Notes under the pieces: model-generated
Seen by the model: only the letters and a program-made list of their open reading frames with translations
Told to the model about the DNA's origin: nothing
Databases searched by the model: none
Source of the DNA: Enterobacteria phage phiC600P9
Sequence record: MZ681930.1
Direction: 5' to 3' (one strand)
Length of the DNA: 64,000 nt
Made by a program: the position numbers and the translations under genes
Shown here: positions 1 through 64,000 of the stretch, piece after piece
Numbering within the stretch: position 1 is the first letter of the stretch
Layout of the letters: every line of letters begins with the position of its first letter

Positions 1-2178
1 TTAGGCCGCAAGGGCCTTCATAGTTTTAGCGATTTGGGAAACTTCATCATCACTTAAAGAGTTGCGATAACCGATGAAGTCGGAAACAATACGGAATTTC
101 TTGGTAAACTCAGCAACCATTTTATCACTGTTTTTTGAAGCATTATTTGATAATACATCAAAAAGATTAGTTACTGTCCAGATGTCATGACCGATGGTAT
201 CTTTTCCACCATTAAAATATACACCCTGTAATGAACTAACCATATTAGCGAGTCGTGTATATTCTTCAGAAACTTCATCTACACTGAAGTACTTCATCAT
301 AAAATCTAACTCAGGATACTTAATAATTTTATCAATATATCGTTTAGCTGAACTTGAATAACCTACATACTTATCATAATCTACATCATCAAAAGCATCT
401 ACATATAAATCACGCAGAGTTTCAAAAATACATTGGCACTGACCAAGTTCTTTTACCTTTTTCTGCAAAAGCGGACGAATAACATAAAATTCATTAATGC
501 CAATAAGATTAGCCATACGAATCAAAATATTCATAGATGGATGACAAAGAGATGTAGTACCATCCATAGAGAAAATATCAGAACGATGCATATACGCTAC
601 ATAACCAGTAATTTCATCTGCTTCTGACGTAAGTGTAAACAGTTCCTCTTTTTCCCAACGCCCGTCTTTAATTTCAAACTTAAATGCTGTAGCAGCTTTA
701 GGACGAGGAGCTTTACTTTTAACTACCTTTGGAATATAGCTTTTAACTAAAGCTTCAATTTCTGACAAATAATGAATGTTAACTTCATCATTTTCAAACA
801 TTGCCATAATATCAGGAAGTAAATCAATCTGTGATTCTACTTCCGGATTAATAAACAGAAGACGTTCGTTATGATGAATATTTAAGGTGTTATTAAATTC
901 ACTATCATCTAATGCACGTGCTAATCCACGGACAATATTAACACGATTTTTAATATTATCAATAACGATATTAATTTTTGTTGTATTAATACCAAACAGA
1001 CGATAACTTGATGCAATGGCTGAAGTTTCATGACTTTGCTTAATGCGCTTCAGTCGAGGGTCAAGATTTACTTCATACACAACTCCTGCATTGCATAACT
1101 TACTGTCAGGTTCAAACATGCTCTGCATCTTTTTATATGACAGATTTTTAGTCGTGAATTTGACTGAATTGCTAATCATATAATCTCGAGCAGAATATCC
1201 CATCTTCATCAATTCACGGTATGTATGACGAGGAGATGTAGATTCTTTAAATCGTTTTACATCTTCATTAAATGCCTGCTCACTGAGCTCTTTAACTCGT
1301 TCAATGATATTTTTACGAGTACGATCATCCAGTGAAAGAGCCTCGCGAGATGGAGCAATATCAAGTGAACCCATTGGAAACTTAATGTAATTCACTTCAT
1401 TGCGAATGCTTAGCCAGTTACGGTCTCTAATAACACCATCGATAGGATAAACAATACCACCGTAGATAGCATACAATCCACCACGATCTGGCCAGTATCT
1501 TTCTGGATTTACGCCGTAGTAGTCATCAAAATCCGGAAAATAATCAATTTCACGGTCAAGACCATTAATGATAGCCAAATCTTTGAATGGTCGCATGATA
1601 TAAGAAACTTCATAAGCAAAGTTTCTAAAGTCTTTTTCTTCAACTGGAACTACGATTTCAATACCAGTTTTATCGTTTGGACCCATTTCTTTTACGAATG
1701 TAGGTTTAATCTGTGGACCATCACCATCCATGTAAGCTACATAACCACGAATTTCACCTTTATGATATGAAGTAATACTAAATGTATCAGTATAACTAAA
1801 CGGAGATTTAGAACCTAAACCAAATCCACCAATGAAATCGTTAGATTCAGCCTTAGATGAACTAAAGTATGAATTATACAACCCAGGAGAATTATCATCA
1901 CCCTGAATATCAAAATCGCTCATACCTGGACCAAAATCTCGGCAAACAAATCGCGGATCTAATCGTCCTGGAACTTGAATGATAAATTTTTCAGGATTTC
2001 CATTAAGAGCATGGGCATCAATCATGTTGGTAATCAATTCACGAACCACTGCGCGAATCTTGTTTGTATACAAATCAGATGACAGAATTTTAAATACTTT
2101 AGGATTTGCTGCGATGCTAAATGCTTTTGATTTAGAACCATTACCAAGAATTGTTTCTTTTTCAGTGGTGATAATCAT
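1..2178 (-). CDS. rIIA: rIIA protein (membrane-associated rapid-lysis/exclusion locus A), complete
   Basis: 725-aa ORF matching T4 rIIA length; N-terminal GHKL-ATPase-like region (ELITNMIDA..., GGFGLGSKS); window begins at its stop codon. Confidence 0.9.
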
Positions 2179-2188
2179 AATTTCCTCA

Positions 2189-2392
2189 TTAATTCATATT
2201 GCGTTTAATAACTTCAGCAACTTCTAGTAGTTCATCTTTAGTTGCGGTGTCGGATTGAATTTTATCTCTAATATCCTTAAAGCGGTTTTTAAACTCTTCG
2301 GCTTCTCCCATATCGAAAAAGCGTTGAATGATTCTATATTCTCGATGAACTGCTTTATCAAAAAGTTCTAAATTTACTCTATATGATTTCAT
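2189..2392 (-). CDS. small protein upstream of rIIA (rIIA.1-like)
   Basis: 67-aa ORF directly upstream of and co-oriented with rIIA. Confidence 0.6.
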
Positions 2393-2417
2393 TTCAATAT
2401 CCTCATTTGCCCAATTA

Positions 2418-2447
2418 ATTATACCACATCCTTGTGGTAAAGTAAAC
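2418..2447 (-). promoter_or_regulatory. T4-type early promoter (GTTTAC-N18-TGGTATAAT) for rIIA.1/rIIA
   Basis: minus strand reads GTTTACTTTACCACAAGGATGTGGTATAAT; near-identical copy at 46008..46036. Confidence 0.6.
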
Positions 2448-4267
2448 TACTGACTCATCCATTCTTTACGAAGGTCAGCATTATCTCCCATGAGCATTTC
2501 AAAAAGCTCTTTCCAGTTCTCAGGAAGTTTAACAACATCATATACTGGGTTTTGAATCATCTCACGATATTCAGATTTTTCCAAAGAGCCAAGTCCCTTA
2601 ATATAACGGATGCTATGTTTAGGTAGAGCATCTTTGGCACTCTCATATTCAGCGACTGTATAAAACCATTCTTGTTTTTTACCGACCTGAGCGATGATTA
2701 CAGGAGTTTTGACAAAGCGAATTCTTCCTTGTTCAAACAGTTCTGGCCAATTACTAAAAAATCCGAGCAGAGAAGGATAAATGCTTCCTAGACCATCGTG
2801 GTCAGCATCAGTCATAATAGCAATATTATGATAATTCAAGTTTTCAGCTTTTTCACCAAGAACTAATCCAGTGATTGCGCAAATATCAAACAGTTCTTTG
2901 TTTTTAAGCATATCAGCATATGACATACCCCAACTGTTAAGAACTTTACCACGCAATGGATAACCACCATGAAGTTCTTTATCACGAACATCAATAAGAT
3001 ATCCAATAGCAGAATCACCCTCAGTCAAGAAAAGAGTAGTGTCAGCATCTTTACCGCAAAGATTCGCTTTAATATGTTTATGAACCTTAGCTTTAGAAGC
3101 CTTTTTAGCTGCTTTAGTTTCCGCTGCTTTTTCTGCCGCCAATTTACGAGCCAAGGCAGCTTCAATAATTGGCATTAAAATTGCTTCATTATTTAAAATA
3201 GCACGTGAAATCTTTTTAGCATCAAGCTGAATATGACTACGAATTTCACCAAATGGAGAAGTCAAACGCTCTTTAGTTTGAGAATCAAATCGCATGTTTT
3301 TCATATCACGAACAAACATAACGATAGTCAAACATTCTTTAACACGTGCTTTAGTTACATCAATTTTGAATTTACGTTTGATTTGTGGAATAAGGTCTTC
3401 ACAAATATCATCCATAACACAGTCAATGTGATGGCCACCATTCTTAGTATGAATGTTATTGACGTATGTTAATTGACGAAAACCATCCGGCGAACGACCA
3501 ACCGCAATAGAACAGTTTTCTTGTTCTTGAACGATAGCATGCTCATCATATTGGCGTGCATATTTCTTAAAATTACCCTGAACCTTTTTACCATTAAAGG
3601 TAAATTGAATATCAGGATAAACTACTGCAAGTGTCTGGAGACGATCTAGTGTAATGTCAAGATAAACTTGAGATAGCTCATTAGTTTCAAATGACATAAA
3701 ATCAGGAATGAAAGTAACGCGAGTTCCTTTCCATTTTCCAGGAATATCTTCCCATGATTTATTTTCCATGCCATTTGAACAGCGAACTACAATATTATTT
3801 TGACCATCGCCAGTTTCACCGACAAACATCACAGAAAAAATGTTAGTTAAACTAGAACCAACACCATTCATACCGCCAGTGACGCGTTCTTTATCATCAC
3901 CGAAGTTACCACCTGCTTTTGGAATCGTCCACGCAGCAACAGGACCAGGAATTTCTTCACCGGTAGGTGTTTTAACCATCGCCTGTGGAATACCACGACC
4001 GTTATCTTCAACTGTTACTTGATTGTTTTTAATAGTAACATTAATTTTATTTGCGAATTTAAACTTAGTACGAATACCTTCATCTACTGAGTTATCGATA
4101 ATTTCATCAATAAGCTTAACAAGACCAGGTACATACTGAACACTTTCCCATTTACCAAACAGAAAGCGCTCATGCATTTCATTAGCAGAAGAACCAATGT
4201 ACATGCCGCTACGCTTTTTGATATGTTCAATATCGCTCAGAATTTTAATTTCATTCTTAATCATCAC
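2447..4267 (-). CDS. 39: DNA topoisomerase II large subunit, uninterrupted (fused 39+60 type, GyrB-like)
   Basis: 606-aa ORF with GHKL ATPase motifs (EIIDNSVDE, GMNGVGSS) and Toprim-like region; no split or bypass element. Confidence 0.9.
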   Translation of the reverse strand: MMIKNEIKILSDIEHIKKRSGMYIGSSANEMHERFLFGKWESVQYVPGLVKLIDEIIDNSVDEGIRTKFKFANKINVTIKNNQVTVEDNGRGIPQAMVKTPTGEEIPGPVAAWTIPKAGGNFGDDKERVTGGMNGVGSSLTNIFSVMFVGETGDGQNNIVVRCSNGMENKSWEDIPGKWKGTRVTFIPDFMSFETNELSQVYLDITLDRLQTLAVVYPDIQFTFNGKKVQGNFKKYARQYDEHAIVQEQENCSIAVGRSPDGFRQLTYVNNIHTKNGGHHIDCVMDDICEDLIPQIKRKFKIDVTKARVKECLTIVMFVRDMKNMRFDSQTKERLTSPFGEIRSHIQLDAKKISRAILNNEAILMPIIEAALARKLAAEKAAETKAAKKASKAKVHKHIKANLCGKDADTTLFLTEGDSAIGYLIDVRDKELHGGYPLRGKVLNSWGMSYADMLKNKELFDICAITGLVLGEKAENLNYHNIAIMTDADHDGLGSIYPSLLGFFSNWPELFEQGRIRFVKTPVIIAQVGKKQEWFYTVAEYESAKDALPKHSIRYIKGLGSLEKSEYREMIQNPVYDVVKLPENWKELFEMLMGDNADLRKEWMSQ

Positions 4268-4291
4268 TTATCCTCGTTTGGTTTCGGGAAT

Positions 4292-4320
4292 ATTATACTC
4301 CGGTAATCATAAAGCTAAAG
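4292..4320 (-). promoter_or_regulatory. middle-promoter-like element (MotA-box-like GCTTTA + TATAAT) upstream of gene 39
   Basis: minus strand TAGCTTTATGATTACCGGAGTATAAT about 25 nt before the gene 39 ATG. Confidence 0.4.
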
Positions 4321-4334
4321 GCCCGAAGGCCTTT
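4317..4334 (-). promoter_or_regulatory. GC-rich UUCG-tetraloop RNA hairpin (GGCC-UUCG-GGCC)
   Basis: inverted repeat aaaggcccgaaggccttt between the 39.1-like ORF and gene 39. Confidence 0.6.
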
Positions 4335-4603
4335 TATTTAAAACGGATAGTCGAATCCTTGAAGAATAGACCAGAACATACTGTTCCTTCTACTTTCTGC
4401 CCGGTGGGTCCAATAGCACGAAATCCAGTGTGTTGGAAATCATTTTCAGAGCAACCGAACCAATTATATCCAGTGATTTCAATATTAGTAAAACCACTTG
4501 AAGACAAAACTTTGGTTGCATTATCAGCATCAGTACATCCTACTAAAGATACTGCTAATACTAACGCCGCGATAGAACGATTAACATATTTCATAATTTT
4601 CAC
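4334..4603 (-). CDS. small secreted/lipoprotein-like protein
   Basis: 89-aa ORF with N-terminal signal peptide and Cys (LAVSLVGCTD). Confidence 0.6.
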   Translation of the reverse strand: MKIMKYVNRSIAALVLAVSLVGCTDADNATKVLSSSGFTNIEITGYNWFGCSENDFQHTGFRAIGPTGQKVEGTVCSGLFFKDSTIRFK

Positions 4604-4971
4604 TTAAATTTAATGGCTTGAAGAAGACTAATAATTCTCAAGCAACTTCTTTCATCTTTAACTGTAAAAGAAAGAGGGTCGCCAGATTTCATAGTGATGG
4701 TGCATCCAAAATCAAAATCTTCTGTAACTTCTTCGAAGAAGTCAAATTCTTCATCATAAATTAGAACATTACTCTGAAAACTGTGAAGAATTTTTCCATC
4801 ATTTCCAGATGCTGTACTAATCATTGTAACATTATGGCCTTTCATATCTTCAACGATAAATTCACTAGTCAATATTACAGCATTAATAGAACCATTCCTA
4901 TAAATAGCAGACATTAGATATTTCTTTTCTTCGCCTTCGCGAATACAATACTTCTTACCGATTTTAAACAT
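4600..4971 (-). CDS. hypothetical protein
   Basis: 123-aa ORF, start/stop-coupled with neighbours. Confidence 0.55.
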   Translation of the reverse strand: MFKIGKKYCIREGEEKKYLMSAIYRNGSINAVILTSEFIVEDMKGHNVTMISTASGNDGKILHSFQSNVLIYDEEFDFFEEVTEDFDFGCTITMKSGDPLSFTVKDERSCLRIISLLQAIKFK

Positions 4972-4973
4972 AA

Positions 4974-5150
4974 TTACCCTTTAAGTAAGTCGTAAAAACC
5001 ACCATTCACACGCTTAGGAGCAGAAGGCCGACGAGTAGACAAACGATGACATTTAGGGCAAACATCATTTTCTCGTTCAGAAATCTTTTTAATTTTTTCA
5101 TATTCATGCCCACAATCTTCGGATTGGCATTTATAATCATACATTGGCAT
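4974..5150 (-). CDS. small zinc-ribbon protein (FmdB-like, two CxxC pairs), hand-called
   Basis: 58-aa ORF MPMYDYKCQSEDCGH...CPKCH; AGGAA RBS; exactly fills the gap between flanking ORFs. Confidence 0.5.
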   Translation of the reverse strand: MPMYDYKCQSEDCGHEYEKIKKISERENDVCPKCHRLSTRRPSAPKRVNGGFYDLLKG

Positions 5151-5152
5151 AA

Positions 5153-5572
5153 TTATTCCTTAAAATGTGCTTTCAACATCTGATACAAGGACCATGCCTG
5201 TTCATTATTTTCAATAGTAACTTTCATTACCGGGAATTCTGTGAAATCTTCTATCTGTTCTTGCTCTTCCTGCTCTTGTTCTTCAGCTGCCTGGTATGGA
5301 TTTTCCACTTCATCAAAGAACCCAGCTTCGTTAGTAGAGAGCCAGATAAAGTTTTCGTCAAGGATATCAGCGCCGGCACAACGTCTGAGTACACCTGTGG
5401 ATGTCACAATTTTAGTAGGACGCCCAAGATAATCAGCATCTAAAATTTTAAAAGGTTCCATACCTAAACGTCGTGCATAGATTCCGTTATCAGTATGGTC
5501 TTTAATAAAATTTTCTTGAGCTTGTTTATTTTTAAATTGATACCATTTATTAACTTCAAATTTAATAGCCAT
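5153..5572 (-). CDS. hypothetical protein with acidic EQ-repeat segment (size matches T4 goF, unverified)
   Basis: 139-aa ORF. Confidence 0.5.
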
Positions 5573-5787
5573 TAATAAATTTCCTTCCAGTAAGTTGTAC
5601 CGTCTTCAGTAATTTCACGAAATACGCCATAAATTGGTTGTTTATCACCAACCTTTTCATACACATAAACCGAAGTCAAGTGAGTAAACTTAATGGTGTG
5701 TTCCTTTTGAACTACTACCAAATCTGGATCGAATAATACATCTTCAAATTCGTCATTAGTGCAGTTCTGAACAATTTTACGTTTCAT
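5572..5787 (-). CDS. small hypothetical protein (length matches T4 Cef, unverified)
   Basis: 71-aa ORF. Confidence 0.45.
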
Positions 5788-5800
5788 TACAATTTCCTCA

Positions 5801-6082
5801 TTAATTGAACAGTGGAGCGATGCGTTTCAGAAGAGTAGCAGCACCTTTGGCGAATTTTACATCATGAAAAACAGTTTCTTCTTCCGTTACAACACGAGCT
5901 TTAATGTTTTCACAATCCCAATTTTTACGAACAATCTTCAAAAGCTGCAGTAAATCTTTACATTCAGCAATATCGATAACACATCCACGAGAATCTTCCA
6001 TTATCGCACGATAACCATAAGCCATACCATAATCGTTGAAAGATTGCTCGATGATAATTAAGTTTTCCATTTTATTCTCCAA
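5801..6082 (-). CDS. hypothetical protein
   Basis: 93-aa ORF downstream of a promoter-like region at about 6100..6170. Confidence 0.5.
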   Translation of the reverse strand: MENKMENLIIIEQSFNDYGMAYGYRAIMEDSRGCVIDIAECKDLLQLLKIVRKNWDCENIKARVVTEEETVFHDVKFAKGAATLLKRIAPLFN

Positions 6083-6167
6083 GTTGTTTTCTGTATCAGT
6101 AGTTGATATTGATATAGTACCATAATCAACTACTGATGTATATAGTTTTATGAAAAAATTTTAAACT

Positions 6168-6656
6168 TTATGCATAGAGAGCTTTGCTATAGTGTTTAAT
6201 CCAGCTTTCAGGAATGACTTTGTATGTTCCTAAAAATACCACGTTGTACAGCTTAACACCATCTTCTACCCACTGATCGGTAATGTATGCACACATAGCA
6301 CGAGTATAAACAGCCACACCATCATCTTTGATAAATTTAAATTCACAAGGAGCAATGAACTTAATAGCCTGACCGAGTTTCCACTTAAAGTCTACACCTA
6401 CATGCGAAGTATCAATCGTTTCAATTCCTTTAGCAGGAACAGCTTTCAAAAACGCAGATTCAAGAAATTTCGCACGAACATAGCCAAACTGAGGTTTAGA
6501 TTTTCCATCTTTAGGAATGATACGCACTTTTACTTCAGAATCTTCATCTTTAACGCCGTGTTTAAGCTGAATGCTTACAATTTCGACCAATTTTCCTGCT
6601 GCTTTAGAACGGGATTTATCAGATACACGAGCTAATTCACCAATATTAATAATCAT
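6168..6656 (-). CDS. motB: MotB-like protein
   Basis: 162-aa ORF, same length and position as T4 MotB; C-terminal domain shared with the next ORF. Confidence 0.6.
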   Translation of the reverse strand: MIINIGELARVSDKSRSKAAGKLVEIVSIQLKHGVKDEDSEVKVRIIPKDGKSKPQFGYVRAKFLESAFLKAVPAKGIETIDTSHVGVDFKWKLGQAIKFIAPCEFKFIKDDGVAVYTRAMCAYITDQWVEDGVKLYNVVFLGTYKVIPESWIKHYSKALYA

Positions 6657-6700
6657 AGTTATCTCTCATTTGTTAAAAAGATTTTATACTCCACGGGACC

Positions 6701-6730
6701 ATTATACTCTGGTCCCAAGAGTTTGTAAAC
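6701..6730 (-). promoter_or_regulatory. early promoter (GTTTAC-N18-TATAAT) upstream of motB
   Basis: minus strand GTTTACAAACTCTTGGGACCAGAGTATAAT; inverted repeat gggacc/ggtccc flanks the -10. Confidence 0.55.
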
Positions 6731-6732
6731 TA

Positions 6733-7275
6733 TTAATTTAAAATAGCTACCACCGCACTACGAGGTACTACACTAAAATCACCTGCATGAACAACGTTCA
6801 GAAGTTCAACACCATCTTCAATCCACTGGTCTGTTACCCAACCACAGACCGAAATAAATGGAGTCTTGATAGCTACCGCACGAGTTAGAAGGTCTGTAGG
6901 GTCTTGTTCTTCAACTTCTTGGAACAGGATGAACTCTGCTTCATAAACCAGGATTTTCTCTATTTTGTTATTGTCTAAACGACGACCGTGGACAATATAA
7001 GATTTAGTAAACCATTTACTTTTTCCAAAGTCTTCAACAGTAAATTCGCCTTCGCCAAAAACATCAGTCAAAGTTTTATAGCCGGAAATCAAGGCATTGG
7101 TTTTAATTTCAGGTTCAACTAGTTTGTAGGTTTTGCCGATTTCAATAGCGGTAGTCATAGTAGATTCCTTAATTTCCAGTGGTTTAACAGGGCATACATA
7201 AGTGCTTACAACATCAAAATCAATCAGTTTAGCTACCGGATTTGGTGTGTATTCAGGATTATAATTAAATTTCAT
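6733..7275 (-). CDS. MotB paralog (MotB.1-like)
   Basis: 180-aa ORF; C-terminus (VTDQWIEDGVELLNVV...) paralogous to MotB (ITDQWVEDGVKLYNVV...). Confidence 0.6.
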   Translation of the reverse strand: MKFNYNPEYTPNPVAKLIDFDVVSTYVCPVKPLEIKESTMTTAIEIGKTYKLVEPEIKTNALISGYKTLTDVFGEGEFTVEDFGKSKWFTKSYIVHGRRLDNNKIEKILVYEAEFILFQEVEEQDPTDLLTRAVAIKTPFISVCGWVTDQWIEDGVELLNVVHAGDFSVVPRSAVVAILN

Positions 7276-7277
7276 AT

Positions 7278-7817
7278 TTATCTCATTTCAATAAAATCTA
7301 TGAGTTCAGCATGTGATTTGCGGAACATTACTTGGTGCCCGCCAATGATAACTTCATCTTCAGGAACTTCGTATACAGCGAGATAAAATCCTTTAGAAGA
7401 TAATTCTTCCCGCTCTTCTCGTGTGAACCATCTCATCATATCATATTCACTAGCGAAAGCAAAATGATAAAGAGCTATAAACCATCCTGGAATATGATAT
7501 TCTACTCCAACATAATCTTTCTTGAACTTAGTATTAATTACTATATTAGCGTTTTTAACTAATAGTTTATCTTCGTGTGGTAAAGGAATTCTTTTATTAT
7601 TATCGCTATGATGAATAAAATTAGGTCTGTCATAACCTACGTGTAATAGCCACTCTTCGCTCCATGAATCTATTATACTCCTGTACGGCGTTATTTGAAC
7701 ACAAAGATTTCGACGTATTGTTATAGCATCTTCATAATTAAGAATACTAAAAGATGATTCAACACGATAAATTTTCATTTTATTATCCTCAGTAGCTATG
7801 GTGTTATAATACCACAA
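7278..7817 (-). CDS. hypothetical protein
   Basis: 179-aa ORF. Confidence 0.5.
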   Translation of the reverse strand: MWYYNTIATEDNKMKIYRVESSFSILNYEDAITIRRNLCVQITPYRSIIDSWSEEWLLHVGYDRPNFIHHSDNNKRIPLPHEDKLLVKNANIVINTKFKKDYVGVEYHIPGWFIALYHFAFASEYDMMRWFTREEREELSSKGFYLAVYEVPEDEVIIGGHQVMFRKSHAELIDFIEMR

Positions 7818-7835
7818 CTAACCGAGGAAGTAAAC
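7806..7835 (-). promoter_or_regulatory. early promoter (GTTTAC-N18-TGGTATTAT)
   Basis: plus strand ataataccacaactaaccgaggaagtaaac. Confidence 0.5.
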
Positions 7836-7841
7836 AACTTT

Positions 7842-8525
7842 TTATCGTTTTGTTGGAAGAGATAGAGGATCGCACTCTTCTTCTGACGGAGCATCTTCAA
7901 GACCCATAGCATATCGCAAAGCATACTTCATCATCAGGATGTCTTTCGCACAGTCATGAATAGAATCATGCGCAACGAATCCATCTAAAGTTCCCTTTGG
8001 AAGAGGACACGTGGTCATATCACGAACAAGGAGAAGTGCTTCAATTCTGGTACGAATATCACGCTGATTCCAGAATTTACATGGTTCTAACTTAAATGTG
8101 TCAAGTTCATTCTCAGAAACGCCATTAAGACGTTGAATATCGCGAATGAGATCGACTAAAATTGGAAAATCAAACGACATTCCACGGCACCAGCCTTGAG
8201 ATTTCCAAGGATCGATGTTATGTGCATTGATGTAATCATTAAATTTTACAATACCATCGATAGTGCTTACATCTTCATCTGATGGTGCAATATTTTTTCG
8301 AGCTTCAGGAGACTGATTTTTCCACCATTCGATAGTGCTTTTAGTAAAAAGACGATGTCCTTTTTGACTTTTTAAATCAAACTTGATTTTAATGCCGCGT
8401 GAAACTAATTCATCAAATGATTCAACTACTTCTGGATTAGGGTCAAAGGCAATAACAGCCAAATCAATAACAGCTGCCTTTTCACCGCTTCCCATTGTTT
8501 CAAAATCTATAATAAAATCAAACAT
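7842..8525 (-). CDS. dexA: exonuclease A (DnaQ-like 3'-5' exonuclease)
   Basis: 227-aa ORF matching T4 DexA length; DEDD-type exonuclease fold (DFETMG...). Confidence 0.8.
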   Translation of the reverse strand: MFDFIIDFETMGSGEKAAVIDLAVIAFDPNPEVVESFDELVSRGIKIKFDLKSQKGHRLFTKSTIEWWKNQSPEARKNIAPSDEDVSTIDGIVKFNDYINAHNIDPWKSQGWCRGMSFDFPILVDLIRDIQRLNGVSENELDTFKLEPCKFWNQRDIRTRIEALLLVRDMTTCPLPKGTLDGFVAHDSIHDCAKDILMMKYALRYAMGLEDAPSEEECDPLSLPTKR

Positions 8526-8800
8526 TAAATTTTCCTCGCTAAATCGCGAATTTGACCTATAGTATAATCTTGGATATAAACTTTATTAATGGGCTCATCA
8601 ATAAATTTTGCCATAGATTCAATATCTTTTTGTATCTCTTCAAGACTGTATACTATCTTTGAAGCTTTTTCGCGAATAGTAACATTATCAGGTCCTGAAT
8701 TTTCTTGAATGACAGCTTTAACATTTGTCATAAGAGATTTAAACTGATGCAAACTTAATTCAATCATTAATAACCGCCTTATAAAGATGGCTAATTTCAC
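8525..8800 (-). CDS. small hypothetical protein
   Basis: 91-aa ORF. Confidence 0.45.
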   Translation of the reverse strand: MKLAIFIRRLLMIELSLHQFKSLMTNVKAVIQENSGPDNVTIREKASKIVYSLEEIQKDIESMAKFIDEPINKVYIQDYTIGQIRDLARKI

Positions 8801-9020
8801 CTAAAACATAATCACTGATTGTAACAGTTTTCACTTCACCACAAAAGAATTCTAACGCAATCAAATCTCGTTCAATTTCTTCCAATTGAAGCATTAACTT
8901 GCCTGATTCAATTTTCACGTTTTTGCGATTTTTACTATAAGCTATTTCATAAATTTCGCTCACTTTATCTTGAAGCAGATAAAACTGGTCTTTAGTTATT
9001 TCCACGAATAGCTTCCTCAA
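8760..9020 (-). CDS. small hypothetical protein
   Basis: 86-aa ORF; overlaps previous ORF in another frame, true start may be internal. Confidence 0.45.
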   Translation of the reverse strand: MRKLFVEITKDQFYLLQDKVSEIYEIAYSKNRKNVKIESGKLMLQLEEIERDLIALEFFCGEVKTVTISDYVLGEISHLYKAVIND

Positions 9021-9026
9021 ATTTAA

Positions 9027-10346
9027 TCATACATAAAACACATCATAACGACCACGAGTGACACCAACATAAAGAAGCTGCTGAGCTAGCTCAGCATCCG
9101 CATAATGAATACAAGGCGTATAGATAAAAGCACGATCTACAGACATGCCCTGAGCTTTATGGAATGTTGATGCAGGAAGTGCTTTCACTTTACTAAACTG
9201 TGATTTAGCATCCCAAAAATCACTCCACGGAGCTTTTCCACCTTTATTCCAATTTTTGTAAGTTTCTGCAGTTTTACCTAAAAATAAGTTAAACTTATAC
9301 AGCTCTTCATCAGATGAAATTATTTTAATCTTTTCACGATAATATTCATCATCACCGTAAGTTTCTACTGTTAAATCCCAATGACGAATTAGATATTCTC
9401 CAGGAACACCACGAGCTTTAACAAATGTTGATGTATATTCTGCTTCTATAATACGAACTAATTGCCCGTTATTAAAAATAATTTCTGACACAGGCTTTCC
9501 ATCAATTTTATATGTTTTAATTAATGGTTCCTGCATTACAATAATTTCACCAACGATAAAATCTTTATCGGTTTCAAAAATCTTTTTGCGAATAATGCTA
9601 TTTAACTTATCAACAGATTTATTCGTAAATGCCATTACGCGATTTTCAAACAAATCATCTAGTGATTTTACGATTGAAAAATAATTTACCATAAAATCGC
9701 GTAAAGCGGTATCACCAGTAAATCCACGTACTCCATGCCCGTCAACAACTTTATCATAAATCCACTTACCGTTGCGAACATCAGTAGCTACATCAATAAT
9801 AGGAGCATTACTGCGTTTAACTTCAGTGAGTTCACACTGATAAAAATCTTTGTGCGTAAAGAATGGACTGATATAAGCAGTATTTTCTCCTGGGTCAACA
9901 GGTCTAATTTGCTTATTATCACCTATTCCAATTATAGTACACCACGGCGGAATAGTTGAAAGCAGAATTTTAAATAGCTTTCTATCATACATTGACACTT
10001 CGTCGCAGATTAATACTCTGCATTTAGCCAAATCCGGTACTTCTTTTTGTTCAAAAAGAACGTTTTCTTCGTATGTTACGGGGTTAATTTTAAGAATACT
10101 GTGAATAGTACTCGCTTCTTTCCCTGACAGTTTTGAAAGAATCTTTTTAGCCGCATGTGTAGGAGCTGCTAAAATAATGCCAGTTTCGCCTGTAGATATT
10201 AAAGCTTCAATGATGAACTTAGTAAGAGTAGTCTTACCAGTACCAGCAGGTCCATTAATAGTTACATGATGTTTCTTTTCTTTAATAGCCCTCATAACGA
10301 TGTTAAAGGCATTTTTCTGGCCTTCGGTCAAATCATCAAATGTCAT
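9027..10346 (-). CDS. dda: Dda DNA helicase (SF1B)
   Basis: 439-aa ORF essentially matching T4 Dda as recalled; Walker A GPAGTGKT. Confidence 0.95.
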   Translation of the reverse strand: MTFDDLTEGQKNAFNIVMRAIKEKKHHVTINGPAGTGKTTLTKFIIEALISTGETGIILAAPTHAAKKILSKLSGKEASTIHSILKINPVTYEENVLFEQKEVPDLAKCRVLICDEVSMYDRKLFKILLSTIPPWCTIIGIGDNKQIRPVDPGENTAYISPFFTHKDFYQCELTEVKRSNAPIIDVATDVRNGKWIYDKVVDGHGVRGFTGDTALRDFMVNYFSIVKSLDDLFENRVMAFTNKSVDKLNSIIRKKIFETDKDFIVGEIIVMQEPLIKTYKIDGKPVSEIIFNNGQLVRIIEAEYTSTFVKARGVPGEYLIRHWDLTVETYGDDEYYREKIKIISSDEELYKFNLFLGKTAETYKNWNKGGKAPWSDFWDAKSQFSKVKALPASTFHKAQGMSVDRAFIYTPCIHYADAELAQQLLYVGVTRGRYDVFYV

Positions 10347-10654
10347 CGTAAATTCCCTGCAATTGGTATACTAACAATACGGCCTGTGTCCAGGATTCGT
10401 TGATACAATCTTTGCGTCTCCGCATCTAGTTTAACGTGTTTCATTTCAAGCTTATTAAACCAGAACTTACGCGGAGTTTCGACCATTCTTAGAACTCCCA
10501 TTTTTAAATCTGTTTTATACTGTGTTTTCAAAGTATCGAAAACTTTATCAGCAATCTCCCTTTCAAAAAATACAGCAGGACGATGTTCATCAAGAGGAAC
10601 AGGCACCGCAAATCCATCTTTATCTCTATAAACTATCGCATATACATAAAACAT
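10343..10654 (-). CDS. dda.1-like hypothetical protein
   Basis: 103-aa ORF. Confidence 0.5.
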   Translation of the reverse strand: MFYVYAIVYRDKDGFAVPVPLDEHRPAVFFEREIADKVFDTLKTQYKTDLKMGVLRMVETPRKFWFNKLEMKHVKLDAETQRLYQRILDTGRIVSIPIAGNLR

Positions 10655-10655
10655 A

Positions 10656-11402
10656 TTATCCTCGGATAAGTTTAAAAATTGAACAATTTAGCGGGTATCC
10701 TCTTTTCAGTTTAAATTTATCAATAAAAGACAAGTTTTGATACCGCTCTACACCTTGAATAATTTTATCACACATATCATATTGCATTTCTGCTTCTGAC
10801 AACTTTTTCACAGTTTTCCAATCCGAGCCTTTAAGAAGAACGTTCAATTTAACAACTTCAGCGCCTTCTGCTATACGAGAACCATCAATACGAGCTTTGA
10901 GTGCTATAATCGTTAGCTTAACGTCAGAAGTTTGTTTTGATTTAGAAAGCTGAGAAATGTGCTCAATTCGGTTTTCACGTTTTTTCTGTATAGCTTTAAT
11001 TTGATTATAAGTCTTTTTGATTTTAGCCCATTTCTTTTCATCTAAATTTAGTTTATGAACTTTTTTCGCAGATGAACGACCAATTCGCAAAGCAAATAAA
11101 TCACGCTTTTCAATCAACTCTTCTAAAGTATAATCAGAACGAAATGTATTATACTTTTTCTTTACTGCAATAACATTCCCTTTAATATATCCAACGTTAT
11201 TATCAAAACGTTCTAATGATAATTTCTCTCCTTCAATACGATTATCAAAAGGTTCTCCCGAGTAAGCGCAAACTTTCTGATCTAAAATGTTCTTAATGTA
11301 ATTGAAGTCTAAGTTAAAATCTTTAGAACGTCTTTTGGCAGATGCCTGAGTATGCTCTAGACGACGTGTAATTTTACGAATTTGATTTTTAGACAGTTTC
11401 AT
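10656..11402 (-). CDS. srd: Srd-like protein (putative sigma-factor-related)
   Basis: 248-aa basic ORF at the T4 srd position. Confidence 0.55.
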   Translation of the reverse strand: MKLSKNQIRKITRRLEHTQASAKRRSKDFNLDFNYIKNILDQKVCAYSGEPFDNRIEGEKLSLERFDNNVGYIKGNVIAVKKKYNTFRSDYTLEELIEKRDLFALRIGRSSAKKVHKLNLDEKKWAKIKKTYNQIKAIQKKRENRIEHISQLSKSKQTSDVKLTIIALKARIDGSRIAEGAEVVKLNVLLKGSDWKTVKKLSEAEMQYDMCDKIIQGVERYQNLSFIDKFKLKRGYPLNCSIFKLIRG

Positions 11403-11432
11403 ATTTTTCTCACGGACGGTTAACTACTTATA

Positions 11433-11461
11433 CTATAACATTTTTACTTCAGCTTGTAAAC
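11433..11461 (-). promoter_or_regulatory. early promoter (GTTTAC-N17-TTATAG) for srd
   Basis: minus strand GTTTACAAGCTGAAGTAAAAATGTTATAG. Confidence 0.45.
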
Positions 11462-11475
11462 AACTTTATGAAAAA

Positions 11476-11500
11476 TGCTTTAAAACTTTCATGGTATAAT
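11476..11500 (+). promoter_or_regulatory. plus-strand promoter-like element (MotA box TGCTTTA + 12 nt + extended -10 TGGTATAAT)
   Basis: plus strand aTGCTTTAaaactttcaTGGTATAAT; would fire antisense into modA. Confidence 0.35.
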
Positions 11501-11517
11501 GAATCTAAGTCCTTCCA

Positions 11518-12120
11518 TTATAGATTAAATCCTTCAAAGTCAAGAGTATAGATAGTGTATGTTGAATGCTTTTTATACTCATATCTATCCGCAATTCTAA
11601 ATACACTTCCAGCTGGTATCATTACTTCTTGTTCATCTGAAACTAATTCCATATTACGATAACGATGGCTATCTGGAAACTTAAAACTCGGACTATATTC
11701 TTTACAACGTAGAGCTTTTATAGCATACTCCTGGAAATTAAATACCATAGGAGCTTTGAATTCAAAAATAACTTGTGTATTGTATTCTAATCCAGAAGCA
11801 AAATGTAGAGCTATATTTTTATCATATGAAGCTGATACTACTTTATCAAATGTAATAATATCAATTCCTTGATTTAACGCCTGCTTAGTCTCAACTGGAA
11901 CACCTCTCCAAAGAGGTTTATCGTTTGGAACCAAACGATATTTGATTATTTCATTTAACCAAGAATGATCGTCTGGCTTATTAGTAATACAATGAATTAA
12001 AAGTTCAATTTCAGATAAATTAAATCCTTCAGAAAGTAATTCTTCACGAATAGAAGCACGCACCGATGCATCCATTGATTTGATTTTAAAATCTTTTAAT
12101 TGCATTGCTGAATATTTCAT
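11518..12120 (-). CDS. modA: ADP-ribosyltransferase ModA
   Basis: 200-aa ORF, same length and position as T4 ModA; paralogous to adjacent ORF. Confidence 0.65.
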   Translation of the reverse strand: MKYSAMQLKDFKIKSMDASVRASIREELLSEGFNLSEIELLIHCITNKPDDHSWLNEIIKYRLVPNDKPLWRGVPVETKQALNQGIDIITFDKVVSASYDKNIALHFASGLEYNTQVIFEFKAPMVFNFQEYAIKALRCKEYSPSFKFPDSHRYRNMELVSDEQEVMIPAGSVFRIADRYEYKKHSTYTIYTLDFEGFNL

Positions 12121-12752
12121 TCAACTACCTCAATATCATACACTTTAAATGTTCCAAATGAATCGTGTAATTTTTCTTTTGAAATAGAAGTTATTTTATA
12201 CTTTCCAATTGGAATCATCCATTCTTGTTCACGCACAATCATCATTAAGTTATCAGTACGTTCTGAATCTAATCCATCAGTATCTTCATATGTATACTTA
12301 AACTCAGTATTAGGAGAAGAAAGTATAATATCGCTGATATGGTCAGAATAATTAAAAGCTTTATCAGTTTTTAAGCGAAATATTATTTCAGTGAAATACT
12401 CAACATAAGAAAAACCACATGCTGTGTGCAAACTAGTAGTAAATGAATCTACTCTATTCGTTGAAAACACTTCTCCAACTTGTAAATCTTTAATGAGTTC
12501 TTTTGTCGATTTTGATATACCACGATATAGCTGATAAGGTGATTTAGTTAAATGCTTTTTAATGATTTTATTCAACTGCCGATGAAGAGCTTCATTCTTT
12601 TTGGCTTCCATACATTGCCAAAGAACTGATTGTTCAAAGTCAGTAAATTTTTCACAGACTTTTTTATACATATCATATTGAAAATCAACGCTTTCAGCTT
12701 TTATAGATAACTGTTCAACATCTGCAAGATTAATAATCATGATAGCCTCCAT
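12117..12752 (-). CDS. modB: ADP-ribosyltransferase ModB
   Basis: 211-aa ORF start/stop-coupled to modA. Confidence 0.65.
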   Translation of the reverse strand: MEAIMIINLADVEQLSIKAESVDFQYDMYKKVCEKFTDFEQSVLWQCMEAKKNEALHRQLNKIIKKHLTKSPYQLYRGISKSTKELIKDLQVGEVFSTNRVDSFTTSLHTACGFSYVEYFTEIIFRLKTDKAFNYSDHISDIILSSPNTEFKYTYEDTDGLDSERTDNLMMIVREQEWMIPIGKYKITSISKEKLHDSFGTFKVYDIEVVE

Positions 12753-12767
12753 ATACTTCAGAAGCTA

Positions 12768-12796
12768 TCATATCATTGTTAGGAAGGAAAGTAAAC
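12768..12796 (-). promoter_or_regulatory. early promoter (GTTTAC-N18-TATGAT) for modB/modA
   Basis: plus strand atcatatcattgttaggaaggaaagtaaac. Confidence 0.45.
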
Positions 12797-12807
12797 AACT
12801 TTTTGAA

Positions 12808-12990
12808 TTATTTTGCCCAGGGAGCCCAGGGCGGAGGGTCAAGATGGTATGAAGCTAGTTCTTCTAGAAGAGCATCTGGGGCTTCAATTCCATAATTCTG
12901 TAATACTATACGGTACTCTTTCTTATAATCACTAGAATCATTCTGGATATTCGTAGAATGATTATCTTCTAACATCTCAAATAAATCCAT
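12808..12990 (-). CDS. small acidic hypothetical protein
   Basis: 60-aa ORF. Confidence 0.4.
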   Translation of the reverse strand: MDLFEMLEDNHSTNIQNDSSDYKKEYRIVLQNYGIEAPDALLEELASYHLDPPPWAPWAK

Positions 12991-12998
12991 ATTAATTC

Positions 12999-13469
12999 CT
13001 AGCGATAAAAACCAAATTGACGATTAGCTTCAATAATCTTTCTTTCTTCTTCGGACATTCTCCAGCGTAGTCCAACATCAAAATGAGCCCAGACCATCTT
13101 AACGAATGCATTTATATCTTTAATATCTTCAATAATGAATGTTTTACTTTTAGAAGGTTGACTCGCTAATTTAACTTTATCGTCTTCAAACAGGTCAAAA
13201 AGACCATATTCATGGGCTCTTTTATAGCCTTTAATAGTTAAAGCTTCGGAAGAAGAAAACGGTGAATCAGTATTCTGCAAAATATCTTCAGTATGCTTTA
13301 TAATTAGAATAACATTTTCTGGATATTTTCTTTCTTTTATATCTTTAATTAAAATATCCGGATTTTCTGCTAAAGGAATAATTAATGAGCACTCTTTATC
13401 AAGTGTATTTACCGATTTACCTTCTTTAGACATAAATTCTATTGAATAATGTTTTGCTACTTCAATCAT
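12999..13469 (-). CDS. hypothetical protein
   Basis: 156-aa ORF. Confidence 0.5.
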
Positions 13470-13626
13470 GCGATTTCCTCTTGCCTACTAACGGGCCGTC
13501 AGGAATTTTGTTTTCCTGGATATATTTCTCATTTTCTTCCATCATTTTACTGCCAATTTTAAGAAGCAAATCCATTGCTTCATTTGCTTTAGCCTTGGCC
13601 TCTTCTAGCGTCATATCTCTGTTCAT
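13462..13626 (-). CDS. small hypothetical protein (hand-called)
   Basis: 54-aa [24 protein letters not shown]... filling the gap; ATGA-type overlaps on both sides. Confidence 0.45.
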
Positions 13627-13826
13627 GATTTATCCCCATAGATGTCTCTCATCAATTTAAGCGCTGAGCGTTCTAATTTCTTTTCTTTCTCAATGCTAAT
13701 CATTGATTTCATCCATTCTTCTGATTCGTTCTGCATTTCTTTATTTGCCTGTTCAACCCAACCATCATCAATGTACATTGAGTTTGGTCTATTGAACCAT
13801 TCAAACATTTTCTTCAGAACTTTCAT
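13623..13826 (-). CDS. small hypothetical protein
   Basis: 67-aa ORF. Confidence 0.45.
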
Positions 13827-14298
13827 TTATTTTACCTAAAACAACAGTAGGAGCATCGTCAAATTTATGAATTTTGAGTAAATTTGGATTTAAATTATTC
13901 CATACATAATAAATGAAGTATGATAAAGCATCTTCACTCGCAATTATAAATTTATTTCCTTTATCTATTTTCCAGTCATATACTGAATCGTACGAATAAA
14001 AAGATAAAGGGTTATCATTATATTGTTCTGCGCTAACATTGATGTATTCGGATTTAGTAAATGCTTCAATTGCTCTAAACGGACTATTTGGCACAGTTTC
14101 AATAATTCCGATCTTTTTAAGTTTTATTTCAACATCTTCTGGAACTGGCATTGAAATAAAATCTTCTACTAGATACATGTTATTATTATATCTTTTATCA
14201 ATCATTACTGCTACTGTAATTGGAATATCTTTAGCAAACGCCATGCTATCACTGCTAATATACATTTCAAACAAAATCGCTTCCATAATTTTCCTCAA
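13801..14298 (-). CDS. hypothetical protein (mrh-region)
   Basis: 165-aa ORF. Confidence 0.5.
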
Positions 14299-14636
14299 TC
14301 ACAAGATGTAGATGAACAACTAGAATCGCAAGAACTTCCACACGAATCGCCCGTCCATACATGAACAGGAACATTAGTGTCATATGAATCAGAACTAGAC
14401 TGTGTATTCTGTGTATTAGATGATGTAGTAGGTGTTGACCAGCGCCAAGGATTTTTATAATATTCTTGGGCTTCTTCATAAGTCATAGTAACTGCTTCTA
14501 CTGTTCCATCTCCCATATAAACATATTCAACTACAGTTAAAGGGAGGTAGTCATTTGAAATAGGAACTACACCTTCTCCGGGAGTTGTAGAGAAAAAATC
14601 CGTAAAGAAACTTTTAAACCAATTAAAGATAAACAT
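14295..14636 (-). CDS. hypothetical protein with Ser/Thr-rich linker and Cys/Ser-rich C-terminal tail
   Basis: 113-aa ORF ending ...[18 protein letters not shown]. Confidence 0.5.
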
Positions 14637-14842
14637 TACAAAAAGCCTCTCTTGAATTCAACTTGCTTCTCACCATAATCATATCGAATCTCTGCATTAA
14701 ATTCGACAGAACCATCTGCGTACATCATAAATGAATGCACAACAACTTCTGTAGACCATGGCTGTAGTTCATATTTCTTCATTACATGCCGTGAAATGAT
14801 AATATCTAAATCTTCATTTGGTTTAATCCAACGATTTAACAT
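14636..14842 (-). CDS. small hypothetical protein
   Basis: 68-aa ORF downstream of an early promoter. Confidence 0.5.
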   Translation of the reverse strand: MLNRWIKPNEDLDIIISRHVMKKYELQPWSTEVVVHSFMMYADGSVEFNAEIRYDYGEKQVEFKRGFL

Positions 14843-14868
14843 AGTGCTCTCCTCTATAAGATAATTCT

Positions 14869-14898
14869 ATTATACCATACTCATTTTAGAAAGTAAAC
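14869..14898 (-). promoter_or_regulatory. early promoter (GTTTAC-N18-TGGTATAAT)
   Basis: plus strand attataccatactcattttagaaagtaaac. Confidence 0.55.
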
Positions 14899-14911
14899 CG
14901 GTAAAATGAAA

Positions 14912-14933
14912 AAGGACTCCCGAGGGAGTCCTT
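14912..14933 (-). terminator. intrinsic terminator-like hairpin downstream of soc
   Basis: minus strand GGACUCCC-UCG-GGAGUCC followed by UUUUUCAUUUU. Confidence 0.55.
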
Positions 14934-14939
14934 GAATTA

Positions 14940-15176
14940 TTAACCACCTATTTGTGTAGGCGTAAACATTGCAGCATTCTTAGTTTTCCAATCAGCTGCA
15001 TCAGAAACTACAGTAGAATATGCTGCCTTTTCTGACGGAAAGATCTGATAATGAGAATCTGCGATACGGTGCTCGTTAGAATAAATTTCAAACGGAACAG
15101 AAACTTCCATACCTTTAACTTCTTTGCCTTCACCCGCTGGATGAGTAAAGGTCTTGATGTTAACGAAACCACCCAT
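14940..15176 (-). CDS. soc: small outer capsid protein Soc
   Basis: 78-aa ORF with T4 Soc-like motifs (YVNIKTF, HYQIFPSEKAAYSTV); late promoter just upstream. Confidence 0.85.
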   Translation of the reverse strand: MGGFVNIKTFTHPAGEGKEVKGMEVSVPFEIYSNEHRIADSHYQIFPSEKAAYSTVVSDAADWKTKNAAMFTPTQIGG

Positions 15177-15207
15177 AATAAACTCCTTTATTGTTTAATT
15201 ACAAGTG

Positions 15208-15215
15208 TATTTATA
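15208..15215 (-). promoter_or_regulatory. late promoter TATAAATA for soc
   Basis: plus strand tatttata about 30 nt upstream of the soc ATG. Confidence 0.65.
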
Positions 15216-15389
15216 TCAGTCTTCAATGAAAACTTGTGCCAGGAATTCGTGTTCATCTTGAATTTGTTTATATAAAGCCATTACAGCATTTATATTAGAG
15301 CTATCTACTTTAAGCTGATAAGCATACCACTCGTATAAATTAATTAAAGCTTTTTGTCGTCTAATAAATTCTTCTTTGGATATTTTCAT
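15216..15389 (-). CDS. small hypothetical protein (hand-called)
   Basis: 57-aa ORF MKISKEEFIRRQKALINLYEWYAYQL...; ATGA overlap with upstream ORF. Confidence 0.45.
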   Translation of the reverse strand: MKISKEEFIRRQKALINLYEWYAYQLKVDSSNINAVMALYKQIQDEHEFLAQVFIED

Positions 15390-15598
15390 TTTGAATGCTC
15401 TATAATTAATTTTAAGGCTTCTTCACTGACAAAAATTTCATCAGGACCTTCTTCTACAACCCAATCAACCCAATCAACCACACGAAGCTGATTAGATAAG
15501 AGCTCACATACGAGCTCCTTGTCATAATTTTTAAATAGCTGGTCAATACGTTTCTTGCGGGCTTTCTTAAGCTGGCGTTTATTTAAACGAGCCATCAA
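15386..15598 (-). CDS. small hypothetical protein
   Basis: 70-aa ORF coupled to gene 56. Confidence 0.5.
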   Translation of the reverse strand: MMARLNKRQLKKARKKRIDQLFKNYDKELVCELLSNQLRVVDWVDWVVEEGPDEIFVSEEALKLIIEHSK

Positions 15599-16113
15599 TA
15601 ACCTCGGTCTTGACGAGCGAAGTTTTCAGCATTTTTCAGATAATAAAGTTTAAAGATTTCTTCAGCCGTAAGACCGAGACCTTGGAACATGTTCAGAACG
15701 AAATGAAGAATATCAATCATTTCAAATTTAATTTCCAACTGGTCTTGCGGAGACAAATCAGTAATTAGAGTTTCACGACGTTCACCATGCTGTGACTTCC
15801 AAGGTTTCCATACAGCAGATGCATCTTTTTCACCATTGCTCATACCGCCAAGAGATGTCAGAAGTTCACGGAATTCATCGTCAATATAATCTTTTTGATT
15901 ACGCAGCCAATCAACAACTTCGCCTGCAGTAGCCAAATCATCAGGATGACGGTTATATTCAGGTTTATCTTTAGCTAAACGAACCTGCAAAGATTTCTGC
16001 ATATCAAGCATAACTTGCAGTGGGTCTTTTTCATCACCGAGAATATCCCAGTATTCATTTTGAGCTTTATCAGCGCCTTCGATCAGATGACTACATTCGT
16101 TGAAATGTGGCAT
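15595..16113 (-). CDS. 56: dCTP pyrophosphatase (dCTPase-dUTPase)
   Basis: 172-aa ORF closely matching T4 gp56 as recalled (NEYWDILGDEKDPLQVMLDMQ..., EEIFKLYYLKN). Confidence 0.9.
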   Translation of the reverse strand: MPHFNECSHLIEGADKAQNEYWDILGDEKDPLQVMLDMQKSLQVRLAKDKPEYNRHPDDLATAGEVVDWLRNQKDYIDDEFRELLTSLGGMSNGEKDASAVWKPWKSQHGERRETLITDLSPQDQLEIKFEMIDILHFVLNMFQGLGLTAEEIFKLYYLKNAENFARQDRGY

Positions 16114-16149
16114 GTTATTTTTCCTTTCAATTCATGGGTTAGTAGATTA

Positions 16150-16175
16150 ATTATACAATAAATATATAAAGCAAT
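16150..16175 (-). promoter_or_regulatory. middle promoter (MotA box TTGCTTTA + 11 nt + TATAAT) for gene 56
   Basis: minus strand ATTGCTTTATATATTTATTGTATAAT. Confidence 0.5.
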
Positions 16176-16186
16176 AAGGAGGACAT

Positions 16187-16387
16187 ATGGTACAAAAATT
16201 AATGGCACTTGTTAATGCCATAAAAGGTAATAAAAAACGTATAGCTTTTACTATTTCTGCTATGATAGGAATTTTACTTTGGAATTTTGTTTTATCACCA
16301 ATTGCTATTGCTCATGGTGTTAGTATTCCAGTAATTACTCTTGATACATTCGTAGATTTAGCATTTGCTTTAGTTGGGTTAATTTAA
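16187..16387 (+). CDS. candidate plus-strand small membrane protein
   Basis: 66-aa hydrophobic ORF with AAGGAGG RBS 6 nt before the ATG; may be a shadow of AT-rich intergenic DNA. Confidence 0.3.
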   Translation: MVQKLMALVNAIKGNKKRIAFTISAMIGILLWNFVLSPIAIAHGVSIPVITLDTFVDLAFALVGLI

Positions 16388-17412
16388 ATCTTAGCATATT
16401 TAGATAGCCGCATTTTAGCCATCAGCCCCTGTGCAATATTATTTTTCATATATTCCATAATTTGTTCAGGGGTTGCACCTTCCTTTCTAATCATATCATT
16501 GACATCTTTTGATTTCCAGGGAGATTTGTCCCAAAACATAACCCTTTCTCCTGCATCAACTAATTTAGTCATTCGTTTAATAGTATCAGGGTGACGAGGT
16601 TCATTATCCAAAACCCATACTCGTCTATCTTTAAATGGAACAATTTCTAGGTCTAATTGACCACCTGTAATAGCTATACCATTTTCAATAAAAAGTGAAT
16701 CTATAGGTCCTTCTAGAACATATACATCACCATCTTTAACCCGTTCGACTCCATAGATTTTTGTTGCCTCAGGATAAGCTTTGATGGTGATATATTTTTG
16801 AGGAGCATCTTTCTTTAATGCACGTCCTTGAAAAGACTCAGCTTTTCCATTAGCATTATAAATTGGAATAACAAGACGAGGCTCAGGTATTTCCTTTTTA
16901 TATGTTCCTGGTGCTATACTATTAACTAATTTAGGCCATTCGGTTGTAAACCAAAGATATTTCCATTTATCCTTTGGAATACAACGAGCTTTTACGTATT
17001 TTATAATTGGATGGTCTTCCGCCAGTTTATCTAATCTAACGCATGACGGAAGAGATTTAATTATTTTCTTCTCAGGTTGTTTAGGAAGTTCTTTAAGTTT
17101 TTCTACTGGACGACTTTTACCTTTTTCTTTTCTTATTTCAAAGATATACTCACGATATAAATCGGGTTCAAACTCCTTTAAATATATTCCGATTGGTGCA
17201 TGATAGTTACAGTTATAACAATGAATATTTCCTTCATTATTATCGCCATAATACCATCCACGGGCTTTATTTTGGTCGGTTTTTGAATCTCCACAAACAG
17301 GGCATCTAAACCGCAATTTAAAAGTTGAACTATTATTTACTTGTGTGAATTTAGGTAAATGAGCTAATGCACGATATGCAAACTCATTATCAATCCAAGG
17401 TATTGATGACAT
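16384..17412 (-). CDS. 61: DNA primase
   Basis: 342-aa ORF matching T4 gp61 length; zinc ribbon CPVCGDS...CYNCNYH plus Toprim-like region. Confidence 0.9.
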   Translation of the reverse strand: MSSIPWIDNEFAYRALAHLPKFTQVNNSSTFKLRFRCPVCGDSKTDQNKARGWYYGDNNEGNIHCYNCNYHAPIGIYLKEFEPDLYREYIFEIRKEKGKSRPVEKLKELPKQPEKKIIKSLPSCVRLDKLAEDHPIIKYVKARCIPKDKWKYLWFTTEWPKLVNSIAPGTYKKEIPEPRLVIPIYNANGKAESFQGRALKKDAPQKYITIKAYPEATKIYGVERVKDGDVYVLEGPIDSLFIENGIAITGGQLDLEIVPFKDRRVWVLDNEPRHPDTIKRMTKLVDAGERVMFWDKSPWKSKDVNDMIRKEGATPEQIMEYMKNNIAQGLMAKMRLSKYAKI

Positions 17413-17414
17413 TT

Positions 17415-17579
17415 TTACTCTTCTTTTTCTTTAGATTCCTCTTTTTTCTTTTTAGGAATCTGTTCAGGACCTTTATTTACTACAGCGCCTGATGTTGTTC
17501 CAGTGGAGATATTTTCAGGATTACCACCTGAATCTCCAGCTACCATATCTTCTTTGATAAATTCTTTATATGTTTTCAT
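17415..17579 (-). CDS. small protein with internal-protein-like capsid targeting sequence (hand-called)
   Basis: 54-aa ORF MKTYKEFIKEDMVAGDSGG...KKKKEESKEKEE; N-terminus resembles the T4 IP targeting sequence MKTYQEFIAE; AGAGG RBS. Confidence 0.45.
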   Translation of the reverse strand: MKTYKEFIKEDMVAGDSGGNPENISTGTTSGAVVNKGPEQIPKKKKEESKEKEE

Positions 17580-17591
17580 ATTAGCCTCTAA

Positions 17592-17885
17592 TTATTCACC
17601 TACCACTTCAGCGATGATATTTTTATTATTGAAGTTTTTATCACAATACAGAACGTAATTATACTGCATTACACCACCAGACTTAAGTTGTTTTTGTACT
17701 TCAGCTTTCATTTCAGGGCGATCACGCTCAACGATATTCATAATATCTGCTTCAATCTGAGTTTCAACTTCAGTCTGATCTGCAGTCATAGACCACTCAC
17801 ACAAATCTTTATCATAACCCGCCATAGCAGGCTGAGCAGCACAAGAAGCCAAAGCAAAAATTGCAGCAAAAACAAATTTTTTCAT
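17592..17885 (-). CDS. secreted/lipoprotein-like small protein
   Basis: 97-aa ORF with signal peptide MKKFVFAAIFALASCAAQPAMA. Confidence 0.55.
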   Translation of the reverse strand: MKKFVFAAIFALASCAAQPAMAGYDKDLCEWSMTADQTEVETQIEADIMNIVERDRPEMKAEVQKQLKSGGVMQYNYVLYCDKNFNNKNIIAEVVGE

Positions 17886-17913
17886 GATAATCTCCTCAGT
17901 AGTTTATGTTTAT

Positions 17914-17943
17914 ATAGTATCTCAATTTCCAACAAAAGTAAAC
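17914..17943 (-). promoter_or_regulatory. early promoter (GTTTAC-N18-TACTAT)
   Basis: plus strand atagtatctcaatttccaacaaaagtaaac. Confidence 0.45.
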
Positions 17944-18197
17944 TATTTTATTTCCTCAAGTTCGTTAATCAATAAAAGTTCTCTGACGCTAAAAACAAAG
18001 AAAAATGTGTTCCCATCAACCAGAGCATGACCGCTAATAGAACACCCTCTGCGGAATTTAGAAACTTCACAATCTAGAACTGTAAAGGGTTTTAATCCTA
18101 TGACTTTAGCTGTGCGTCTATTCAGTTCACAACCACTTGCGAATTTTTCCAAATCTTCTTCTGATTTAAACTGATATTCTCTATTAACTAGCATCAT
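17943..18197 (-). CDS. small hypothetical protein
   Basis: 84-aa ORF. Confidence 0.45.
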   Translation of the reverse strand: MMLVNREYQFKSEEDLEKFASGCELNRRTAKVIGLKPFTVLDCEVSKFRRGCSISGHALVDGNTFFFVFSVRELLLINELEEIK

Positions 18198-18229
18198 TTT
18201 CTTTTCTCCGCGATTAGCTGATAGAATTA

Positions 18230-18258
18230 CTATAACACAACTCTATCAGCTTGTAAAC
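18230..18258 (-). promoter_or_regulatory. early promoter (GTTTAC-N17-TTATAG)
   Basis: plus strand ctataacacaactctatcagcttgtaaac; resembles the srd promoter. Confidence 0.45.
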
Positions 18259-18260
18259 TA

Positions 18261-18545
18261 CTATTTTACTAGCATCAATAACTGTTTCTCTAACTTGACG
18301 ATTTTACGAAAGTATCTTTTGCATTGGCGAATCTGCCGCTTCGTAGGGCGCACAGCAAACTTAATAAATTCCACTCGACCAAATGGAGGACTTTCTTCTG
18401 CTGGAATATCTAACACCAATTCCCACGTATCTGCAACAAGTGCTTTGAATTGAGTATTTTTCCTGACGTTATACGGAGTAGGTTTAAATAAAACGATATG
18501 CATATTACCCTCGGCAATCCACTTCGCATACTTTCTTGTCATCAA
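18261..18545 (-). CDS. small basic hypothetical protein
   Basis: 94-aa ORF. Confidence 0.5.
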   Translation of the reverse strand: MMTRKYAKWIAEGNMHIVLFKPTPYNVRKNTQFKALVADTWELVLDIPAEESPPFGRVEFIKFAVRPTKRQIRQCKRYFRKIVKLEKQLLMLVK

Positions 18546-18687
18546 TGAAAGCTTTAACTAATGCTTTATTAACTTCAGCATATTGAGTAGTAGCCCATTG
18601 AACGTCATCTTTCATCATTGTGATTTCTTTAGTAAACATGCTTTCATTCTTAAACCACCCCATAAAAACTACCTTTACCAATTCCAT
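18505..18687 (-). CDS. small hypothetical protein
   Basis: 60-aa ORF. Confidence 0.4.
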   Translation of the reverse strand: MELVKVVFMGWFKNESMFTKEITMMKDDVQWATTQYAEVNKALVKAFIDDKKVCEVDCRG

Positions 18688-18716
18688 AACAATCTCCTCA
18701 TTTAACCAACAAGACT

Positions 18717-18746
18717 ACTATACCATAGTCTTGTCAGCTTGTAAAC
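18717..18746 (-). promoter_or_regulatory. early promoter (GTTTAC-N18-TGGTATAGT)
   Basis: plus strand actataccatagtcttgtcagcttgtaaac. Confidence 0.5.
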
Positions 18747-20173
18747 TAAAATTTTAATTCATTTGCCAAAGCATCTAACTGGGCTCGAGTAGATTCATTT
18801 CTTTGATAGCGATTCTGCTCAGCTTGTATCTGTTGTGAACCTGCTACTTCGTTCACTTCAGTTGGAGTAGAATCTTGTTCAATTTCTACCCATTTCTGAT
18901 TTCCTTTTTGAACACCCATCAAAAACTTATTCCATTTATTCTTATCACCATATCGTGATTTGATTTGCTTAATGAGTTGCTGTTCAGCAGCTGCTAGCTC
19001 CTCGGTTTCAATGACCGCAAGCATAAAATCAGCTGTCGCTGGAAGACCAGCAGATTCTGCAATATCGCTCATGTTAACATCGGAAGAGTCCCAAGCTTGT
19101 TTACCAACCTGTGCTGCAGTCCAAAGAACAGTTTCGGTTTCAACAGCCAGAGCACGCAATTCCTCTGCGATAGCTTTAACAGTTGTGTAACTTTTTTCTG
19201 AATAAACTCTAATGCGGCAAGATTTACAAATACCTAGATAGTCGACAATAATGATTGTTGGAACAAAATTCTTCTTGAGCTTCAATTCGTTTAAAAGTGA
19301 TCGAAATGTATTAGCGTCTGCTCCACCAGTAGGATACTGTTTAACGATTAAACGACCAAGAGTAGATTTCTCACGCCATTTTTCCATTTTTCCTTTATAT
19401 TCAGCGTAAGAAATATGCCCATCATCAATGTCATCAAGAGAAACATCGAGCATATTAGCGTCAATACGTTTAGCACAGACTTCTTCTGCCATTTCCATTG
19501 AAATGTAAAGAACATTATGACCGAGTTGTAAATAATCTGCTGCCAATGAACATAGACCTAATGACTTACCAACGTTAACACCAGCCATTAAAACGTTCAG
19601 TGTTCCAGTCTCAGCTCCGCCTTTAGTAATTTTATTTAGAATTTTGAGTTTAAATGGAACCTTACGAGCTTTATTCATATAAGATAGCCAACGTGCTTCA
19701 TAGTCATCCATCCAATCATGGCCAACGTAGCTATCAAATGAAATTGATAATGCTTGGCGCATGATGTCAGGAATAGCACCTACATCTGGCATTTTCTTAT
19801 TTCGTTTTTCTGGAGGAAGCTCAGCATTAGTTTGAATTTCAATTATTTTAGACGTGGCATTAAACATCGCCCTTTGCTGAACATATTTTTCTGTTTCTTT
19901 TACTAACCAGCTGTGGTCTTCTGGAGAATCGGTTAGTTTCGAAATAAGTGTTTTTACACCAGAATATTCTGTTTCAGTAAATGAACTATTTTCTAATGCA
20001 ACATTTAACGCATTAATAGATGGAACGCTATGGTACTCATTGACATGAGATTTAATTAATTTGAATGTATTTTTAGCTGGACCACTTTCAAAATATTCTG
20101 AATCCATATATGGCCAAACTTTTGAAAAATAAGCTTGATCAAATATAAGATGAGAAAGAATAATTTCTACCAC
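18746..20173 (-). CDS. 41: replicative DNA helicase (DnaB-like)
   Basis: 475-aa ORF matching T4 gp41 length; Walker A GVNVGKS, RecA-like core. Confidence 0.9.
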   Translation of the reverse strand: MVEIILSHLIFDQAYFSKVWPYMDSEYFESGPAKNTFKLIKSHVNEYHSVPSINALNVALENSSFTETEYSGVKTLISKLTDSPEDHSWLVKETEKYVQQRAMFNATSKIIEIQTNAELPPEKRNKKMPDVGAIPDIMRQALSISFDSYVGHDWMDDYEARWLSYMNKARKVPFKLKILNKITKGGAETGTLNVLMAGVNVGKSLGLCSLAADYLQLGHNVLYISMEMAEEVCAKRIDANMLDVSLDDIDDGHISYAEYKGKMEKWREKSTLGRLIVKQYPTGGADANTFRSLLNELKLKKNFVPTIIIVDYLGICKSCRIRVYSEKSYTTVKAIAEELRALAVETETVLWTAAQVGKQAWDSSDVNMSDIAESAGLPATADFMLAVIETEELAAAEQQLIKQIKSRYGDKNKWNKFLMGVQKGNQKWVEIEQDSTPTEVNEVAGSQQIQAEQNRYQRNESTRAQLDALANELKF

Positions 20174-20182
20174 ACTTACTCC

Positions 20183-20545
20183 TTAAAAGAATTTAAATTT
20201 TTTCTTTGACCTTTTATTAAATGCATCTTGTAGTTGCATTGTAATACATTTTTCTACATGAGGAGCTAACTCAGCTTTTCTTTCTTGGTCAAGAACAGCA
20301 AAGTCCATTACGACTTTTCCATCAACCCAATCTAATTTTGTCACATACACAATGTGTGTAGAACCGTCTTCTAGTTTAATGACAATCTCCTGGATAACAT
20401 TTTCCATGGCAGATTTAATTATCTTAAGAGATTCATTAAAAAGGCGTTCTTTTCTTTCTTCTTCCCCCTCCGAAGAGGGGGATTCGTCGATAATTTCTAG
20501 ATCTAAATCTAAATCATCTTTATTCATTAAATTCTTCCATATCAC
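20183..20545 (-). CDS. 40: gp40-like protein
   Basis: 120-aa ORF between uvsX and 41 as in T4. Confidence 0.5.
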   Translation of the reverse strand: MIWKNLMNKDDLDLDLEIIDESPSSEGEEERKERLFNESLKIIKSAMENVIQEIVIKLEDGSTHIVYVTKLDWVDGKVVMDFAVLDQERKAELAPHVEKCITMQLQDAFNKRSKKKFKFF

Positions 20546-21701
20546 TTAACTGTTCTAGGTCAGTTTCTAAATCAGCTGCTGATTTACTTTTACTTTCTGG
20601 AGATTTAAATTTTTCAACCTTTGAGTTAATTAATTCATCAACTTCAGCTTCAACAATTTCATTACTATCAATAGCACCTAACTGATAAGCACGTTTAATA
20701 GCATCTCGGAATGGTTGATGCTTAAATAAAGGACCCCAGAATGTAGTGCAATTGGTATCTTTTGCACGCCAAGATTTTTCTTCGCGAATCATCTCGCCAG
20801 TTTCTTCGTCAAGAAATTCACGAGCATACCAACCATTTTTAGGTTTTACTACAAACCCTAATTCAAGAGCCATATCTAACAATCCAGAATAAGGATCGAT
20901 GCCGCCGTCAAATTTAACATCAATAAAGAATTTACTTTTTTCTTTGACGGTACGAGATTTTTCTACATTTAGAACAAATTGATATCCCTGAAGATCGGAA
21001 CCATCTTTAATCTGGCGCTTACCGATAATGAATACAGTATCAGCCGAATACATTACGCCTGTACCACCTGTCATCACGGTTTTACTAAACATTTCAATTG
21101 TTTCAATTGTATGGTTAACCGCAACACATGGAATGTTTTTAATACTAAAATAAGGAGTAACAATACGGAATAATGACTTCAGTGATTTAGCACGAGTCAT
21201 ATCTGCCACAGATTTTTCATTCAAGGCATCTTCCGTTTCTTTCTTAGAAGCCATATTACCGATTGAGTCGATGAATACAATAACCTTTTCACCACGCTCA
21301 ATCGCTTCAAGCTGATTCACCATATCAATTTTCAGTTGTTCAACTGACTGGATTGGTGTATGAATTACTCGTTCCGGGTCAACTCCCATGGATCGCAAAT
21401 AAGCTGGAGTGATACCAAATTCGCTATCATAGAATAAACAAACCGCATCAGGATATTTGTTCAAATATGCCGCAACCATAGTCAAAGACATATTTGATTT
21501 AAAGTGTTTAGAAGGACCTGCAAAAATGGTTAAACCAGACTGCATACCACCGTCAATCGCACCTGAAATAGCGATATTAAGCATTGGAATTTTTGTACGG
21601 ATTACATCCTTTTCATTAAAGAATTTAGATGTAGTCAGTTCAGCAGTCATTTTAGAAGTGGAAGCTTTAATCAAACGGGATTTTAAATCTGCAATAGACA
21701 T
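20520..21701 (-). CDS. uvsX: UvsX recombinase (RecA/Rad51 family)
   Basis: 393-aa ORF closely matching T4 UvsX as recalled. Confidence 0.9.
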   Translation of the reverse strand: MSIADLKSRLIKASTSKMTAELTTSKFFNEKDVIRTKIPMLNIAISGAIDGGMQSGLTIFAGPSKHFKSNMSLTMVAAYLNKYPDAVCLFYDSEFGITPAYLRSMGVDPERVIHTPIQSVEQLKIDMVNQLEAIERGEKVIVFIDSIGNMASKKETEDALNEKSVADMTRAKSLKSLFRIVTPYFSIKNIPCVAVNHTIETIEMFSKTVMTGGTGVMYSADTVFIIGKRQIKDGSDLQGYQFVLNVEKSRTVKEKSKFFIDVKFDGGIDPYSGLLDMALELGFVVKPKNGWYAREFLDEETGEMIREEKSWRAKDTNCTTFWGPLFKHQPFRDAIKRAYQLGAIDSNEIVEAEVDELINSKVEKFKSPESKSKSAADLETDLEQLSDMEEFNE

Positions 21702-21778
21702 TCATTTTTTCCATAGGCATCATTATATTTTCCTCACTGGTTAAAGATAAAGTAATTATAACACAATAAATTTAGGCA

Positions 21779-22627
21779 TTAATCAACTGCTATTGGATGA
21801 ATAGCATTAAACTTATGAAACGCTTCTGACTTTTCTTTGCGTGAAACACACATGCGAAGAACCTTTAATGGCTCGTCTTCTTCACCTAATGATTTTCGTT
21901 TTTCAATATTAGAAGTTTTCCAACGAGCTTGCTCTGGAAACTCTCTATTGATTTGCTCAAGCGCTCTATTATGTTTTGAATTACTACGAATTGAACTACA
22001 TCCGCCAGGAGCTTGTGCTTTTCCAGATACAACCAGATATTTGAACAAGGCCAAATGCGGATAACCTTGATTAATTAAATTGAGAAATGCATACATATCT
22101 TCGCATAAATCAATTTTTCCATACCCAATTTGTTCTGTTGTAAGTTTTCCGAGGTCATACCAAGTATTCGTGAATCCATATGAATTTTCACGATAATTAC
22201 CCCAAGATGAAGTAATTTTAAAAATAGGTAGACGAGCATGGCCATGATAATACCCGCAATCCATGGCATCTTCAACGTATTGAATCAATTCATAGAACTG
22301 TTCACGAGTTAACTGATTAATTTTATCTACGCAGCGACGATCATCTTTCTTTCGCATTGAACTCATACGAATAGTAGTATCATCGTCAATCATCCAAATT
22401 CGTTGACCTGCATACATATCAGTAATTGCTTTACGAGTACCAGCAATTCCGTTAACATCATCAGGAATAGTTATAATTTTAGCCCTAGACCCGTAAGCGT
22501 CATAATAAGCTTTTTCTTCGTGTTCACGTACTACAATATGTGGTTCATAATCAGTCGGAAACATATCAAGGGCAGAAACTGCCCCTACGCGTTGATAGCT
22601 TGGAATTACGAATTGAATCATTTCCAC
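21779..22627 (-). CDS. GT-A fold glycosyltransferase at the beta-gt locus (likely T2/T6-type beta-glucosyl-HMC-alpha-glucosyltransferase)
   Basis: 282-aa ORF with VIPSYQR and WMIDDDT (DxD) motifs between uvsX and 42; T4 carries a 351-aa beta-gt here. Confidence 0.55.
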   Translation of the reverse strand: MEMIQFVIPSYQRVGAVSALDMFPTDYEPHIVVREHEEKAYYDAYGSRAKIITIPDDVNGIAGTRKAITDMYAGQRIWMIDDDTTIRMSSMRKKDDRRCVDKINQLTREQFYELIQYVEDAMDCGYYHGHARLPIFKITSSWGNYRENSYGFTNTWYDLGKLTTEQIGYGKIDLCEDMYAFLNLINQGYPHLALFKYLVVSGKAQAPGGCSSIRSNSKHNRALEQINREFPEQARWKTSNIEKRKSLGEEDEPLKVLRMCVSRKEKSEAFHKFNAIHPIAVD

Positions 22628-23358
22628 TCACCATTATAATCTTTTTTCGCAATATGAGTTTCGCCAGTTTTCCACCAATGGTCAACCAAATAAAAATGAC
22701 GGGAATACACATGAAGGCTTCCGACATTCCATATAATGGAACCTGCTTTATACTGGCGAGTTGAATCACCTGCGTTCAAATCAGATACTAATTTATCTAA
22801 TACATATTTTTGCCATGCATAATCATTACGGAATCCGAAGACCACGTCATTTGAACGCATATTAACCACTGCATTAATTTTCTTATCACGAATCAGGTAC
22901 TGTACTGTATTAGTACACATGAAATCTGACATGCCATCTTTATTGTAGTCAAACTGCATGGATGGACGAGTATAAATCATGATACCGCGGCGAGAATCAG
23001 GATTTTGACCAAGTTCAGCTAAACACATATCATACTGGGCATAGTTATCTTCTGACCAGATGGCCCAACCATAATTCGAGTTAATTTCGCCTTTAGAAGA
23101 TGCTACCTGCTGCCAAATCTTTGGTGTTTCACCTGGAATATCTTTAACAAACAGACTTTGAGACTTATACCATTCAAGTTCACGTTGAATGTATTCATCA
23201 TTAAGAGCGCCAAAAATAAAAGGTTCATCTGCTACAAATGATGCACCAATAATTTCAATAGTTTTAACCCCGGTTTTATCAATTACGAAATCTTTTTCCT
23301 TTAATGCAAGACCCAAATCAAGACGGATTTCTTCAACTGTCATATAATCGTTAATCAT
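22618..23358 (-). CDS. 42: dCMP hydroxymethylase
   Basis: 246-aa ORF matching T4 gp42 length; thymidylate-synthase-like fold. Confidence 0.9.
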   Translation of the reverse strand: MINDYMTVEEIRLDLGLALKEKDFVIDKTGVKTIEIIGASFVADEPFIFGALNDEYIQRELEWYKSQSLFVKDIPGETPKIWQQVASSKGEINSNYGWAIWSEDNYAQYDMCLAELGQNPDSRRGIMIYTRPSMQFDYNKDGMSDFMCTNTVQYLIRDKKINAVVNMRSNDVVFGFRNDYAWQKYVLDKLVSDLNAGDSTRQYKAGSIIWNVGSLHVYSRHFYLVDHWWKTGETHIAKKDYNGEWK

Positions 23359-23365
23359 TTAAACC

Positions 23366-23515
23366 TCAATTGATGCATTCATATTTAATTTGTAACAGTA
23401 ATAAACTCCAACCTATAATAAGTGGCGGAATCATAAGAGGAACTGTTACGCTATAGTATATACTTATTATAATCATCAAGATTAAAAGCAATACTGCTAA
23501 AATTTTGCTTTTCAT
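23366..23515 (-). CDS. small hydrophobic membrane peptide (hand-called)
   Basis: 49-aa ORF MKSKILAVLLLILMIIISIYY...; ATGA overlap with imm stop. Confidence 0.4.
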   Translation of the reverse strand: MKSKILAVLLLILMIIISIYYSVTVPLMIPPLIIGWSLLLLQIKYECIN

Positions 23516-23763
23516 TCCTTCTCTCTGATGATAATTACTTGATTTGGCTGTGTTGACTTTTTAGTTTCACCGGCAATTGACCAAATAAAAGTAATAAACC
23601 AACCAATGATTGACCAGTTAAACAGTAAAGATGTGAAAAAGATTCCTACTGTCGATTTTGACCCACGCATCAAGGCGATGAACCACGGAAGCATGTATAT
23701 AATAATAGCCAACACGCCTGAAACTAAAACCATAAAAATTGAACCTGCTACTAAAGTTTCCAT
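23512..23763 (-). CDS. imm: superinfection immunity protein Imm
   Basis: 83-aa two-TM membrane protein, T4 Imm length and position. Confidence 0.8.
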   Translation of the reverse strand: METLVAGSIFMVLVSGVLAIIIYMLPWFIALMRGSKSTVGIFFTSLLFNWSIIGWFITFIWSIAGETKKSTQPNQVIIIREKE

Positions 23764-23770
23764 ATTTTCC

Positions 23771-24151
23771 TCACTTAGTCAAATTTTTTACACATGAATT
23801 ATAAGAATTCACTACATACTCCATCGGAGCATTTTTACCTGTACGCCATTGGTAATTATTAGCCCAATTAGCCCAAAGCTCAGCGCAGTAGTTTTCAATT
23901 TTTTCTTCACGCGTAATTACATCTGAATTACGATATGCTTGCGCAGATTCATCTGGACGAATAGCTTCGTCAAAATTCGCCTGCATCTGTTCTACTGTCT
24001 GTTTTGGAGCCTCTTTATAGCACTTGACGTTAGGATTATAAAATTTGCTTGAACAGTTTACAATTTTTCCTACATCAGATTGATTTACTACCGGTCCTTG
24101 AGCTACACAGCCAGTAAGACCTAATGCAATAACCAAAATAGCGATTTTCAT
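23771..24151 (-). CDS. lipoprotein-like protein (imm.1-like)
   Basis: 126-aa ORF with lipobox-like signal MKIAILVIALGLTGC. Confidence 0.55.
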   Translation of the reverse strand: MKIAILVIALGLTGCVAQGPVVNQSDVGKIVNCSSKFYNPNVKCYKEAPKQTVEQMQANFDEAIRPDESAQAYRNSDVITREEKIENYCAELWANWANNYQWRTGKNAPMEYVVNSYNSCVKNLTK

Positions 24152-24161
24152 AACAATTTCC

Positions 24162-24398
24162 TCAAATACAAGTAGTAATTACTCCAGTAGTGCTTACACA
24201 GGTATTACCTAATTGAACACCCAACGTTCCATTAGTATTCATATGAAGATTATCATCAATTTTTGTTGATACTTTACCATTCATGTGAATAATAGTATTA
24301 GATTCAATCACATTCTGAGTGTCATTTTCAATATCAATAAATGGAACAGCTGCTAATGCAACTAAACACACTGCTAAACAACCATAAACAATTTTCAT
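24162..24398 (-). CDS. small secreted Cys-containing protein (start revised to internal Met)
   Basis: track ORF 24162..24587 runs across a promoter and the gene 43 terminator hairpin; Met64 (MKIVYGCLAVCLVALAA) begins a signal peptide. Confidence 0.5.
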   Translation of the reverse strand: MKIVYGCLAVCLVALAAVPFIDIENDTQNVIESNTIIHMNGKVSTKIDDNLHMNTNGTLGVQLGNTCVSTTGVITTCI

Positions 24399-24432
24399 TT
24401 TATTCTCCAAATCCGTATCAGTTGATAGTTGT

Positions 24433-24462
24433 ATAGTACCATGGAAGAACAGGGATGTAAAT
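24433..24462 (-). promoter_or_regulatory. early promoter (ATTTAC-N18-TGGTACTAT)
   Basis: plus strand atagtaccatggaagaacagggatgtaaat. Confidence 0.45.
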
Positions 24463-24550
24463 AGTTTTGTGAAAAAATTTTTAATGAATTTAAAGGACCT
24501 AGAATCATCTATTTTTCCTAAGTATAGATTTATATTACTTGTATGAAAAA

Positions 24551-24566
24551 GGGACCCGGAGGTCCC
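24551..24566 (-). terminator. intrinsic terminator-like hairpin downstream of gene 43
   Basis: minus strand GGGACC-UCCG-GGUCCC followed by UUUUUCAUAC. Confidence 0.55.
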
Positions 24567-24579
24567 TAGATTTATTCTA

Positions 24580-27276
24580 TCAGCCAAACAGGAAGTCTAA
24601 CGAAGCTTTTTCTTCATAGTCCATACCCGCCGATTCACACATACCCGCAAGCGGTTTAACAAACGATTTTTGGAACAAAGTTGAGTAGTCAATCCAAGAT
24701 AGTACATCAGAACGAATTTCTTTTGGAAGTTCCGTACCCGATGGCCAAGCAATGCACTTGTCACCAAATGGATTTCCCTCACGTAACGGAAGAACCATTA
24801 CCTTATTTCCATCCAAAATTGGAGCTACACCTAAACCGCTAACAGCTCGACGATAAGTTAGCACCCCACGAATATGGAACGGACATTTAAATCCTGGCCA
24901 ACCTTTATCATCATATTTCGCTATATCGTTCGCAGTTTTTACTTCAGCAATAACTTTATAGTCAAGTTGACGATATTCTTTCTCAAAGTTCTTGTAGTAT
25001 TCTTGGACAGACTCTTCGCCTTCCTGAAGAATACGACGAATACTTTCTTCGAGAGCTTCTTGTACTGCTTTTGGCGTTGAACTCTGCTGAGTTTCCATAC
25101 CCATGATTTTTAGATGTGGTTCAGCAAATCGCTTATCTTCCATATCATAAACGTTCAGAGCATAACGTTTTTTCGCTTTCCAAAATCCACCAACACCCTT
25201 TGAACCAAGTGGAGGGCAAGAAATAGCTTCACGGTCCATATGCATCAGATGCTCGCGGTTATTCATATAATCACATAACTCACGATATGCAACATCAATC
25301 ATAGGTTCCATCTTTTTCTTACCAAACTGATTCATGAATTCAACTAAATCATTTTGTTCTTTAAAGCGGTCAAGACCTACTTTTTCAATTACTTTATCTA
25401 CACAAACATATACCGAATCAGTATCACCCGCGGCGATGAAATCTTCACCATCAGTTCCACATACTTTATTCAGATATTCATTAATTTTACGAGCAATCCA
25501 CTGAATACCAACTTGACCAAAAATTGTGATAGCAGTAGCATTTCGCAAATCATAGTAACGGAAATGAATATTACCAAGAGCACCATAAAGACTATTAATA
25601 AGAATTTTACGGTTCAGCTGATTTGTGTTAGCAAGTGTAGCTGCTTTTTCACATTCTTCGATCAGACTATTAAGAACAGATTCGGTGTAATTCGATAATT
25701 CGTTTAAGAAATCATCACTGAACTTAACATATCGTTCAACTTCTGGTTTAGTTGAACAAGACCCTGCACCTTTCATAATAATCTTTTTAATAGCTTCGGC
25801 ATTCATTTCTTCAGCGAACATTTTCTTTTTCCAATCTTTACGCTGGAAAAATACTTTAGCGATTTCCTTTGGAATGATACCTTCTTGGTGCTTATCATAC
25901 ATCCATCCATTCGGAGAGCAAGAATATTCATCACTTGGCTTAGGAGCTGTTCCTGCGATATATTCATGAATTGGATGAACTTTAAATTGTCCACGAATAG
26001 TCTCAGGACTAATGTTAACCTGACGAATAATGCTAGGATACAGAGACGTCAAGTCAAAACTCATAATGTATCGACGAGCAATCGGTTTAGGTTCAAACAC
26101 AAATGCACCTGGAAAACTCTGTTTAACGTGCGAACCTTGTTGAGGAATAACCTTATGTTCACCTTTCAGTGAGTTAAAAATAATAGCGTCCCAAGTTTTA
26201 ATAGGACTCATTACACCAGAAAAAGGCATTTTAGCGTAATAAGACATACTTAAAACTAGATCGATAAACCCACGAATTTTATCAATTGCTTGAACTGATT
26301 CTACGTCAATGATGTTATAACTAATGTATCGTTGATGATTAGTCTCGCGAAGTTTATTAATAGGACCATCGTACGGCAATTTACCTTTTTTGGTTTCGTG
26401 CTGAGCAACTGATTCCAAAGAGAATGATGGCAAATTAGTAAATGCGAATTTCTTGTACAAATCTAAATAATCAAGAATAGATACGCCATCAATAGAATAA
26501 ATTTCTTTGCTACCGTACATATTTTGAATTAGTTTAGATTTTACTCGACCGATTGGAGAGAAGCGTTTCATACTACGTTCACCGAGAACCATTTTAACAC
26601 GATTCATGATATACGGAACGTCAAATCCCTCAATATTCCAACCGGTAAAAATAGCAGGTCGTTTCTGTTCCCAGAGATTAATATATTCCATGAGCATATC
26701 ACGCTCATTATCGAATGGCATATAAATTACTCGGTCAAGAATTTCTTGAGGAACTTCATCACCACCTTCACAGTCAAGCTTAGCAGCTAACTTTGCATCC
26801 CATTTTGATACTGAACCGTACATTGAATTCAACAAATCAAAGACGTAAAAACGGTCGTCAATTGAATCATAATGAGTGATAGCATCAATTTCATATTCTG
26901 CTTTCATTGGGTCAGGAAATTTATCGCCAGTAACCTCAATGTCACAGTTAGCTACACGAACAAATTTTCGGTCATAAACAATTTCTGAACCATATGTATC
27001 ACTGATATAAGCGAGTTTAAAATCGTTCATACCAAGAGCTTCGAGACCGATGTCTTCCATTCGTTTCATCCAATCTCGTGCATCTTTCATTGATGGAAAT
27101 TTTTGAGGAGCGCAATTTTTACCATAAATGTCTTTGTATTTTGATTCTTCCTTACAGTGTCTAAACATAGTCGGAAGATATTCTACTTCACGGGTACGTT
27201 CCTTTCCGTTTTCATCAATATAACGTTCAACAATGTTATTTCCGACTGTTTCAATAGAGATATAAAATTCTTTCAT
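24580..27276 (-). CDS. 43: DNA polymerase (family B, with 3'-5' exonuclease)
   Basis: 898-aa ORF matching T4 gp43 length; exo motifs and polymerase motif DTDS. Confidence 0.95.
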   Translation of the reverse strand: MKEFYISIETVGNNIVERYIDENGKERTREVEYLPTMFRHCKEESKYKDIYGKNCAPQKFPSMKDARDWMKRMEDIGLEALGMNDFKLAYISDTYGSEIVYDRKFVRVANCDIEVTGDKFPDPMKAEYEIDAITHYDSIDDRFYVFDLLNSMYGSVSKWDAKLAAKLDCEGGDEVPQEILDRVIYMPFDNERDMLMEYINLWEQKRPAIFTGWNIEGFDVPYIMNRVKMVLGERSMKRFSPIGRVKSKLIQNMYGSKEIYSIDGVSILDYLDLYKKFAFTNLPSFSLESVAQHETKKGKLPYDGPINKLRETNHQRYISYNIIDVESVQAIDKIRGFIDLVLSMSYYAKMPFSGVMSPIKTWDAIIFNSLKGEHKVIPQQGSHVKQSFPGAFVFEPKPIARRYIMSFDLTSLYPSIIRQVNISPETIRGQFKVHPIHEYIAGTAPKPSDEYSCSPNGWMYDKHQEGIIPKEIAKVFFQRKDWKKKMFAEEMNAEAIKKIIMKGAGSCSTKPEVERYVKFSDDFLNELSNYTESVLNSLIEECEKAATLANTNQLNRKILINSLYGALGNIHFRYYDLRNATAITIFGQVGIQWIARKINEYLNKVCGTDGEDFIAAGDTDSVYVCVDKVIEKVGLDRFKEQNDLVEFMNQFGKKKMEPMIDVAYRELCDYMNNREHLMHMDREAISCPPLGSKGVGGFWKAKKRYALNVYDMEDKRFAEPHLKIMGMETQQSSTPKAVQEALEESIRRILQEGEESVQEYYKNFEKEYRQLDYKVIAEVKTANDIAKYDDKGWPGFKCPFHIRGVLTYRRAVSGLGVAPILDGNKVMVLPLREGNPFGDKCIAWPSGTELPKEIRSDVLSWIDYSTLFQKSFVKPLAGMCESAGMDYEEKASLDFLFG

Positions 27277-27336
27277 AGATATTCCTTAGTTTATAGCCCG
27301 AGTTATTAGGCTCTTGATATATTATACTCCAAATAA

Positions 27337-27352
27337 GGGGCCGAAGCCCCTT
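27337..27352 (-). promoter_or_regulatory. UUCG-tetraloop RNA hairpin between regA and gene 43
   Basis: ggggccgaagcccc inverted repeat. Confidence 0.5.
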
Positions 27353-27354
27353 GC

Positions 27355-27723
27355 TTAATTACCAATCGTATATTTGGGAACGAGTTTCCATTCATGTTTT
27401 TGTTTAAAAGAAATAACTCGGAAGTTATTAGTTAAATCTTTCATAAAAGTTCTTTGACCAGGAACGATTTCAATCAGTCCCCAATCTTCTAACAGCCATG
27501 CAATCGAATCACGACGAACTTCATCTTCTTCTGTCATTTCAACCTGGCGACCATCCATACGAAGCATTTCTTTAAAATGAACGATATAGTATAGTCCTTT
27601 TTTCTGGAGAATATGACAGGATTGATACAGAACTTTATCTTTATTATTAGCAATTCCCATACGAGTCAGAGTTTCTTTAACTTTCAGAAAATCTTCAGGT
27701 TTTTTAAGAGTAATTTCAATCAT
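27355..27723 (-). CDS. regA: translational repressor RegA
   Basis: 122-aa ORF, T4 RegA length, immediately downstream of 62. Confidence 0.8.
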   Translation of the reverse strand: MIEITLKKPEDFLKVKETLTRMGIANNKDKVLYQSCHILQKKGLYYIVHFKEMLRMDGRQVEMTEEDEVRRDSIAWLLEDWGLIEIVPGQRTFMKDLTNNFRVISFKQKHEWKLVPKYTIGN

Positions 27724-27724
27724 T

Positions 27725-28288
27725 TTACCATTCCAATGCTAGTTTTTTGAGTTGTTTCTGTTCTTTTACGTTCTTAGTCACTTCTTTCAAAAAATCATCC
27801 GTGACTAAACCTTTTAGTTCCTTTAATACTAAAGGAAGTTTTCCATTTTTAGTAAGAATTGATTTATAGTTAATTGCATCATTTGTATTAACTTGATACC
27901 GCTTAGCAAGTAACTTAATAATCAATACTTCAGTAGAATCTTCAACCAGTTTTGCCCATTTACCATATCTTTTACCCCGAGGAACAGCAGCCATCAGATA
28001 ATTAAAATGGGCTTCATCGCTTAAACCTGATCCAATTAAATTCATAGCATATACAGCTGGCATGCACTCAGGAAATTGTGATAATGCATTCTCAACCATG
28101 TATTTTGAATAATCTTTTTGAGCAATAGAGCATTTAGTTTTATTATTAATAGCTCCAATTATTTCAAAAAACTCATTTTCAGCTTTTTCTTTAAAAGAAT
28201 CAGCAGCAGATTGGACAGCTGTCCAATCTTTTGAATACCAAGCAACTTGATGCTCGTTTAATTGAATATCATCTTCAAATAAGCTCAT
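27725..28288 (-). CDS. 62: clamp loader small subunit
   Basis: 187-aa ORF coupled to gene 44. Confidence 0.8.
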
Positions 28289-28289
28289 A

Positions 28290-29249
28290 TCACTTCCACT
28301 GCATTTCGCATGCCAATTGAATGAAAAGATATGCTAAATGTAATTCCGTATTAGCCGCAATTCCGTGATACTGGTTATTTTCACCAACAATTTCATACAT
28401 ACGAATAATACTTTGTGGAGTTACGCGTGTATAGATTTCTTCGGCAAGTTTACCTACGAACCACGAATAATCAGCTGCATATTTTGGTGCTAAAGCTCTG
28501 AGCTGTTTAACATCTTTATTTTTGAGAGATTCAAGAACATCATCAATAGCACCACGATCGTTAGTAACCAGTGATAAAATACCAGCATCCAAAACACCTT
28601 TAGATGAATAACTATCGAGCTCACCAATAGTTTTACGAAAATCAGGAAAATTCTTTTTAACCAAAGCTGCTACAACTTTCATATCAGCTATAGCAATTCC
28701 TTCATGCTTACAGATTTCAGTCAATCGACGAATCATCTGCTTCATCATTTCAATTTTATCTTCATCGGTCGGTTGACCGAACGTAATAACTCGGCAGCGT
28801 GACTGAAGCGGTTTAATAATACCATCAATATTGTTAGCAGTAATAATAATACTACAGTTTGAACTATAAGCTTCCATAAAGGAACGAAGATGTCGCTGAG
28901 ACTCTGCTAACCCTGAGCGGTCAAATTCATCAATAACAATTACTTTTTGACGACCATCAAATGAAGCTGCACTAGCAAAATTAGTCAAAGGACCGCGAAC
29001 GAAATCAATTTTACAATCTGACCCATTCACAAACATCATATCAGCATTTACATCATGACACAATGCTTTTGCTACGGTTGTTTTACCTGTTCCTGGAGAA
29101 GGAGAATGAAGAATAATATGTGGAATCTTACCTTTACTTGTAATAGATTTAAAGGTTTCTTTATCAAAGGCGGGAAGAATACATTCATCGATAGTAGATG
29201 GACGATATTTCTGTTCAAGAATGTGTTCTTTTTCATTTACAGTAATCAT
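28290..29249 (-). CDS. 44: clamp loader large subunit (AAA+)
   Basis: track ORF starts at TTG (29264); first ATG gives 319 aa as in T4 gp44; Walker [11 protein letters not shown], Walker B VIVIDEFD. Confidence 0.9.
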
Positions 29250-29280
29250 AATTTCCTCATTCAAGTTTTAGTGTAAATTA

Positions 29281-29300
29281 TAAAGGGCCGAAGCCCTTTA
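29281..29300 (-). promoter_or_regulatory. UUCG-tetraloop RNA hairpin between genes 45 and 44
   Basis: taaagggccgaagcccttta inverted repeat. Confidence 0.5.
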
Positions 29301-29987
29301 TTAAAAATCGTGGGTAGAATCAGCTTCAAGAGCTACTACATAATTCGCGTGTTCACCTTCAAATTTAGCAGCACCTTGTTTACCTTTTGCCCAGAGCAGA
29401 AGCTTATAATTTCCTGGTTGCATTTTCATATTTGCCATATTGATAATGAAATTAAATGTATTTTCACCATCATAATCACCAAGAGTCAAAGAATATTTAA
29501 CACGGGTCAAAGCAGAATCTTCTACTTTATTAAAACCGTTAATTACGATTTTACCTTCTTTTACTGTGATAGCAATTGTATCAATCTGCAGACCGCGAGA
29601 TACACGCAACAGCTGCTGAAGGTCTTCAGCTTTAATTTCAGTAACAACAGATGCTACCGGGAATGGAATTGGTTTATTAGGAGCAACTACTGTACTCGGA
29701 TCGGCTGCTGGCCAAAAAATTGTTGAACGGGCATCAGCAATTTTAATATTACCATCTTCTGACTGAGAAATTTCTGCATCGTCATTAACTAGAGACAGAA
29801 TACCGAGAAAACCGTTCAAATCGTAAATTGCTACATCAAAATCAATAGTGTCAGAAATATTTGCTTCCGCATAAGTTGTACCATTAACTGCGCGAGTCAT
29901 AATAAATTGACCGGATTTAAGCATAATACCAGAGTTAATAGTAGCGAAATTTTTAAGCAGAGCAGTAGTATCTTTAGACAGTTTCAT
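29301..29987 (-). CDS. 45: sliding clamp
   Basis: 228-aa ORF, T4 gp45 length and position. Confidence 0.85.
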   Translation of the reverse strand: MKLSKDTTALLKNFATINSGIMLKSGQFIMTRAVNGTTYAEANISDTIDFDVAIYDLNGFLGILSLVNDDAEISQSEDGNIKIADARSTIFWPAADPSTVVAPNKPIPFPVASVVTEIKAEDLQQLLRVSRGLQIDTIAITVKEGKIVINGFNKVEDSALTRVKYSLTLGDYDGENTFNFIINMANMKMQPGNYKLLLWAKGKQGAAKFEGEHANYVVALEADSTHDF

Positions 29988-30016
29988 GTAATTTCCTTCA
30001 ATTCAAATGAGATTTA

Positions 30017-30041
30017 ATTTTATAACTAATTTAATAAAGCA
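30017..30041 (-). promoter_or_regulatory. middle promoter (MotA box TTGCTTTA + 12 nt + TAAAAT) for gene 45
   Basis: minus strand AATTGCTTTATTAAATTAGTTATAAAAT. Confidence 0.5.
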
Positions 30042-30042
30042 A

Positions 30043-30432
30043 TTAACGATTAAAATCAGCAGCAATTGTTTCCGCAACAATTTGAGCAGCAACAATTAGA
30101 CGTTCATCTGCATTACCACAATAATCGTCTTCAAGGCGTTCACCACATGAAGTCATAATAAATTTGGCACCAGCGTTTAGAGATTCTGCCGTATGTTTGC
30201 GCATCAGTTCAATCCATTTATCACTCACTTCACGATCGATAGCTTCATAATACGCATGACGAGCAGGTGCAGATTTAATTTTATTCTGAATAACTTCCAT
30301 TGCGTTATCAGAAAGAGACAAAACCCATGCTCGACGAATTTTATTTTGGTTTTGCGGATTTGATTCAGAACGCACGTGTTTTGGCTGAATATCTTTTACA
30401 TCAACAGTATAATTCACAGTAATTTTAGTCAT
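30043..30432 (-). CDS. rpbA: RNA polymerase-binding protein RpbA
   Basis: 129-aa ORF, T4 RpbA length and position. Confidence 0.7.
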
Positions 30433-30441
30433 AATACACCT

Positions 30442-30630
30442 TTAGTCATAATAATCAGTAACAGTCCAAGCTTCATTTCTGTTGGACATTATTTTCGTAT
30501 ATTCTGATTTAAATGCATTCTTAAGCATAGATTCAGTAACTATATGCTCTTCATTAGAAAAATTATTTCTCAGAATATATCGTTTTATTTCAGGAATAGT
30601 TAATAGATGCTGTCCAGTTGAATATTCCAT
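30442..30630 (-). CDS. small hypothetical protein
   Basis: 62-aa ORF. Confidence 0.45.
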   Translation of the reverse strand: MEYSTGQHLLTIPEIKRYILRNNFSNEEHIVTESMLKNAFKSEYTKIMSNRNEAWTVTDYYD

Positions 30631-30685
30631 GTTTTTCCTCCATAGAGATTATACTCTAATAAATTAAAGCATAATCTCTTATAAA

Positions 30686-32368
30686 TTAAACCATTACAGT
30701 AAATCGACCAACTTTCTTCATTTGAAGATGCTGACCATATTCTTGCGGGTCATGGTCTTTATGCGAAATTATAAAAACATTAGTATTTTTCATTGAATTT
30801 ATAATATTAGCTACGCCTTTGATACCTTCGGCATCAAATGACCCATCAAACACTTCATCAAGAATTAATGTACTAATACTAACACCAGATACGATAGAAG
30901 CAATATCACGCCAAGTAAATAAAAGAGCAATATCGATTCGTGCTTTTTCACCTTCACTAAATGAAGCATAACTAAAATCTTCACGACCACGGGATTTAAT
31001 TGTCTCATTAAATTCTTCATCTAATGTAAACACATAATCCGCTTCCATTATTTTAAGATAATGGTTAATCTGCTTATTAAATAATGGAATGTACTTTTTA
31101 ATAATAGCACCTTTAATACCAGAATCTTTGAGCATGTCAGTCAAAATTCCTCTGTGGTATTTTTCCATTACTAAATTAGTTTTTGTCTTAACAATTTTAT
31201 CAAGTTCTTCTTGAAGCAGTGCTATTTCATCAGCATGGTCAATAAACTCAGATGATGCTTTTTCTATAGCCGCTTTAACCTTTTTAGCTTTATCTACCGT
31301 CGTGATTAAGGATTGCTTTTTATTGCGAATATCATTTGCCAACGTCTGCTGGGTTTTAATATTATCTCGGTATTCATCAACGAGAACTTTTAAATTATCA
31401 CGATGTGTTGAAAGCTGTTCAAACGAATGCGTGCATTCAGAAACTTTATCTTTAATTTTAGAAACAACTTTATCACCGGAACTTAATTGTGACAAACAGG
31501 TTGGACATAATCCACCTTCGTGATACATATTAATGACTTTATTATACGAGTCAATTTTTGATTTAATTAAAAATGCTTCTTGACCGATTTTATTAAATGC
31601 ATCAGTCGGGTCTTCATCCAAAACAATATTAACTAATCTTTCATTAGCTTCTTCTATTTCCGATTTTAGCGTTCTAGCTTCTTTTGCCAAATCGTCATAC
31701 ATATTCTGCAGACGAGTAAGGTTTTCACCAGACAATTTTTTCTGGCGTTCAACGTTATCATTATATATTTTAATTTGTTGGATAATACTATCTTTTTTAA
31801 CATCAAGCACTTGGTTTTGTGAATTTAATTCACGTATTAGTGCTTTATTAAGCTTATCCATTTCAGCTAATGTTCCTACCTCGAGCAGGTCTTCGACGAG
31901 TTTTCTTCTTGCAGGAGTGGATAGGCCCATAAAAGGGGTATATCCAGCCGTGCCGAGTACGACGATCTGTTTGAAACTGGCGTATGACATTCCGATAAGC
32001 TGTTCAAATTCTGCTTGGAAATCTTTACTGCTGGCAGATTCATTAAGACGTGTACCGTTAACGGTGATTTCGAAAACGTTTGGTTTTTGTCCTCTTTTGA
32101 TATAGTACTTTTTCTCATCATATTCCATCCACAGCTCAACTAAAAGTTCTTTCTTATTTGTGCTGTTTATTAATTGACCTTTCTTTACATCACGAAATGG
32201 CTTGCCAAAAAGCCCAAATGTGATGGCTTCTAACATAGTAGACTTACCACCGCCATTTCGTCCAGTGATAAGAGTTTTTTGAACCTTATCTAGTTGAATG
32301 TCAATAGGATTTCCGCCTACTGACATTATATTTTGATACCTAACTCGGTTTAGTTTAAAATTCTTCAC
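30686..32368 (-). CDS. 46: recombination nuclease ATPase subunit (Rad50/SbcC-like)
   Basis: 560-aa ORF; Walker A GRNGGGKST, coiled-coil with CPTC hook, signature and D-loop motifs. Confidence 0.9.
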   Translation of the reverse strand: MKNFKLNRVRYQNIMSVGGNPIDIQLDKVQKTLITGRNGGGKSTMLEAITFGLFGKPFRDVKKGQLINSTNKKELLVELWMEYDEKKYYIKRGQKPNVFEITVNGTRLNESASSKDFQAEFEQLIGMSYASFKQIVVLGTAGYTPFMGLSTPARRKLVEDLLEVGTLAEMDKLNKALIRELNSQNQVLDVKKDSIIQQIKIYNDNVERQKKLSGENLTRLQNMYDDLAKEARTLKSEIEEANERLVNIVLDEDPTDAFNKIGQEAFLIKSKIDSYNKVINMYHEGGLCPTCLSQLSSGDKVVSKIKDKVSECTHSFEQLSTHRDNLKVLVDEYRDNIKTQQTLANDIRNKKQSLITTVDKAKKVKAAIEKASSEFIDHADEIALLQEELDKIVKTKTNLVMEKYHRGILTDMLKDSGIKGAIIKKYIPLFNKQINHYLKIMEADYVFTLDEEFNETIKSRGREDFSYASFSEGEKARIDIALLFTWRDIASIVSGVSISTLILDEVFDGSFDAEGIKGVANIINSMKNTNVFIISHKDHDPQEYGQHLQMKKVGRFTVMV

Positions 32369-32628
32369 AAAAGATTCCTTTTAATGTATCTTTTAGACCA
32401 TTCTATCATATCATCATAATCTAAAAAGTATTCATCAAATTCAGCCATGCAAACAACACCTTGCGCTGCTTTTGATGTGATATAAATTATTCCAACATAT
32501 CTAGAATCTTCCTCGGTGTAATCAATATTTGCTATGAATTCATCATTAATGTCAAATGTCGAAAACTTCACAGTATGCATCCTTAATACAAGATACAGCC
32601 ATATCTTGTAATGATTTAGGTGTGTCAT
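32365..32628 (-). CDS. small hypothetical protein (46.1-like)
   Basis: 87-aa ORF; overlaps next ORF, starts uncertain. Confidence 0.45.
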   Translation of the reverse strand: MTHLNHYKIWLYLVLRMHTVKFSTFDINDEFIANIDYTEEDSRYVGIIYITSKAAQGVVCMAEFDEYFLDYDDMIEWSKRYIKRNLL

Positions 32629-32815
32629 TATCTAAAATGTTGAAGTTAAAAGATACAGCCCAGTCAGTGCAGACCGTAACCTTTTTAATACAATTATCTT
32701 CAACCTCTAACGGTTCAAACCAATATTCAATAATTTCTTTATGACCAATATCATCTTTTACTTCGCATTCAAAATGCTGACTCATCATAACATTTTTAAA
32801 TTCATCAAAAGTCAT
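32552..32815 (-). CDS. small hypothetical protein (46.2-like)
   Basis: 87-aa ORF coupled to gene 47. Confidence 0.45.
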   Translation of the reverse strand: MTFDEFKNVMMSQHFECEVKDDIGHKEIIEYWFEPLEVEDNCIKKVTVCTDWAVSFNFNILDNDTPKSLQDMAVSCIKDAYCEVFDI

Positions 32816-33831
32816 TGTGTTGCCTCTACATATAACTGATTTGCATATTGAATAAGTGCTTCGCGGTCAGAATCAGTGATGTCTGGAATTGCATTAATGT
32901 ATTCTTCCATCAACGTCTGAAGAGATTGAACTTCAACTTCTTCGCTATCATCTGACTCGACAGAGTTATCAATTTTTGACACAACTCGTAATGAATGCAC
33001 AACTTTTTCTAGTTCAGATTCGAACTTCGTTAGATTTTTGTCTACTTCAGTTACTATAACACGTACTGATAGATTTGTAAAATCTTTATAGTCAATTTTT
33101 CCCTTAAATGGATATTGAATTCGACGATGCCAGGTAGTGTTGTTTGGAATAAATTCCATTCGTTCTGTTTCTGTATCAAACATCCAGAACCCGCGAGGGT
33201 CATTCTCGTCACCTGCAGTTAATGTCCATGGTGTCCCAATATATCTAACGTTAGCAGCCTCAGAGATAGTATGGAAGTGACCAGACCACACTTCTTTGTA
33301 AGTCTTAAGGAAATCAGGTTCAAGACCGTGAGATTTCATTCCTTTATAAAAATAAAATCCATTCAGTTCCCAGTGACCAACACAAAAAGAAGCAGATGAA
33401 GTTTTGATGTGTTCAAGAATTTCACCAGTATTTTCTTCACACATCCAAGGAATTAAATCAATCAAACATCCGTCAAAATCTACTGTAGTAGGCTTATCAT
33501 ATACTTTAACATTAGGATATTTAGCCAAAAGCTCAGTAGAAGCATTTGGATGCATTACATTTTTATAGTGGAGATCGTGATTTCCTACAATAGTATGTAA
33601 TGTGATTCCAGCGTCATCAAGCATTTGAACTATTTCACGGGCAAACTCCATAGTTTTATGCGTGATCGCTTTTCGTACATCAAAAATATCACCGTATTGA
33701 ATCCATACAGTAATTCCATTTTTCTTAGAATATTCTATCGCTTGCTTAATTCCGTCAAGTTGAATACCGCGAATCCATTCATCATCAGCTTTAACGCCTA
33801 AATGCCAATCACCCAAGTTTAGTATTTTCAT
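32812..33831 (-). CDS. 47: recombination nuclease subunit (Mre11/SbcD-like phosphoesterase)
   Basis: 339-aa ORF; calcineurin-like phosphoesterase motifs (GDWHLG, GDIFD, GNHD). Confidence 0.9.
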   Translation of the reverse strand: MKILNLGDWHLGVKADDEWIRGIQLDGIKQAIEYSKKNGITVWIQYGDIFDVRKAITHKTMEFAREIVQMLDDAGITLHTIVGNHDLHYKNVMHPNASTELLAKYPNVKVYDKPTTVDFDGCLIDLIPWMCEENTGEILEHIKTSSASFCVGHWELNGFYFYKGMKSHGLEPDFLKTYKEVWSGHFHTISEAANVRYIGTPWTLTAGDENDPRGFWMFDTETERMEFIPNNTTWHRRIQYPFKGKIDYKDFTNLSVRVIVTEVDKNLTKFESELEKVVHSLRVVSKIDNSVESDDSEEVEVQSLQTLMEEYINAIPDITDSDREALIQYANQLYVEATQ

Positions 33832-34432
33832 GGTGTCTTTTCCATCCTAATTTAGCTGCTTTTGAAACTAGTTCTTTAATTTTTCCTTTTGTCCATTCAG
33901 GACCAGGAGGTTCATGACATAACATTTGCTTAACTCCGTTATTATACCATTTTTTACCTTTATTATGCGATGAAGCTTTAAATTTATTTGACCTTCCTTT
34001 TACATAGCCTTCTGGAATATACGGTAAAAAGGCAGATTTTCCTGTTAATGGGTCATGTGAATGTATGTTTCCTTTACAATTATGAGAACCATATAATGGA
34101 TGATTTTGTCCTTTAATATCTCTTCCAAATGAACCTTTTGGAGCAGCATATGACATATTAAAGAATAATGGATTTTTAACCGCATCATGCAAACGTTGAT
34201 AATATAACTCACATTTAATAGCTTCTTCGCGCGTATCAAATTCATCTAAAATGCATGAATCAAATAAATGTGGGTTATCTGAAAGTTCTTCATTATAAAT
34301 TTTCTTATACTTTTTAGATAAAACTGATCCATGATATCCGGCTAAATGCCTATCTAAAGATGTAGATCCAATATAAAAAGGAGGAAGTTTATCTCCACTA
34401 TATATTGTTAAATAAGTTATATATTTTTTCAT
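33809..34432 (-). CDS. GIY-YIG-like protein (possible Seg-type homing endonuclease or degenerate relative)
   Basis: 207-aa ORF with TIY-x9-YIGST-x2-LDRH and downstream Glu/Asn resembling the GIY-YIG core; overlaps gene 47 start by 23 nt. Confidence 0.5.
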   Translation of the reverse strand: MKKYITYLTIYSGDKLPPFYIGSTSLDRHLAGYHGSVLSKKYKKIYNEELSDNPHLFDSCILDEFDTREEAIKCELYYQRLHDAVKNPLFFNMSYAAPKGSFGRDIKGQNHPLYGSHNCKGNIHSHDPLTGKSAFLPYIPEGYVKGRSNKFKASSHNKGKKWYNNGVKQMLCHEPPGPEWTKGKIKELVSKAAKLGWKRHHENTKLG

Positions 34433-34590
34433 ATATCAAGAACCGTCATTGAAATGCAAAATAAAATTATTGAAATAAATCCATCTGGAGTGCTAAAGAA
34501 CCCAATCCAGCACGCTCTAGTGAATAGATAAAATGCAAGAAAAAGTATCACATATCCAAGAAATATCATTATATCAAACTCCGTATAAAG

Positions 34591-34608
34591 CTAAAGGGCC
34601 GAAGCCCT
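34591..34608 (-). promoter_or_regulatory. UUCG-tetraloop RNA hairpin at the alpha-gt 3' end
   Basis: aaagggccgaagcccttt inverted repeat. Confidence 0.5.
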
Positions 34609-35811
34609 TTATTTTGTAATAATGTCAAACTGTTCTTTAAAGCAGAAGCTTGAATCTTGATGTTGATACAAAAATTCATACGCTTTTTCTCGCTCACGGT
34701 CATAAAGAGCTCGGTCAGATGACAGTTCTTTAATACGTTCAAATGTTGATTCCATGTCATTTTCATCAAACCAAACGATACCGCTATCATGAGAAATTAA
34801 CGGAGTATTATCAACACGGAATTTTAAATTTTCGCCAGTAGATTTCCAAAATACTGGAATTGTTCCGCATGCACCAAGCTCGAGATGAGTATATTCTAAA
34901 GAACGCTGTAGATATTTTTTATCTAATTTACTCAGCTGATAACCAAATCCGGATTTACTCATGCGTTCAAGCATTTCGCTATTTACATAACGGTCGAGAA
35001 TTTGCGTTGGCAAATTAGGAGCAATTTTAATTTGGTCTACTTGATGAAGACGATAATACTCGTATGGAATTCCTTTTTCTTTAATAGGAATGAACGCTGG
35101 AGAACGTTCCAGACCTTCCATAATAGTACTTAGTCCTGCAGGTTTAAGATGTTTTTCATGAAAATCAAACATCTGATAAAAGCCTTTCCATGTAGTAGTA
35201 CGACCAATCCAACGGTTGATATTCATGTTAATTTCAGAAACATCTTTCCAGTAGGTTGATCGAACCTTCGCAATATCCATAGGAGGCTGAAAGTTATATA
35301 CGGTCGGTGCTTCTTCAATATCATCAAACAGAGAAACTGTTTCTGGATACCATTCTTTCATTAAAACTTTATTAAAATCGCCATTATCAGAATGGCTAAA
35401 AATAACATCAGCTCGACGAACAGTTTCTTCTAATCCCAAATTTCGACGCAAAGAAAGAGAAGAATGGTCATGCTGATAAACTACAACACGAACCGAAGGT
35501 TTAATGTTATCAATAATTTTTTTATAGTTATTAATTGTGTCTTCTTCGACTGAAGTAGCAGGAACTGAATTGATAACTAGAATATCACAATCATTTACCA
35601 GCTTAAGTGTTTTATCGTATTCTTTTGCCAATAAAACCGGAATTGAAAATGACTTATAATCATGTGCGCAATTACGAGTAAATGATTTATCTTTAGCATA
35701 AACCAAAGTTACTTCATGACCATTTTTAATAAACCAATCACGTTGCTCAAGAGAAAATTTAGTTACACCGCAACCTTCAAGACCTCGAGCCATAAAAATA
35801 CATACTTTCAT
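34609..35811 (-). CDS. a-gt: DNA alpha-glucosyltransferase
   Basis: 400-aa ORF, N-terminus near-identical to T4 alpha-gt as recalled. Confidence 0.9.
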   Translation of the reverse strand: MKVCIFMARGLEGCGVTKFSLEQRDWFIKNGHEVTLVYAKDKSFTRNCAHDYKSFSIPVLLAKEYDKTLKLVNDCDILVINSVPATSVEEDTINNYKKIIDNIKPSVRVVVYQHDHSSLSLRRNLGLEETVRRADVIFSHSDNGDFNKVLMKEWYPETVSLFDDIEEAPTVYNFQPPMDIAKVRSTYWKDVSEINMNINRWIGRTTTWKGFYQMFDFHEKHLKPAGLSTIMEGLERSPAFIPIKEKGIPYEYYRLHQVDQIKIAPNLPTQILDRYVNSEMLERMSKSGFGYQLSKLDKKYLQRSLEYTHLELGACGTIPVFWKSTGENLKFRVDNTPLISHDSGIVWFDENDMESTFERIKELSSDRALYDREREKAYEFLYQHQDSSFCFKEQFDIITK

Positions 35812-35826
35812 TTAATATCCTCATTG

Positions 35827-35850
35827 TTTTGGTTTATTTTACCAAAAATT
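35827..35850 (-). promoter_or_regulatory. middle promoter (MotA box TTGCTTTA + 11 nt + TAAAAT) for alpha-gt
   Basis: minus strand TATTGCTTTATAAATTTTTGGTAAAAT. Confidence 0.5.
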
Positions 35851-35852
35851 TA

Positions 35853-35872
35853 TAAAGCAATATAGGAGCCGA
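35853..35872 (-). promoter_or_regulatory. UUCG-tetraloop RNA hairpin
   Basis: ataggagccgaagctcctat inverted repeat. Confidence 0.5.
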
Positions 35873-36054
35873 AGCTCCTATCCGCATAATACGCCATACA
35901 GAGGCTCATTAGAGCTTCTAAATTTTATACGCTTATATGTTATAGTTCCTTCTGCTTTAGCTTTATCATGAGACTCTTTAAAGCGTCTCATCATTTCTAC
36001 TTTAGAGGAACGAATTTTATTATAATCTATTTCACAAGTCTGGGCGTTCATCTT

Positions 36055-36261
36055 TCACAGTTGCCACCATTTTTTGACTTGATAAGAATCAACCCACACT
36101 TTCATATTAGGGTCTGCTCTTACAATAGGAGGATTAACTTCTTTGATTGAACTATCATGGTATTCTTTTTCAGAAATTTTCACGCAAAGATGACCATTCA
36201 AAGATTCAGTAAATCCTGCATTAATTTTAAGACGCTTGAATTTTACGTGTGTAAGCATCAA
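36055..36261 (-). CDS. small hypothetical protein
   Basis: 68-aa ORF. Confidence 0.4.
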   Translation of the reverse strand: MMLTHVKFKRLKINAGFTESLNGHLCVKISEKEYHDSSIKEVNPPIVRADPNMKVWVDSYQVKKWWQL

Positions 36262-36544
36262 TCATATCCTCAATCTGCGATCTAGTAGTCTTCCAAAGAA
36301 TACTAATAAGTTCATCGTTATATGGCTGTTTTAGAATATCCCGACTTTTCTTGATAGCATATTCGTATTGAGCAAAATTATTGTTTTCAGCTGCAATCTG
36401 AGCGTGTTTATAAAGACGGTTCAGTTCGCGTTTGTTTTTAGACAATAACTTATTTGCTTTTCTTTCTGCTTCAAGACGGTTCTTTTCTTCAATAGAAGAA
36501 ATAAGCTTTTCCACTTCATCATTAATTTCGGGTTTATCAGTCAT
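36227..36544 (-). CDS. hypothetical protein
   Basis: 105-aa ORF. Confidence 0.5.
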   Translation of the reverse strand: MTDKPEINDEVEKLISSIEEKNRLEAERKANKLLSKNKRELNRLYKHAQIAAENNNFAQYEYAIKKSRDILKQPYNDELISILWKTTRSQIEDMIDAYTRKIQAS

Positions 36545-36545
36545 A

Positions 36546-36764
36546 TTATTTCTCTAATATAAAATAAAAATCATCATCTGTTAAATGATACCGATAGTTT
36601 AATTCTACACCATTAGATTTAAAAGCGGTATCATACGGATTTTCTGGATCAATATCAATGTCAAGAGCTAAAACTTCCCTGAGATACATTTTAAGTAAAT
36701 AGGGAATAGCTTCAACTTCAGGTATTTCTTCCAAGAATCCGGAGAGGTTAATCGTTAGCCTCAT
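36546..36764 (-). CDS. small hypothetical protein
   Basis: 72-aa ORF coupled to gene 55. Confidence 0.5.
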
Positions 36765-37311
36765 ATAAAAAATCCAAACTAGGAGAATCGTCTACAACAC
36801 TTTTCTTTTCAGCCCCCGGTGTTCTATAGGTTGATTCTTCGTAATGCGTCATTTTATCGTAGATGTCTTGAATAAAAGTTTCATCTACTAACGCAACCAT
36901 ATCGTCGTCACGACTGTCATAGACATTGTGAACGAAGTAACTATATTTCTTTGCAACTTCCTTACGTTCTTTTTTAATACGTTGGACGAATGCATTAAAA
37001 CAAGCTTGAGTTATATATGCATGTGGGTTTTTATATTTCGTTTCATCAAAATTATGAAGCCCCTTAATAGAAGCTTCTATACCATCTGCAATCATTTCTT
37101 GTTTCCAAGATTGGGTGTATCCTGAAAAGTTGAAACGTTTAGATAAGCCTTCTGCAATAAGCATAATGGCTAATCCGATAGTATCATTCTGACGAACTAC
37201 TTTATTTGGGTCTTTATTATTTGCTAATTCTGTTTTCCAATCAATAATAGCTTGTAAAAGCTCTTTATTGTTTACGTAATTATATTTAGGCTTAGTTTCT
37301 GACATTTTCAC
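36748..37311 (-). CDS. 55: late-transcription sigma factor gp55
   Basis: 187-aa ORF closely matching T4 gp55 length and position. Confidence 0.85.
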
Positions 37312-37329
37312 CTCTTAGCTCAATTCATA

Positions 37330-37375
37330 GATCTATTATATCATAATATTTGAAGATCTATCTTAAAGCATAGAG
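37330..37375 (-). promoter_or_regulatory. promoter region for gene 55 (MotA-box-like TGCTTTA and extended -10 TGATATAAT) inside an imperfect palindrome
   Basis: minus strand TATGCTTTAAGATAGATCTTCAAATATTATGATATAATAGATCTATG. Confidence 0.35.
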
Positions 37376-37383
37376 GATATCAG

Positions 37384-37653
37384 TTATCTAAGTAAACAGT
37401 ATGCTTGGAATACTTTCTCCATCATCTTTTTAAATTCATGAATATCTATATAATGACTAGTTAAATCAGCATGATATAAAAAGTCTAAAAACTTTTCATG
37501 TGTGCTAACATATTCGCTTTCATTTAATTCAGAAACATGGCTTTCCCAATATCCAACACCAGTCTTATTTGGGAAAAATGAAATTTTCATGTATTGGTCA
37601 ACATAGAAAATGCCATAATTTTCAATAGTAATAGAAATATTAATAAATTTCAT
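37384..37653 (-). CDS. hypothetical protein
   Basis: 89-aa ORF. Confidence 0.5.
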   Translation of the reverse strand: MKFINISITIENYGIFYVDQYMKISFFPNKTGVGYWESHVSELNESEYVSTHEKFLDFLYHADLTSHYIDIHEFKKMMEKVFQAYCLLR

Positions 37654-37865
37654 ACATTCATCAACTTAGCCGCTTCGAGAGCTGCATCTAGTGAATCAAA
37701 TTGGTCAACGTATTCAATCAATTCGCCGTAATTAGCGTATAACCACCATTGGCTAAATTCATACTCAAGGATGAATCCATTTCCTTCAATTTGAGTTAAA
37801 CCAATGCCGTTTGTATTTACTTCATATCCGGCAAGACGCAAATCGTTAATAAGAGCTTCATTCAT
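37650..37865 (-). CDS. small hypothetical protein
   Basis: 71-aa ORF. Confidence 0.5.
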   Translation of the reverse strand: MNEALINDLRLAGYEVNTNGIGLTQIEGNGFILEYEFSQWWLYANYGELIEYVDQFDSLDAALEAAKLMNV

Positions 37866-37867
37866 AA

Positions 37868-38194
37868 TTATGCCTTAGTAATTTTCAGATCAGCAAATTT
37901 TTTCTTGCGTTGATTTTTCATACGACGAATAGTTTTATCAGAAATTTCATGCTTTTGATAAGCTTTAGATTCTACACCAAAAGCTTTAACATCAAATTCT
38001 GACAAGATATATTGAACCAACAATTCACGGACAGTATTGCGTCCAATTTTCTGATCATTCTGTTTCATCGTCTGATGAAGCTCTTTTTCCCATTTATCCA
38101 AAATTTGAGGAGTTACAATATCGCCTTTTTCTAGCAGAGAAACTACTTTATCATATGCGTAAGAATTGATGGCGTTTTTAATTTGAATAGTCAT
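37868..38194 (-). CDS. hypothetical protein
   Basis: 108-aa ORF. Confidence 0.5.
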   Translation of the reverse strand: MTIQIKNAINSYAYDKVVSLLEKGDIVTPQILDKWEKELHQTMKQNDQKIGRNTVRELLVQYILSEFDVKAFGVESKAYQKHEISDKTIRRMKNQRKKKFADLKITKA

Positions 38195-38246
38195 ACATTA
38201 TCCTCAATTACGTTAAAATTTTATTATCCAAAAAGGGCCGAAGCCC

Positions 38247-38447
38247 TTAGCTAAACTGTTTGGCACCCTTCCAGCCTTCATACATCATTGCGGCTGATAT
38301 TAATATTGCTCCTGCGCATTTTGAATATTTGTGATTCCAAAACCAGTTCAGAAAAACTTCGTCATCAATACCTTGGGCTATCATATTTTCAAAGAACTGA
38401 CGACGAGCTTCGGCAATTCGTTGCGATAATTTAGATTCAGGATTCAT
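38247..38447 (-). CDS. small hypothetical protein
   Basis: 66-aa ORF; UUCG hairpin just downstream (about 38229..38250). Confidence 0.45.
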   Translation of the reverse strand: MNPESKLSQRIAEARRQFFENMIAQGIDDEVFLNWFWNHKYSKCAGAILISAAMMYEGWKGAKQFS

Positions 38448-38663
38448 TTAAATTTTCCAATTGCCATTTTCATCAATGAATTTAATCCAGTCATTTACTG
38501 ACCACTTGGTCGTATCGCCTTTTGGAGCAACATTTAAAGTGTATAATCCTTGTTTAAAAAGCATGCGTTTGATATTCATATTTTCCTCAGCTGTAACGAT
38601 AGCACTCGTTTGATTTACGTTTAGCAACTCGTTGAGAAGTATTATAATCAAAATCGTCATCAA
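38448..38663 (-). CDS. small hypothetical protein
   Basis: 71-aa ORF. Confidence 0.45.
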   Translation of the reverse strand: MMTILIIILLNELLNVNQTSAIVTAEENMNIKRMLFKQGLYTLNVAPKGDTTKWSVNDWIKFIDENGNWKI

Positions 38664-38925
38664 TGTAAACTGATTTTTTCAACTTTCTTACTTCACTACG
38701 TAATTGACGATTTAACTCATCTTTAACTTCTGAATCAATGCCTTTCATTCTACGCCATTTATCAGAGCGAAAAATGTTTTCAACCATATCTTTATGACTT
38801 ACGCCATCAGGAGCTTTACGCTTTCCGAAATAGTCATAATCACGTACTTTTAAATCTTTACGACGATACGTTTTACCCATGGAGTTTAATTTCCTTAGCA
38901 ACTGAACTAAATACAGCACGATCAC
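38587..38925 (-). CDS. basic hypothetical protein
   Basis: 112-aa ORF. Confidence 0.45.
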   Translation of the reverse strand: MIVLYLVQLLRKLNSMGKTYRRKDLKVRDYDYFGKRKAPDGVSHKDMVENIFRSDKWRRMKGIDSEVKDELNRQLRSEVRKLKKSVYIDDDFDYNTSQRVAKRKSNECYRYS

Positions 38926-39055
38926 AAATCATCTGTTTATGTAACTTGAGTATAAGATAATAAACTTCAAAACCGTTTACATAAGTAACACGAACAACAT
39001 TACCATTAATAAAATAATATTGTCCCTTTTTAATTTCTTTATCAACCACAACCAT
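38873..39055 (-). CDS. small hypothetical protein
   Basis: 60-aa ORF. Confidence 0.4.
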   Translation of the reverse strand: MVVVDKEIKKGQYYFINGNVVRVTYVNGFEVYYLILKLHKQMICDRAVFSSVAKEIKLHG

Positions 39056-39085
39056 ATCAAATCCTCAAAGGCAATTCATATGTTA

Positions 39086-39115
39086 ATAATACCACAGTTT
39101 GAACTTCTTGTAAAC
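39086..39115 (-). promoter_or_regulatory. early promoter (GTTTAC-N18-TGGTATTAT)
   Basis: plus strand ataataccacagtttgaacttcttgtaaac. Confidence 0.45.
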
Positions 39116-39194
39116 AACTTTGTGAAAATTATTTTAGGGAACGATAAGAAGGGAACGATAGCTTAGAATGGTAATATACAGAATGCGAGAAAGA

Positions 39195-39212
39195 AAGGCC
39201 CAGAGGGCCCGT
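39195..39212 (-). terminator. terminator-like hairpin downstream of nrdH
   Basis: minus strand GGGCCC-UCUG-GGCCU followed by UUCUUUCU. Confidence 0.45.
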
Positions 39213-39213
39213 C

Positions 39214-39540
39214 TTAGTCTTCTATGATATCTCTATCATATCCAAGTGAAATGAGAGTTTCTTTGAAGTGTTTAATGTTCTTTTGTCTAGAATCATTGAT
39301 GAAAATGACTGGATAACGAATGTTAAGAGATGTGAATCCAGCTCGTTTAGCAAGAGATACAATCAGTGGGCGATCATACTCAATCTTACCATTATTTGTA
39401 AGAACTTTATAGAAAGTAAAAGGAGCATTGAGCTCCTTTAGAAGTTTTGTAACTGATTGACATCCAGGACAACGACCTACTTCATCTGGAATTCCATAGA
39501 CTTCAATCTTATTCTTTAAGTTCGAGTTTTGTTCCACGAG
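39214..39540 (-). CDS. nrdH: glutaredoxin-like protein NrdH
   Basis: CPGC redox motif after KIEVYGIP; track ORF (39214..39666) is over-extended; true start uncertain, possibly GTG near 39540. Confidence 0.6.
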   Translation of the reverse strand, partial: LVEQNSNLKNKIEVYGIPDEVGRCPGCQSVTKLLKELNAPFTFYKVLTNNGKIEYDRPLIVSLAKRAGFTSLNIRYPVIFINDSRQKNIKHFKETLISLGYDRDIIED

Positions 39541-39820
39541 AAATAATTCCTTGATAAGCCCAGTATGGCGGGTTAACAGAATCATCGCCAGAATTTTCTT
39601 CAGGAAAATAAACCTGGATAACAAATCCAGATGCATCAAAGGTAAAATAAACCGTAGGCAGTTCACCTAACAATTCAGCACGAGCATTAATTTCTTCGAG
39701 ATCTCGTTCACGTCCAGCCCAAAAACTAGGATTTAGACTACATTCATAGAAATAATAGTCATTACCGAACATATCAAACCCCTTCCAACTCTCTACCACA
39801 TACTGCTCAAAACTAATCAT
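39509..39820 (-). CDS. hypothetical protein
   Basis: 103-aa ORF. Confidence 0.5.
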   Translation of the reverse strand: MISFEQYVVESWKGFDMFGNDYYFYECSLNPSFWAGRERDLEEINARAELLGELPTVYFTFDASGFVIQVYFPEENSGDDSVNPPYWAYQGIISRGTKLELKE

Positions 39821-39822
39821 AA

Positions 39823-40038
39823 TTAAGCCTTTTTATCAAGAACAGCATTCAGTTTGTTAGTAATTTTATCCAGACGCTCATTAAACTCGCTAGAAGATAA
39901 GCCTTTTTCTGGAGAAATTAAGCTAATCACGAAAAATATAGCAATAAAAGGAATAAGGAAAATAGCTCCAACTGCCATAAACAGAAAGAACGTTACAGTT
40001 GTAAGAAAATCAGCTAAACCTTTACGAAATTTATACAT
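39823..40038 (-). CDS. small membrane protein
   Basis: 71-aa ORF with a long hydrophobic segment. Confidence 0.5.
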   Translation of the reverse strand: MYKFRKGLADFLTTVTFFLFMAVGAIFLIPFIAIFFVISLISPEKGLSSSEFNERLDKITNKLNAVLDKKA

Positions 40039-40153
40039 ATTTTACCCTTAATTGATTAACCAAGCATTGATAAGCACTAAACTATATTGCGAATAAAATT
40101 CTGGACCAAAATGAAAAATCATATCATTTATAGTGTCCATAATATAATTCAAT

Positions 40154-40624
40154 TTAATCATGTTTCCACACCCCATCGGTATTTGACCAAAGTCGCTGAT
40201 TATCTGATCCTCGCCACAGCTTTTTGGTCGGAAGATTTTTCTCATACTTCCCATCAATAATAACATCAACATATTTAAGCATTTCTAGTTGTTTAATATC
40301 CTCAAACTTATATCCGGTCCACAACCAAATGCTTTTATTGGGATAAAGATTTTTTACTGTTTGAACAATGCAATGAATCACGTCTCTGTTATCAGGATAA
40401 AGAGGGTCACCTCCGGTTATAGTTAATCCTTCTATATAATCATTATTCAAACATTCAATCAATTGTTCTAATGTTTCACCAGTGAATGGAATACCATTTC
40501 TAGCATTCCATGTTGATTTATTATAACACCCTTCGCATTTATGCAAACACCCTGTAACGAAAAGAACGACCCTGCATCCAGGGCCATTCACAAAATCACA
40601 GGGATAAAATCTATCGTAATTCAT
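40154..40624 (-). CDS. nrdG: anaerobic ribonucleotide reductase activating protein (radical SAM)
   Basis: 156-aa ORF with Cys cluster CLHKCEGC. Confidence 0.85.
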   Translation of the reverse strand: MNYDRFYPCDFVNGPGCRVVLFVTGCLHKCEGCYNKSTWNARNGIPFTGETLEQLIECLNNDYIEGLTITGGDPLYPDNRDVIHCIVQTVKNLYPNKSIWLWTGYKFEDIKQLEMLKYVDVIIDGKYEKNLPTKKLWRGSDNQRLWSNTDGVWKHD

Positions 40625-42438
40625 TGGTGTTTAACCCTATGCATGATTTCTTTATTTTTGCCGAGATTAAATCCGCGTTCGTTCGGATTTCCAAGATAAC
40701 CGCATGTTCTTCTTATTGTGTTCATCTTTTTAGGATCAGTTTCTCCACAAATAGAACAAACAAATCCGTTTTCAGTAGGAGTCATTTCATGGGTACTTCC
40801 ACATGTAAAACATTTATCTACTGGCATATTAACACCGAAATAATCTAAATGTTGTGCAGCATAATCCCATACAGCCTCAAGACCTTTTAGGTTATTTTTC
40901 ATATCAGGAAGTTCAACATAAGAAATGTGACCACCTGTCGCAATGAAATGATACGGAGCTTCGCGAGAAATCTTTTCAAACGGTGTAATATTTTCTTCTA
41001 CTGAAACGTGGAAACTGTTAGTATACCAGCCTTTATCGGTAACATCTTTTACACTTCCATATTTTTCGGTATCAAGTTTACAGAAGCGATAGCACAGGTT
41101 TTCAGCAGGAGTAGAATACAAACTAAAAGCAAAACCAGTTCTTTCAGTCCACTGCTTAAGACGAGCATTCATTTTAGTCAAAATTTCTTGCCCAATATCA
41201 CGACCGACAAGAATATTCAATTCGTGAATACCAATGTATCCTAAGGACACTGAACTTCTACCGTTTTTAAATAACTCAATTATATCGTCATCAGGTTTAA
41301 GACGAACCCCGAATGCACCTTCTTGATAAAGAATAGGAGCAACAGTCGCTTTAACTCCTTTTAAGGAACTGATTCTACACATCAAAGCTTCAAAACATAA
41401 ATCCATTCGTTCATTGAACAATTCGGCAAATTTCTGTTCATTGAACTGTGTTCCAATATAAGAATCTAACGCAATTCGAGGAAGATTCAGTGTTACAACA
41501 CCAAGATTATTACGTCCATCAAGAATTTCATTACCAGTCGAATCTTTCCATACGCCCAAGAAACTACGACAACCCATTGGAGAAACAGGAATAGATGAAC
41601 CAGTGATAGCTTTATTGTTCTTAGCCGAAATGATGTCAGGATACATTCTTTTGCTTGCACACTCTAGAGCAAGCTGCTTAATATCATAGTTCGGATCGTC
41701 TTTATAAAGATTAACACCTTCTTCAACGAACATAACAAGTTTAGGGAAAATAGGAGTTATCCCGTCACGACCGAGACCTTTAATACGATTTTTCAGAATT
41801 GCTTTCTGAATCATTCGTTCAGTCCAGTCAGTTCCCGTACCAAATGTAATTGTTACAAAAGGCGTTTGCCCGTTTGAACTAAAGAGAGTATTTACTTCAT
41901 ATTCATAAGCTTGAAATGCATCGTATACGTCTTTTTCTGTTTTAGATTGAGCATAATTCAACGCATCGGCGATTTGCCATTTTTCTGCATCTTCAATATG
42001 TTTTGCATAGGTGCGTTTAACATAAGGAGAAAGTACTTTATCTACATTAGCAAAAGTCGTTCCGCCATATTGATGGGAAGCAACTTGCGCAGTAATTTGT
42101 GCCATAATTGCAGTAGCAACGCCAATTGATTTAGGAGTTTCAATCTGTGCATTACCAAGCTTAAATCCGTTCTCAAGCATTCCTTTTAAATCTACTAAAC
42201 AACAATTAGTAAATGGAAGAGCAGGGGAATAATCAATATCATGGAAATGAATAATTCCGCTTTCATGCGCTTTCATAATAAAAGACGGGACCATATTTTT
42301 GGCAATGTGTTTAGACACAATACCAGCCATAAGGTCCCGTTGAGTTGGAAAAACACGAGAATCTTTATTAGCATTCTCGTTTAAAAGGTCTTTATTAGTT
42401 TTATGAATCAATCCTTCAATTTCTTTTTCAATTGTCAT
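40621..42438 (-). CDS. nrdD: anaerobic ribonucleoside-triphosphate reductase, uninterrupted
   Basis: 605-aa ORF with C-terminal glycyl-radical region and zinc ribbon (CFTCGS...CSICG); no intron. Confidence 0.9.
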   Translation of the reverse strand: MTIEKEIEGLIHKTNKDLLNENANKDSRVFPTQRDLMAGIVSKHIAKNMVPSFIMKAHESGIIHFHDIDYSPALPFTNCCLVDLKGMLENGFKLGNAQIETPKSIGVATAIMAQITAQVASHQYGGTTFANVDKVLSPYVKRTYAKHIEDAEKWQIADALNYAQSKTEKDVYDAFQAYEYEVNTLFSSNGQTPFVTITFGTGTDWTERMIQKAILKNRIKGLGRDGITPIFPKLVMFVEEGVNLYKDDPNYDIKQLALECASKRMYPDIISAKNNKAITGSSIPVSPMGCRSFLGVWKDSTGNEILDGRNNLGVVTLNLPRIALDSYIGTQFNEQKFAELFNERMDLCFEALMCRISSLKGVKATVAPILYQEGAFGVRLKPDDDIIELFKNGRSSVSLGYIGIHELNILVGRDIGQEILTKMNARLKQWTERTGFAFSLYSTPAENLCYRFCKLDTEKYGSVKDVTDKGWYTNSFHVSVEENITPFEKISREAPYHFIATGGHISYVELPDMKNNLKGLEAVWDYAAQHLDYFGVNMPVDKCFTCGSTHEMTPTENGFVCSICGETDPKKMNTIRRTCGYLGNPNERGFNLGKNKEIMHRVKHQ

Positions 42439-42908
42439 TTTAAACTCTTTCTAAGCTGCTTCTTAAATGAAGCTATTAATTGTGTTTTGGTGTCAGATTC
42501 ATTATATTCAAATCCTCTTTGAAGCATCTCAGCCATCATTTCCTCTTTTCCTAAACGAGAAAATTCCTTTGATTTATCTCCAACGAAGTTAGGGTGAATA
42601 TTATTTTGGGTGTAATCGGATTTTAAATAAGTAAGTAAATTTTCTAACCATTCAAGATAATCAACACCTTGTCCCTTTAAGCCAGAACGATTAAATTTAT
42701 GCTTCATTTGACCTTCTGCAGCATTACAGAGATTACACAGCAACCCACGTACCTTTCCTGCTTTCGGTCCATTTAATTCATGGTCATGGTCAAGATGATT
42801 AGCTTGAACATCAGGATTTAATTCTCGTTGGCAAATTAAGCATTTACCGTTTTGTGCATCATAAAATTTTTGTTTTTCTTCTTTGTACAATTTGCCAGTC
42901 AATAACAT
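42435..42908 (-). CDS. 49: recombination endonuclease VII (Holliday junction resolvase)
   Basis: 157-aa ORF essentially matching T4 endo VII as recalled (CLICQRELNPD...HLDHDHELNG). Confidence 0.95.
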   Translation of the reverse strand: MLLTGKLYKEEKQKFYDAQNGKCLICQRELNPDVQANHLDHDHELNGPKAGKVRGLLCNLCNAAEGQMKHKFNRSGLKGQGVDYLEWLENLLTYLKSDYTQNNIHPNFVGDKSKEFSRLGKEEMMAEMLQRGFEYNESDTKTQLIASFKKQLRKSLK

Positions 42909-42914
42909 AATAAA

Positions 42915-42945
42915 ACCCTTACCTTGAATAGATAAGGGTATTTAT
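42915..42945 (-). promoter_or_regulatory. RNA hairpin over the gene 49 ribosome-binding region
   Basis: inverted repeat cccttac...gataaggg immediately upstream of the gene 49 ATG. Confidence 0.4.
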
Positions 42946-42957
42946 TATTTTCAAGTA

Positions 42958-43422
42958 TTAAAACGCTCGGTCAGAAAAAGAAATTTGAGTTTCAAGCCAT
43001 TCAATATATTCTGCCGCAGCTTGCATTAAATTTCCTTCATAGCCATCGTTGTTTTCTTGCGCAGCTAATTTAGCTAATGCATATGAAATGCGTTCACCTT
43101 GAAAAGCGGCTTTAGGTTTATGAATAGCTTGATCAACTCGTTCTACAACTTCTTCAATCTCGCCATTTTCTACTGATTCATTATTCCACAAGCACCAATA
43201 CGTAATTGGCTTATCATAGATGTTAATAATCTTTCCATCAGAAAGTTCAATTTCAATAATTCCAGTATCAGGTTCTATATCATCTTCGCATTCTTTTGCG
43301 AGTTCACGAACTTTAAAGACAGTACCTGCACTAAGTTCTGGCCAATAATTACATAGCCCTTTATCAGCACGATTAATTCTAAACCACTTATCTACTGTAA
43401 TCATGTCCCATCTCCATATCAA
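42958..43422 (-). CDS. hypothetical protein at the pin locus (possible protease inhibitor Pin)
   Basis: 154-aa ORF; true start may be the internal MITVDKW. Confidence 0.4.
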   Translation of the reverse strand: MIWRWDMITVDKWFRINRADKGLCNYWPELSAGTVFKVRELAKECEDDIEPDTGIIEIELSDGKIINIYDKPITYWCLWNNESVENGEIEEVVERVDQAIHKPKAAFQGERISYALAKLAAQENNDGYEGNLMQAAAEYIEWLETQISFSDRAF

Positions 43423-43527
43423 TTAAGTCATTTATCGTAGGTTCATTATATACTGTTTCTTCATCAGTGTAAACCGGTTCTTCCGGCTCTGGCTCTACTG
43501 TTTCCCATCTAGCCGCCCACCAAGGTT

Positions 43528-43848
43528 TTATAGCGTAATCCATTCTCGTATTGTCTGAGTTACTACACGTTCACGGGGCTCGACTAGTTCAACAGTCGGA
43601 ACTGCATAATACCAGTCAGAATGGTAAGAACCTGAGCGAGATTCATTTACAGACACATGAACGTTATGTTTTGGACTAAAATAAACGCACTGCCGATATT
43701 GGCATTTGCCATCTTGTACCCAATCTTCTATTTCGACAGGTTTAAGATAATCCGAAAAATCGAAATCATAATTTTCTGAAAATGCATCATGGTCTTCGAT
43801 GATTTCACTCAGAACTGCATCAACATCTAATTTATTTTCAATAGTCAT
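43528..43848 (-). CDS. hypothetical protein
   Basis: 106-aa ORF. Confidence 0.5.
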   Translation of the reverse strand: MTIENKLDVDAVLSEIIEDHDAFSENYDFDFSDYLKPVEIEDWVQDGKCQYRQCVYFSPKHNVHVSVNESRSGSYHSDWYYAVPTVELVEPRERVVTQTIREWITL

Positions 43849-43858
43849 TTGTCACCAA

Positions 43859-44068
43859 TTAATTTCGCAATTTATTAAGTTCTTCATAATCAATCCAGGA
43901 TTCTAATCCTGATGGCAAATCAGATTCAATTTCCCAAAGAAGCTCTTCAATTTTCTGAAGACGATCTAATTCTTCGGCTGGAATAGTAACCATTGACGGA
44001 GTTCTTGATACACTAATATCGTAAATCATATTTACCCCAGTTTGACCATGCAATCGCCATATTTCCAT
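43859..44068 (-). CDS. small hypothetical protein
   Basis: 69-aa ORF. Confidence 0.45.
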   Translation of the reverse strand: MEIWRLHGQTGVNMIYDISVSRTPSMVTIPAEELDRLQKIEELLWEIESDLPSGLESWIDYEELNKLRN

Positions 44069-44247
44069 TTAGAAATAGACTTTTCACCGTTAGAATAATA
44101 AACTTCGAGTTTAGCACGATTATTTTTAATTTGAATAACCTTTGCTGTCATCAAAGTTCCATACCCGTAATAAACTGCAACCTCATCACCCACATATACC
44201 GCGCTTCCGCGGTAGTCATGGATATAATCAGTTCCTTCGAGCATCAT
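44032..44247 (-). CDS. small hypothetical protein
   Basis: 71-aa ORF coupled to nrdC. Confidence 0.45.
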   Translation of the reverse strand: MMLEGTDYIHDYRGSAVYVGDEVAVYYGYGTLMTAKVIQIKNNRAKLEVYYSNGEKSISKWKYGDCMVKLG

Positions 44248-44507
44248 TTAAAGTATTCCCGCAATTGGTCAAATCCACCAATATGACTTCCATCAGGAGC
44301 AAATACTTGTGGCATCGTCAGTCCAATTTGAGTATCACGACCCAGTTTAGTTAGAAGCTCAGCGATTTTCTCATCATCAAAAACACCTTTTTCCGGCATA
44401 ATGTTGATAAATTCAAACGGCTGTTTCTTCACAGTCAAGAGACGTTTTGCATTATCGCAATACACGCATTTATGGATGCTGCTATCATAACCATATACTT
44501 TAAACAT
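44244..44507 (-). CDS. nrdC: thioredoxin/glutaredoxin NrdC
   Basis: 87-aa ORF with CVYC active site, T4 NrdC length. Confidence 0.85.
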   Translation of the reverse strand: MFKVYGYDSSIHKCVYCDNAKRLLTVKKQPFEFINIMPEKGVFDDEKIAELLTKLGRDTQIGLTMPQVFAPDGSHIGGFDQLREYFK

Positions 44508-44508
44508 A

Positions 44509-44799
44509 TTATTCCTTAATTCCTAGTACTTGTTTAAAAGTCTCGTCATAATCAAGACTTTGGCCAGTTTGTTCTTTATGTTTGTATATAATATCACTTA
44601 CTTCTGATAGCATATTTTTATATGAACGAGTTAAAGCAGATTTAAGCACGCTGTATCTATCAGGAAATTTACCATGTTCATTATAATAAGCTATTGCTAA
44701 TTCACGGACTGCCTTTTCAGCAGTCTCCATATATTCTTTACGCTTGGTCATTTTCTTCTCGGTTAAATCGGTGTTTGCAATGACGACATTTATATTCAA
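44509..44799 (-). CDS. hypothetical protein
   Basis: 96-aa ORF. Confidence 0.5.
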
Positions 44800-45055
44800 G
44801 CTCTGGTTTACGCCAGTTAATCAATTGGACCTGTTCAGTACCACATTTTGGGCAGTTCGGAACATTCTTAGAAGCCCTTTCGCGGCGTTCAACCATAACC
44901 ATAATGGCATCCCAAGCAGGAGGTTTAAAGTCTAGATCGTCACAGCCATGAATCTTTCCACGCATTTCCAGATCGTCTTCTTCACCAGCCATAATGATTT
45001 TAATTAGACTGGAATTACTTGAAGCTGCAATATCTTCTAATAGACGCTTTTTCAT
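44738..45055 (-). CDS. zinc-ribbon protein
   Basis: 105-aa ORF with CPKCG...CRHCKH. Confidence 0.5.
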
Positions 45056-45978
45056 TTCAATACCTCAATAGCATTACGTAAACCATTTGCTTTTGCATTA
45101 AGAGCTTTTAACAATTTGGTATGTTCGGCAATCTGGACTTCAACTTCAATCAAACGAGCATTGAGATATTCACGTTCTTCGCTCAAGTTATCAATCTTTT
45201 CTACTTTAGGTTCTTTTACAACTGGCTTATATGTATTAGGGTTCTTCAGTTTAATTAGAATGCGTGAACTGTATAACATTGAACCATTATCTTCGGTTTC
45301 GTCATACATTTCCACTACGTCCATCATCTCCACCATCGTGCAGAGTTTATAAGACAACGAACGAATAGTTTTGTTGTGCTTATTAATTTCTCTAGCTGTC
45401 ATGGTGCCGAGATTACGTGAGTAATAATAAGGAACCTGGATATTAATTAATACTGATGAACCACCCGGCTTGTGTGTTACTTCATCGGCAATAACCCAGT
45501 CCTTAACATGAACTGTATTTGTACGGTCATCGCCCGCGGTAAATAGTTTACGAGCATGCTTAAAAAGCATATTCACTTGGTCATTGAATTGACAAGCGAA
45601 TTTATCAGCAAATTTAGTTTCAGGAATGGTAGATAACCAATCAGCCAAATGAGTCTTTTTAACATCGTTAACAATAGTAAATTCAACCAAATCGGTTATA
45701 GATGTCGCAGATTTAATGAAGCTCGGCTTCATAAAGTTTTTAATGTTATCACTAGCTACAGTAGAAGATAACAGACGAGAACGTTTAAACCATTCAAGCA
45801 AATTGCCTAACGAATGAGAATAAGCGTTTTGAGTATCTTTACAGATATGATTTTCCTGGCCAACATATTGAAGGAAATCGCGAAGAATATTATTGATTAC
45901 TGCTCTGTGCCCGATCTGATAATTACGATGTTTAGTAATAAGACTGTCAAAATAATCAATATAATGTTTACGAGTCAT
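45052..45978 (-). CDS. hypothetical protein with C-terminal coiled coil
   Basis: track ORF 45052..46008 extends into the promoter; MTRKHYIDYF is the likely start. Confidence 0.5.
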   Translation of the reverse strand: MTRKHYIDYFDSLITKHRNYQIGHRAVINNILRDFLQYVGQENHICKDTQNAYSHSLGNLLEWFKRSRLLSSTVASDNIKNFMKPSFIKSATSITDLVEFTIVNDVKKTHLADWLSTIPETKFADKFACQFNDQVNMLFKHARKLFTAGDDRTNTVHVKDWVIADEVTHKPGGSSVLINIQVPYYYSRNLGTMTAREINKHNKTIRSLSYKLCTMVEMMDVVEMYDETEDNGSMLYSSRILIKLKNPNTYKPVVKEPKVEKIDNLSEEREYLNARLIEVEVQIAEHTKLLKALNAKANGLRNAIEVLK

Positions 45979-46007
45979 ATTAATCTCCTCAGTAGAAAGT
46001 AAGAACA

Positions 46008-46036
46008 TTATACCACATCCTTGTGGTAAAGTAAAC
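46008..46036 (-). promoter_or_regulatory. early promoter (GTTTAC-N18-TGGTATAAT), near-identical copy of the rIIA.1 promoter
   Basis: plus strand attataccacatccttgtggtaaagtaaac. Confidence 0.55.
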
Positions 46037-46494
46037 TAGTTCAGTGCATTTAGTGCATTGTTCAGTTTAGAACGTTGTTTCATAAGATTTTTGACTTTTT
46101 CTTGAGCTTTTTCTAGCATCTTTTCAGCTTCTAACACTTCATTAGTTGCTTTAACCAGTTCATCATCTACTGCTTTAAGAGAATTCTCAATCGCATCTGC
46201 ATGCCATTTTTCAACAGGTTTAAGACTCGGATTTTCAACAGGAAGAAAATTCACTTTATTGAATTTCCATGCATCCTTATTACCTGAACTATACATCCAA
46301 AATTTAGGATCGTTTGATGAGTAATTGGATAAATTTAAATTTAAGTTATCTTGCACTTCTTGCTTTTTCTCTTGCGCGACTTCATCCTTTCTCAAAAAAT
46401 CGTATTTAAATGAAACGATCATATCAAGTTCATATGTTGTTGTGTCTAATAAACGAGGTAAAATCTTAGACTGAACAGCGGCAACAACAGTCAA
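46036..46494 (-). CDS. hypothetical protein with C-terminal coiled coil
   Basis: 152-aa ORF. Confidence 0.5.
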   Translation of the reverse strand: MTVVAAVQSKILPRLLDTTTYELDMIVSFKYDFLRKDEVAQEKKQEVQDNLNLNLSNYSSNDPKFWMYSSGNKDAWKFNKVNFLPVENPSLKPVEKWHADAIENSLKAVDDELVKATNEVLEAEKMLEKAQEKVKNLMKQRSKLNNALNALN

Positions 46495-46501
46495 CTGCGA
46501 T

Positions 46502-47032
46502 TTAAGGCATTCGCAAATTGAAAGAGAATTTTTTTGTATTAGGTTTAAAGCTAATTCGTGCAGTTCTGTTATTTTCTTTTAATGGTCTTACTTCCATCTG
46601 AAGAGTATAACCATCAAATTTCAAGTTCTTTAAGTTAATATCAGAACCTTTTAATCGACTCGCAGTTGATAAAATTTGCTTTAATTGTCTACGGAACAGA
46701 GCAATAAATCTCCATTCAATACGATAATGATTTGGATTGAAAAATCCAGATGATAAATCGACCTTACTTTGACCAACGCCTTGAACAAATAAAGGATTTT
46801 TATAATCAATAGTTTTACAGAAATCGGTGAGCTGCTCACGAGCCGTCATTTGTGTAATATACCCTGCTTTACTAAAATTACGCACCCATTCACTGCTATT
46901 CGTATACTTAAAGTGATGAATAACACGATTAACTTTATCAGGGTCTAAATTATTTTCACACAAAAATGTCATAACATCACGAGTATAACTGGCATTACGA
47001 ACCATATCTTCAATTTGAGAACGAGTTTTCAT
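46502..47032 (-). CDS. hypothetical protein
   Basis: 176-aa ORF. Confidence 0.5.
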   Translation of the reverse strand: MKTRSQIEDMVRNASYTRDVMTFLCENNLDPDKVNRVIHHFKYTNSSEWVRNFSKAGYITQMTAREQLTDFCKTIDYKNPLFVQGVGQSKVDLSSGFFNPNHYRIEWRFIALFRRQLKQILSTASRLKGSDINLKNLKFDGYTLQMEVRPLKENNRTARISFKPNTKKFSFNLRMP

Positions 47033-47040
47033 GGTGTTCC

Positions 47041-47967
47041 TTAAGATTTAAGTAAATCAACAATTTTAATTAACTTTTCACGCTCAGATTTAGCTTTACT
47101 ATTCAGTCCAGATAGTCTGAAAATTTCATCATCATATTGTTGAATAGAAATATTCAGCTCTTCAATTTGCTTATTAAAATAATCAATTTGTTCAGAATGT
47201 TTTTCGTTACTACGAACTGGTACAGGTTTCGTAGGCAATGTAGTTGAACTGGATTCATCCGGGCGATAAATCAAAATGCAATTTGAACCAATCGGGCATT
47301 TAGCACCAGACGTATATTCTAATGTTCCAGCTTCTTTTAAAACTTCAAAAGCTAAACAGAGATGATGCCCCATATTAACATAATATGTAGAGTGAGCTCT
47401 GATGTAATAATCATCTCCACGAATACTAAATTTAAAGCATTTAAGGTCTTCTGTATTATTGGTCTTAAAAATCATTTGTTTATCTAGACCTTTAGCTAAT
47501 CGAGCGCCCAATGCTAATAATCGTCGTTGATTTTCCCACAAATCCGCTATCATTTGATCGAATGATAATTTTGGCATCAGTCGACCATAAAGGTCATATC
47601 CTTTATTATAATTACGAAGGATTTCACTCGCGTTAATACGAGACAATGCTCCAATTTTATTAAGGGCTTTCATAATGCGATTAGATAAACTCATTCCAGA
47701 CCCATTTGTTCGATGTAGATGTTTTTCTAATCCAAATCCAATATCAACTTTAAACTTATCTAAAATTTCGGCATGAACATCTCTGTCAATAACATTCAAA
47801 TTCAGAGTTGAGTTAAATCTATGAAAAAATTTATCTGGCTCTCCACGGCGAAATACAGTCCATTCATTCATCATTTTTTTATTAACTAAAGATTTAATTA
47901 CTGCATTGACATTATTAATTACTACTGACATATTTTCCTCACTCAATTTCAATTTTACTAAATACAC
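47041..47967 (-). CDS. hypothetical protein with C-terminal coiled coil
   Basis: 308-aa ORF. Confidence 0.5.
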   Translation of the reverse strand: MYLVKLKLSEENMSVVINNVNAVIKSLVNKKMMNEWTVFRRGEPDKFFHRFNSTLNLNVIDRDVHAEILDKFKVDIGFGLEKHLHRTNGSGMSLSNRIMKALNKIGALSRINASEILRNYNKGYDLYGRLMPKLSFDQMIADLWENQRRLLALGARLAKGLDKQMIFKTNNTEDLKCFKFSIRGDDYYIRAHSTYYVNMGHHLCLAFEVLKEAGTLEYTSGAKCPIGSNCILIYRPDESSSTTLPTKPVPVRSNEKHSEQIDYFNKQIEELNISIQQYDDEIFRLSGLNSKAKSEREKLIKIVDLLKS

Positions 47968-48346
47968 AGAATATGATTGAACAGACTACATAAGCGCCAC
48001 ACACGGATTGAACTAATACCATCCCAAAGAACCAAACAATATTATCAAACAGTGTCTGTTTTACGTCGAAAGGACGTAAACTTACAGTAATATTATCACC
48101 TTTTTCTATTGAAGAATACATCTCTGGGGAAATATATTCACTAAATCTATAACCGTCTTTAAGTTCATATACGGCAATAAACGATAAACTAGACCCTTTT
48201 CCTTGTGTTCCTGTAATGGTATTAACTACAGTAACATCATAATCTTTATAATGCATATAATCATTAATTGCGTAATAACCGTATGCAACTACTACACATA
48301 AACAACATATCAATAAATTCAATCTTTTAATTATCAACTGTTTCAT
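47939..48346 (-). CDS. membrane protein
   Basis: 135-aa ORF with TM segments at both ends. Confidence 0.5.
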   Translation of the reverse strand: MKQLIIKRLNLLICCLCVVVAYGYYAINDYMHYKDYDVTVVNTITGTQGKGSSLSFIAVYELKDGYRFSEYISPEMYSSIEKGDNITVSLRPFDVKQTLFDNIVWFFGMVLVQSVCGAYVVCSIIFCVFSKIEIE

Positions 48347-48401
48347 AATAATCTCAATTAAAAGGGCTTAGAACCATTATACCATCCTTGGTATAAAGCG
48401 G

Positions 48402-48929
48402 TTATGCGAGTACCGTCTTTAACCGTTCTTCAAACTTCCGAAGAGTATTTTGGCGTTCAGCTCTTTGCTTTTTGTAAGTTTCAATACGCTCTGAAATGAG
48501 AGTGTATCGTTCATTTACTGATTCTTTCATAAAATCAGGAATTTCACGAGAAGCTTTAATCTCGTCAAATTTATCAATAACAGCTTGCTCTTCAGCAATT
48601 AAGTTATCATACATTAAAATATCTTTCTTGATGAACTCAATATCTTCTCGAGTTACACGAGATAATTTAGATGCTTTATCCTTTTTGTACTGTTCGTTAG
48701 TATCACGAGACCAGTGTAATGTACGATTTTTATTCGTATTTTTGTAAATTTCGACAATACCAATCTCATCAATAATAACGATCCAATTCCAACGGGATTT
48801 GTAAATTTGTCCTCCATCAACTGTGATTTCACCTCCGATTGAGATGTCATTAAAGAACTTGCTTTGTGCTTCAGATTTAAATTTACCATCGTTGTAATTT
48901 ACCAAGTTGAAAATATCTTTAGCATTCAT
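48402..48929 (-). CDS. hypothetical protein with C-terminal coiled coil
   Basis: 175-aa ORF. Confidence 0.5.
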   Translation of the reverse strand: MNAKDIFNLVNYNDGKFKSEAQSKFFNDISIGGEITVDGGQIYKSRWNWIVIIDEIGIVEIYKNTNKNRTLHWSRDTNEQYKKDKASKLSRVTREDIEFIKKDILMYDNLIAEEQAVIDKFDEIKASREIPDFMKESVNERYTLISERIETYKKQRAERQNTLRKFEERLKTVLA

Positions 48930-48957
48930 TTTGTGTTCCTCCGTAGTTGATAGTTGT

Positions 48958-48987
48958 ATAGTACCACAGAGGAACAGTCTTGTAAAC
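48958..48987 (-). promoter_or_regulatory. early promoter (GTTTAC-N18-TGGTACTAT)
   Basis: plus strand atagtaccacagaggaacagtcttgtaaac. Confidence 0.5.
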
Positions 48988-48989
48988 CA

Positions 48990-49304
48990 CTAAAAGAAAC
49001 TTCTTTCACAATTTTTTCCACTGAACCATGCGCTTACTGCTTTCTTAGTCTCAGGAGCAGTGTTATCCATAAACCATTCAAAGGCAGCCTTTTTATGATT
49101 CTGGAGGGCTTCTCGGGCTTTAATCTGCTCACGGTCTATTAACACTAACATATGAGCCTTTCTTGTCACCAGGGGCTTCTTATGATTTTTTGAATATTCC
49201 CAATCATTTGTCCATCGCATCGTTGTTGCGAACTGAAATACTGCTTCTTTAATTTTAGTTTCGTAAATTTCACGAGCCTTTGAGTATAACATCATTACCT
49301 CCAT
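48990..49304 (-). CDS. hypothetical protein
   Basis: 104-aa ORF. Confidence 0.5.
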   Translation of the reverse strand: MEVMMLYSKAREIYETKIKEAVFQFATTMRWTNDWEYSKNHKKPLVTRKAHMLVLIDREQIKAREALQNHKKAAFEWFMDNTAPETKKAVSAWFSGKNCERSFF

Positions 49305-49394
49305 TTACCAGTTTAATTCTAGTCATCTTTTTAACGGCAGTCCATATAATCTATTTCTGAACTGCCTTTTTGTCTTAGAAGGCCTCTTATGAAT

Positions 49395-50375
49395 TTATTT
49401 CAGAAGAGTAACCTCAGCGATTTCTTGCCAACCGTTTTTGTCGGTCATAATAAAGTCAGCAAGATACAGAGCAGTACGCAGTGAAACATTGCGTAAACGA
49501 TTAACATTGACTTTCATCCATGATAATGCTTTATAAGTTTCTTCATCAGAAAGACCGCGCTTTTGCATCATGTCGGTTGAAAGAATAACATCTTCAACCC
49601 TGACCATAATTTCTTCATTAGTGTGAACACCCAAATCCAAATAAACTGAGCGGGACACTAATGCTTGTAAATGTGGAGCAAGTTTAGTACCACGGTCTAA
49701 TTCGCGGTCAATGTCAACGTTTGTGATAAAAACAATCGTTCCTTTAAATTCAAACTCACGCTCAATGCCTTTTTCTTCTAAGTAAGAAGATGCGGTGCTC
49801 CAGCAGACTTTACGGGTCTCTCCAGTGTCCAGAGCAGCTTTCAGAAGATTAAGAATGTCCATATCAGAGAAAACATCCACATCATCAATCAAAAGGACAG
49901 AATTCTCTTCACGATTATTCCAAAGCTGTTCATAAAGACCGATACCAGAGATTTTACCATTAATGCTTTTATATTCAATGTATCCATTATCATTTGCTTT
50001 ATTCAAAGCTTTATCTAAAGAATACGTTTTACCAATACCCGCCGCACCAGAGATAATTAATGAACGAATATTTCCGTTAATAATACCATTCGTCATCATT
50101 CCCATAACATTAAATCTTTTATTAATGCGGGTTTTCATATCTTCATATGATTCTTTAACTTCTTCAACTTTTACACCATCATATGAAATGTCTGATTTGT
50201 AAACCCAAACACCGCGACGCTTACCGTCAATTTCAACAAAAACTTTACCATCTCCTTGTGCATCTACCGGAGCATTATCTGGGAACCATTCACCTAAGAG
50301 CTCAAAAGTTCCAGAGATTTCTTTACCGAAGTAGATACCCTTATTGATAGTTACAGTTTTCATTTTATTCTCCAA
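49395..50375 (-). CDS. P-loop AAA-type ATPase
   Basis: 326-aa ORF; Walker A GAAGIGKT, Walker B LLIDDVD. Confidence 0.6.
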   Translation of the reverse strand: MENKMKTVTINKGIYFGKEISGTFELLGEWFPDNAPVDAQGDGKVFVEIDGKRRGVWVYKSDISYDGVKVEEVKESYEDMKTRINKRFNVMGMMTNGIINGNIRSLIISGAAGIGKTYSLDKALNKANDNGYIEYKSINGKISGIGLYEQLWNNREENSVLLIDDVDVFSDMDILNLLKAALDTGETRKVCWSTASSYLEEKGIEREFEFKGTIVFITNVDIDRELDRGTKLAPHLQALVSRSVYLDLGVHTNEEIMVRVEDVILSTDMMQKRGLSDEETYKALSWMKVNVNRLRNVSLRTALYLADFIMTDKNGWQEIAEVTLLK

Positions 50376-50399
50376 TTTTACATTTGTTTTGATAGGGTA

Positions 50400-50429
50400 A
50401 TAGTATCACACTACTACCCTGCTGTAAAC
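50400..50429 (-). promoter_or_regulatory. early promoter (GTTTAC-N18-TACTAT) with overlapping inverted repeat
   Basis: plus strand atagtatcacactactaccctgctgtaaac; agggta...taccct flanks the -10. Confidence 0.45.
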
Positions 50430-50432
50430 AAT

Positions 50433-50696
50433 TTATTTTAATGTTTGCCAAATTTTTACTGCTTCGCGACGAGATACTTCTACGGCGCCAAGTTCTATAG
50501 CTTTTTGGCGTCGCCGAGCGTGTAAGTCATAATGTTTAATGCGTTTATCTTGAAACCAAGAACGTTTCATTCCTATTGCTTCTGCCATTTCGTGAAGCTC
50601 TTCAATATCTCCATCAGTGAACATATGACAATTTTTAGTTGGATGACCGCGAAGTTTCCATCCATGATTCATTAAAACATCTACGTAAACTGTCAT
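50433..50696 (-). CDS. small hypothetical protein
   Basis: 87-aa ORF. Confidence 0.5.
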   Translation of the reverse strand: MTVYVDVLMNHGWKLRGHPTKNCHMFTDGDIEELHEMAEAIGMKRSWFQDKRIKHYDLHARRRQKAIELGAVEVSRREAVKIWQTLK

Positions 50697-50888
50697 TGAT
50701 TCTTCTCCAAATAAGTTTCGATAATTTTCTGGGCGAGATAAACCGCGTTATCTTCAGTTGCGTCTTCTAAGAAACTTTCAAAACACTCTGAAATTTCTTC
50801 TGTATCAATCAACTTTTTTACTTCAATTGGTGTAATTTTCATTTTGTTTTCCGTTTAAGTGTTTGTTTTGATAGTTGTATAGTACCAT

Positions 50889-50913
50889 AAGGGAGCCCGA
50901 AGGCTCCCTATCA
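50889..50913 (-). promoter_or_regulatory. UUCG-tetraloop RNA hairpin at the 3' end of the nucleotidyltransferase gene, abutting a TGGTACTAT -10
   Basis: taagggagcccgaaggctccctta-like inverted repeat. Confidence 0.5.
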
Positions 50914-51924
50914 TTTATAATAACTTCGGTGGTTTTCAAGATAGACCTTCTCAAGGAAGTCATCCCAGAAACCCATGTCCACTTTTTGCTGCATACCGTT
51001 CTTAGAAGCTTCAGTAGATGCTGCTTCTACTTGATCGACCACATCTTCCAAAAACTCTTGAACCGTTTTAAATGGATGTTTACCAAGCTTCACGTCGAGA
51101 ATAAATGGAGCGTCTTGGAGTGGATAGACTAAGTCACCAGTTTTGTAAATTTCCAATAGTTGGAGTCCACCACGACAAGCATGACTCAGAGCTTTCCAGT
51201 CAATACCCTCATTCGCTTCAGCCTTACGAGCACGTTCGCCGTATTCAGCATCTAATTTGTTCAGTGACTGCTTAAGCTCAATAAGAGAAAGTGTTGTCTG
51301 ATATTTACGACCCAACACGGTATAAAACGTTTGTGGGCCTGTTTTCTCATGATTATGGAACACCCATTCACAGAATTCGTTTTCTGGAAGACGATGCTTA
51401 ATATCTTCAACTTTAGTACGACGCTGCTTAATGGAACCGTCTTCTTGGTAATCAACCCATTGCTCAGGGATTTGATTAACTACTTTCAATACATCACGTA
51501 ATGCAGCCAAACGAGAACCCTTGACACCGTATTTAGAAGCTTGCTTACGGACATATCCTAAATAGGATTTCATGTTAGTCGTATAAAAACGAGAACGGTT
51601 GTCTTGAACAAACTTCCACACATCAGGCAAATCAGATTTAACCACTAGTTCAGGTGGAGTGTGAAGCATATCCAATGCTACAGTTTCACCATCTGCTGCT
51701 AATTTAAAGAAATACTTAAGACTATACAATTCGTGGTCAATATCATCTTTAGTGTTTTTAGATGATGTGTTGTTAGTGTTTTTACTCATATGCTCTTTAA
51801 CATTTCCAATAAGAATATCACGAGCAGGAGGAACAAAGATTTCTTTAAAATCTACATCAGATTCTGGAGTAGAAGTTCCATAAAGATGACTACCAAAATA
51901 GCTTTTCATTACTGTTTTCATCAT
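50911..51924 (-). CDS. predicted nucleotidyltransferase (Pol-beta superfamily)
   Basis: 337-aa ORF with N-terminal hG[GS]-x10-DxD signature (FGSHLYGTSTPESDVDF). Confidence 0.55.
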   Translation of the reverse strand: MMKTVMKSYFGSHLYGTSTPESDVDFKEIFVPPARDILIGNVKEHMSKNTNNTSSKNTKDDIDHELYSLKYFFKLAADGETVALDMLHTPPELVVKSDLPDVWKFVQDNRSRFYTTNMKSYLGYVRKQASKYGVKGSRLAALRDVLKVVNQIPEQWVDYQEDGSIKQRRTKVEDIKHRLPENEFCEWVFHNHEKTGPQTFYTVLGRKYQTTLSLIELKQSLNKLDAEYGERARKAEANEGIDWKALSHACRGGLQLLEIYKTGDLVYPLQDAPFILDVKLGKHPFKTVQEFLEDVVDQVEAASTEASKNGMQQKVDMGFWDDFLEKVYLENHRSYYK

Positions 51925-52382
51925 TCAGCCTTATATTCAATAACAGGACATACTTTAGCTTTACGCGCTTTTAAAAATTCGACGATAATAGATTTCTTGG
52001 GTTGAATAGGAGGTAAACCTTTATACGCCCTATCAATATTTTCTGCGTGTAAAGCATAATCCTTTTTCCATTTATAATCTTTATATTTTTCACGCAGTTG
52101 TGCAGGAATAACAAATGAACCGATAATAAGTAAAACAAGCAAAATGGCAAGTATAAATGCTGATGGAATAAGAGTCCATAAACTACCAAAAATAAGCCAT
52201 TTCTGTATGATTTCTGCGCAGATGATAGTTAGACCTACGAGTATAGTACATCCGAAAAAAGAAACGAAAAATGTAGGGATAACAATAGACCAAAAGTATG
52301 CGCACAGCGTCTTAGGTCGTTGCCATTCATCGTTAAACAATTTGAATAATTTATAGTGCCAAGAGTTTTCATTAATAATCAT
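51921..52382 (-). CDS. membrane protein
   Basis: 153-aa ORF with three or more hydrophobic segments. Confidence 0.5.
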   Translation of the reverse strand: MIINENSWHYKLFKLFNDEWQRPKTLCAYFWSIVIPTFFVSFFGCTILVGLTIICAEIIQKWLIFGSLWTLIPSAFILAILLVLLIIGSFVIPAQLREKYKDYKWKKDYALHAENIDRAYKGLPPIQPKKSIIVEFLKARKAKVCPVIEYKAE

Positions 52383-52384
52383 AA

Positions 52385-52906
52385 TTATCCTTTCATTGAA
52401 GGCGTAACGGTTGTTAAATACTTAATCATAGCTTCAGCTTCTGATTTTGATAATGAAATTTCTCCATTGTTTTGACGAATAGAAATAAAATCCGGATGAC
52501 GGTCACCACCAGCTTTTAAAACACACATATAAGTATCAGATTCGTCTTCGATATTTGAAATGATTGAAGCAGTTCCACATGAATGCGGTTTTTGATAAAT
52601 CAATACAGCTTTTCTTCCACCGTTTGACTGTTCATAAACTTTTAACACATCAAACAAATCACTTCTTTTATCAATAGCTAAGATGTTGTTTTCATCTTCA
52701 ATATTAAATCCTTCGGATACTTCATAAAGTGTCACCCATAAATCACCTATATCGATAGTAGCATTTTCCTTTCCATGACTTTCAAGAGCATGACAAATTT
52801 TCTTAATTTCGTCATAACTCATTTTAATAATATCATCTCCTTGAATAAGGAAGATGTCATTTTTAAATTCAACACGAATTAAACCGCTTCCACTTGAAAT
52901 AAACAT
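52385..52906 (-). CDS. hypothetical protein (paralog of next ORF)
   Basis: 173-aa ORF; C-terminus ...EAEAMIKYLTTVTPSMKG resembles ...EAIALKTYLDSVIPTMTSK. Confidence 0.5.
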   Translation of the reverse strand: MFISSGSGLIRVEFKNDIFLIQGDDIIKMSYDEIKKICHALESHGKENATIDIGDLWVTLYEVSEGFNIEDENNILAIDKRSDLFDVLKVYEQSNGGRKAVLIYQKPHSCGTASIISNIEDESDTYMCVLKAGGDRHPDFISIRQNNGEISLSKSEAEAMIKYLTTVTPSMKG

Positions 52907-52912
52907 ATTTCC

Positions 52913-53470
52913 TCACTTTGAAGTCATAGTTGGAATAACAGAATCGAGATAAGTCTTTAACGCAATAGCTTCGTCTTTGGTAAATGTGACAATATGCGAT
53001 CGAAAATCATCAATTTGACGAATAGTTAAGACATCTCCATCTTCATAACATTTTGATACGTTTAAAACAGTTTCATCATTCTGATTGCAAGCGTTAGTAA
53101 TAATAGCATTGCAATTTTTAAACCATTTTAAACTATGTTTTCTTTCATTAGAATAATAAAAATATTTAATCTTATCTATAAAACTATCCCAATGGATAAC
53201 TGATAAGCATATTGACTCGCTTTCAATATTAAATCCTGGGCATGAAGAATAAAAATGAATTTTATGCTCATCATTGATGCTTACTATTTTATCAGTATAA
53301 GGATATTCAATTTGGGTTAAATGAATGATTTCACTAGGCGTAAAATACAGCATATCGTCTTCTTGCGTCAAACGATACATGTTATTTACTTTTTCTATAG
53401 CCAATTCACCAAAAAGCGGACTAACTTCTAATACTAATCGTTTCATATTGATTCTCTTCGACTCACTCAC
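52913..53470 (-). CDS. hypothetical protein (paralog of previous ORF)
   Basis: 185-aa ORF (track start is GTG; true start may be the internal MKRLV). Confidence 0.5.
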   Translation of the reverse strand: MSESKRINMKRLVLEVSPLFGELAIEKVNNMYRLTQEDDMLYFTPSEIIHLTQIEYPYTDKIVSINDEHKIHFYSSCPGFNIESESICLSVIHWDSFIDKIKYFYYSNERKHSLKWFKNCNAIITNACNQNDETVLNVSKCYEDGDVLTIRQIDDFRSHIVTFTKDEAIALKTYLDSVIPTMTSK

Positions 53471-53605
53471 AATTACATACTCCTTTGAATAATATCAATA
53501 ATGTTGTTCACCAGATTATAAGTAAACATTGGGTAATTATATTGAATCATCACATACACAACAAACAAAATTTTCATTCTCTTCTCCTTGACAGTTGACA
53601 AGATT

Positions 53606-53635
53606 ACTATACCATAACCTTGCCAACTTGTAAAC
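53606..53635 (-). promoter_or_regulatory. early promoter (GTTTAC-N18-TGGTATAGT)
   Basis: plus strand actataccataaccttgccaacttgtaaac. Confidence 0.45.
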
Positions 53636-53637
53636 CA

Positions 53638-53811
53638 TTAAATGACGTTTTCAATAAAATTCTGAAGCTTTGTGTGAGCATCAACCATGATTTTCATTTC
53701 TTCCTTTGCGAAAGCTGTACCTCTTTCACGAGAAGAATACTCATAGTCAGAAACTGCATTAGCATATTCTTCAATTAGCTTCATTAAAATCATCTGCTTT
53801 TCAGTTTTCAT
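53638..53811 (-). CDS. small hypothetical protein (hand-called)
   Basis: 57-aa ORF MKTEKQMILMKLIEEYANAVSDYEY...; -35 of the promoter follows its stop. Confidence 0.4.
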   Translation of the reverse strand: MKTEKQMILMKLIEEYANAVSDYEYSSRERGTAFAKEEMKIMVDAHTKLQNFIENVI

Positions 53812-53995
53812 TATTCCACCTAATCATTTCAAGATATTGAACTAACTTAGCTTTGGATTTATCCAAATCCTTTTTAGCTGCTTCTATACCATCGTACGAA
53901 TATCCTTCACAATGCTCAACTGCCAATTGGTATGAATCTATTTCAATATCACGTGCTAATTTAATGATTTTTTCAAACTGTTCACGTGTTAGCAT
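53801..53995 (-). CDS. small hypothetical protein
   Basis: 64-aa ORF. Confidence 0.45.
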   Translation of the reverse strand: MLTREQFEKIIKLARDIEIDSYQLAVEHCEGYSYDGIEAAKKDLDKSKAKLVQYLEMIRWNNEN

Positions 53996-53997
53996 AC

Positions 53998-54237
53998 TTA
54001 AACTCTCGTATTGTGATCGATAATTTCATCAAGAAACATATCTAAAGCTTCTACAGCATTATCAACTTTAGCTTCAAGTTCTTCAGCGCCTTTATTTGCA
54101 ATGCCTGCCGAAAACCAAGCAAAGTCACTAAGTTCCTCATCTGCTTTACGAATTAAAGCTACCAATTCCTTAATTTTATCAGCTTGTTCGATACTAATCA
54201 TTATTCCACCACATATGAAAGAGAGAATATTGCACAC
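53998..54237 (-). CDS. small hypothetical protein
   Basis: 79-aa ORF. Confidence 0.45.
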
Positions 54238-54434
54238 GCCATGTGAGTTGCAACTTCATCACACATATTATAACGTTTCTTAAGAAGTTCTACAAGTTCT
54301 TCACTAGTAACTTCATCCATGTCGACGAAAAAATCACCATTAATAATGACGTAGATATTTCCTTCTTGATTGAGTGCTTCAATTTTCATGATGTTCTCCT
54401 CTTTATCCGATAGTTGTATAGTACCACAGCTCAA
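54201..54434 (-). CDS. small hypothetical protein
   Basis: 77-aa ORF. Confidence 0.45.
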
Positions 54435-54447
54435 ACGGAAAGTAAAC
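54418..54447 (-). promoter_or_regulatory. early promoter (GTTTAC-N18-TGGTACTAT)
   Basis: plus strand atagtaccacagctcaaacggaaagtaaac; part of a repeated cassette (see 14869..14933). Confidence 0.5.
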
Positions 54448-54462
54448 CGGTAAAATGAAAAA

Positions 54463-54480
54463 AGTCTCCCGAAGGAGACT
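54463..54480 (-). promoter_or_regulatory. UUCG-tetraloop hairpin (AGUCUCC-UUCG-GGAGACU)
   Basis: agtctcccgaaggagact inverted repeat. Confidence 0.5.
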
Positions 54481-54484
54481 AATG

Positions 54485-54871
54485 TTATTCGAGGGAAAGA
54501 AGATACTTACTCTGGTAAAACATTCCAGTAATATCATCTATCGTGCTTTGGATGGCTGGAGGCATTTCTTTATAAATGCTGTTAGATTGGTCTAGTATGC
54601 GATCAATCATTTTAATTGTGTCGGTAGGAAGTTTACTAGCATCTGGAATTGAAGGTGTGTATTTTCTACCAGAATACCCCAAATATTGCTCACCAAATTT
54701 ATCAATCAAATCTGGCAACTCGGAGAAAATAAAATCGTATGCTTTGTGTCTAGCATAACTTTTAGTTTCAAAATGTGCAGAATGAAAATAAGCTTGTGCA
54801 GCCATTAATAAACCTAAGTATTCATCTGCCTTTGAAGGTTTTCCACTTTGTGAAAAGTCGCTGAATTTCAT
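54485..54871 (-). CDS. hypothetical protein (rI.-1-like)
   Basis: 128-aa ORF coupled to rI. Confidence 0.5.
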
Positions 54872-55161
54872 TCAGTCTCCAATTTAATGTTCATAATTCT
54901 AGCGTATGATTGTGCCATCTCCGCGCCTCGTTCTATACATTCAAAATCAGAAGAGCACGGGTCATTTTTATAGGTCGTTCTCATAAAACTATAGAATTGT
55001 TCAGACGATTCTACGCTTTTATTTTCAAAAAGCATATAAACGTGTCTAATACCAGATTCCATAAATTTATCAAAATGAGGATCGACATTCGCTTCAATCG
55101 ATGGAGATAAAACAAATGACAATCCTAGCATGGCAAATAGTGCCGTTGCTTTTAAGGCCAT
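54868..55161 (-). CDS. rI: lysis inhibition regulator RI
   Basis: 97-aa ORF with N-terminal signal-anchor, T4 RI length and position. Confidence 0.8.
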   Translation of the reverse strand: MALKATALFAMLGLSFVLSPSIEANVDPHFDKFMESGIRHVYMLFENKSVESSEQFYSFMRTTYKNDPCSSDFECIERGAEMAQSYARIMNIKLETE

Positions 55162-55173
55162 AAAGGCCTCCTA

Positions 55174-55386
55174 TCATTTTTGCCCTGTATTTACTTTATG
55201 CCGATGCACGGCCTTAACTTTATCAAGGTATTTTTCAAAATTTCGCAATCTAGTATAGTCTGCCGGAGATTGGTTGAGTGATACTTCTCGACGCAAAGCT
55301 GAAATGATATTTCCAACTTCCCTACGAATTTCATCTAATTGAAGAACGGTAAGATTGCGAAGTTGCTTTTCAGTTAATTGTAGCAT
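55174..55386 (-). CDS. small hypothetical protein (rI.1-like)
   Basis: 70-aa ORF. Confidence 0.5.
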
Positions 55387-55411
55387 ATATACCCCTTTAG
55401 TTAGATAAACC

Positions 55412-55419
55412 TATTTATA
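55412..55419 (-). promoter_or_regulatory. late promoter TATAAATA upstream of rI.1/rI
   Basis: plus strand tatttata between tk stop and rI.1 start. Confidence 0.45.
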
Positions 55420-55428
55420 ACTTTTGCA

Positions 55429-56010
55429 CTAACCAAGCTTTTTAGTTAATTCATTCCAATGTTTTCTACACAAAGAAACATAAATTTCATCACCAATACA
55501 GATTTGATTACCTTCTTTAACTGGTGTTCCATCTTCCATTAATCGAGCTGTCATAACCGCTTTTTTACCGCAATGACAAACTGCCTTTAGTTCAATAAGT
55601 TTATCTGCAATCGCTAAAAGTTCTTTAGAACCTTCAAACAATTTTCCAGCGAAATCAGTCCTTAATCCATAAGCCATAACAGGAACATTATATGTATCAA
55701 CAATTCGGCTCAATTGATGCACCTGTTCAGTTTTTAAAAACTGAGCTTCATCTACAAATACGCAATGAATATCTTTTTGTGCTTCAGCCCATTTATAGAA
55801 CTCGAAAATATCCATATCATCTGTAATAATATTTGCTTCCTGCCTAATTCCAATGCGAGAAACGACTTCACAAACAGAATCGCGAGTATCAATAGCAGGT
55901 TTAAGAACTAATACACCCATTCCACGTTCTTTATAATTATGTGCAGCAGTCAAAAGAGAAGCAGATTTTCCAGCATTCATTGCTGCATAAGTAAAAATTA
56001 AACTCGCCAT
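55429..56010 (-). CDS. tk: thymidine kinase
   Basis: 193-aa ORF; P-loop AAMNAGKS and C-terminal zinc-binding Cys pairs. Confidence 0.9.
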   Translation of the reverse strand: MASLIFTYAAMNAGKSASLLTAAHNYKERGMGVLVLKPAIDTRDSVCEVVSRIGIRQEANIITDDMDIFEFYKWAEAQKDIHCVFVDEAQFLKTEQVHQLSRIVDTYNVPVMAYGLRTDFAGKLFEGSKELLAIADKLIELKAVCHCGKKAVMTARLMEDGTPVKEGNQICIGDEIYVSLCRKHWNELTKKLG

Positions 56011-56011
56011 T

Positions 56012-56200
56012 TTAATCCTTAGTTAAATTTTCTAAATATGTTTTTAAATCATTTTCAGCTTTATCGATAGATTTTACTAATTCGTAATATGTTTCGGCAT
56101 CTCCATATTCAGAAGATATTTCAAAAGACAAATCCTTTTCTAAACTAATAATTTCACCAACTAAAAATAATATTTCGTTCTTTTGTTCGCGAGTAATCAT
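56012..56200 (-). CDS. small hypothetical protein
   Basis: 62-aa ORF. Confidence 0.45.
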   Translation of the reverse strand: MITREQKNEILFLVGEIISLEKDLSFEISSEYGDAETYYELVKSIDKAENDLKTYLENLTKD

Positions 56201-56382
56201 AAGGAATTTATATAATCAATAAGTTCTTGCTCTTTATCGTCAAAATCTTTACACAGTTCTTCGTATTCGTCAGTATTAAAAGGACCGCATTCATTACAAA
56301 CTTTTTCCAATTCACTATTTTTATCCATAACTTCGTGGATAAGAGAAAAGAGTCTGTCTTTTTGTTCTTTGCTTAGGCTCAT
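56197..56382 (-). CDS. small hypothetical protein
   Basis: 61-aa ORF. Confidence 0.45.
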   Translation of the reverse strand: MSLSKEQKDRLFSLIHEVMDKNSELEKVCNECGPFNTDEYEELCKDFDDKEQELIDYINSL

Positions 56383-56552
56383 ATATTAATTTCCAGAAGT
56401 TTTAAAATAATTCGCTTTTGCTTAAATATTTCCATAGTTAAATGATCAGTATCTTTTTGACCAATTCCAATGGCAAAACCTTTATTAACAGCGAGTTCAA
56501 TTAAATTATCAAGTTCACGTAACACTTCATATTGTAACTCAGAACTATTCAT
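56379..56552 (-). CDS. small hypothetical protein (hand-called)
   Basis: 57-aa ORF MNSSELQYEVLRELDNLIELAVNKG...; ATGA overlaps on both sides. Confidence 0.4.
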   Translation of the reverse strand: MNSSELQYEVLRELDNLIELAVNKGFAIGIGQKDTDHLTMEIFKQKRIILKLLEINI

Positions 56553-56761
56553 TTCGGTTTACCTTCTTTAACGAAATCTGGATAAGGATAAAATCCCGAA
56601 TAAAATCCTTCACCTTTATGATTGATGCATCCTTTATTAGAACAATAGCACCAATAATCGAAATCACAAGCCATTTCATCGTTGCATAAAGCAAAAACAA
56701 CCGGCCATTTACACTTTTCACAGTGGGCATTTTTAAGAATACTAGTTTGGCTCATAACCAT
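56549..56761 (-). CDS. small Cys-rich (zinc-binding-like) protein
   Basis: 70-aa ORF with CEKC...CYC...C. Confidence 0.45.
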   Translation of the reverse strand: MVMSQTSILKNAHCEKCKWPVVFALCNDEMACDFDYWCYCSNKGCINHKGEGFYSGFYPYPDFVKEGKPK

Positions 56762-56979
56762 GTCACCTTTAAGCAGTATTCTTCTACATGCTGTTTACGA
56801 CCTTTCTTATCAATAAAGGTATATTCAACGAATGTTCCAATGTAGTCTTTATCTACGTCATGTGGACTATTAATTGGGCATTTAGTACGGCAAATGCGTT
56901 CCCATTGACGAATAATTACTGCCTTATTCTTTGGGTCATATGGATGTGGATAATGTATATTCATAATAATGGTTCCCAA
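56752..56979 (-). CDS. small hypothetical protein
   Basis: 75-aa ORF. Confidence 0.45.
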   Translation of the reverse strand: MGTIIMNIHYPHPYDPKNKAVIIRQWERICRTKCPINSPHDVDKDYIGTFVEYTFIDKKGRKQHVEEYCLKVTWL

Positions 56980-57428
56980 TCAACAATCACAATTTCTAAT
57001 TTAGAGGAATATGTATCTAAAATCCCCTCAATAATATCCCAGTTCCCTTTACCTATGCCTGCACCAATCCTAGGCATATAGATTGTAGGTTTAATCAGTT
57101 TATTTTCACCAAACTCATTTAATTCTAACATACAATTCATTAAAGCGGAATACTCAAAATTTGGCCCTGGTTGAAATTGAGTATAAAGGTTGAAGCAATA
57201 CGCTTTATGAGTCCTAAAGTATTTTTCATAGACTGAGTAAGAACCGAGTTTAGTTACATCACCCCATTCAGTCTGTAATTTATCAGCTTCCAAAATTTTA
57301 GGGAAAGCTTTGGTTAATTGACCCGCTACTCCTGAACCCATAGTATGAAAACAATTGCATCCATGCGCAATATTTTTACCTTCAGCGAAAAGGGCGACAA
57401 TATCGCCCTTGATATATTTTACAATCAT
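56961..57428 (-). CDS. macro-domain protein (predicted ADP-ribose binding/processing)
   Basis: 155-aa ORF with macro-domain-like motifs (HGCNCFHTMGSGVAGQL, then RIGAGIGKG). Confidence 0.55.
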   Translation of the reverse strand: MIVKYIKGDIVALFAEGKNIAHGCNCFHTMGSGVAGQLTKAFPKILEADKLQTEWGDVTKLGSYSVYEKYFRTHKAYCFNLYTQFQPGPNFEYSALMNCMLELNEFGENKLIKPTIYMPRIGAGIGKGNWDIIEGILDTYSSKLEIVIVDWEPLL

Positions 57429-57772
57429 CTAGTACTCAATCCTCGATTATAAGAATCTACCAAACGGTCAACCATTGAATGACAAGCGGCTTTATCTTTC
57501 TCCTCCGCAACTGAACATTCTAAAGTATTCCACTTTTTAGCATATCGTTTTAATAATGTATCGTTTTTGTATCTGCTTGATTTATCTCTTTCTCCGTCTT
57601 TATATGCATATATTAATTTCTGCGCAAATTCAGCTTGGCATGCTTTATTTTTCCCACAATAATCTGCCGCAGTGCGATTTACATATTCTCTAATTTCAGT
57701 ATATGATGTATCTGCTGACGCAGAAGCAGAAAATGAAATTAATCCTATACATAAAACCAAAATTTTAGTCAT
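57425..57772 (-). CDS. vs: Vs-like protein (T4 valyl-tRNA synthetase modifier position), secreted
   Basis: 115-aa ORF, T4 Vs length, with N-terminal signal peptide. Confidence 0.5.
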   Translation of the reverse strand: MTKILVLCIGLISFSASASADTSYTEIREYVNRTAADYCGKNKACQAEFAQKLIYAYKDGERDKSSRYKNDTLLKRYAKKWNTLECSVAEEKDKAACHSMVDRLVDSYNRGLSTR

Positions 57773-58310
57773 TTACTATTTCCAAAAGTTTATTATTTTT
57801 AAGGTAATTAGCCTTTTCTAGGACTTCAGAAGCATATTTAGAACCAGCTTTAACATTCCATCCCGAATTATAAGAGGATATTGCTTTTCTTATATCGCCC
57901 TTATGTATATTTAACCAATAAGAAAGTTCAATGTACGCCCAGGAAGCTGAATTGGATCGTTTATTCAACATTCTTTTTATTTCAGCATCGGTCATATTAT
58001 AACCAAGTTCCTTAACTCTCGCTCGCATAGTAGGCAAATAATTTTGGAACATTCCGTAGGCGTGATGCTTTGGTTTAGATTTTAAATTAACTCCGGCAGA
58101 GCTTTCTTGCCATAAAATAGCAGCCATTATATGACCTAATCCGCTTTTGTGGATATTTTTATGTGTTTTATATTTTCCATCCTTAGAAAATTGTTCCCCG
58201 AATTGATACGCGTAACGCATGTTATCGAGTTGGACATTACTGAAAGTATGCTCGGAGCTATGTGCCATCATAGAAATGGCCAATAGACCAGCGAGTAGTG
58301 CTTTTCTCAT
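57765..58310 (-). CDS. secreted lytic-transglycosylase-like protein (SLT domain)
   Basis: 181-aa ORF with signal peptide and SLT motifs (ILWQESSAG, YGMFQ, SYNSG). Confidence 0.55.
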   Translation of the reverse strand: MRKALLAGLLAISMMAHSSEHTFSNVQLDNMRYAYQFGEQFSKDGKYKTHKNIHKSGLGHIMAAILWQESSAGVNLKSKPKHHAYGMFQNYLPTMRARVKELGYNMTDAEIKRMLNKRSNSASWAYIELSYWLNIHKGDIRKAISSYNSGWNVKAGSKYASEVLEKANYLKNNKLLEIVND

Positions 58311-58317
58311 GCTTACC

Positions 58318-58779
58318 TCATTGAGTTTTAATTACTGCTTTAGAAGCCTTTCCAGGTAAACGACGACTGTTGATAATTGCCATCCTGCATTGAAGCGACG
58401 GGTCTTTGAACTTCGCATTAGGTTTACAAACTGTAAATCCAAGCCAAAGATTTCCATCTGTGATTTCTAAACGCCCAGGACGATATTCAACCCCATCAAT
58501 AAAATCCTCATCAATGTCAGGACGCGGAGGCATACTCAGGAATTCATTAACTTCTAAAACATGGTCTTTTATTTTATGGAATAATTCAAAAACATATGTC
58601 TCATCAATCTCCCGTTGAATTGCACGATCAAGAAGATGCTGAGAATATTTTAGATGAAACGATGAGACCCCTGCTGCTTTTGATGCCTCACGAATCTCAT
58701 TGTTAATTTGACGAAACTCCGACTCAAAGTGACGACGAAGCTTATTTCGTCGGATAAAAACTTCTGTGTTGATAGTCAT
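58318..58779 (-). CDS. regB: site-specific endoribonuclease RegB
   Basis: 153-aa ORF, T4 RegB length and position. Confidence 0.75.
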   Translation of the reverse strand: MTINTEVFIRRNKLRRHFESEFRQINNEIREASKAAGVSSFHLKYSQHLLDRAIQREIDETYVFELFHKIKDHVLEVNEFLSMPPRPDIDEDFIDGVEYRPGRLEITDGNLWLGFTVCKPNAKFKDPSLQCRMAIINSRRLPGKASKAVIKTQ

Positions 58780-58806
58780 GTTATTCTCCTCTTAACTGAT
58801 AGAAAA

Positions 58807-58836
58807 ATTATACCACAGTCAAGAGGAAAAGTAAAC
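58807..58836 (-). promoter_or_regulatory. early promoter (GTTTAC-N18-TGGTATAAT) for regB
   Basis: plus strand attataccacagtcaagaggaaaagtaaac. Confidence 0.55.
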
Positions 58837-58838
58837 AA

Positions 58839-59159
58839 TTATTCTTTAAATCTAATCAATTTATTCATAGACTTTGAAACTTCTGCACGAACCTCATGTA
58901 GGTTTTTGAGCTGTTCAAGACGCTGCTCATAGTAAGCAATTTCATCTTCTTCGAGACAGTCCTGCGAATCTTCTTTAAGATAACGTGCATAGTCCTGGAA
59001 AGCTTTACGGACTACTTCCTGGAAGTCATCAAGACTTTGAATTTTCTTAGGAGCAACAGATACACGACGAGGGGCAGTATAATACTCATAACCAAACCCT
59101 GCGCTTAATTGAGCCATTAATATTTTTCCTCTGGTTGGAACACAGCACGACAAGCCCAC
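58839..59159 (-). CDS. hypothetical protein
   Basis: 106-aa ORF. Confidence 0.5.
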
Positions 59160-59419
59160 ATACTGGCTTCTTTGAGTTTCGTTTTAGCAATAGTTAACTG
59201 ATCGAGGCTTTCAGCATAATTCTTCGCGAATTCACAGTCTTCACAATTATCTAGTGCTTCCCAAAATTCATCGTATAAAGCATCAAAGATAAGTCCTAAA
59301 CGAACTTCAGCGTCTTTGATAGCATTCACTTTACCGATTTTCTCTTCAGTGTGCGGCTTATAACCCTTAATATCTTCAATCATATTTGACTTCCTCACCA
59401 GTACATAAATCATATTCAA
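59117..59419 (-). CDS. hypothetical protein
   Basis: 100-aa ORF. Confidence 0.5.
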
Positions 59420-59597
59420 CTAAACGAATAGGTTCATGAATGCCATATCCCTGAACAGAAATTTCTGTCGTGGGATAAATTCCATCAATATCGCCCATAT
59501 TCCACGCTTCATTAAATTGCTGTTCGCCTGAATTACTAAACCATTCGGCGAAAGCATTTAGCACATCTTCAGAACCTTCAATAATTATCTTTGCCAT
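59376..59597 (-). CDS. small hypothetical protein
   Basis: 73-aa ORF coupled to the GrcA-like gene. Confidence 0.45.
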   Translation of the reverse strand: MAKIIIEGSEDVLNAFAEWFSNSGEQQFNEAWNMGDIDGIYPTTEISVQGYGIHEPIRLVEYDLCTGEEVKYD

Positions 59598-59971
59598 TAC
59601 AAACTCTCGGTAAAGGTACGAGCGATAACGTCGCGCTGCTGTTCCGGAGTCAGAGAGTTAAAGCGAACTGCATAACCGGATACACGGATGGTCAGCTGCG
59701 GATATTTTTCCGGATGCTTAACTGCATCTTCCAGAGTTTCGCGACGCAGAACGTTAACGTTCAGGTGTTGACCACCTTCAATTTTAACTGTAGGCTGTTG
59801 CTCAATTTCAATTTCACGGGCATGCAAACCATAGAAAATTTCTGGGTCTACAAAAGAGTCCTCTTTAAAGGTTTTAGATACAATAATTCGTGCTTGAATA
59901 CCATCTTCAAAATAAATAGTACCTTTATGTGTGCCTTCAAGAATTTGATATGCTTTCATATAACCTCTCAA
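59597..59971 (-). CDS. autonomous glycyl radical cofactor (GrcA/YfiD-like)
   Basis: 124-aa ORF; C-terminal ~60 aa near-identical to E. coli GrcA including glycyl-radical motif RVSGYAV; this DNA is markedly GC-richer than its surroundings. Confidence 0.85.
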
Positions 59972-60297
59972 TTAGAAAATAAATTTATCCAAGATTGTTC
60001 TTTAATTAAAAATGGCTCAGAATCATATGCCATTAAACTCTGTGTGATTAGTCCTTTAAAAGGCCCATCAATAAATTCCATGGTAAAATATGGAATTTTA
60101 TTCATTAGCCGTGCATTAGGAGCAGTGCACAAAACTCTGCATCCTTTGAATACGCCTTTTTGTAATTTGTATTGCTTAGGATAAAATTCGCTTAAAATGT
60201 TATTTTTTGCCAAAATTTCAAAATGATTCACCAATTTATTTTTAATAGTTTTTGGTGAAAAATAAAGATATTCGAAAAGCTGAGTGTCTGTCATCAT
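59968..60297 (-). CDS. hypothetical protein (start revised to the Met overlapping the upstream stop)
   Basis: track ORF 59968..60348; ATGA-coupled start [10 protein letters not shown] at about 60297 is more likely. Confidence 0.45.
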
Positions 60298-60833
60298 TGC
60301 ATTCCGATTACGAAAAACTGTGGACGAGTAATACCACCAATACAACATTTAATATTACAGCAGCAGTGTACAGTGTCAATATGGACACTATAAATCTTAT
60401 CCATATCAGGAGATTTGACAGGCTCATCAATTATATACAAAATTCGCGAAAGCTTTAAACCTCTGAACTTGCTTCCTTTATTACCGATAAAACTGCGCAC
60501 AGAATCAGTAAATAAACGAAAACGTATATCATCATTAGAATAACGCGAAAATTCCTTTTTGATGCTATTTGCAGAAATTTTAGCGTAAGCTGAAGTATTA
60601 GAAAGAACAATAACTGTTCCACCGTCATACAACCAATTAGCGGCAAAATTAGTTACTGCAGTTGATTTACCGGATTGACGTCCACCATCTAGTCGAAGTG
60701 TGCAATACTGCTTAAGTAAGTCTTCAAATGGTGGGATATAATCGTTTTTACAAATTTCTTCTACTCTAGCATCAGAATAGTGTGTAAAAGCATTCATCAG
60801 GGATAGATAAGGACCAGTTAAAAATGTTCTCAT
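60294..60833 (-). CDS. P-loop NTPase with Cys-rich C-terminus
   Basis: 179-aa ORF; Walker A GGRQSGKST, Walker B-like ILYIIDE, tail HCCCNIKCC. Confidence 0.5.
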   Translation of the reverse strand: MRTFLTGPYLSLMNAFTHYSDARVEEICKNDYIPPFEDLLKQYCTLRLDGGRQSGKSTAVTNFAANWLYDGGTVIVLSNTSAYAKISANSIKKEFSRYSNDDIRFRLFTDSVRSFIGNKGSKFRGLKLSRILYIIDEPVKSPDMDKIYSVHIDTVHCCCNIKCCIGGITRPQFFVIGMQ

Positions 60834-60972
60834 TTCTTCTCTCTAAGTTTGGGCCATTCCGTGGCGCATGAATTGTCCATTTCTGTATTTACCCATTACC
60901 GCACTTGGGCTCGACCTTATTACAGTTGGCGGGAATCCCTCACAGAATCATGAGGTCCAGGTTGTTCCCATA

Positions 60973-61446
60973 TTATTTGAACGATTTAACGTACTGAATA
61001 GAACCTTTACTATTCACGAAAGCGATTTTACCATTTTTATTATACATGGTAGCAGTACGCTGATAGCCATAAGTTTGCTTACCAGATTGATAACCAACTA
61101 ATGCAAAATTATCTTCACCCATTTTATTCTGTTTAGCGCGAATGCGTTCATGACCATGTGCCATAAGAACCTTAGCATCACCAGTTGCAATGGATCGACG
61201 AGTTTTTTCATCTTCAACTGTATTAACAAAGTCGTCAAATGAATCAAATTTAGCATGAGATTTATTATACAGTTTTCCATCTACTGCATAATTATATCCC
61301 TGTACATCCATCTCAACTTCTGTACCATCATCCAATACAGCAGTGATTTTCTGTCCTTTTTTAAATTTCAAAAGATCAGTAAAAGATTCAGCAATAATTT
61401 GAGAATTAATAGCTGCTTCAGTAATAAATTCTTGATATGTTTTCAT
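60973..61446 (-). CDS. internal (capsid-packaged) protein with capsid targeting sequence
   Basis: 157-aa ORF beginning MKTYQEFITE, the T4 IP targeting-sequence signature; at the ipII/ipIII locus next to e. Confidence 0.7.
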   Translation of the reverse strand: MKTYQEFITEAAINSQIIAESFTDLLKFKKGQKITAVLDDGTEVEMDVQGYNYAVDGKLYNKSHAKFDSFDDFVNTVEDEKTRRSIATGDAKVLMAHGHERIRAKQNKMGEDNFALVGYQSGKQTYGYQRTATMYNKNGKIAFVNSKGSIQYVKSFK

Positions 61447-61462
61447 GTGTATCCTTTAATTT

Positions 61463-61780
61463 TTATTCTTTAGGGAAGTTTTTAGAATATGCATCATAAA
61501 GCTTATTTCCAATACGGCGGAAAACTCTAGCCGCAAAACGATTTTCTGGGTTTTTAATCATGATTTGCATCATATAAGTACCCGCGTCAGAAAGAGCTTC
61601 TTCATAGTACCCGTTAATTTCTTTAAGAGTCCTACGTTTACCACCAGGACCATCAACAGTGATTTTCCATTTACCTGTAGAAGTGCGACTTGGCGGCTCA
61701 ACTTGTTCAATCCAGATATAACCGCCTTCTACACGTTGTCCTGCAGCAGATTCTGCAATAAATTCTTTATAGGTTTTCAT
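61463..61780 (-). CDS. internal (capsid-packaged) protein with capsid targeting sequence
   Basis: 105-aa ORF beginning MKTYKEFIAE. Confidence 0.7.
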   Translation of the reverse strand: MKTYKEFIAESAAGQRVEGGYIWIEQVEPPSRTSTGKWKITVDGPGGKRRTLKEINGYYEEALSDAGTYMMQIMIKNPENRFAARVFRRIGNKLYDAYSKNFPKE

Positions 61781-61851
61781 GTGTTTCCTTTAAATATTTT
61801 AATTAGTAATTGTGAATATACTATCACAGTTTTAGGAGAAAGTAAACAACT

Positions 61852-62382
<531 letters not shown>

Positions 62383-62838
62383 TTAAAAGAGGTTGTTCAT
62401 TATTCGGTAAAGTGAAGGACCCATCACATATTGCCACTGAGTACGAGGAATAAGAGCAAAAGCGTCCATCTCTGGAATCATAACACCATCTTTATTTTCA
62501 AAATAAGACTCACAATGGCAATTTCTAAACATCTCATGCTCTACTGGAATCGTATAATAAAATAACTGTAAGTCTTTATTACTAGAATATTTAAATACAC
62601 CTAGGTCTTCTAGAAGGTCTGGATTATAATTGCTAAAACCGGTCTCTTCTAAACATTCTCTTCGTGCTGCATCTAGTGCGCTTAAATCAGAATTTTCTAC
62701 ACGCCCCTTTGGAATATCCCAGCGATGTGCCATCATTCCATGCTTACGAGAACCAGTAACCCGACCCATAAATAAATCTTTATCTTCTGTCATGAAGATA
62801 ATACCAGCTGATAATGTTTTCATTTTAATTTCCTGCAT
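62383..62838 (-). CDS. nudE: Nudix hydrolase NudE (e.1)
   Basis: 151-aa ORF with Nudix box GRVENSDLSALDAARRECLEETG. Confidence 0.85.
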   Translation of the reverse strand: MQEIKMKTLSAGIIFMTEDKDLFMGRVTGSRKHGMMAHRWDIPKGRVENSDLSALDAARRECLEETGFSNYNPDLLEDLGVFKYSSNKDLQLFYYTIPVEHEMFRNCHCESYFENKDGVMIPEMDAFALIPRTQWQYVMGPSLYRIMNNLF

Positions 62839-63308
62839 TCAGTGATAAAGTTATTTAAATTTTGAGTATATTTCTTTTCATCATAAATCTTTTGCTGTCT
62901 GCGTAAACGCCATGGCATTTCAATGAACATGCGCCATATTCCTGATAATACTGCTGCTGTAAAAATATTAACAAGTATAGTTAAAAGAACCCAATCTCCT
63001 ATTCTGTCCATTGGATTTTTTATAAAAAAGTAAAATACTAACGATGATATAGGAAGACTAATGATATACCACAGAAGAACCTTCTTATCTGTGAACCAAT
63101 CAGCATTCGTTAACTTAGCGCGACCATTTTGAATACACACGAATTTATCATCTGTTACAGTAAATGGCTTAGCTGCTTGATATCCCATTCTAAACTCCCT
63201 AATCAACAAATTTTTCATATCTTCGGAACAACCATTCCAGTCAACTCTATCAACTGGAATGCCATCATCCCCATCGTCTAAGTCATACCAGCGAGTTTTT
63301 AAAATCAT
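62820..63308 (-). CDS. membrane-associated hypothetical protein (e.2-like)
   Basis: 162-aa ORF with hydrophobic segments. Confidence 0.5.
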   Translation of the reverse strand: MILKTRWYDLDDGDDGIPVDRVDWNGCSEDMKNLLIREFRMGYQAAKPFTVTDDKFVCIQNGRAKLTNADWFTDKKVLLWYIISLPISSLVFYFFIKNPMDRIGDWVLLTILVNIFTAAVLSGIWRMFIEMPWRLRRQQKIYDEKKYTQNLNNFITECRKLK

Positions 63309-63667
63309 TTAATTTTCCTACAATCACTCACAAACTCTTTCACTGATTCATTTTCAATATAAGACATGTAGTTGTTATATTCTTTTAATTGTATTTTGTA
63401 ATCATTTTTTCTTTGCCAATTTATTTTAAAATTATCATAATGAAAATATAAAATGATACCAAAGAATGAAAATAATGAAATAATTTTAGTATAACAAAGC
63501 TCACTCCAAACTTCTGTTATATTTACTGTGCCGTTGATGTTTAAAATAAGACAGTCAATTAACAATCCAAAAAGACTACCCGCAAGAGCTGCAGCCAACG
63601 CCACAGCAAAAATTAAAAATGACTCAGAAAACGAATATTTGACTTTATTTAGTTTTGGCTTTTGCAT
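63305..63667 (-). CDS. membrane protein (e.3-like)
   Basis: 120-aa ORF with two TM segments. Confidence 0.5.
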   Translation of the reverse strand: MQKPKLNKVKYSFSESFLIFAVALAAALAGSLFGLLIDCLILNINGTVNITEVWSELCYTKIISLFSFFGIILYFHYDNFKINWQRKNDYKIQLKEYNNYMSYIENESVKEFVSDCRKIK

Positions 63668-63966
63668 CGTGATTCCTTAACAAATTTCATAATTTCATCA
63701 AATTCATACGCGGCAAGTTTAAGCTGATGTTCCTTTTTAATCTTTTTACACTGTGCTTTCCAATCACGTACGCGTTTACGATAATGCCTTCCTTGATACC
63801 AGTATCCTACCCAATTTACAGGTACTAATAAAAATGGAACTATTAATGGAAGAATTAGCATTAACACAAGTATTTCGCCAGAATCAATATCAGTCATAAC
63901 ATCTAAAACACCTCCAATAATCAATAGAATTACAAATGATATGAGTATAACAGGACCTATTAACAC
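63649..63966 (-). CDS. membrane protein (e.4-like)
   Basis: 105-aa ORF with two TM segments. Confidence 0.5.
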   Translation of the reverse strand: MLIGPVILISFVILLIIGGVLDVMTDIDSGEILVLMLILPLIVPFLLVPVNWVGYWYQGRHYRKRVRDWKAQCKKIKKEHQLKLAAYEFDEIMKFVKESRCKSQN

Positions 63967-64000
63967 ATCAGTAGGAATTATCTGGCGCTTTAATTCATAC

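Follow-up and report, generated by a model that had tools for sequence, protein, structure and literature searches.

A middle-promoter-like element consisting of a MotA box and a -10 hexamer lies just outside the 3' end of modA and is directed into modA and modB, against all of the genes around it. It was identified in a 64-kb stretch of T4-like phage DNA; this whole stretch is referred to as the window. Its positions 11300-11700 (401 bp) are 100% identical to the Tequatrovirus Enterobacteria phage phiC600P9, and identity to T4 is ~94%. Equivalent elements were found next to the ADP-ribosyltransferase genes of divergent Tevenvirinae. Judging from sequence and conservation, the element would appear to be an unmapped orphan within a well-known class of promoters. 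The comparative support for the element is unusually strong, and there is good reason to regard it as a genuine MotA/AsiA-dependent middle promoter. It is probably a real control element that has not been studied previously. Transcription at the element, its dependence on MotA and the repression of modA/modB are what we infer from these data, and we place a regulatory consequence of this kind at somewhat short of an even chance. The whole reading, in which convergent antisense transcription from a MotA/AsiA promoter ends ModA/ModB expression at the onset of the middle mode, strikes us as finely balanced between right and wrong.

Sequence of the element and layout of the locus

The minus strand carries every gene around the element, including dda, dda.1, srd, modA and modB, and the element is housed in the 115-bp spacer between srd and modA (Table 1). 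The T4 middle promoter consensus consists of (a/t)3TGCTTtA, 12 ± 1 bp and TAtaaT, and about half of the promoters have a TGn (Hinton, 2010; PMC2988021). On the plus strand, TGCTTTA can be read directly at 11476-11482 with AAAAA immediately 5' of it, and AAATGCTTTA at 11473-11482 agrees with the MotA box (a/t)(a/t)(a/t)TGCTTtA near -30. The spacer between TGCTTTA and TATAAT reads aaactttcaTGg; its 12 bp are within the 12 ± 1 bp between box and -10, and the hexamer agrees with TAtaaT. The original prediction of a perfect MotA box at middle-promoter spacing with an extended -10 is therefore borne out by the letters at 11476-11500. The 12-nt gap that it gave holds between TGCTTTA and TATAAT, but not up to TGGTATAAT, where the gap is 9 nt.

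The predicted transcription start, A11507, is 7 nt past the -10 and 11 nt beyond the modA stop codon, with transcription aimed inward, in line with the earlier claim that the element is antisense to modA/modB. The claim that it faces away from a minus-strand srd promoter also stands, with TTTACA/TATAGT read at 11460-11432. The two promoters are back-to-back in the window, and 15 bp separate the srd -35 from the MotA box. A T4-type srd early promoter is annotated in the record of phage SA21RB, as the sole promoter annotation at this locus. The early promoter upstream of modB corresponds to Pe12.8 (PMC6024815).

Table 1. Features of the srd-modA-modB locus, in coordinates of the window.
Feature	Position	Strand	Description
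srd	10656-11402	-	Gene across the 115-bp spacer from modA
srd early promoter	11432-11460	-	TTTACA (11460-11455), 17 nt, TATAGT (11437-11432), with TG
MotA box with A/T-rich 5' flank	11473-11482	+	AAA-TGCTTTA, centred near -30 of the predicted start
Spacer	11483-11494	+	12 nt; last three bases TGG form a TGn extended -10 (TG at 11492-11493)
Sigma70 -10 hexamer	11495-11500	+	TATAAT
Discriminator/start region	11501-11509	+	GAATCT-AAG, fits G-R-W-T-Y-H-R-R-G
Predicted non-coding antisense transcript	11507-11948	+	Minimal extent if ended at the tandem hairpins, otherwise through modB
modA	11518-12120	-	RNA polymerase alpha ADP-ribosyltransferase; gene entered by the promoter
Two adjacent hairpins inside modA	11902-11940	+	-16.3 kcal/mol, z = -2.9; the second followed by TTTGATTATTT
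modB	12117-12752	-	Second ADP-ribosyltransferase, co-transcribed with modA; next on the antisense path
Early-type promoter 5' of modB	12767-12795	-	TTTACT, 17 nt, TATGAT, with TG; converges with the antisense promoter

Similar sites in the window

The pattern TGCTTTA-N11-13-TATAAT has three matches in the 64 kb, compared with 0.06 expected, and none of 100 shuffled sequences reached three. Of the three, only the modA element is on the plus strand, the remaining two being on the gene-coding minus strand. A relaxed scan of the window returned 17 sites, 12 of them on the minus strand, when 4.8 were expected, and in a still looser scan the modA element was the only plus-strand site with a perfect TATAAT. 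These window statistics alone make a chance occurrence unlikely yet possible, so that the comparative evidence is decisive.

Two other sites resemble the modA element beyond the -10. Middle-promoter-like sites were seen on the minus strand at 48403..48367 (CCGCTTTA-N12-TATAAT) and 42529..42494 (TGCTTCA-N13-TATAAT), and both have TATAATG[GA][AT]TCT in common with the modA element; the letters following their -10 hexamers, ahead of minus-strand genes, are TATAATGGTTCTAAG and TATAATGAATCTGAC, respectively. The sequence past the -10 is not peculiar to the modA locus. Directly downstream of the 48403 site is a minus-strand ORF of 135 aa (47939-48346). Both sites are close to the positions given in T4 for PnrdC and P55.8(2), and these identities are putative. 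Another perfect minus-strand match, TGCTTTA-N11-TATAAT at 16150-16173, is upstream of the ORF at 15595-16113 and may be T4 P56/69, the primer promoter of oriA.

Conservation of the element

T4 contains an identical 25-mer: its box occupies 11866-11872, its -10 occupies 11885-11890, and transcription is predicted to start at 11897. T4 coordinates at the modA locus are converted to those of the window by subtracting 390. In an alignment of 18 Tequatrovirus sequences, both blocks and the spacing between them are kept in all 18, and the TGn and the -10 are invariant. The sole change in the box, from TGCTTTA to TGCTTCA in one phage, affects a position that is permissive for t/c. The remaining substitutions in the element are confined to the spacer, at 11486 and 11491, and indels in the alignment are located solely between the element and the srd -35. 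Divergence in Tequatrovirus is low (pi ~0.03), and the evidence from the 18 sequences is therefore supportive rather than conclusive.

Outside Tequatrovirus, the ModA homologs are only 25-36% identical. Seven GenBank loci were examined (two Mosigvirus, three Dhakavirus, one Karamvirus and Klebsiella phage Roth68), and all seven have TGCTTT[A/T/C], 12-13 nt and TATAATG in the spacer 3' of the ADP-ribosyltransferase gene, antisense to the gene. To extend the comparison, IMG/VR was scanned with an alignment of six Srd proteins, replacing a scan with the single ModA protein that returned 6 close relatives only. The Srd scan yielded 36 loci with Srd identities from 99% down to 31%. The element is present in 35 of them and spans at least 10 further lineages, in which the flanking proteins are 25-50% identical. 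Over the 118.7 kb of the 36 loci, NGCTTNN-N11-13-TATAATG matches 35 times on the antisense strand, once in each element-bearing locus, and not at all on the sense strand.

The position of the element is also constrained. In 34 of the 35 loci, the predicted start is located 6-39 nt past the stop codon of an ADP-ribosyltransferase gene of 200-247 aa. The exception is L044, with a reported distance of 109 nt; this is probably an artefact of ORF calling, because the distance is 39 nt in sister loci whose start coordinate is identical.

The pattern of conservation within the element is that of a promoter. Among representatives of 12 lineages, 11 have TGCTTT[A/T/C] as the box and the remaining one has CGCTTTT; the spacing is 12 or 13 in all 12, with unrelated spacer sequences. 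TATAAT is invariant across all 53 element-bearing homologous loci. The nine bases past the -10 fit G-R-W-T-Y-H-R-R-G across the lineages; G at position 1 and T at position 4 are found in all 12, and G at position 9 in 11 of them. Fixed blocks at a fixed distance with a free spacer suggest a bipartite protein-binding site, that is, a promoter, rather than a helix in RNA or a constraint from coding. Only ~5 of the 12 lineages have the TGn and ~7 lack it, which places the extended -10 outside the conserved core. There is no -35, and activity in most lineages would therefore need MotA. Homologs of MotA occur in 1141 phage records, among them the aligned relative G9062 and phages of Klebsiella and Enterobacter; motA itself is outside the 64-kb window.

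The only locus of the 36 without the element is that of Serratia phage PS2 (L060, 1100-1320), in which the spacer between the ADP-ribosyltransferase gene and srd is 27 bp. Cronobacter phage VP8, ~80% identical in DNA over the region, encodes MotA. Given its absence in PS2, the element is not indispensable.

Comparison with known promoters

The element is similar to T4 MotA/AsiA middle promoters such as PuvsX and PrIIB2 in its MotA box, 12-bp spacing, perfect -10 and optional TGn. The G-rich start of its discriminator is also found at other middle-promoter-like sites in the window and at P34i. Unlike T4 middle promoters, it points against every neighbouring gene and lacks a gene of its own to express.

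The element is missing among the 58 identified T4 middle promoters, and the table of these promoters has no entry between Pdda.1 (11138) and P56/69 (16813) (Hinton, 2010; PMC2988021). Neither a promoter nor an origin is annotated at the element in the T4 RefSeq and GenBank records, and a full-text literature search returned no description of an antisense transcript at modA; a DksA RNA-seq table lists counts by gene only. A dRNA-seq study of T4 (GSE255091) gives 150 phage start sites, of which 22 are antisense; in its text supplement, the start-site table apart, no coordinate begins with 1189. The orthologous site in RB69 has been predicted as a middle promoter, Pm:12081, on the plus strand with an HMM score of 7.9 (Nolan et al., 2006, Additional file 4). 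It has TGCTTTA at 12090-12096 and TATAAT at 12110-12115 on the plus strand, between srd and modA. Pm:12081 was obtained by computation only, and its orientation, its conservation and the missing gene were not discussed in that study.

T4 is the reference for how phages take over transcription, and 30 years of cataloguing its middle promoters have left out this perfect, deeply conserved site. If active, it would add a regulatory layer on ModA, which acts on RNA polymerase, and on ModB, which acts on the translation apparatus. It would also provide a concrete element for mutational studies of early-gene switch-off; its -10 is outside any coding sequence, so that mutating it should be easy.

A possible role in ending ModA/ModB expression

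The element and the early promoters suggest how modA and modB could be controlled. A T4-type early promoter precedes the ADP-ribosyltransferase gene or genes in the five loci scanned. With the early promoter at the 5' end and the element at the 3' end, the cassette is bracketed by a converging early/middle promoter pair. In the model that we propose, unmodified sigma70 polymerase would transcribe modB-modA from 12795-12767 early in the infection. Once AsiA and MotA have accumulated, AsiA-remodelled sigma70 together with MotA would engage TGCTTTA/TATAAT and start transcription at about A11507. The product would be a non-coding transcript complementary to the modA/modB mRNA, and the polymerases producing it would run head-on into those from the early promoter. 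Convergent transcription and RNA duplexes could then end the expression of the toxic ADP-ribosyltransferases as the middle mode begins. The target would be ModA, and in T4-like phages also ModB. The TGn in T4-like phages may allow a low level of promoter activity in the absence of MotA.

The proposed shut-off fits with three points. ModA synthesis is described as highly toxic to E. coli (PMC2988021), ModA and ModB are classed as early proteins, and the promoter would be tied to the activator of the early-to-middle transition. Counting against the model, an antisense RNA that starts where the gene ends is poorly placed to block translation initiation directly. That the Tevenvirinae share a conserved MotA-triggered cis-antisense timer, which extinguishes ModA/ModB through convergent transcription and RNA duplexes, is put forward here as a tentative proposal. 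If true, it would represent a specific, hard-wired shut-off of early genes, a step in T4 that reviews describe as unexplained.

The arrangement is reminiscent of cis-antisense RNAs on toxic genes, as in the logic of type I toxin-antitoxin systems, in that the promoter is opposite the gene for a toxic product and the transcripts would be fully complementary. It differs from antitoxin-style RNAs of type I in that the predicted start is at the 3' end of the target and not over its RBS, and in that the timing would be set by a phage activator and not by RNA stability. Antisense transcription has been described for T4 gene 32 (Belin et al., 1987, as cited in PMC2988021).

Alternative explanations

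The position of the element next to the srd early promoter could point to a competition between the two promoters. MotA/AsiA-polymerase at the element could occlude polymerase at Pe(srd) where the promoters are back-to-back, or collide with it where they are face-to-face, and turn off early transcription of srd-dda.1 in the middle mode, with the RNA as a by-product. The mechanism by which T4 early promoters are shut off is stated to be unknown (PMC2988021), and the geometry in several phages would allow interference. In T4-like phages the MotA box is 15 bp from the srd -35, in the UP-element zone, a distance that shrinks to 8 bp in Dhakavirus. In Karamvirus the promoters are face-to-face with only 13 bp between their -10 hexamers, and an open complex at one would preclude an open complex at the other. 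However, the two-promoter arrangement is not conserved. The element and the srd early promoter are back-to-back in the T4-like phages, Mosigvirus, Dhakavirus and the L055/L056 group, and face-to-face in Karamvirus, the L049 group and Roth68. In the lineage of L047, L048 and L058, a 63-aa ORF has been inserted and the srd early promoter is found with srd ~225 bp away, and the element is still beside modA at its 3' end. The invariant relation is with the 3' end of the ADP-ribosyltransferase gene, into which the element fires. This constant tie to the modA stop codon weakens a model based purely on promoter occlusion, and we consider promoter competition to be unlikely as the function of the element.

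A role as the primer promoter of a replication origin, similar to oriF or oriG, is slightly less probable still. In this case the transcript would persist as an R-loop, be processed by T4 RNase H and prime a rightward leading strand, with no role at modA; the locus would then be an unrecognised origin. Both oriF and oriG consist of a middle-mode promoter and a downstream unwinding element (PMC3016281), and the oriG primer RNA runs opposite to gene 34 according to T4 RefSeq, which is a direct precedent for an antisense middle promoter with no ORF. The core of the oriG/ori(34) promoter P34i, TGCTTCA-N13-TATAATGG, resembles the modA element, with nothing coding downstream; its -10 and following letters in T4 are TATAATGGTCCC. 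Like the modA element, P34i is a MotA-type promoter whose RNA is opposite an adjacent protein gene. In contrast, P34i is inside a late gene and belongs to an experimentally defined origin with an unwinding element, whereas the modA element is just outside an early gene. The origins annotated in T4 RefSeq as rep_origin include oriG at 152947 and oriA at 16763, and none is found in 10300-13500. Whole-genome arrays gave oriA, C, E, F and G only (PMC3016281).

The base composition downstream of the element is a crude measure and a weak test for an unwinding element: in all 12 lineages the downstream A+T is close to that of the surroundings, with no distinctive enrichment. A+T at +1 to +100 is 0.70, compared with 0.68-0.69 for the locus, and the best 40-bp window reaches 0.75, compared with a genome-wide mean maximum of 0.76. 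By the same crude metric oriG reaches only 0.78, and the weakness of the test follows from this failure to single out the oriG unwinding element. We also considered a link to oriA and rejected it, since oriA is located at T4 16763, ~4.9 kb away and on the other strand, and uses the P56/69 transcript.

Sequence conservation by itself is neutral with regard to the strand, and the element could in principle serve the sense strand, either as an UP element of srd or as an RNA signal in the modA 3' UTR or srd 5' UTR, with the promoter match being incidental. The A/T-rich MotA-box region is at ~-45 to -60 of Pe(srd) in T4-like phages, Mosigvirus and Dhakavirus. In Karamvirus, the L049 group and Roth68, however, the element is downstream of the srd early promoter and cannot be an UP element there, and in the L047 group the distance of ~225 bp is far from the UP-element position of ~-40 to -60. 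As for an RNA signal, the srd mRNA includes the element in only some of the lineages, and no covarying helix was found. Conservation coincides with the two promoter blocks, which are 12-13 bp apart, and leaves the spacer unconstrained; the sequence past the -10 recurs at middle-promoter-like sites located ahead of genes. Together with the constant tie to the modA stop codon, which argues against both an UP element and an srd-leader signal, these features make a sense-strand function very improbable.

Least probable is that A/T-rich intergenic DNA produced the match by chance, or that the site looks like a promoter but is silent and has no function: the element is not among the mapped T4 middle promoters, consensus-like T4 middle sites that are silent in vivo do exist, the documented cases having GATT as the box centre (PMC2988021), and ~0.03 perfect matches are expected per strand of the window, but the fortuitous match that the original prediction had allowed for is ruled out by conservation in 18 of 18 close relatives and, at the same place and in the same orientation despite neighbours of 25-50% identity and with no opposite-strand match in 118.7 kb, in 35 of 36 wider loci.

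The predicted antisense transcript

Transcription from the element would encounter no obvious gene. The absence of a following plus-strand ORF had been claimed before, and accordingly no ATG-start ORF of at least 75 aa was found on the plus strand over the next 10 kb and none of at least 30 aa in 9.5-14 kb. A small protein product was rejected, since the plus strand offers just shadow ORFs that start with GTG or TTG, none of them conserved. The idea of a structured small RNA was also rejected, with no Rfam match and with a predicted fold of the first 444 nt similar to that of shuffled sequences (z = -1.4).

The transcript could be ended within modA. On the plus strand a T-rich tract comes after the hairpin pair at 11902-11940, making the second hairpin a possible intrinsic terminator, at which an antisense RNA of ~440 nt would end. 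The pair is kept in T4-like phages, and no positional equivalent of an antisense terminator was found in four other genera. Without equivalent hairpins in these genera, a discrete small RNA is unsupported as a conserved product. The hairpins are formed by near-perfect palindromes in modA that cover the codons for YRLVPND/KPLWRG and fold on both strands (z ~ -3). Among T4-like phages, the loop of the second palindrome alternates between GGAACC and GGTTCC; this two-base change preserves the palindrome and swaps Val and Glu. Conservation of synonymous sites in modA is not clearly elevated, the dips being non-significant and the divergence among T4-like phages too low.

Terminator-like hairpins are unevenly distributed around the element. 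In 9500-14000, where all genes are on the minus strand, six of the seven such hairpins are on the plus strand, compared with 1.7 expected for both strands together. The following 20 kb likewise has only six on the plus strand. The plus-strand excess could result from selection to stop antisense transcription.

Other features of the locus

The srd 5' leader contains a conserved motif, CGTCCGTAAGA(C/T)G, at 11405-11425 on the minus strand, just upstream of the srd RBS, where it may form a small hairpin. The motif is kept from T4 to Klebsiella phages, and in Roth68 its location is within the spacer of the antisense promoter. At the motif, 7 nt are deleted in the window phage and in four relatives. 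The inserted 63-aa ORF of L047, L048 and L058 (MHKFLIMLWYT..., ~1027-1218) has its start codon 15 nt from the MotA box. In T2-type phages (L011 and L014, which are T2 and SV76), the modB region (1735-2203 of the locus) is annotated as a 42-aa ORF plus a shorter gene for an adenylribosylating enzyme, which suggests that modB is disrupted or rearranged in these phages.

Follow-up and report, generated by a model that had tools for sequence, protein, structure and literature searches.

The interval between genes 41 and 61

The window, a 64,000-nt stretch of DNA from Enterobacteria phage phiC600P9 (a Tequatrovirus), has five minus-strand ORFs filling positions 17413-18745, between the primase gene 61 and the helicase gene 41. 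As the initial annotation had proposed, five small ORFs fit exactly between the two genes, the block being bounded by the start of gene 61 at 17412 and the stop of gene 41 at 18746. Across 16384-20173 the window showed 100% DNA identity to MT630408.1. The features of the interval, in window coordinates, are:

16384..17412, minus strand: gene 61, DNA primase (flank); 342 aa, 98.5% identical to T4 gp61
17415..17579, minus strand: gene 61.1, 54 aa; phrog_1823, E 7e-34; 96% identical to T4 gp61.1
17592..17885, minus strand: sp (61.3), Spackle, 97 aa; Pfam PF25676, E 5e-45; 97% identical to T4 Sp
17914..17943, minus strand: putative early promoter for sp-61.1(-61); TTTACT-17-TACTAT, invariant in four phages
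17943..18197, minus strand: orf84, accessory, 84 aa; phrog_2980, E 3e-20; absent from T4
18205..18268, no strand: direct repeat of 64 nt, copy 1, a promoter cassette (repeat search)
18229..18257, minus strand: early promoter for orf84; TTTACA-17-TATAGT with TG
18261..18503, minus strand: tifA (61.4), 80 aa from ATG; DUF7279, E 5e-20; 87% identical to T4 gp61.4
18505..18687, minus strand: dmd (61.5), 60 aa; PF17587, E 2e-46; 100% identical to T4 Dmd
18693..18756, no strand: copy 2 of that repeat, likewise a promoter cassette; 70% identity between the copies
18717..18745, minus strand: early promoter of the dmd-tifA operon; TTTACA-17-TATAGT with TG
18746..20173, minus strand: gene 41, replicative helicase (flank); 475 aa, 99.4% identical to T4 gp41

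The locus is a T4-type early accessory cluster, located between genes 41 and 61 of a T4-like phage and made up of three early transcription units. The first, dmd-tifA, is identified by homology as coding for two proteins that inhibit toxins of host toxin-antitoxin systems, Dmd acting against RnlA and LsoA and TifA against ToxN. The second is orf84, a sporadic accessory gene bracketed by both copies of a repeated promoter cassette, and the third, sp-61.1, continues into the primase gene. In a promoter scan, strong sigma-70 matches with an extended -10 TG, TTTACA-17-TATAGT, were found at 18745-18717 and 18257-18229, and the region contained 11 promoter-like sites versus 5.6 +/- 2.5 in shuffles. 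Three early promoters had been proposed originally, and these two are strong; the third, at 17943-17914 (TTTACT-17-TACTAT), matched at 8 of 12 positions and fell under the scan threshold, yet it is directly upstream of sp and is unchanged across four phages.

The repeat copies lie 488 nt apart, and copy 1 holds a 13-nt inverted repeat (18216-18228 / 18239-18251). The cassettes are like the PeSL cassettes of T4-type hyperplastic regions (Arbiol 2010; Comeau 2014, PMC4122927) in having repeated TTTACA-N17-TATAGT early promoters and an adjacent inverted repeat, and in flanking a gene that is present or absent among close relatives. Unlike in PeSL cassettes (PMC4122927), the inverted repeat overlaps the promoter spacer and the -10 rather than being clearly upstream, and the comparison is of two copies. 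We regard the cassettes as candidate PeSL-like elements.

Anti-toxin genes, Spackle and an extra ORF

Of the five proteins, four have close T4 counterparts (Dmd, TifA, Spackle and gp61.1), and the fifth, orf84, is absent from T4. Three of the five are thus characterised proteins, Dmd, TifA and Spackle, which the initial annotation had not recognised. An NCBIfam search with all five gave no match. Dmd matches PDB 5hy3_B (E 2e-37), and its gene adjoins gene 41 and has the early promoter at 18745-18717; by these features it is identified as the antitoxin against RnlA and LsoA. The next ORF encodes 80 aa from its ATG, or 94 aa with the TTG start given in the program-made ORF list. T4 gp61.4 was renamed TifA, for ToxN inhibitory factor A, with its defining features given, and the early promoter upstream of dmd drives both dmd and tifA (PMC9391042). 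The phiC600P9 protein is homologous to T4 gp61.4, is encoded directly downstream of dmd in one operon, and has the central basic residues: the basic cluster RPTKRQIRQCKRYFRKIVK is kept, and the last ~10 residues differ from those of T4 gp61.4. The phiC600P9 TifA is accordingly a predicted ToxN inhibitor with a variant C-terminal tail. Among PDB sequences TifA had no significant relative, and a single-sequence AlphaFold2 model was unusable (mean pLDDT 54).

The 97-aa ORF, initially described as secreted or lipoprotein-like, does encode an exported protein, Spackle. It matches PDB 6x6o (E 6e-61), PF25676 covers residues 1-96, and an N-terminal signal peptide is present, the mature chain in the solved structure 7cn6 starting at residue 23. 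Spackle acts in the periplasm, where it inhibits the gp5 tail lysozyme and mediates superinfection exclusion (PMC7677548, PMC7650644), and the phiC600P9 protein is predicted to be exported to the periplasm and to block the tail lysozyme of any superinfecting phage.

Srikant, Guegler & Laub 2022 (PMC9391042) proposed this region of T4 (dmd, tifA/61.4, adfA/61.2) as a possible "anti-TA island". The phiC600P9 cluster has the same position and the same dmd-tifA operon with its early promoter, an identical Dmd and a TifA that is 87% identical. It differs from the T4 island in the C-terminal tail of TifA, in having an extra 84-aa ORF with its own promoter between tifA and sp, and in lacking adfA. 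No adfA (61.2) was found between 61.1 and sp, where the gap is 12 nt; alignment with T4 and phage P8 showed a clean absence of 600+ nt at the adfA position, and adfA homologues occur in 487 other records. The suggestion that the 61.x region includes an anti-DarT factor is thus right for T4, where 61.2 is adfA, and does not apply to the phiC600P9 window. The proposal of an anti-defence island holds as far as an early accessory and anti-defence region is concerned, since Dmd and TifA, and AdfA elsewhere, have published anti-toxin activities; gp61.1 is no hypervariable accessory gene product, being near-universal in T4-type phages (1432 records). The island itself is not novel, being the T4 anti-toxin region already published, here in a variant without adfA and with one extra ORF. 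Its variation may shape the host range of phiC600P9, on DarTG strains and, given the altered TifA tail, with respect to ToxIN.

The extra gene, orf84, sits between sp and tifA. It is present in 83 phage records and, in a set of 5.8 billion proteins, in only 5 clusters. Over its first ~40 aa it resembles a GoF-like small-protein superfamily; the match to the goF-labelled PHROG is to a 72-position profile, and T4 goF is a 426-nt gene. A paralog at window positions 5153-5605 (37% identity over 41 aa, pairwise E 3e-8) is itself in phrog_622, whose function is unassigned, and orf84 shares only the ~40 N-terminal residues with it. Against the PDB, orf84 gave only insignificant zinc-finger matches or none.

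gp61.1, a relative of the gp23 N-terminus with a targeting-like start

Gene 61.1 has been annotated since the 1980s. The literature that we found on gp61.1 consisted of gene tables only, and none discusses a resemblance to capsid proteins. The 54-aa protein, which has no Pfam or NCBIfam family and differs from T4 gp61.1 by Y4F and T26I, consists of a CTS-like start, a core like the gp23 N-fist and a charged Lys/Glu tail. The first two parts are encoded as follows:

17550..17579, minus strand: codons 1-10, MKTYKEFIKE, CTS-like propeptide ending in a predicted gp21 site, I-K-E|D
17466..17549, minus strand: codons 11-38, DMVAGDSGGNPENISTGTTSGAVVNKGP, homologous to gp23* residues 66-93

The initial annotation had likened the MKTYKEFIKE start to the targeting sequence of internal proteins, and the likeness extends to all four critical positions. 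In the IPIII CTS, positions 4 and 7 matter for targeting and positions 8 and 10 for processing (PMC9026906). The corresponding residues of gp61.1 are Y4 and F7 for targeting, and I8 and E10 for processing at I8-K9-E10|D11, so that both parts of a CTS are found. The decapeptide is identical at 9 of 10 positions to MKTYKEFIAE of an IP-like ORF at 61463-61780, and at 8 of 10 to MKTYQEFITE of an ORF at 60973-61446 (PHROG "internal virion protein"); phiC600P9 carries four IP-like ORFs with such starts. The CTSs of T4 IPI, IPII and IPIII (Mullaney & Black 1996, as summarised in PMC9026906) have the same pattern as the ten-residue propeptide of gp61.1, ending in an (I/L)-x-E gp21 site. Unlike the genes for T4 internal proteins, 61.1 is outside the IP locus and has no late promoter. 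The T4 internal proteins are also hypervariable and basic, whereas gp61.1 is strongly conserved and its mature part, of 44 residues, is slightly acidic and probably disordered.

The resemblance to gp23 extends beyond the cleavage site. In a pairwise BLASTP comparison, gp61.1 residues 2-38 were 43% identical to residues 57-93 of the phage's own gp23 (E 1e-8), and a paralog search of all ORFs of the genome gave gp23 only (E 2e-5). When family profiles were run against 177,635 PDB sequences, T4 gp23 was the only significant match, at E 3.3e-11 with the profile of the long forms described below and 1.2e-5 with the short-form profile, the cleavage sites being in register in both. The I-K-E|D of gp61.1 aligns with the gp23 maturation site L-T-E|A, the propeptide with gp23 57-65, and residues 11-36 with the gp23* N-fist, which comprises residues 66-91 (PMC7136217, PMC9958956). 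Thus gp61.1 copies the gp21 cleavage site of the major capsid protein and the 26 residues with which its mature form begins. Over the homologous segment the Gly, Asp, Asn and Pro positions of the N-fist are common to both proteins; gp23 His72 and Tyr74 are replaced in gp61.1 by Ser/Ala and Gly, respectively, and a Met at P2' is specific to gp61.1. The HK97-fold body and the N-arm of gp23 are lacking, the charged tail taking the place of the Gol/N-arm segment. Neither gp61.1 nor its long forms matched the Pfam Gp23 model (PF07068), which covers only gp23 88-517; this makes gp61.1 a paralog of the gp23 N-terminal segment and not a capsid protein.

Distant T4-type phages have a long form of ~155 aa, in which a helical N-domain of ~100 residues and a linker replace the 10-residue CTS. 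These long forms (phrog_2086; Vibrio, Aeromonas, Acinetobacter, Salmonella and Citrobacter phages) share the C-terminal motif and the [LIVMF]-x-E site and are likewise encoded upstream of the primase gene, and several are wrongly annotated as "major capsid protein". The Pantoea phage Phynn "major capsid protein" found by tblastn, for example, was not accepted as a capsid gene, being a long-form gp61.1 that is mis-annotated and encoded upstream of the primase gene. Of 54 long-form homologues, 53 have the Glu at P1, and P3 was L, I, V, M or F in every row read; the linker just upstream of the site varies in sequence and length. AlphaFold confidence for the long-form N-fist-like segment was for the most part under 60 (means over 10-residue blocks, 43-63), suggesting that the segment is disordered. 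A MAFFT alignment hinted that the N-domain was homologous to the gp23 delta-piece. The HMM alignment to gp23 starts only at residue 37 and leaves the N-domain unaligned, so this homology is unsupported. In many lineages the short forms start MK[TS][FY]x[ED].. even when 10-15 residues lie between that start and the xxE|DMVAGD site, and this mirrors the two-part, targeting and processing, design of the CTS. In five lineages, the gp61.1 and gp23 N-fists shared 13-18 of 32 positions when taken from the same lineage and 10-18 of 32 across lineages. Since own-lineage pairs showed no excess, gene conversion or tight co-evolution was dropped in favour of an ancient duplication.

Distribution, timing and possible roles of gp61.1

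The gp61.1 family was found in 1432 phage records (Escherichia, Klebsiella, Aeromonas, Acinetobacter and Vibrio phages), compared with 1494 records that have a T4-type gp23 N-terminus; gp61.1 is near-universal in the T4-type phages of the collection searched. In every genome inspected 61.1 was beside or just upstream of the primase gene: it is the immediate upstream neighbour in T4-like, Vibrio, Aeromonas and Acinetobacter phages, and RB49-like and Pantoea phages have one or two small ORFs in between. In phiC600P9 its stop codon is 2 nt before the gene 61 start.

This arrangement, kept across lineages, raises the question of whether gp61.1 serves the primase or replication, as a co-translated partner or regulator of gene 61 whose basic tail acts on nucleic acid, the gp23 similarity being an evolutionary relic with no role in the head. 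Early expression with the replication genes, and tails that are Lys/Arg-rich in all lineages, would fit such a role. The tails vary in sequence, and what is conserved is the capsid-like motif and the cleavage motif; a relic would not be expected to keep the 14-22 of 32 core identities found across distant lineages. We consider a replication role improbable. Still further down the scale is the suggestion that the 54-aa ORF is a decaying, functionless remnant in Tequatroviruses, which its length (one third of the ~155-aa form) and its absence from the detected T4 proteome might suggest. Short forms are intact in hundreds of genomes and are preceded by a good Shine-Dalgarno sequence, GAGG; no variation is seen in eighteen of the alignment columns; the N-termini are independently conserved; and among four close relatives synonymous differences outnumber non-synonymous ones, 4 to 2 (a hand count from the alignment). 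A remnant is very hard to reconcile with these observations.

Because the core is a paralog of the capsid protein N-terminus, gp61.1 points to head assembly at least as much as to anti-defence. The reading that we favour, with a confidence approaching but not reaching an even chance, is that gp61.1 is packaged by means of its CTS-like end, cleaved by gp21 after Glu10, and active as a peptide in the maturing head. The protein would be recruited to the prohead scaffolding core through the CTS-like end, as internal proteins are; the prohead protease gp21 would cut it after Glu10; and the 44-residue N-fist-like peptide released would stay with, or act on, the maturing head. The processed protein would start at Asp11, DMVAGDSGGNPENIS[T/I]GTTSGAVVNK, and the uncleaved form would be MKT[Y/F]KEFIKEDMV.... 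Given the helical N-domain of the long forms, a mechanism of the CTS type may hold only for short forms. Also weighing against this reading are the small size and slight acidity of the mature peptide, the absence of any co-evolution signal between gp61.1 and the gp23 N-fist, and a location by the primase gene that would suit a replication-linked role just as well. We also entertain, as a speculative and rather unlikely idea, that gp61.1 is a free-standing N-fist in the head, or else a soluble mimic, directed against a host capsid sensor, of the exposed segment of the capsid protein that is most conserved. As a free-standing N-fist, gp61.1 would be loaded by its CTS and freed as a peptide by gp21, and would fill N-fist sockets of the shell left vacant by gp23 subunits, for example next to gp24 vertices or the portal.

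What is known of timing bears on all proposals for packaging. The T4 61.1 transcript is classed as early, and gp61.1 was not detected in a time-resolved whole-cell proteome in which the ipII and ipIII proteins were detected and classed as late. No TATAAATA late promoter was found on the coding strand in 16300-20300, and we found no proteomic report of gp61.1 in virions. Neither late nor early-plus-late expression was seen, and the timing evidence is neutral to mildly negative for packaging; early gp61.1 protein may persist until proheads are assembled.

The same facts speak for an unpackaged gp61.1, an early cytoplasmic decoy or competitor that would mimic the unfolded N-terminal junction of gp23. 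Its targets would be gp21, the scaffold protein gp22, or a host sensor of the conserved capsid N-terminus, and its effect would be on the timing of head assembly or in blunting a capsid-triggered defence. The location of 61.1 in the published anti-toxin island agrees with this, and the mimicked gp23 segment is disordered until capsid expansion and hence accessible to binding partners. Capsid proteins are known triggers of several bacterial defence systems, and the Gol segment, which activates Lit, belongs to the first quarter of the gp23 sequence. The last mimicked residue is gp23 Pro93, and the Gol core lies just downstream of it. Several points speak against a decoy: one that mimics the trigger ought to switch a sensor on, not off; no obvious role would be left for the conserved CTS-like end and P3/P1 motif; and a near-universal gene that adjoins the primase gene in phages whose hosts differ widely is unlike a host-specific anti-defence gene. 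We judge a decoy to be unlikely.

Packaging could also serve injection, as the initial annotation had proposed, gp61.1 being an anti-defence effector of the internal-protein type that is CTS-loaded, cleaved and ejected with the DNA, and that would inhibit a host defence ahead of phage gene expression. The critical CTS residues are conserved, the internal proteins with such a targeting sequence include the anti-restriction factor IPI*, and the island context is one of anti-defence. But internal proteins are highly diverse even among related phages, while few short motifs of the family are as conserved as the gp61.1 core; the "cargo" would be a capsid-protein paralog and not a folded inhibitor, as the low AlphaFold confidence of the long-form segment also indicates; and an early transcript, no late promoter and a protein undetected in T4 are not what an injected protein would predict. 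An injected effector is, in our view, quite improbable.

Either form of the speculative idea, free-standing N-fist or soluble mimic, would if true add to T4-type head biology a small and near-universal component that had gone unrecognised, and would suggest that the targeting sequence of internal proteins, the end of the gp23 delta-piece and the N-terminus of gp61.1 are versions of one scaffold-binding and cleavage module. The repeated mis-annotation of gp61.1 homologues as "major capsid protein" is worth correcting. Packaging and cleavage of gp61.1, which in T-even phages has an intact start of the capsid-targeting type, is a concrete hypothesis that is cheap to test. Were it to hold, a component would be missing from the present inventory of the T4 head; an unpackaged gp61.1 would instead be a candidate for a regulator or decoy derived from a fragment of the capsid protein.

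Layout of the gene 61-41 interval

The segment 16384-20173 was 100% identical to MT630408.1 (phiC600P9, Tequatrovirus) and matched several hundred T4-like phages at 97-98% identity. The window is 1 base shorter than MT630408.1, with position 60000 of that record corresponding to 59999 of the window; the indel falls between 21674 and 59999, and 14884-21673 is in register. Every gene of the gene 61-41 region is on the minus strand, and the gap from the gene 61 start (17412) to the gene 41 stop (18746) is filled by five ORFs, the extent and number that the initial annotation had given.

ORFs and promoters of the interval
17415-17579, minus: gp61.1 ORF, 54 aa
17592-17885, minus: Spackle (sp) ORF, 97 aa
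17943-18197, minus: orf84, 84 aa
18261-18503, minus: gp61.4/tifA ORF, 80 aa counted from the ATG
18505-18687, minus: dmd ORF, 60 aa
18745-18717, minus: strong promoter, TTTACA-17-TATAGT with extended -10 TG, found by promoter scan
18257-18229, minus: strong promoter, TTTACA-17-TATAGT with extended -10 TG, found by promoter scan
17943-17914, minus: weaker promoter, TTTACT-17-TACTAT

Three early promoters had been proposed. Two were strong matches in the scan; the third fell under the scan threshold, yet it is invariant in four phages and lies directly 5' of sp. A scan of the region found no intrinsic terminator. Given the promoter positions and the absence of a terminator, the interval is therefore organized as three early units: dmd-tifA, orf84, and sp-61.1 reading into gene 61. 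Beyond the other end of gene 61, a 66-aa strongly hydrophobic ORF (16187-16387) lies on the plus strand, opposite to all its neighbours, and overlaps the gene 61 3' end by 4 nt. Its product resembles a small membrane protein, and the ORF is annotated here and in related phages (the phage ime09 note reads 'RB69ORF029w'); in T4 none is annotated beside gene 61.

Anti-defence genes and variable modules

The same interval of T4 contains 61.1, 61.2, sp, 61.4 and dmd. Three of the present ORFs encode characterised proteins, which the initial annotation had not recognised. The 60-aa ORF is Dmd (Pfam PF17587, E 2e-46; PDB 5hy3 chain B), 100% identical to T4 Dmd, the antitoxin that counters the toxins RnlA and LsoA. 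The 80-aa ORF is gp61.4 (DUF7279, E 5e-20; 87% identity to T4), with the central basic cluster kept and the last ~10 residues changed. Srikant, Guegler and Laub, who renamed gene 61.4 tifA, showed that it encodes an inhibitor of the toxin ToxN and that a single early promoter serves the dmd and tifA operon (PMC9391042). The 97-aa ORF is Spackle (PF25676, E 5e-45; PDB 6x6o, E 6e-61; 97% identity to T4 Sp), whose mature chain starts at residue 23 in the solved structure; Spackle inhibits the gp5 tail lysozyme in the periplasm, giving superinfection exclusion (PMC7677548, PMC7650644). An NCBIfam search gave no match, and a single-sequence structure model of TifA was unusable. The general interpretation of the interval as an anti-defence island is thus right, but the island had already been described. 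For tifA, mechanical ORF calling gives a TTG start and 94 aa (18261-18545), and the ATG at 18503, 1 nt past the dmd stop, gives 80 aa and agrees with the T4 start. The C-terminal tail of TifA reads …EKQLLMLVK here and …EKQFVTCDYAEILK in T4, the change falling exactly at the orf84 module junction.

The anti-DarT factor mentioned in the initial annotation does exist, as T4 61.2 (adfA, anti-DarT factor A), with homologues in 487 phage records, but it is cleanly absent from this phage: 12 nt separate the sp stop from the 61.1 start, at the point where T4 and phage P8 have 627 nt of adfA. Phage ime09 has an unrelated 357-nt ORF in place of adfA between 61.1 and sp (1698-2054 of its locus, L003), and another ORF, of 183 nt, upstream of sp. 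Because the ime09 slot holds an unrelated ORF, the 61.2 slot is a replaceable position, beyond mere presence or absence.

The accessory gene orf84 is missing from T4 and present in 83 phage records, and a search of 5.8 billion proteins gave just five clusters; nothing similar was found in the PDB. Its first ~40 residues resemble a small T4 protein family labelled goF by PHROGs and also a paralog at 5153-5605, which points to a putative family of small early T4 proteins with a common N-terminal module. The 5153-5605 ORF (minus strand, 150 aa) belongs to phrog_622, function unknown, and its N-terminal ~40 residues are common to orf84 and the goF-labelled PHROGs. A copy of a promoter cassette lies on each side of the orf84 module, and one of the two copies includes a 13-nt inverted repeat.

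Promoter cassettes
18205-18268: 64-nt promoter cassette, copy 1
18693-18756: 64-nt promoter cassette, copy 2, 70% identical to copy 1

These cassettes resemble the PeSL cassettes of T4-type phages, which are proposed agents of module shuffling (PMC4122927), and PeSL-like cassettes would be a plausible explanation of gain and loss of the orf84 module.

gp61.1 and the N-terminus of gp23

The 54-aa ORF encodes gp61.1 and has 96% identity to its T4 counterpart, whose start reads MKTFKEFIKE. The proposed resemblance of its MKTYKEFIKE start to the capsid targeting sequence (CTS) of the internal proteins (IP) proved genuine. The first ten residues of IPIII are enough for head incorporation (Mullaney and Black, reviewed in PMC9026906), residues 4 and 7 being the chief targeting determinants and residues 8 and 10 being needed for processing (PMC9026906); Y4, F7, I8 and E10 of gp61.1 are identical to IPIII at all four positions. 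CTS-like starts were sought across the complete phiC600P9 genome; the scan gave gp61.1 and four IP-like ORFs, two of which are covered by internal virion or internal head protein PHROGs.

IP-like ORFs
60973-61446, minus: MKTYQEFITE start, 157 aa, PHROG 'internal virion protein'
61463-61780, minus: MKTYKEFIAE start, 105 aa, PHROG of unknown function
Beyond the window: MKSYAQFLNE start
Beyond the window: MKTFKEFATK start

The first two are 'hypothetical proteins' in the record and lie immediately downstream of lysozyme gene e, which has two exact TATAAATA late-promoter motifs 5' of it, at 62360 and 62373.

By BLASTP, residues 2-38 of gp61.1 aligned with residues 57-93 of the phage's own major capsid protein, gp23 (43% identity, pairwise E 1e-8), and gp23 was its only paralog among all genome ORFs (E 2e-5). 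When gp61.1 family profiles were compared with 177,635 distinct PDB sequences, T4 gp23 was the sole significant match (E 3.3e-11 and 1.2e-5 with the long-form and short-form profiles, respectively, for the two size classes of gp61.1). The I-K-E|D of gp61.1 aligns in register with the gp23 maturation site L-T-E|A, cleavage at which strips the first 65 residues from gp23. Residues 11-36 align with residues 66-91 of cleaved gp23 (gp23*), the "N-fist", an unusual 25-residue structure that is disordered within the unexpanded head and that, after expansion, lies outside the head, touches four subunits and helps build the Soc binding site. Sequence comparison thus shows gp61.1 to be a conserved mini-paralog corresponding to the maturation junction and N-fist of gp23. 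It has no Pfam hit because the Gp23 model (PF07068) begins only at residue 88, spanning gp23 residues 88-517 (gp23 at 6247-7812 of locus L004) and excluding the delta-piece, maturation site and N-fist. Some database names read "major capsid domain-containing protein", the gp23 similarity having been caught automatically; we found no papers discussing it, and full-text occurrences of gp61.1 were in gene tables only. Long- and short-form homologues of 60-165 aa are mislabelled 'major capsid protein' or 'capsid protein' in public records (1465-1962 of L012, from Pantoea phage Phynn, MN038175.1, where it lies upstream of the primase gene; entries P0087, P0089, P0111, P0112 and P0144), having just the N-fist segment in common with the real capsid protein.

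The gene is near-universal among T4-type phages of this collection, since tblastn found gp61.1 in 1432 phage records (Escherichia, Klebsiella, Aeromonas, Acinetobacter, Enterobacter and Vibrio phages) and a gp23 N-terminal fragment search found 1494. Such conservation argues strongly against 61.1 being a functionless remnant. The more distant lineages have a protein of about 150-165 aa (phrog_2086), in which a conserved N-domain of ~70 residues and a variable linker are followed by the motif [LIVMF]-x-E-(D/E/S)-M-V-A-G-D-S-G-G-x-x-x-N-I-A-S-G-x-T-S-G-x-x-x-x-K-G-P and a Lys/Arg-rich tail. The P1 Glu is present in 53/54 long forms, and conservation begins sharply at P3-P4. The long-form N-domain seemed at first to align with the gp23 delta-piece, but HMM alignment did not support this. 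In many lineages the short forms begin with MK[TS][FY]x[ED], even with 10-15 residues before the xxE|DMVAGD site; this start and separate cleavage site echo the two-part targeting and processing character of the CTS. The gp61.1 cores share 14-22 of 32 positions with each other and 10-18 of 32 with any gp23 N-fist, with no excess gp61.1-gp23 N-fist similarity inside a lineage, a pattern that indicates ancient duplication and then independent constraint.

Possible roles of gp61.1

The reading judged most likely, though held tentatively, is that gp61.1 would be a CTS-recruited source of an N-fist-like peptide, cleaved by the prohead protease gp21. The CTS-like end would bind the scaffolding core, gp21 would cut after Glu10, and the freed 44-residue peptide might stay with, or act on, the maturing head. 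The initial annotation proposed instead an injected anti-defence effector. Several results count against a role in head maturation. The coding strand of 61.1 has no late promoter and the T4 transcript is early; gp61.1 was undetected in a T4 time-resolved proteome that showed the ipII and ipIII proteins; the peptide left after cleavage would be small and slightly acidic; and a helical domain takes the place of the CTS in the long forms. Alternatively, gp61.1 might be a non-packaged decoy or regulator made from the capsid-protein junction. Also counting against head maturation, which gives it no explanation, is the persistent link of 61.1 to the primase gene: the latter is directly downstream in T4-like, Vibrio nt-1, Aeromonas AS-zj and Acinetobacter phages, with one or two small ORFs between them in RB49-like kvi and Pantoea Phynn. 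A replication-linked role is a further alternative. The gp61.1-gp23 paralogy makes a long-unassigned gene a directly testable hypothesis.

Follow-up and report, generated by a model that had tools for sequence, protein, structure and literature searches.

In T-even phages, local marker exclusion and genome mosaicism are driven by free-standing homing endonucleases, and to our knowledge the T4 set is the only one of these to have been studied. Enterobacteria phage phiC600P9 carries a 207-codon open reading frame against the start of the recombination gene 47. T4, T2 and T6 have nothing at this site, and the element keeps its place by gene 47 in at least seven genera or groups of phages. Here we ask what this reading frame (HEG below) encodes, how it came to lie there, and which DNA its product might act on. 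The analysis covers a window of 64,000 nucleotides of the phage genome (record MZ681930.1), and the features discussed are collected in Table 1.

The window corresponds to the first 64 kb of the phiC600P9 record MT630408.1 (Tequatrovirus), being 100% identical to it with equal coordinates. That record annotates the HEG product as hypothetical protein QNI20147.1, and the product matches PHROG 10820 with an E value of 7.6e-94 and the 'homing endonuclease' family phrog_314 with an E value of 7.7e-18. A literature search for HEG or its product found no paper. By its sequence, HEG is an intact, newly recognised SegA-like GIY-YIG homing-endonuclease gene of a well-known element type. We put at roughly 80% the probability of the fuller reading developed here, in which HEG is a free-standing Seg-type GIY-YIG homing endonuclease built of two modules, carried on a promoter-less 601-bp cassette and homing at the junction of genes 47.1 and 47.

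Table 1. Features of the HEG locus in phiC600P9 (window positions).
Feature	Position	Strand	Basis
HEG, free-standing seg-like GIY-YIG homing-endonuclease ORF, 207 aa plus stop, ATG start	33809..34432	-	ORF list
N-terminal GIY-YIG nuclease domain, aa 1 to ~104	34121..34432	-	modelled secondary structure
C-terminal region, aa 105-207, presumed DNA-binding/site-determining	33812..34120	-	modelled structure, locus comparison
Gene 47.1, 46 aa, upstream neighbour of HEG, predicted membrane protein in T4	34429..34569	-	
Gene 47, SbcD/Mre11-like recombination nuclease subunit, downstream neighbour, presumed target gene	32812..33831	-	
Overlap (23 nt) of HEG 3' end (..H-E-N-T-K-L-G-stop) and first codons of gene 47	33809..33831	-	
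ATGAAAA junction repeat, upstream copy, holding the HEG start codon	34426..34432	-	T4 alignment
ATGAAAA junction repeat, downstream copy, the gene 47 start	33825..33831	-	T4 alignment
Four-substitution cluster at gene 47 nt 9-18, candidate target/self-immunity determinant	33814..33823	-	carrier vs non-carrier comparison
Element after a-gt: stem-loop (GGGCTTCGGCCC), then MotA-box-like AGCTTTA, 12-nt spacer, TATAAT	34568..34611	-	

A polymorphic insertion between genes 47.1 and 47

Alignment of the locus with T4 reveals a 601-bp insertion between 47.1 and 47, with flanks that are collinear and nearly identical. The real upstream neighbour is thus 47.1 and not a-gt, as a preliminary description of this DNA had placed it; the extent of the 207-aa frame and its 23-nt overlap with gene 47, both given there, agree with the ORF list and with a gene 47 start at 33831. 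The heptamer ATGAAAA is found at both junctions in copies 601 nt apart, which leaves 7 nt of ambiguity in the insertion boundary. In phiC600P9 the 47.1 stop shares an ATGA with the HEG start, as it does with the gene 47 start in T4. At the other end, the HEG tail (..H-E-N..) is CATGAAAAT read in another frame, and this overlap, read as H/N-E-N, recurs in the orthologues of phages SEA1, KP185 and QL01 but not in that of LC53.

The number of sigma-70-like promoters inside HEG does not exceed that of a shuffled control, and no RNA structure sequestering the gene 47 start was detected (z = +0.76). Judging from its sequence the cassette looks promoter-less and dependent on upstream transcripts, which is also how several endonuclease genes of T4 have been described (PMC2988022). 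Transcripts through 47.1, HEG and 47 probably originate at the element after a-gt, whose terminator-like hairpin spans positions 34592-34611. The record of phage Lutter gives this element as a promoter and that of fPS-65 as a terminator, and we infer from the T4 consensus that it would act as a middle promoter.

We surveyed the occupancy of the site with a 1-kb T4 probe laid across it, which returned 501 records at ≥80% coverage. The probe matches in one piece, denoting an empty site, in T4, T2, T6, RB14, RB32, RB9, wV7, HY01 and fPS-65, whereas in HEG carriers it matches in two pieces spanning 1,601 nt. HEG itself is present at ≥95% identity in 68 records, and a probe for the junction of the HEG 3' end with gene 47 is covered to ≥80% in 73, so that carriage amounts to ~14% of the ~500 Tequatrovirus records, or about one in seven. 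The polymorphism that the preliminary description had proposed looking for across T-even phages is thus present, T4, T2, T6, RB14, RB32 and RB9 all being without HEG. The gene has the layout of Seg-type genes, in that it is intergenic, oriented as its neighbours, precisely bounded and absent from close relatives, and a review of T4 mobile elements enters no endonuclease gene at 47.1/47 (PMC2988022 Table 1). Six empty-site contigs were found in IMG/VR, all with the T4-type gene 47 allele, and no clear empty site was found in Gelderlandvirus. Two further candidates were set aside: Shigella phage KNP5, which resembled a truncated, decaying HEG (63% coverage), has an assembly gap of Ns, and CUA3, considered as a second empty site in Dhakavirus, has an N-run at the locus. 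A possible second HEG-like copy in the window at 18971-19138 (tblastn with the nuclease domain, E 0.009) lies antisense within gene 41 and was rejected as a chance match.

The nuclease domain and its unusual first strand

The HEG protein, whose N terminus reads MKKYITYLTIYSGDKLPPFYIGSTSLDRH, has a single match in Pfam, to the GIY-YIG family PF01541 (E 8e-4; aa 4-84 against profile positions 2-74 of 78). For this protein alone the score of 20.1 bits is below the gathering score of 22.6, so that the profile search proposed in the preliminary description gives a match that is statistically suggestive but sub-threshold. Individually, 13 of 38 HEG relatives match PF01541 at E≤0.01 (best 2.4e-5), and NUMOD3 repeats are present in 17 of the 38. 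No NCBIfam family was found for the HEG protein, and neither phmmer with the HEG sequence nor hmmsearch with the 38-member family profile found a GIY-YIG match among PDB sequences, for which reason a comparison of folds was needed.

We modelled the protein with AlphaFold2 from the family alignment and obtained a pLDDT of 82 overall and of 90-98 over aa 1-90. Strands at 4-11, 19-25 and 57-65 and helices at 26-30, 40-52 and 68-81 give the model the GIY-YIG layout, a three-stranded antiparallel sheet with flanking helices (beta-beta-alpha-alpha-beta-alpha), and its best three matches in a Foldseek search of the PDB are all to the I-TevI catalytic domain (1LN0/1MK0; probability 1.0-0.96), with a target-normalised TM score of 0.60 against that domain. 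By hhalign the family profile aligns with T4 SegA over 95 columns (probability 91.7%, E 7.7e-7); the same comparison is not significant with I-TevI (E 0.25) or with SegF (E 0.2). The resemblance to the nuclease core of GIY-YIG and Seg enzymes noted in the preliminary description is beyond chance, as the Pfam E value and the top-ranked fold matches indicate. Several independent results agree, and we consider them to settle the predicted N-terminal fold as that of a GIY-YIG nuclease.

Many records, among them RefSeq and pharokka records and PHROG 10820, label HEG an 'HNH endonuclease'. Apart from that label we see next to no chance that HEG is an HNH enzyme: no HNH Pfam family matches even at E≤10, GIY-YIG being the sole match, the modelled fold and its Foldseek matches are GIY-YIG, the protein is homologous to SegA, and a relative in Yersinia phage TG1 is itself annotated as GIY-YIG. 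The widespread label is wrong.

The putative catalytic motifs have an unusual form. The TIY and YIG motifs that had been reported are found at aa 9-11 and 20-22, although 8 residues and not 9 separate them, and the arginine and the later glutamate and asparagine are likewise present (R28, R68; E75; N92). Across the 38 relatives, which extend down to 33% identity, Y33, G35, S39, L56, F57, A71, E75 and N92 are invariant, and Y7, T9, Y11, G13, L16, P17, Y20, I21, G22, S23 and R68 are conserved in ≥90%; R28, at the canonical arginine position, is K or R in 30 of the 38. The family has a first-strand signature of its own, [YF]-x-[TV]-Y-L-T-x-Y-x-G-x-K-L-P-P-F-Y-I-G-S-T. Because the unusual first strand is common to the family, it is a family signature and not decay of the phiC600P9 copy. 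When 1.84 billion cluster representatives were searched exhaustively, 1,462 relatives were found at E≤1e-3, of which 1,165 reach E≤1e-10, and among the matches listed most of the top relatives share aa 1 to ~117 alone.

Along strand 1 of the model Y7, T9 and Y11 alternate with other residues and point to one face. Y7 (within I5-T6-Y7) is a likelier counterpart of the GIY tyrosine than Y11, with a hairpin loop three residues longer; we favour Y7 on account of the pairing of modelled strand 4-11 with 19-25, of conservation, and because both catalytic tyrosines must lie on the same side of the sheet. An ungapped MAFFT alignment is at odds with this register, as it sets T9 opposite Y6 of I-TevI. 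The hhalign alignment, itself not significant (E 0.25), sets E75 of HEG opposite E75 of I-TevI.

HEG is intact in all six Tequatrovirus copies and in four orthologues from other genera, and substitution ratios (Nei-Gojobori, each copy against the phiC600P9 HEG) indicate that it is under strong purifying selection. Within Tequatrovirus dN/dS is 0.04-0.06: of the five copies compared, four have 15-19 synonymous and 3-5 non-synonymous changes, and that of phage Killian has six synonymous changes only. Of the four orthologues from other genera, three give 0.09-0.21, and for the fourth, LC53, dS is saturated. The ratio is similar across both domains. The suggestion that the GIY to TIY change marks a degenerate or repurposed copy finds no support in these values (0.04-0.2), in the conserved residues, or in the family-wide occurrence of the odd motif.

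Site choice and the gene 47 alleles

GIY-YIG homing endonucleases have a two-module architecture. In HEG, aa 105-207 match no Pfam domain, and neither a zinc finger nor a helix-turn-helix was detected in the protein; the region contains a NUMOD3-like remnant (NHPLYGSHN) and, in the AlphaFold2 model, predicted beta-hairpins at 123-136 and 161-172, the latter including KKWYNNG. It is conserved only in orthologues upstream of gene 47. Full-length orthologues number eight, from seven genera or groups, at 51-77% identity, and all those examined lie directly 5' of gene 47, whatever gene adjoins them upstream. They include those of Salmonella phage SEA1 (Gelderlandvirus), Klebsiella phage KP185 (Jiaodavirus), Serratia phage LC53 (Winklervirus), Escherichia phage QL01 (Dhakavirus), Erwinia phage FBB1, Aeromonas phage L9-6 and the AV109-type coliphages.

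A second group of relatives occupies another locus. Paralogues in Yersinia phage TG1 (gp009) and Escherichia phage Bp7 (gp108) lie immediately 5' of the topoisomerase large-subunit gene, the locus at which T4 carries the HNH gene mobA (PMC2988022 Table 1). Like HEG they overlap the start of the downstream essential gene, and their nuclease domains are ~45-70% identical to that of HEG over aa 1 to ~115; unlike HEG, they have NUMOD3 repeats in the C terminus and sit at the topoisomerase locus. The same nuclease joined to another C-terminal module at another locus is as the two-module architecture predicts; the C-terminal 100 residues stand out as the likely determinant of site choice, and on these comparisons the C-terminal domain of HEG (aa 105-207) likely determines its site. 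The TG1/Bp7-type paralogues and HEG would then form a natural domain-swap pair for the retargeting of GIY-YIG enzymes.

The gene 47 sequences of carriers and non-carriers offer a candidate for the target. We compared six HEG-bearing with 12 T4-type HEG-less genomes from 300 nt upstream to 450 nt downstream, and over this stretch (-300 to +450) the only fixed differences are at nt 9, 10, 15 and 18 of gene 47, all of them synonymous. Codons 3-6 read ATA CTA AAC TTG in carriers and ATT TTA AAT TTA in HEG-less phages, among which nt 1-20 are invariant in the 12 genomes while nt 21-80 differ by 8.9% on average. A Dhakavirus pair repeats the pattern, with the carrier QL01 and the empty-site phage dhaeg differing at nt 9, 10, 12, 15 and 18 and identical over the next 20 nt. 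A comparison of the Jiaodavirus KP185 with 136 other Klebsiella phages, in which gene 47 is 80-84% identical and the upstream flank unrelated, is uninformative for local clustering.

We also searched synthetic junctions against the whole phage collection. Empty sites with the T4-type allele account for about 428 records (those at 90-95% identity, as 4 mismatches in 73 nt would give), and 11 of the 12 carriers among the matches listed have ATA CTA AAC TTG, with 73 records covering the junction probe. The discordant combinations are rarer. Empty sites with the carrier allele were found in at least eight records (SHFML-26, BCPEco_001, BCPSen_003, PBM-1, Ec_YwIITB1, UGKSEcP1 and EPIMAM01 among them), and a carrier with the T4-type allele in one, ERS-1, which is an UNVERIFIED_ORG entry with many homopolymer indels, including in HEG, a-gt and gene 47.

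We hypothesize that the four-substitution cluster is part of the recognition or cleavage site and protects the carrier, and we give this a little less than an even chance because the characterised free-standing T4 enzymes usually cut far off (PMC2988022). The cluster could also be explained by simple linkage to donor sequence. HEG might home but, like SegF, SegG and MobE, cut at a distance, whether deeper in gene 47 or within gene 46 or a-gt, leaving the cluster as a hitch-hiking remnant of the divergent donor; this we regard as possible, though somewhat doubtful. Free-standing T4 endonucleases do cut hundreds to thousands of base pairs from their own genes (PMC2988022), the sites nearest an insert remain linked to it longest, and the exceptions to the association fit as well, the HEG-type allele occurring without HEG in at least eight records on differing downstream haplotypes (for example UGKSEcP1) and HEG occurring with the T4-type allele in ERS-1. 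A remnant of this kind is harder to reconcile with the absence of linked differences upstream or beyond nt 18, with changes at the same codons 3-6 in a pair from an independent genus, and with the full conservation of nt 1-20, but not of the next 60 nt, in HEG-less phages; moreover the ATA-CTA-AAC-TTG sequence that a donor would have to supply is in no orthologue-bearing genus examined. We lean to the cluster as target on account of the replicate in a second genus and the lack of any linked change upstream or past nt 18. If the cluster is the target, HEG-less genomes with the carrier allele would have lost the cassette precisely through the ATGAAAA repeat and kept a resistant site.

It is also conceivable, if quite improbable, that HEG no longer homes and is kept for the initiation region of gene 47 or for a new function, for example to interfere with co-infecting phages or to promote amplification by recombination, as recently reported for SegB. 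The gene 47 start does lie inside the HEG 3' end in an arrangement conserved across genera, embedded host expression signals are a known mechanism of retention for T4 endonuclease genes (PMC2988022), and an anti-defence role is reported for SegB (PMC13096335). Were the initiation region the reason for retention, however, selection should bear on the last ~30 nt alone, whereas dN/dS is 0.04-0.2 in both domains and the catalytic residues do not vary. The cassette is missing from ~86% of close relatives, in which the empty site works, and where it is lost precisely through the ATGAAAA repeat the T4 arrangement returns. Homing by an active enzyme remains our preferred reading.

Proposed mechanism and comparison with known systems

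Under the homing reading, the HEG protein would be translated from mRNA shared with 47.1 and 47 and, in a mixed infection, would cut the HEG-less allele at or near the 47.1/47 junction. Resection and recombination-dependent double-strand break (DSB) repair would then copy the cassette together with nearby markers from the donor, giving intronless homing and marker exclusion. The carrier allele would be protected both by the splitting of the junction by the insert and by the four synonymous changes in codons 3-6 of gene 47. The cassette has taken over the original start context of gene 47 and has the new translation-initiation region of that gene in its own 3' end. The presumed target gene encodes a subunit of the gp46/47 nuclease, described as 'possibly' part of such repair (PMC2988022), which the carrier genome would supply in trans.

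A bolder conjecture, which we consider unlikely, joins two claims: that the enzyme recognises approximately the first six codons of gene 47, immediately before those that encode the GDWH metallophosphoesterase motif, and that the YxTYLTxY...LPPFYIGS family, with >1,000 clusters, would replace the classical GIY tyrosine by a non-canonical first-strand arrangement. Were the recognition of these first codons true, HEG would break the DSB-processing nuclease gene of a competitor while relying on its own copy, four synonymous changes would suffice for self-immunity, and resistant empty sites of the SHFML-26 type would already circulate.

HEG is an ordinary type of element and its general interest is modest; its main value lies in a sharp, testable target hypothesis and in the natural alleles and paralogues that accompany it. 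Sensitive, carrier and putatively resistant empty alleles, four synonymous bases apart, provide well-defined substrates for work on Seg-type specificity. In phage-therapy cocktails that mix HEG carriers with non-carriers, biased inheritance might be expected around genes 46 and 47.

The closest known system is T4 SegA, whose gene lies between uvsX and beta-gt and which is experimentally active and targets uvsX (PMC2988022 Table 1). The nuclease domains of SegA and HEG are homologous, with a common YxG-S/T...(D)GYxGS...R-x-x-A-x-x-x-E...N layout, and both genes are free-standing, oriented as their neighbours and placed just upstream of a recombination gene. The two proteins are only ~25% identical, have different C-terminal domains and belong to different loci, HEG lying at 47.1/47 and being absent from T4. 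Their first strands also differ, HEG having YxTYLTxY followed by a longer GxKLPP hairpin where SegA has YTYVITN. I-TevI, the closest match by fold, is unlike HEG in being intron-encoded, in its canonical GIY and R27, and in having no significant sequence similarity to HEG.

SegF by gene 56, SegG by gene 32 and MobE by nrdB resemble HEG in their genetics, being intergenic cassettes that are polymorphic among T-even phages, with a conserved gene next to each that is polymorphic between carrier and naive alleles. Unlike HEG, MobE is an HNH enzyme, and SegF has no detectable similarity to HEG. Marker exclusion with co-conversion of flanking sequence is the behaviour expected of all four. The distances also differ: SegF, SegG and MobE cut well away from their insertions (PMC2988022), whereas the only polymorphisms linked to HEG lie within 18 nt of the insert.

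Allelic context of the cassette at the start of gene 47

Among Tequatrovirus genomes lacking the GIY-YIG homing-endonuclease gene (HEG) between 47.1 and gene 47, we found two sharply distinct haplotypes across gene 47 nt 21-80 (..GAGTGGATTCGCGGTATTCAAATT.. versus ..GAGTGGGTTCAATCCATTCAGTTG..), with a mean divergence of ∼9% in a segment adjoining an invariant 20-nt block. The carrier-type allele, ATA CTA AAC TTG, also occurs in the empty-site phages SHFML-26 (L108), BCPEco_001 (L109) and UGKSEcP1 (L110), and in UGKSEcP1 it is joined to a T6/RB32-like downstream haplotype, a junction that implies a recombination breakpoint immediately after gene 47 nt 18. Among the carrier records listed, the only one combining the cassette with the T4-type 5' allele of gene 47 is that of Escherichia phage ERS-1 (PP337211.1; L107). 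Given its UNVERIFIED_ORG status, 175-kb length and numerous single-base homopolymer indels, this entry may stem from a chimeric or poor-quality assembly and not from a true recombinant.

In Klebsiella phage KP185 (L011) and ∼4 near-identical records, an a-gt gene and the endonuclease gene lie upstream of gene 47. Compared with 136 other Klebsiella phages of the collection, gene 47 of this group is only 80 to 84% identical and its upstream flank is unrelated, and the a-gt/endonuclease/gene 47 block may have been imported whole.

T4 endonuclease genes sought in the phiC600P9 window

T4 has an HNH-type homing endonuclease gene, mobB, in the interval separating a-gt from a-gt.2, and phiC600P9 has no gene at the corresponding position. 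The mobB site is a second presence/absence endonuclease polymorphism, <2 kb from the HEG site and of opposite sign (present in T4, absent from phiC600P9). No homologues of T4 SegA or SegF were found across the whole 64-kb window (tblastn, E ≤ 1e-3), within which the uvsX/beta-gt and soc/56 regions presumably fall, and segA and segF appear to be missing from phiC600P9.

Coordinates of the features compared (L-numbers denote comparison sequences)
Feature	Sequence	Coordinates	Remark
Gene 47 nt 21-80	Window	33752-33811	
a-gt	Window	34609..35811	
Gap beyond a-gt	Window	35812-35877	Compared with T4 mobB
57-aa ORF at a-gt.2 position	Window		66 nt beyond a-gt
Stretch compared (mobB site)	T4 (L003)	4886-5680	
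HEG paralogue	TG1 (L117)	1998-2681	
HEG paralogue	Bp7 (L118)	1998-2678	
Two family copies	IMG/VR 3300008266_000538		L052/L056
Two family copies	IMG/VR 3300008120_000180		L053/L057
Two family copies	IMG/VR 3300034062_003225		L043/L067

Annotation and relatives of the HEG

RefSeq entries and records in the pharokka style widely label the HEG an "HNH endonuclease", a mislabel that appears to have propagated from the PHROG 10820 family annotation. Its nuclease family is also found as two copies a few kilobases apart on single environmental viral contigs, an arrangement typical of phages heavily colonized by homing endonucleases.

Paralogues that share the HEG nuclease domain but carry C termini with NUMOD3 lie directly upstream of the topoisomerase large-subunit gene in Yersinia phage TG1 and Escherichia phage Bp7, in each case overlapping its start by 8 nt. 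T4 holds the unrelated HNH gene mobA at this site (PMC2988022), so that endonucleases of two families have converged on a single location.

Follow-up and report, generated by a model that had tools for sequence, protein, structure and literature searches.

The T4-like phage phiC600P9 carries a series of closely packed, co-oriented early genes whose products include coiled-coil proteins, a membrane protein and an ATPase. Do these constitute a single machine or are they separate accessory genes? We have addressed this using a 64,000-nucleotide stretch of the genome (sequence record MZ681930.1; the window). The original prediction allowed for either a functional module or just unrelated accessory genes. 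It is the accessory reading that the analysis favours: the block is quite likely composed of separately acting, individually dispensable early genes, encoding blockers of host defence together with an ATPase, and not of the subunits of a machine. Its content, early genes of a T4-like phage that are not essential, is mostly already known.

The block is located in a variable region bounded by pin and mobD and corresponds to the T4 nrdC.3 to nrdC.10 segment. Across this region, identity is 100% with MT630408.1 and 96-97% with many Tequatrovirus genomes. The comparison proposed earlier with T4 nrdC.1-nrdC.11 was carried out gene by gene against ime09 and T4, and each ORF proved to have its ortholog in T4 (nrdC.3 and nrdC.5 to nrdC.10). 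All eight predicted ORFs are present where they had been placed. However, they represent only seven genes, one of which is broken, since 46036-46494 and 46502-47032 are the two parts of a split nrdC.5. The listed starts of three ORFs lie too far 5' and have been corrected to 45978 (nrdC.3), 47931 (nrdC.6) and 50363 (nrdC.10). The features are as follows (the basis of each is given in brackets).

45052..45978, minus strand: nrdC.3, 308 aa, C-terminal coiled coil (phrog_1435, E 5e-116)
46007..46036, minus strand: early promoter GTTTAC-N14-GTGG-TATAAT with spacer hairpin ACCACA-AGGA-TGTGGT (consensus match)
46036..46494, minus strand: nrdC.5 C-terminal fragment including the coiled coil, in the other frame (DUF7235 positions 159-307, E 5e-49)
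46502..47032, minus strand: nrdC.5 N-terminal fragment (Pfam DUF7235 positions 1-140, E 1e-57)
46529..46535, minus strand: A7 run breaking nrdC.5 by a +1 insertion (A6 in PD112, DNA alignment)
47041..47931, minus strand: nrdC.6, 296 aa (phrog_2257)
47939..48346, minus strand: nrdC.7, 135 aa, predicted two-TM membrane protein (hydropathy; phrog_2547)
48376..48399, minus strand: middle-promoter-like GCTT-N14-TATAAT with a hairpin, 5' of nrdC.7 (sequence and fold)
48402..48929, minus strand: nrdC.8, 175 aa, C-terminal coiled coil (ortholog of Bas37_0203)
48958..48987, minus strand: T4 early promoter of nrdC.8 (consensus; annotated early promoter in SA20RB)
48990..49304, minus strand: nrdC.9, 100-104 aa, DUF7203 (Pfam E 3e-15)
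49395..50363, minus strand: nrdC.10, 322 aa, orphan AAA+ ATPase (alignment invariants, AlphaFold2 model)
50400..50429, minus strand: T4 early promoter of nrdC.10, strong hairpin over the spacer and -10 region (fold z-score -4.9)

Gene order, strand and promoters are the same as in T4 (GenBank AF158101, 48933-55320) and protein identity is 90-100% across nrdC.6 to nrdC.10. phiC600P9 differs from T4 in that nrdC.4 has been deleted, nrdC.5 is frameshifted and 7 aa shorter, the nrdC.3 allele is divergent (61% identity to T4, compared with 95% to ime09) and a DUF4031 gene and a 49-aa ORF lie between nrdC.11 and nrdC.10.

The loss of nrdC.4, which is also missing from PD112, is a clean deletion. Aligning the junction to ime09 and PD112 shows that the crossover occurred in ACTCGTAA, at codons 2-4, within 8-9 bp that nrdC.4 and nrdC.3 share at their 5' ends. 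The promoter at 46007..46036, which is the nrdC.4 promoter in other phages, has thereby been joined to nrdC.3. An ATG at 46008 overlaps the -10 box of this promoter, and the real start of nrdC.3 is therefore the ATG at 45978, which is preceded by a ribosome-binding site (GAGGAG).

The two nrdC.5 fragments jointly cover the T4 gene, with 84-100% identity in two different frames. The N-terminal fragment is 100% identical to T4 NrdC.5 residues 1-167, while the C-terminal fragment shows 92% identity to ime09 nrdC.5 residues 187-342. The extra A in the A7 run leads to a stop codon at 46502-46504. The split might simply be a homopolymer error of sequencing or assembly, with a full-length protein (minus 7 aa) being made. 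The A7/A6 difference is the only one between phiC600P9 and PD112 that breaks the frame, and A7 occurs in no other assembly among those searched: it has no match in IMG/VR, where three contigs carry A6. Against this, the C-terminal fragment also lacks 21 nt in frame (7 aa, EAFKYMD) at about 46489/46490 compared with PD112. This private deletion takes out a conserved motif of the type A-L-x-x-M-D-V-V and fits a decaying gene in a phage propagated on E. coli C600 (the host given in the record). We regard such an error as possible but somewhat doubtful.

Four of the ORFs (at 45052, 46036, 47041 and 48402) had been predicted to end in coiled coils, and this agrees with a home-made heptad score, compared with 200 shuffles. 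Segments at the extreme C-terminus outscore every shuffle or almost every one (z = 2.4-5.5) in nrdC.3 (z 3.4, residues 258-308), nrdC.4, nrdC.5, nrdC.6 and nrdC.8; no coiled-coil segment was detected by this score in nrdC.7, nrdC.9 or nrdC.10. As judged from sequence profiles, nrdC.3, nrdC.4, nrdC.5 and nrdC.6 appear to be a single divergent, phage-only and possibly new paralog family. Of the four coiled-coil ORFs in the window, three would then be distant paralogs, namely nrdC.3, the nrdC.5 fragment and nrdC.6, and to this extent 'unrelated' does not apply. By blastp, nrdC.3 and nrdC.4 share 27.7% identity over 282 aa (E 3e-14). With merged-profile hhalign, the nrdC.3/4 group matches nrdC.6 with E 2.3e-11 (3.1e-9 after trimming the coiled coil) and nrdC.5 with E 2.8e-11 (7.4e-7 trimmed), compared with E >= 0.02 throughout for controls with reversed sequences. 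The direct link between nrdC.6 and nrdC.3/4 emerges only when profiles are merged or intermediates are used; neither single-cluster hhalign nor iterative HMM searches connected the two. Membership was not detectable for nrdC.8 or other neighbouring clusters (hhalign E >= 0.05).

For nrdC.3, nrdC.4 and nrdC.5, the fold common to the family is inferred from profiles alone. A helical core, with a motif of the type R-x-LLALGARL-x-G-x-D-K, is joined to a small strand-helix-strand domain; after a flexible linker comes a C-terminal coiled coil, which has a common tail of the type L-x-x-A-L-x-x-L-K. The AlphaFold2 model of nrdC.6 (pLDDT 77) begins with a helical N-terminal domain and continues through a small strand-helix-strand domain and a disordered linker to a helical hairpin at the C-terminus (residues 243-272 and 278-295). 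In a Foldseek search of BFVD it matches only proteins of 300-335 aa from T4-like phages, which are single-copy in other T4-like phages and 10-15% identical. Family members number three or four in the T-even-like loci examined, and one in most of the other T4-like loci examined.

The membrane protein predicted at 47939..48346 (nrdC.7) indeed has two hydrophobic segments, at about residues 8-29 and 103-130. Its neighbour nrdC.9 is 100% identical to T4 nrdC.9, and its cluster was found in most of 37 related loci.

The ATPase prediction for nrdC.10 also held: 30 homologs show no variation in Walker A (GAAGIGKT), Walker B (LLIDDVD), N215 (sensor 1), R238 or R291/R296, the last two of which are read as arginine finger and sensor 2. 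The AlphaFold2 model (pLDDT 89.6) has an AAA+ fold, with an N-terminal beta domain (1-61), an AAA+ core (101-243) and a lid (249-319). A sequence-level search against PDB gave no match and Foldseek against PDB gave generic AAA+ matches only (E about 5e-6). The best of these are the initiator/clamp-loader proteins Orc1/Cdc6, RFC and Hda, with which nrdC.10 shares Walker A, Walker B, sensor 1, arginine finger and sensor 2, but the TM scores are only about 0.4, identity is 11-16% and the N-terminal beta domain is unique to nrdC.10. With more than 1000 homologs, nrdC.10 is a separately and very widely conserved orphan AAA+ ATPase.

The three early promoters predicted in the block are confirmed (GTTTAC-N14-GTGR-TAYWAT at 46007-46036, 48958-48987 and 50400-50429). 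The window contains 11 such sites compared with 0.02 expected; the published T4/PST consensus is TTTACW-N17-TAYWAT (PMC2839356, PMC4122927). The promoter upstream of nrdC.3 had been described as a near-exact copy of that of rIIA.1, and 46006-46036 is in fact identical at 30 of 31 positions to 2417-2447 (5' of rIIA.1), a likeness which spans only about 33 nt. The same element as that at 48376..48399 is annotated in phage SA20RB as a T4 middle promoter. Repeated early promoters with hairpins also flank variable genes in the PeSL cassettes of T4-type phages (PMC2839356, PMC4122927). In phiC600P9, however, the hairpins are inside the promoter spacer and nrdC.4 was deleted through coding-sequence microhomology just 3' of the promoter rather than through a promoter repeat.

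Could the eight ORFs nevertheless encode one machine, with nrdC.10 as its motor, the coiled-coil proteins as its scaffold and nrdC.7 as its membrane anchor? Their close packing, common orientation and early expression would suit this, and coiled coils often occur in assemblies. In addition, nrdC.6 and nrdC.8 occur in equal numbers of records (741 each) with an identical organism breakdown, which could mean coupling rather than common descent. Among 50,697 records, the other genes are present in 1517 (nrdC.11), 1311 (nrdC.10), 653 (nrdC.3), 554 (nrdC.4) and 529 (nrdC.5). For the ATPase this is an excess of about 570 phage records over the coiled-coil genes, and Ackermannviridae and jumbo phages carry it with no coiled-coil gene nearby. 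The segment from nrdC.10 to nrdC has been repeatedly rebuilt across the 37 related loci, nrdC.7 is moved or missing in some T4-like loci, and nrdC.4 is lost in phiC600P9 and PD112. T4 nrdC.1-.11 have all been scored as non-essential, as have bas37_0196-0208 (10.1101/2025.11.20.689424), each block gene is dispensable singly and nrdC.1-6 can be deleted as a block. Furthermore, growth on Dsr1 cells is restored when nrdC.5 is provided in trans on its own (PMC9391042). A module built around the ATPase is thus unsupported, given the differing spread of the genes, their three or more early promoters, their dispensability, the separate anti-defence roles demonstrated experimentally for two of them and the occurrence of the ATPase in many phages without any of the coiled-coil genes. 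We consider a single machine highly improbable.

The reading as separately acting early genes agrees with the functions reported. T4 nrdC.5 overcomes DSR1, an NAD-depleting defence protein (Srikant et al., eLife 2022, PMC9391042); we found no solved structure of NrdC.5 and, in the literature searched, no publication on its mode of action on DSR1. Bas37_0203 inhibits Druantia type III (HIDEN-SEQ preprint, 10.1101/2025.11.20.689424). phiC600P9 nrdC.8 is identical to it (QXV82184.1) at 173 of 175 positions, the activity having been shown for the Bas37 protein against the Druantia III of one E. coli isolate. Immediately downstream of the block are nrdC.1, which blocks Septu, and gp49.2, which blocks OLD. 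To label the whole block anti-defence would be to extrapolate from these four genes, two of them inside it and two adjacent. Each paralog may use its variable globular part to bind a defence protein of the host that differs from those of the other paralogs, and the coiled coil may turn each inhibitor into a dimer or higher oligomer. With nrdC.4 absent and nrdC.5 broken, phiC600P9 should be sensitive to DSR1 yet still resistant to Druantia III.

Alternatively, nrdC.3, nrdC.4, nrdC.5 and nrdC.6 might associate through their similar C-terminal coiled coils as a hetero-oligomer, forming one multivalent inhibitor. The common tail motif, profile alignments that are collinear as far as the C-terminus and the tandem arrangement in the T-even-like loci examined are compatible with this. 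It is nonetheless unlikely, as most other T4-like loci examined have a single copy, close relatives differ in copy number (nrdC.4 is missing in phiC600P9 and PD112) and nrdC.5 by itself, given in trans, suffices for a phage from which a larger deletion had removed it (PMC9391042).

As a set of separate inhibitors, the block resembles the T4 dmd-tifA-adfA anti-toxin island and anti-CRISPR loci: these also include clustered small-to-medium, early, non-essential genes with fast turnover, several with proven inhibitor activity. It differs from them in its tandem paralogs of 300-340 aa with coiled-coil tails, adjoining a strongly conserved AAA+ ATPase.

The block examined here (45052-50375, minus strand throughout) is already known: it is the nrdC.3 to nrdC.10 segment, a textbook piece of T4 'dark matter'. 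Its 5.3 kb show 100% identity to Enterobacteria phage phiC600P9 MT630408.1, with unchanged coordinates, and 96-97% identity to genomes of Tequatrovirus, of which there are hundreds. Comparison with the annotated phages ime09, PD112, SA20RB and T4 identifies its genes as nrdC.3, nrdC.5 (in two pieces), nrdC.6, nrdC.7, nrdC.8, nrdC.9 and nrdC.10. Their order is the one found from nrdC to nrdC.11 in T4 and ime09, with nrdC.4 missing. The eight ORFs originally predicted are real, but two of them are fragments of the single gene nrdC.5. The main value of the check is to keep the block from being taken for a novel machine, and the only new points concern a family relationship between nrdC.3, nrdC.4, nrdC.5 and nrdC.6 and gene decay in phiC600P9.

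Genes of the block and their identity to the T4 proteins
45052-45978, minus strand: nrdC.3, 61%
ORF 46036-46494, minus strand: C-terminal half of nrdC.5, in another frame, 84%
ORF 46502-47032, minus strand: N-terminal half of nrdC.5, 100%
minus strand: nrdC.6, 96%
minus strand: nrdC.7, 90%
minus strand: nrdC.8, 98%
minus strand: nrdC.9, 100%
minus strand: nrdC.10, 99%

Many GenBank records name every nrdC.x gene in this region (window 45052-51924) 'thioredoxin', and nrdC.7 'Mur ligase domain-containing protein'. Judged from the sequences, which offer no support for them, these labels are name-transfer errors. One 2026 paper, relying on such a label, treats nrdC.8 as a nucleotide reductase. The T4 reference AF158101 (locus L047, 5567-6394) also annotates nrdC.6 as 275 amino acids, compared with 296 (891 bp) in other T-even phages and in re-annotated T4, and the T4 protein aligns to that of the window over only the first 259 of its 275 residues. 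This suggests either an error in the reference or a strain difference.

The individual features described in the original prediction largely survive. C-terminal coiled coils (heptad-patterned amphipathic helices of at least 28 residues) score above shuffled sequences in nrdC.3, nrdC.4, nrdC.5, nrdC.6 and nrdC.8, using a home-made heptad score that gives no such segment above shuffles in the other block genes. The membrane protein, nrdC.7, has two predicted hydrophobic helices. The Walker A/B ATPase, nrdC.10, has invariant residues at G106-K112 (Walker A), D160/D161 (Walker B), N215 (sensor 1), R238 and R291/R296 (arginine finger, sensor 2), and its confident model (pLDDT 89.6) shows an AAA+ fold with an alpha-beta-alpha core and a helical lid. 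Every Pfam AAA match falls below the curated cut-offs, and a sequence search against PDB returned no relative. A Foldseek search of the PDB gave generic AAA+ matches and no informative clade. From its predicted fold and motifs we regard nrdC.10 as an orphan AAA+ protein that stands apart. Its identity across genera is 55-79%, and although 1311 phage records contain it, the laboratory phage can do without it.

All three early promoters claimed within the block fit the T4 early consensus (GTTTAC -35, 14 nt, GTGG, TAYWAT -10), which occurs 11 times in the window compared with 0.02 expected. One of them had been described as a near-exact copy of the rIIA.1 promoter, and 46006-46036 is indeed identical at 30 of 31 positions to 2417-2447 upstream of rIIA.1; the similarity is confined to about 33 nt. 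A shared hairpin core, CAAGGATG, was considered and discarded as not significant (4 occurrences, 1.6 expected). An exact 19-nt repeat, GGTACTATACAACTATCAA, comprising the -10 box and the beginning of the transcript, is found on the minus strand at 24422-24440, 48947-48965 and 50868-50886 (three copies, 0 expected). The one at 50868 comes after a strong GC hairpin, itself placed directly past the stop codon of nrdC.11, and lacks any recognisable -35 element.

The original prediction left two readings: a functional module, or unrelated accessory genes. We fetched 37 loci around nrdC.10 homologs (61-99% identity) and mapped the genes in each. nrdC.10 is constant in all of them and nrdC.11 lies directly upstream in about 33, while nrdC.3 to nrdC.8 are confined to the T-even-like loci (L004-L009 and L013-L019) and nrdC.7 shifts position or is missing. 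In the other loci the interval between nrdC.10 and nrdC is 4-7 kb and carries different small ORFs, usually with one protein of 300-390 amino acids. The number of phage records also differs from gene to gene.

Phage records containing each gene, out of 50,697 phage genomes
nrdC.11: 1517
nrdC.10: 1311
nrdC.6: 741
nrdC.8: 741
nrdC.3: 653
nrdC.4: 554
nrdC.5: 529

The components of the supposed module thus do not co-occur across genomes: counts range from 529 to 1311, and distant nrdC.10 homologs are found without the other genes, amid unrelated ones, in an Ackermannviridae phage, a jumbo phage and a Vibrio phage. Nor does the block appear to be one transcription unit, since its three early promoters and an additional middle-promoter-like site, all predicted from sequence, lie within it. 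The differing locus maps, the record counts, the distant contexts of nrdC.10 and the internal promoters are together a poor fit to a single machine, and that reading is unsupported. The accessory-gene reading is the one favoured by these data: the genes are early and dispensable, and their distributions are separate.

Two of these accessory genes have defined defence targets. T4 nrdC.5 supplied in trans allows a T4 deletion mutant to grow again on cells with Dsr1 from ECOR17 (PMC9391042). Bas37_0203 is reported to inhibit Druantia type III, and nrdC.1 to inhibit Septu (HIDEN-SEQ preprint, 10.1101/2025.11.20.689424). In the gene table of the same study, bas37_0203 (528 bp) occupies the position of nrdC.8 (10.1101/2025.11.20.689424). 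Its protein, QXV82184.1, carries the name bas37_0203 in the protein database, shares a 90% cluster with nrdC.8 of the window and is identical to it at 173 of 175 residues. Sequence identity therefore ties both published roles to genes of the block. The flanking genes nrdC.1 and gp49.2 likewise have published inhibitor roles, that of gp49.2 being inhibition of OLD, shown for the T6 protein (PMC13096335). Downstream of the block, the window carries nrdC.1 (44509-44751, minus strand; 100% identical to T4) and a gp49.2 ortholog (43528-43848, minus strand; 95% identical to T4).

The T4 genes nrdC.1 to nrdC.11 were all scored as non-essential on a laboratory host (HIDEN-SEQ supplement, 10.1101/2025.11.20.689424), and nrdC.1-6 form a deletable block (PMC9825161). 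The region is also variable among close relatives, as judged from the presence or absence of nrdC.4 and the allelic dimorphism of nrdC.3. With the published roles of nrdC.5, bas37_0203, nrdC.1 and gp49.2 and this dispensability, the literature and sequence comparison indicate that the stretch running from pin through nrdC.9 behaves like an anti-defence island.

Four of the coiled-coil proteins also appear to be related to each other. nrdC.3 and nrdC.4 are directly similar by blastp (27.7% identity over 282 amino acids, E 3e-14). At the level of ORF clusters, hhalign gave weak links among nrdC.3/4, nrdC.6 and single proteins of 300-390 amino acids from other genera. When clusters were compared singly with hhalign, or by iterative hmmbuild/hmmsearch on 1788 local ORFs, the only links were those of nrdC.6 with cluster c310 and of nrdC.3/4 with cluster c116. 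A clear result required merging the linked clusters, which gave four profiles. The nrdC.6 group then matches the nrdC.3/4 group with 97% probability (E 2.3e-11 over 223 columns; E 3.1e-9 with the last 60 residues removed), and the nrdC.3/4 group matches nrdC.5, also with 97% probability (E 2.8e-11; E 7.4e-7 with the last 60 residues removed). The similarity is thus significant outside the coiled coil. Reversed-sequence controls all gave E values of at least 0.02. nrdC.8 is not a detectable member of the family (hhalign E at least 0.05 against all four groups), and five further neighbouring clusters also gave E values of at least 0.05 against the family profiles.

A model of nrdC.6 (pLDDT 77) comprises a helical domain and a strand-helix-strand domain, then a disordered linker and, at the C-terminus, a helical hairpin. 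Compared with viral models using Foldseek, it matches only T4-like phage proteins of 300-335 amino acids with 10-15% identity; among these single-copy relatives, cluster c116 is linked by sequence to nrdC.3/4. nrdC.6 is the sole family member modelled, and a common fold for nrdC.3, nrdC.4 and nrdC.5 is proposed from the sequence profiles. A HMMER search of 1.84 billion representatives with the nrdC.6 profile found 14 proteins only, and the distant matches share the core motif and the tail. The tails of the family end in a common sequence of the type L-x-x-A-L-x-x-L-K. An NCBIfam search gave only sub-threshold noise. The protein database lists PF26897 and PF26899 for nrdC.3 and nrdC.6. In the 37 loci there are three or four copies in T-even-like phages and usually one elsewhere. 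In many other T4-like phages the corresponding place, immediately upstream of nrdC.2, is taken by the single protein of 300-390 amino acids. We propose that nrdC.3, nrdC.4, nrdC.5 and nrdC.6 are a paralog family.

We also suggest, tentatively, that the four proteins and the single proteins of other T4-like phages may form one fast-diversifying family of modular inhibitors. The variable globular head of each member would recognise a host immune protein of its own (of these targets only DSR1 is known), the conserved coiled-coil tail would oligomerise each inhibitor, and tandem duplication would have widened the host range of T-even phages. Through this relationship nrdC.5, which counters DSR1, gains three paralogs and, in most T4-like genera, one relative; together they provide a list of candidate defence inhibitors for screening.

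In phiC600P9 part of this family appears to have decayed. The Pfam family DUF7235 is matched over its full length by the intact ime09 nrdC.5, above the gathering score (E 1.4e-125), but in the window ORF 46502-47032 covers positions 1-140 and ORF 46036-46494 covers 159-307. Compared with the intact PD112 gene there is one extra A (A7 at 46529-46535; A6 in PD112), which shifts the frame onto a stop codon at 46502-46504. The gene has also lost 21 nt in frame, a private deletion that takes out the conserved motif EAFKYMD (window 46489-46535, minus strand, includes both changes). A search of IMG/VR found neither the A7 allele nor the 21-nt deletion junction; the A6 allele is present. A hybrid gene, recombinant between nrdC.5 and nrdC.4, was rejected: blastp assigns both DUF7235 halves to nrdC.5, and nrdC.4 is simply deleted.

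In T4 and ime09, nrdC.4 (333 amino acids) separates nrdC.5 from nrdC.3. In the window its deletion is precise: the early promoter, the leader and the initial codons of nrdC.4 remain and continue in frame into nrdC.3 (45978-46036, minus strand). The fusion point falls within 8-9 bp, ACTCGTAA, common to both paralogs, and PD112 carries an identical junction. As the ATG at 46008 lies inside the -10 box, the start of nrdC.3 is 45978. Relaxed selection on a laboratory host may explain why nrdC.4 is lost and nrdC.5 broken. With nrdC.5 broken, phiC600P9 should be sensitive to DSR1, which gives a testable prediction of host range: resistance to DSR1 lost, resistance to Druantia III kept.

nrdC.3 itself (45052-45978, minus strand) falls into two allele classes among phages that are nearly identical in other respects: identity to the window allele is 90-99% in about 360 records and 60-80% in 283, T4 being at 61%. 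The dimorphism suggests allele replacement or diversifying selection.

Upstream, nrdC.10 and nrdC.11 (49395-51924, minus strand) are both far more widespread than the remaining block genes, nrdC.11 being a nucleotidyltransferase of the RlaP family (Pfam E 2e-11). We do not claim them as a functional pair; their adjacency is lost in phiA8-29, CBB and D493. Between them lie a DUF4031 gene (87 amino acids) and a 49-amino-acid ORF (50433-50842, minus strand). T4 and ime09 lack this cassette, PD112 and some IMG/VR loci have it, and in other loci it lies at a different position; from this distribution it appears to behave as a mobile unit. The gene adjoining nrdC.11 also differs: in T4 it encodes the MobD homing endonuclease, whereas in phiC600P9 it encodes a predicted membrane protein of 153 amino acids of the RB69ORF104c type (51921-52382, minus strand).
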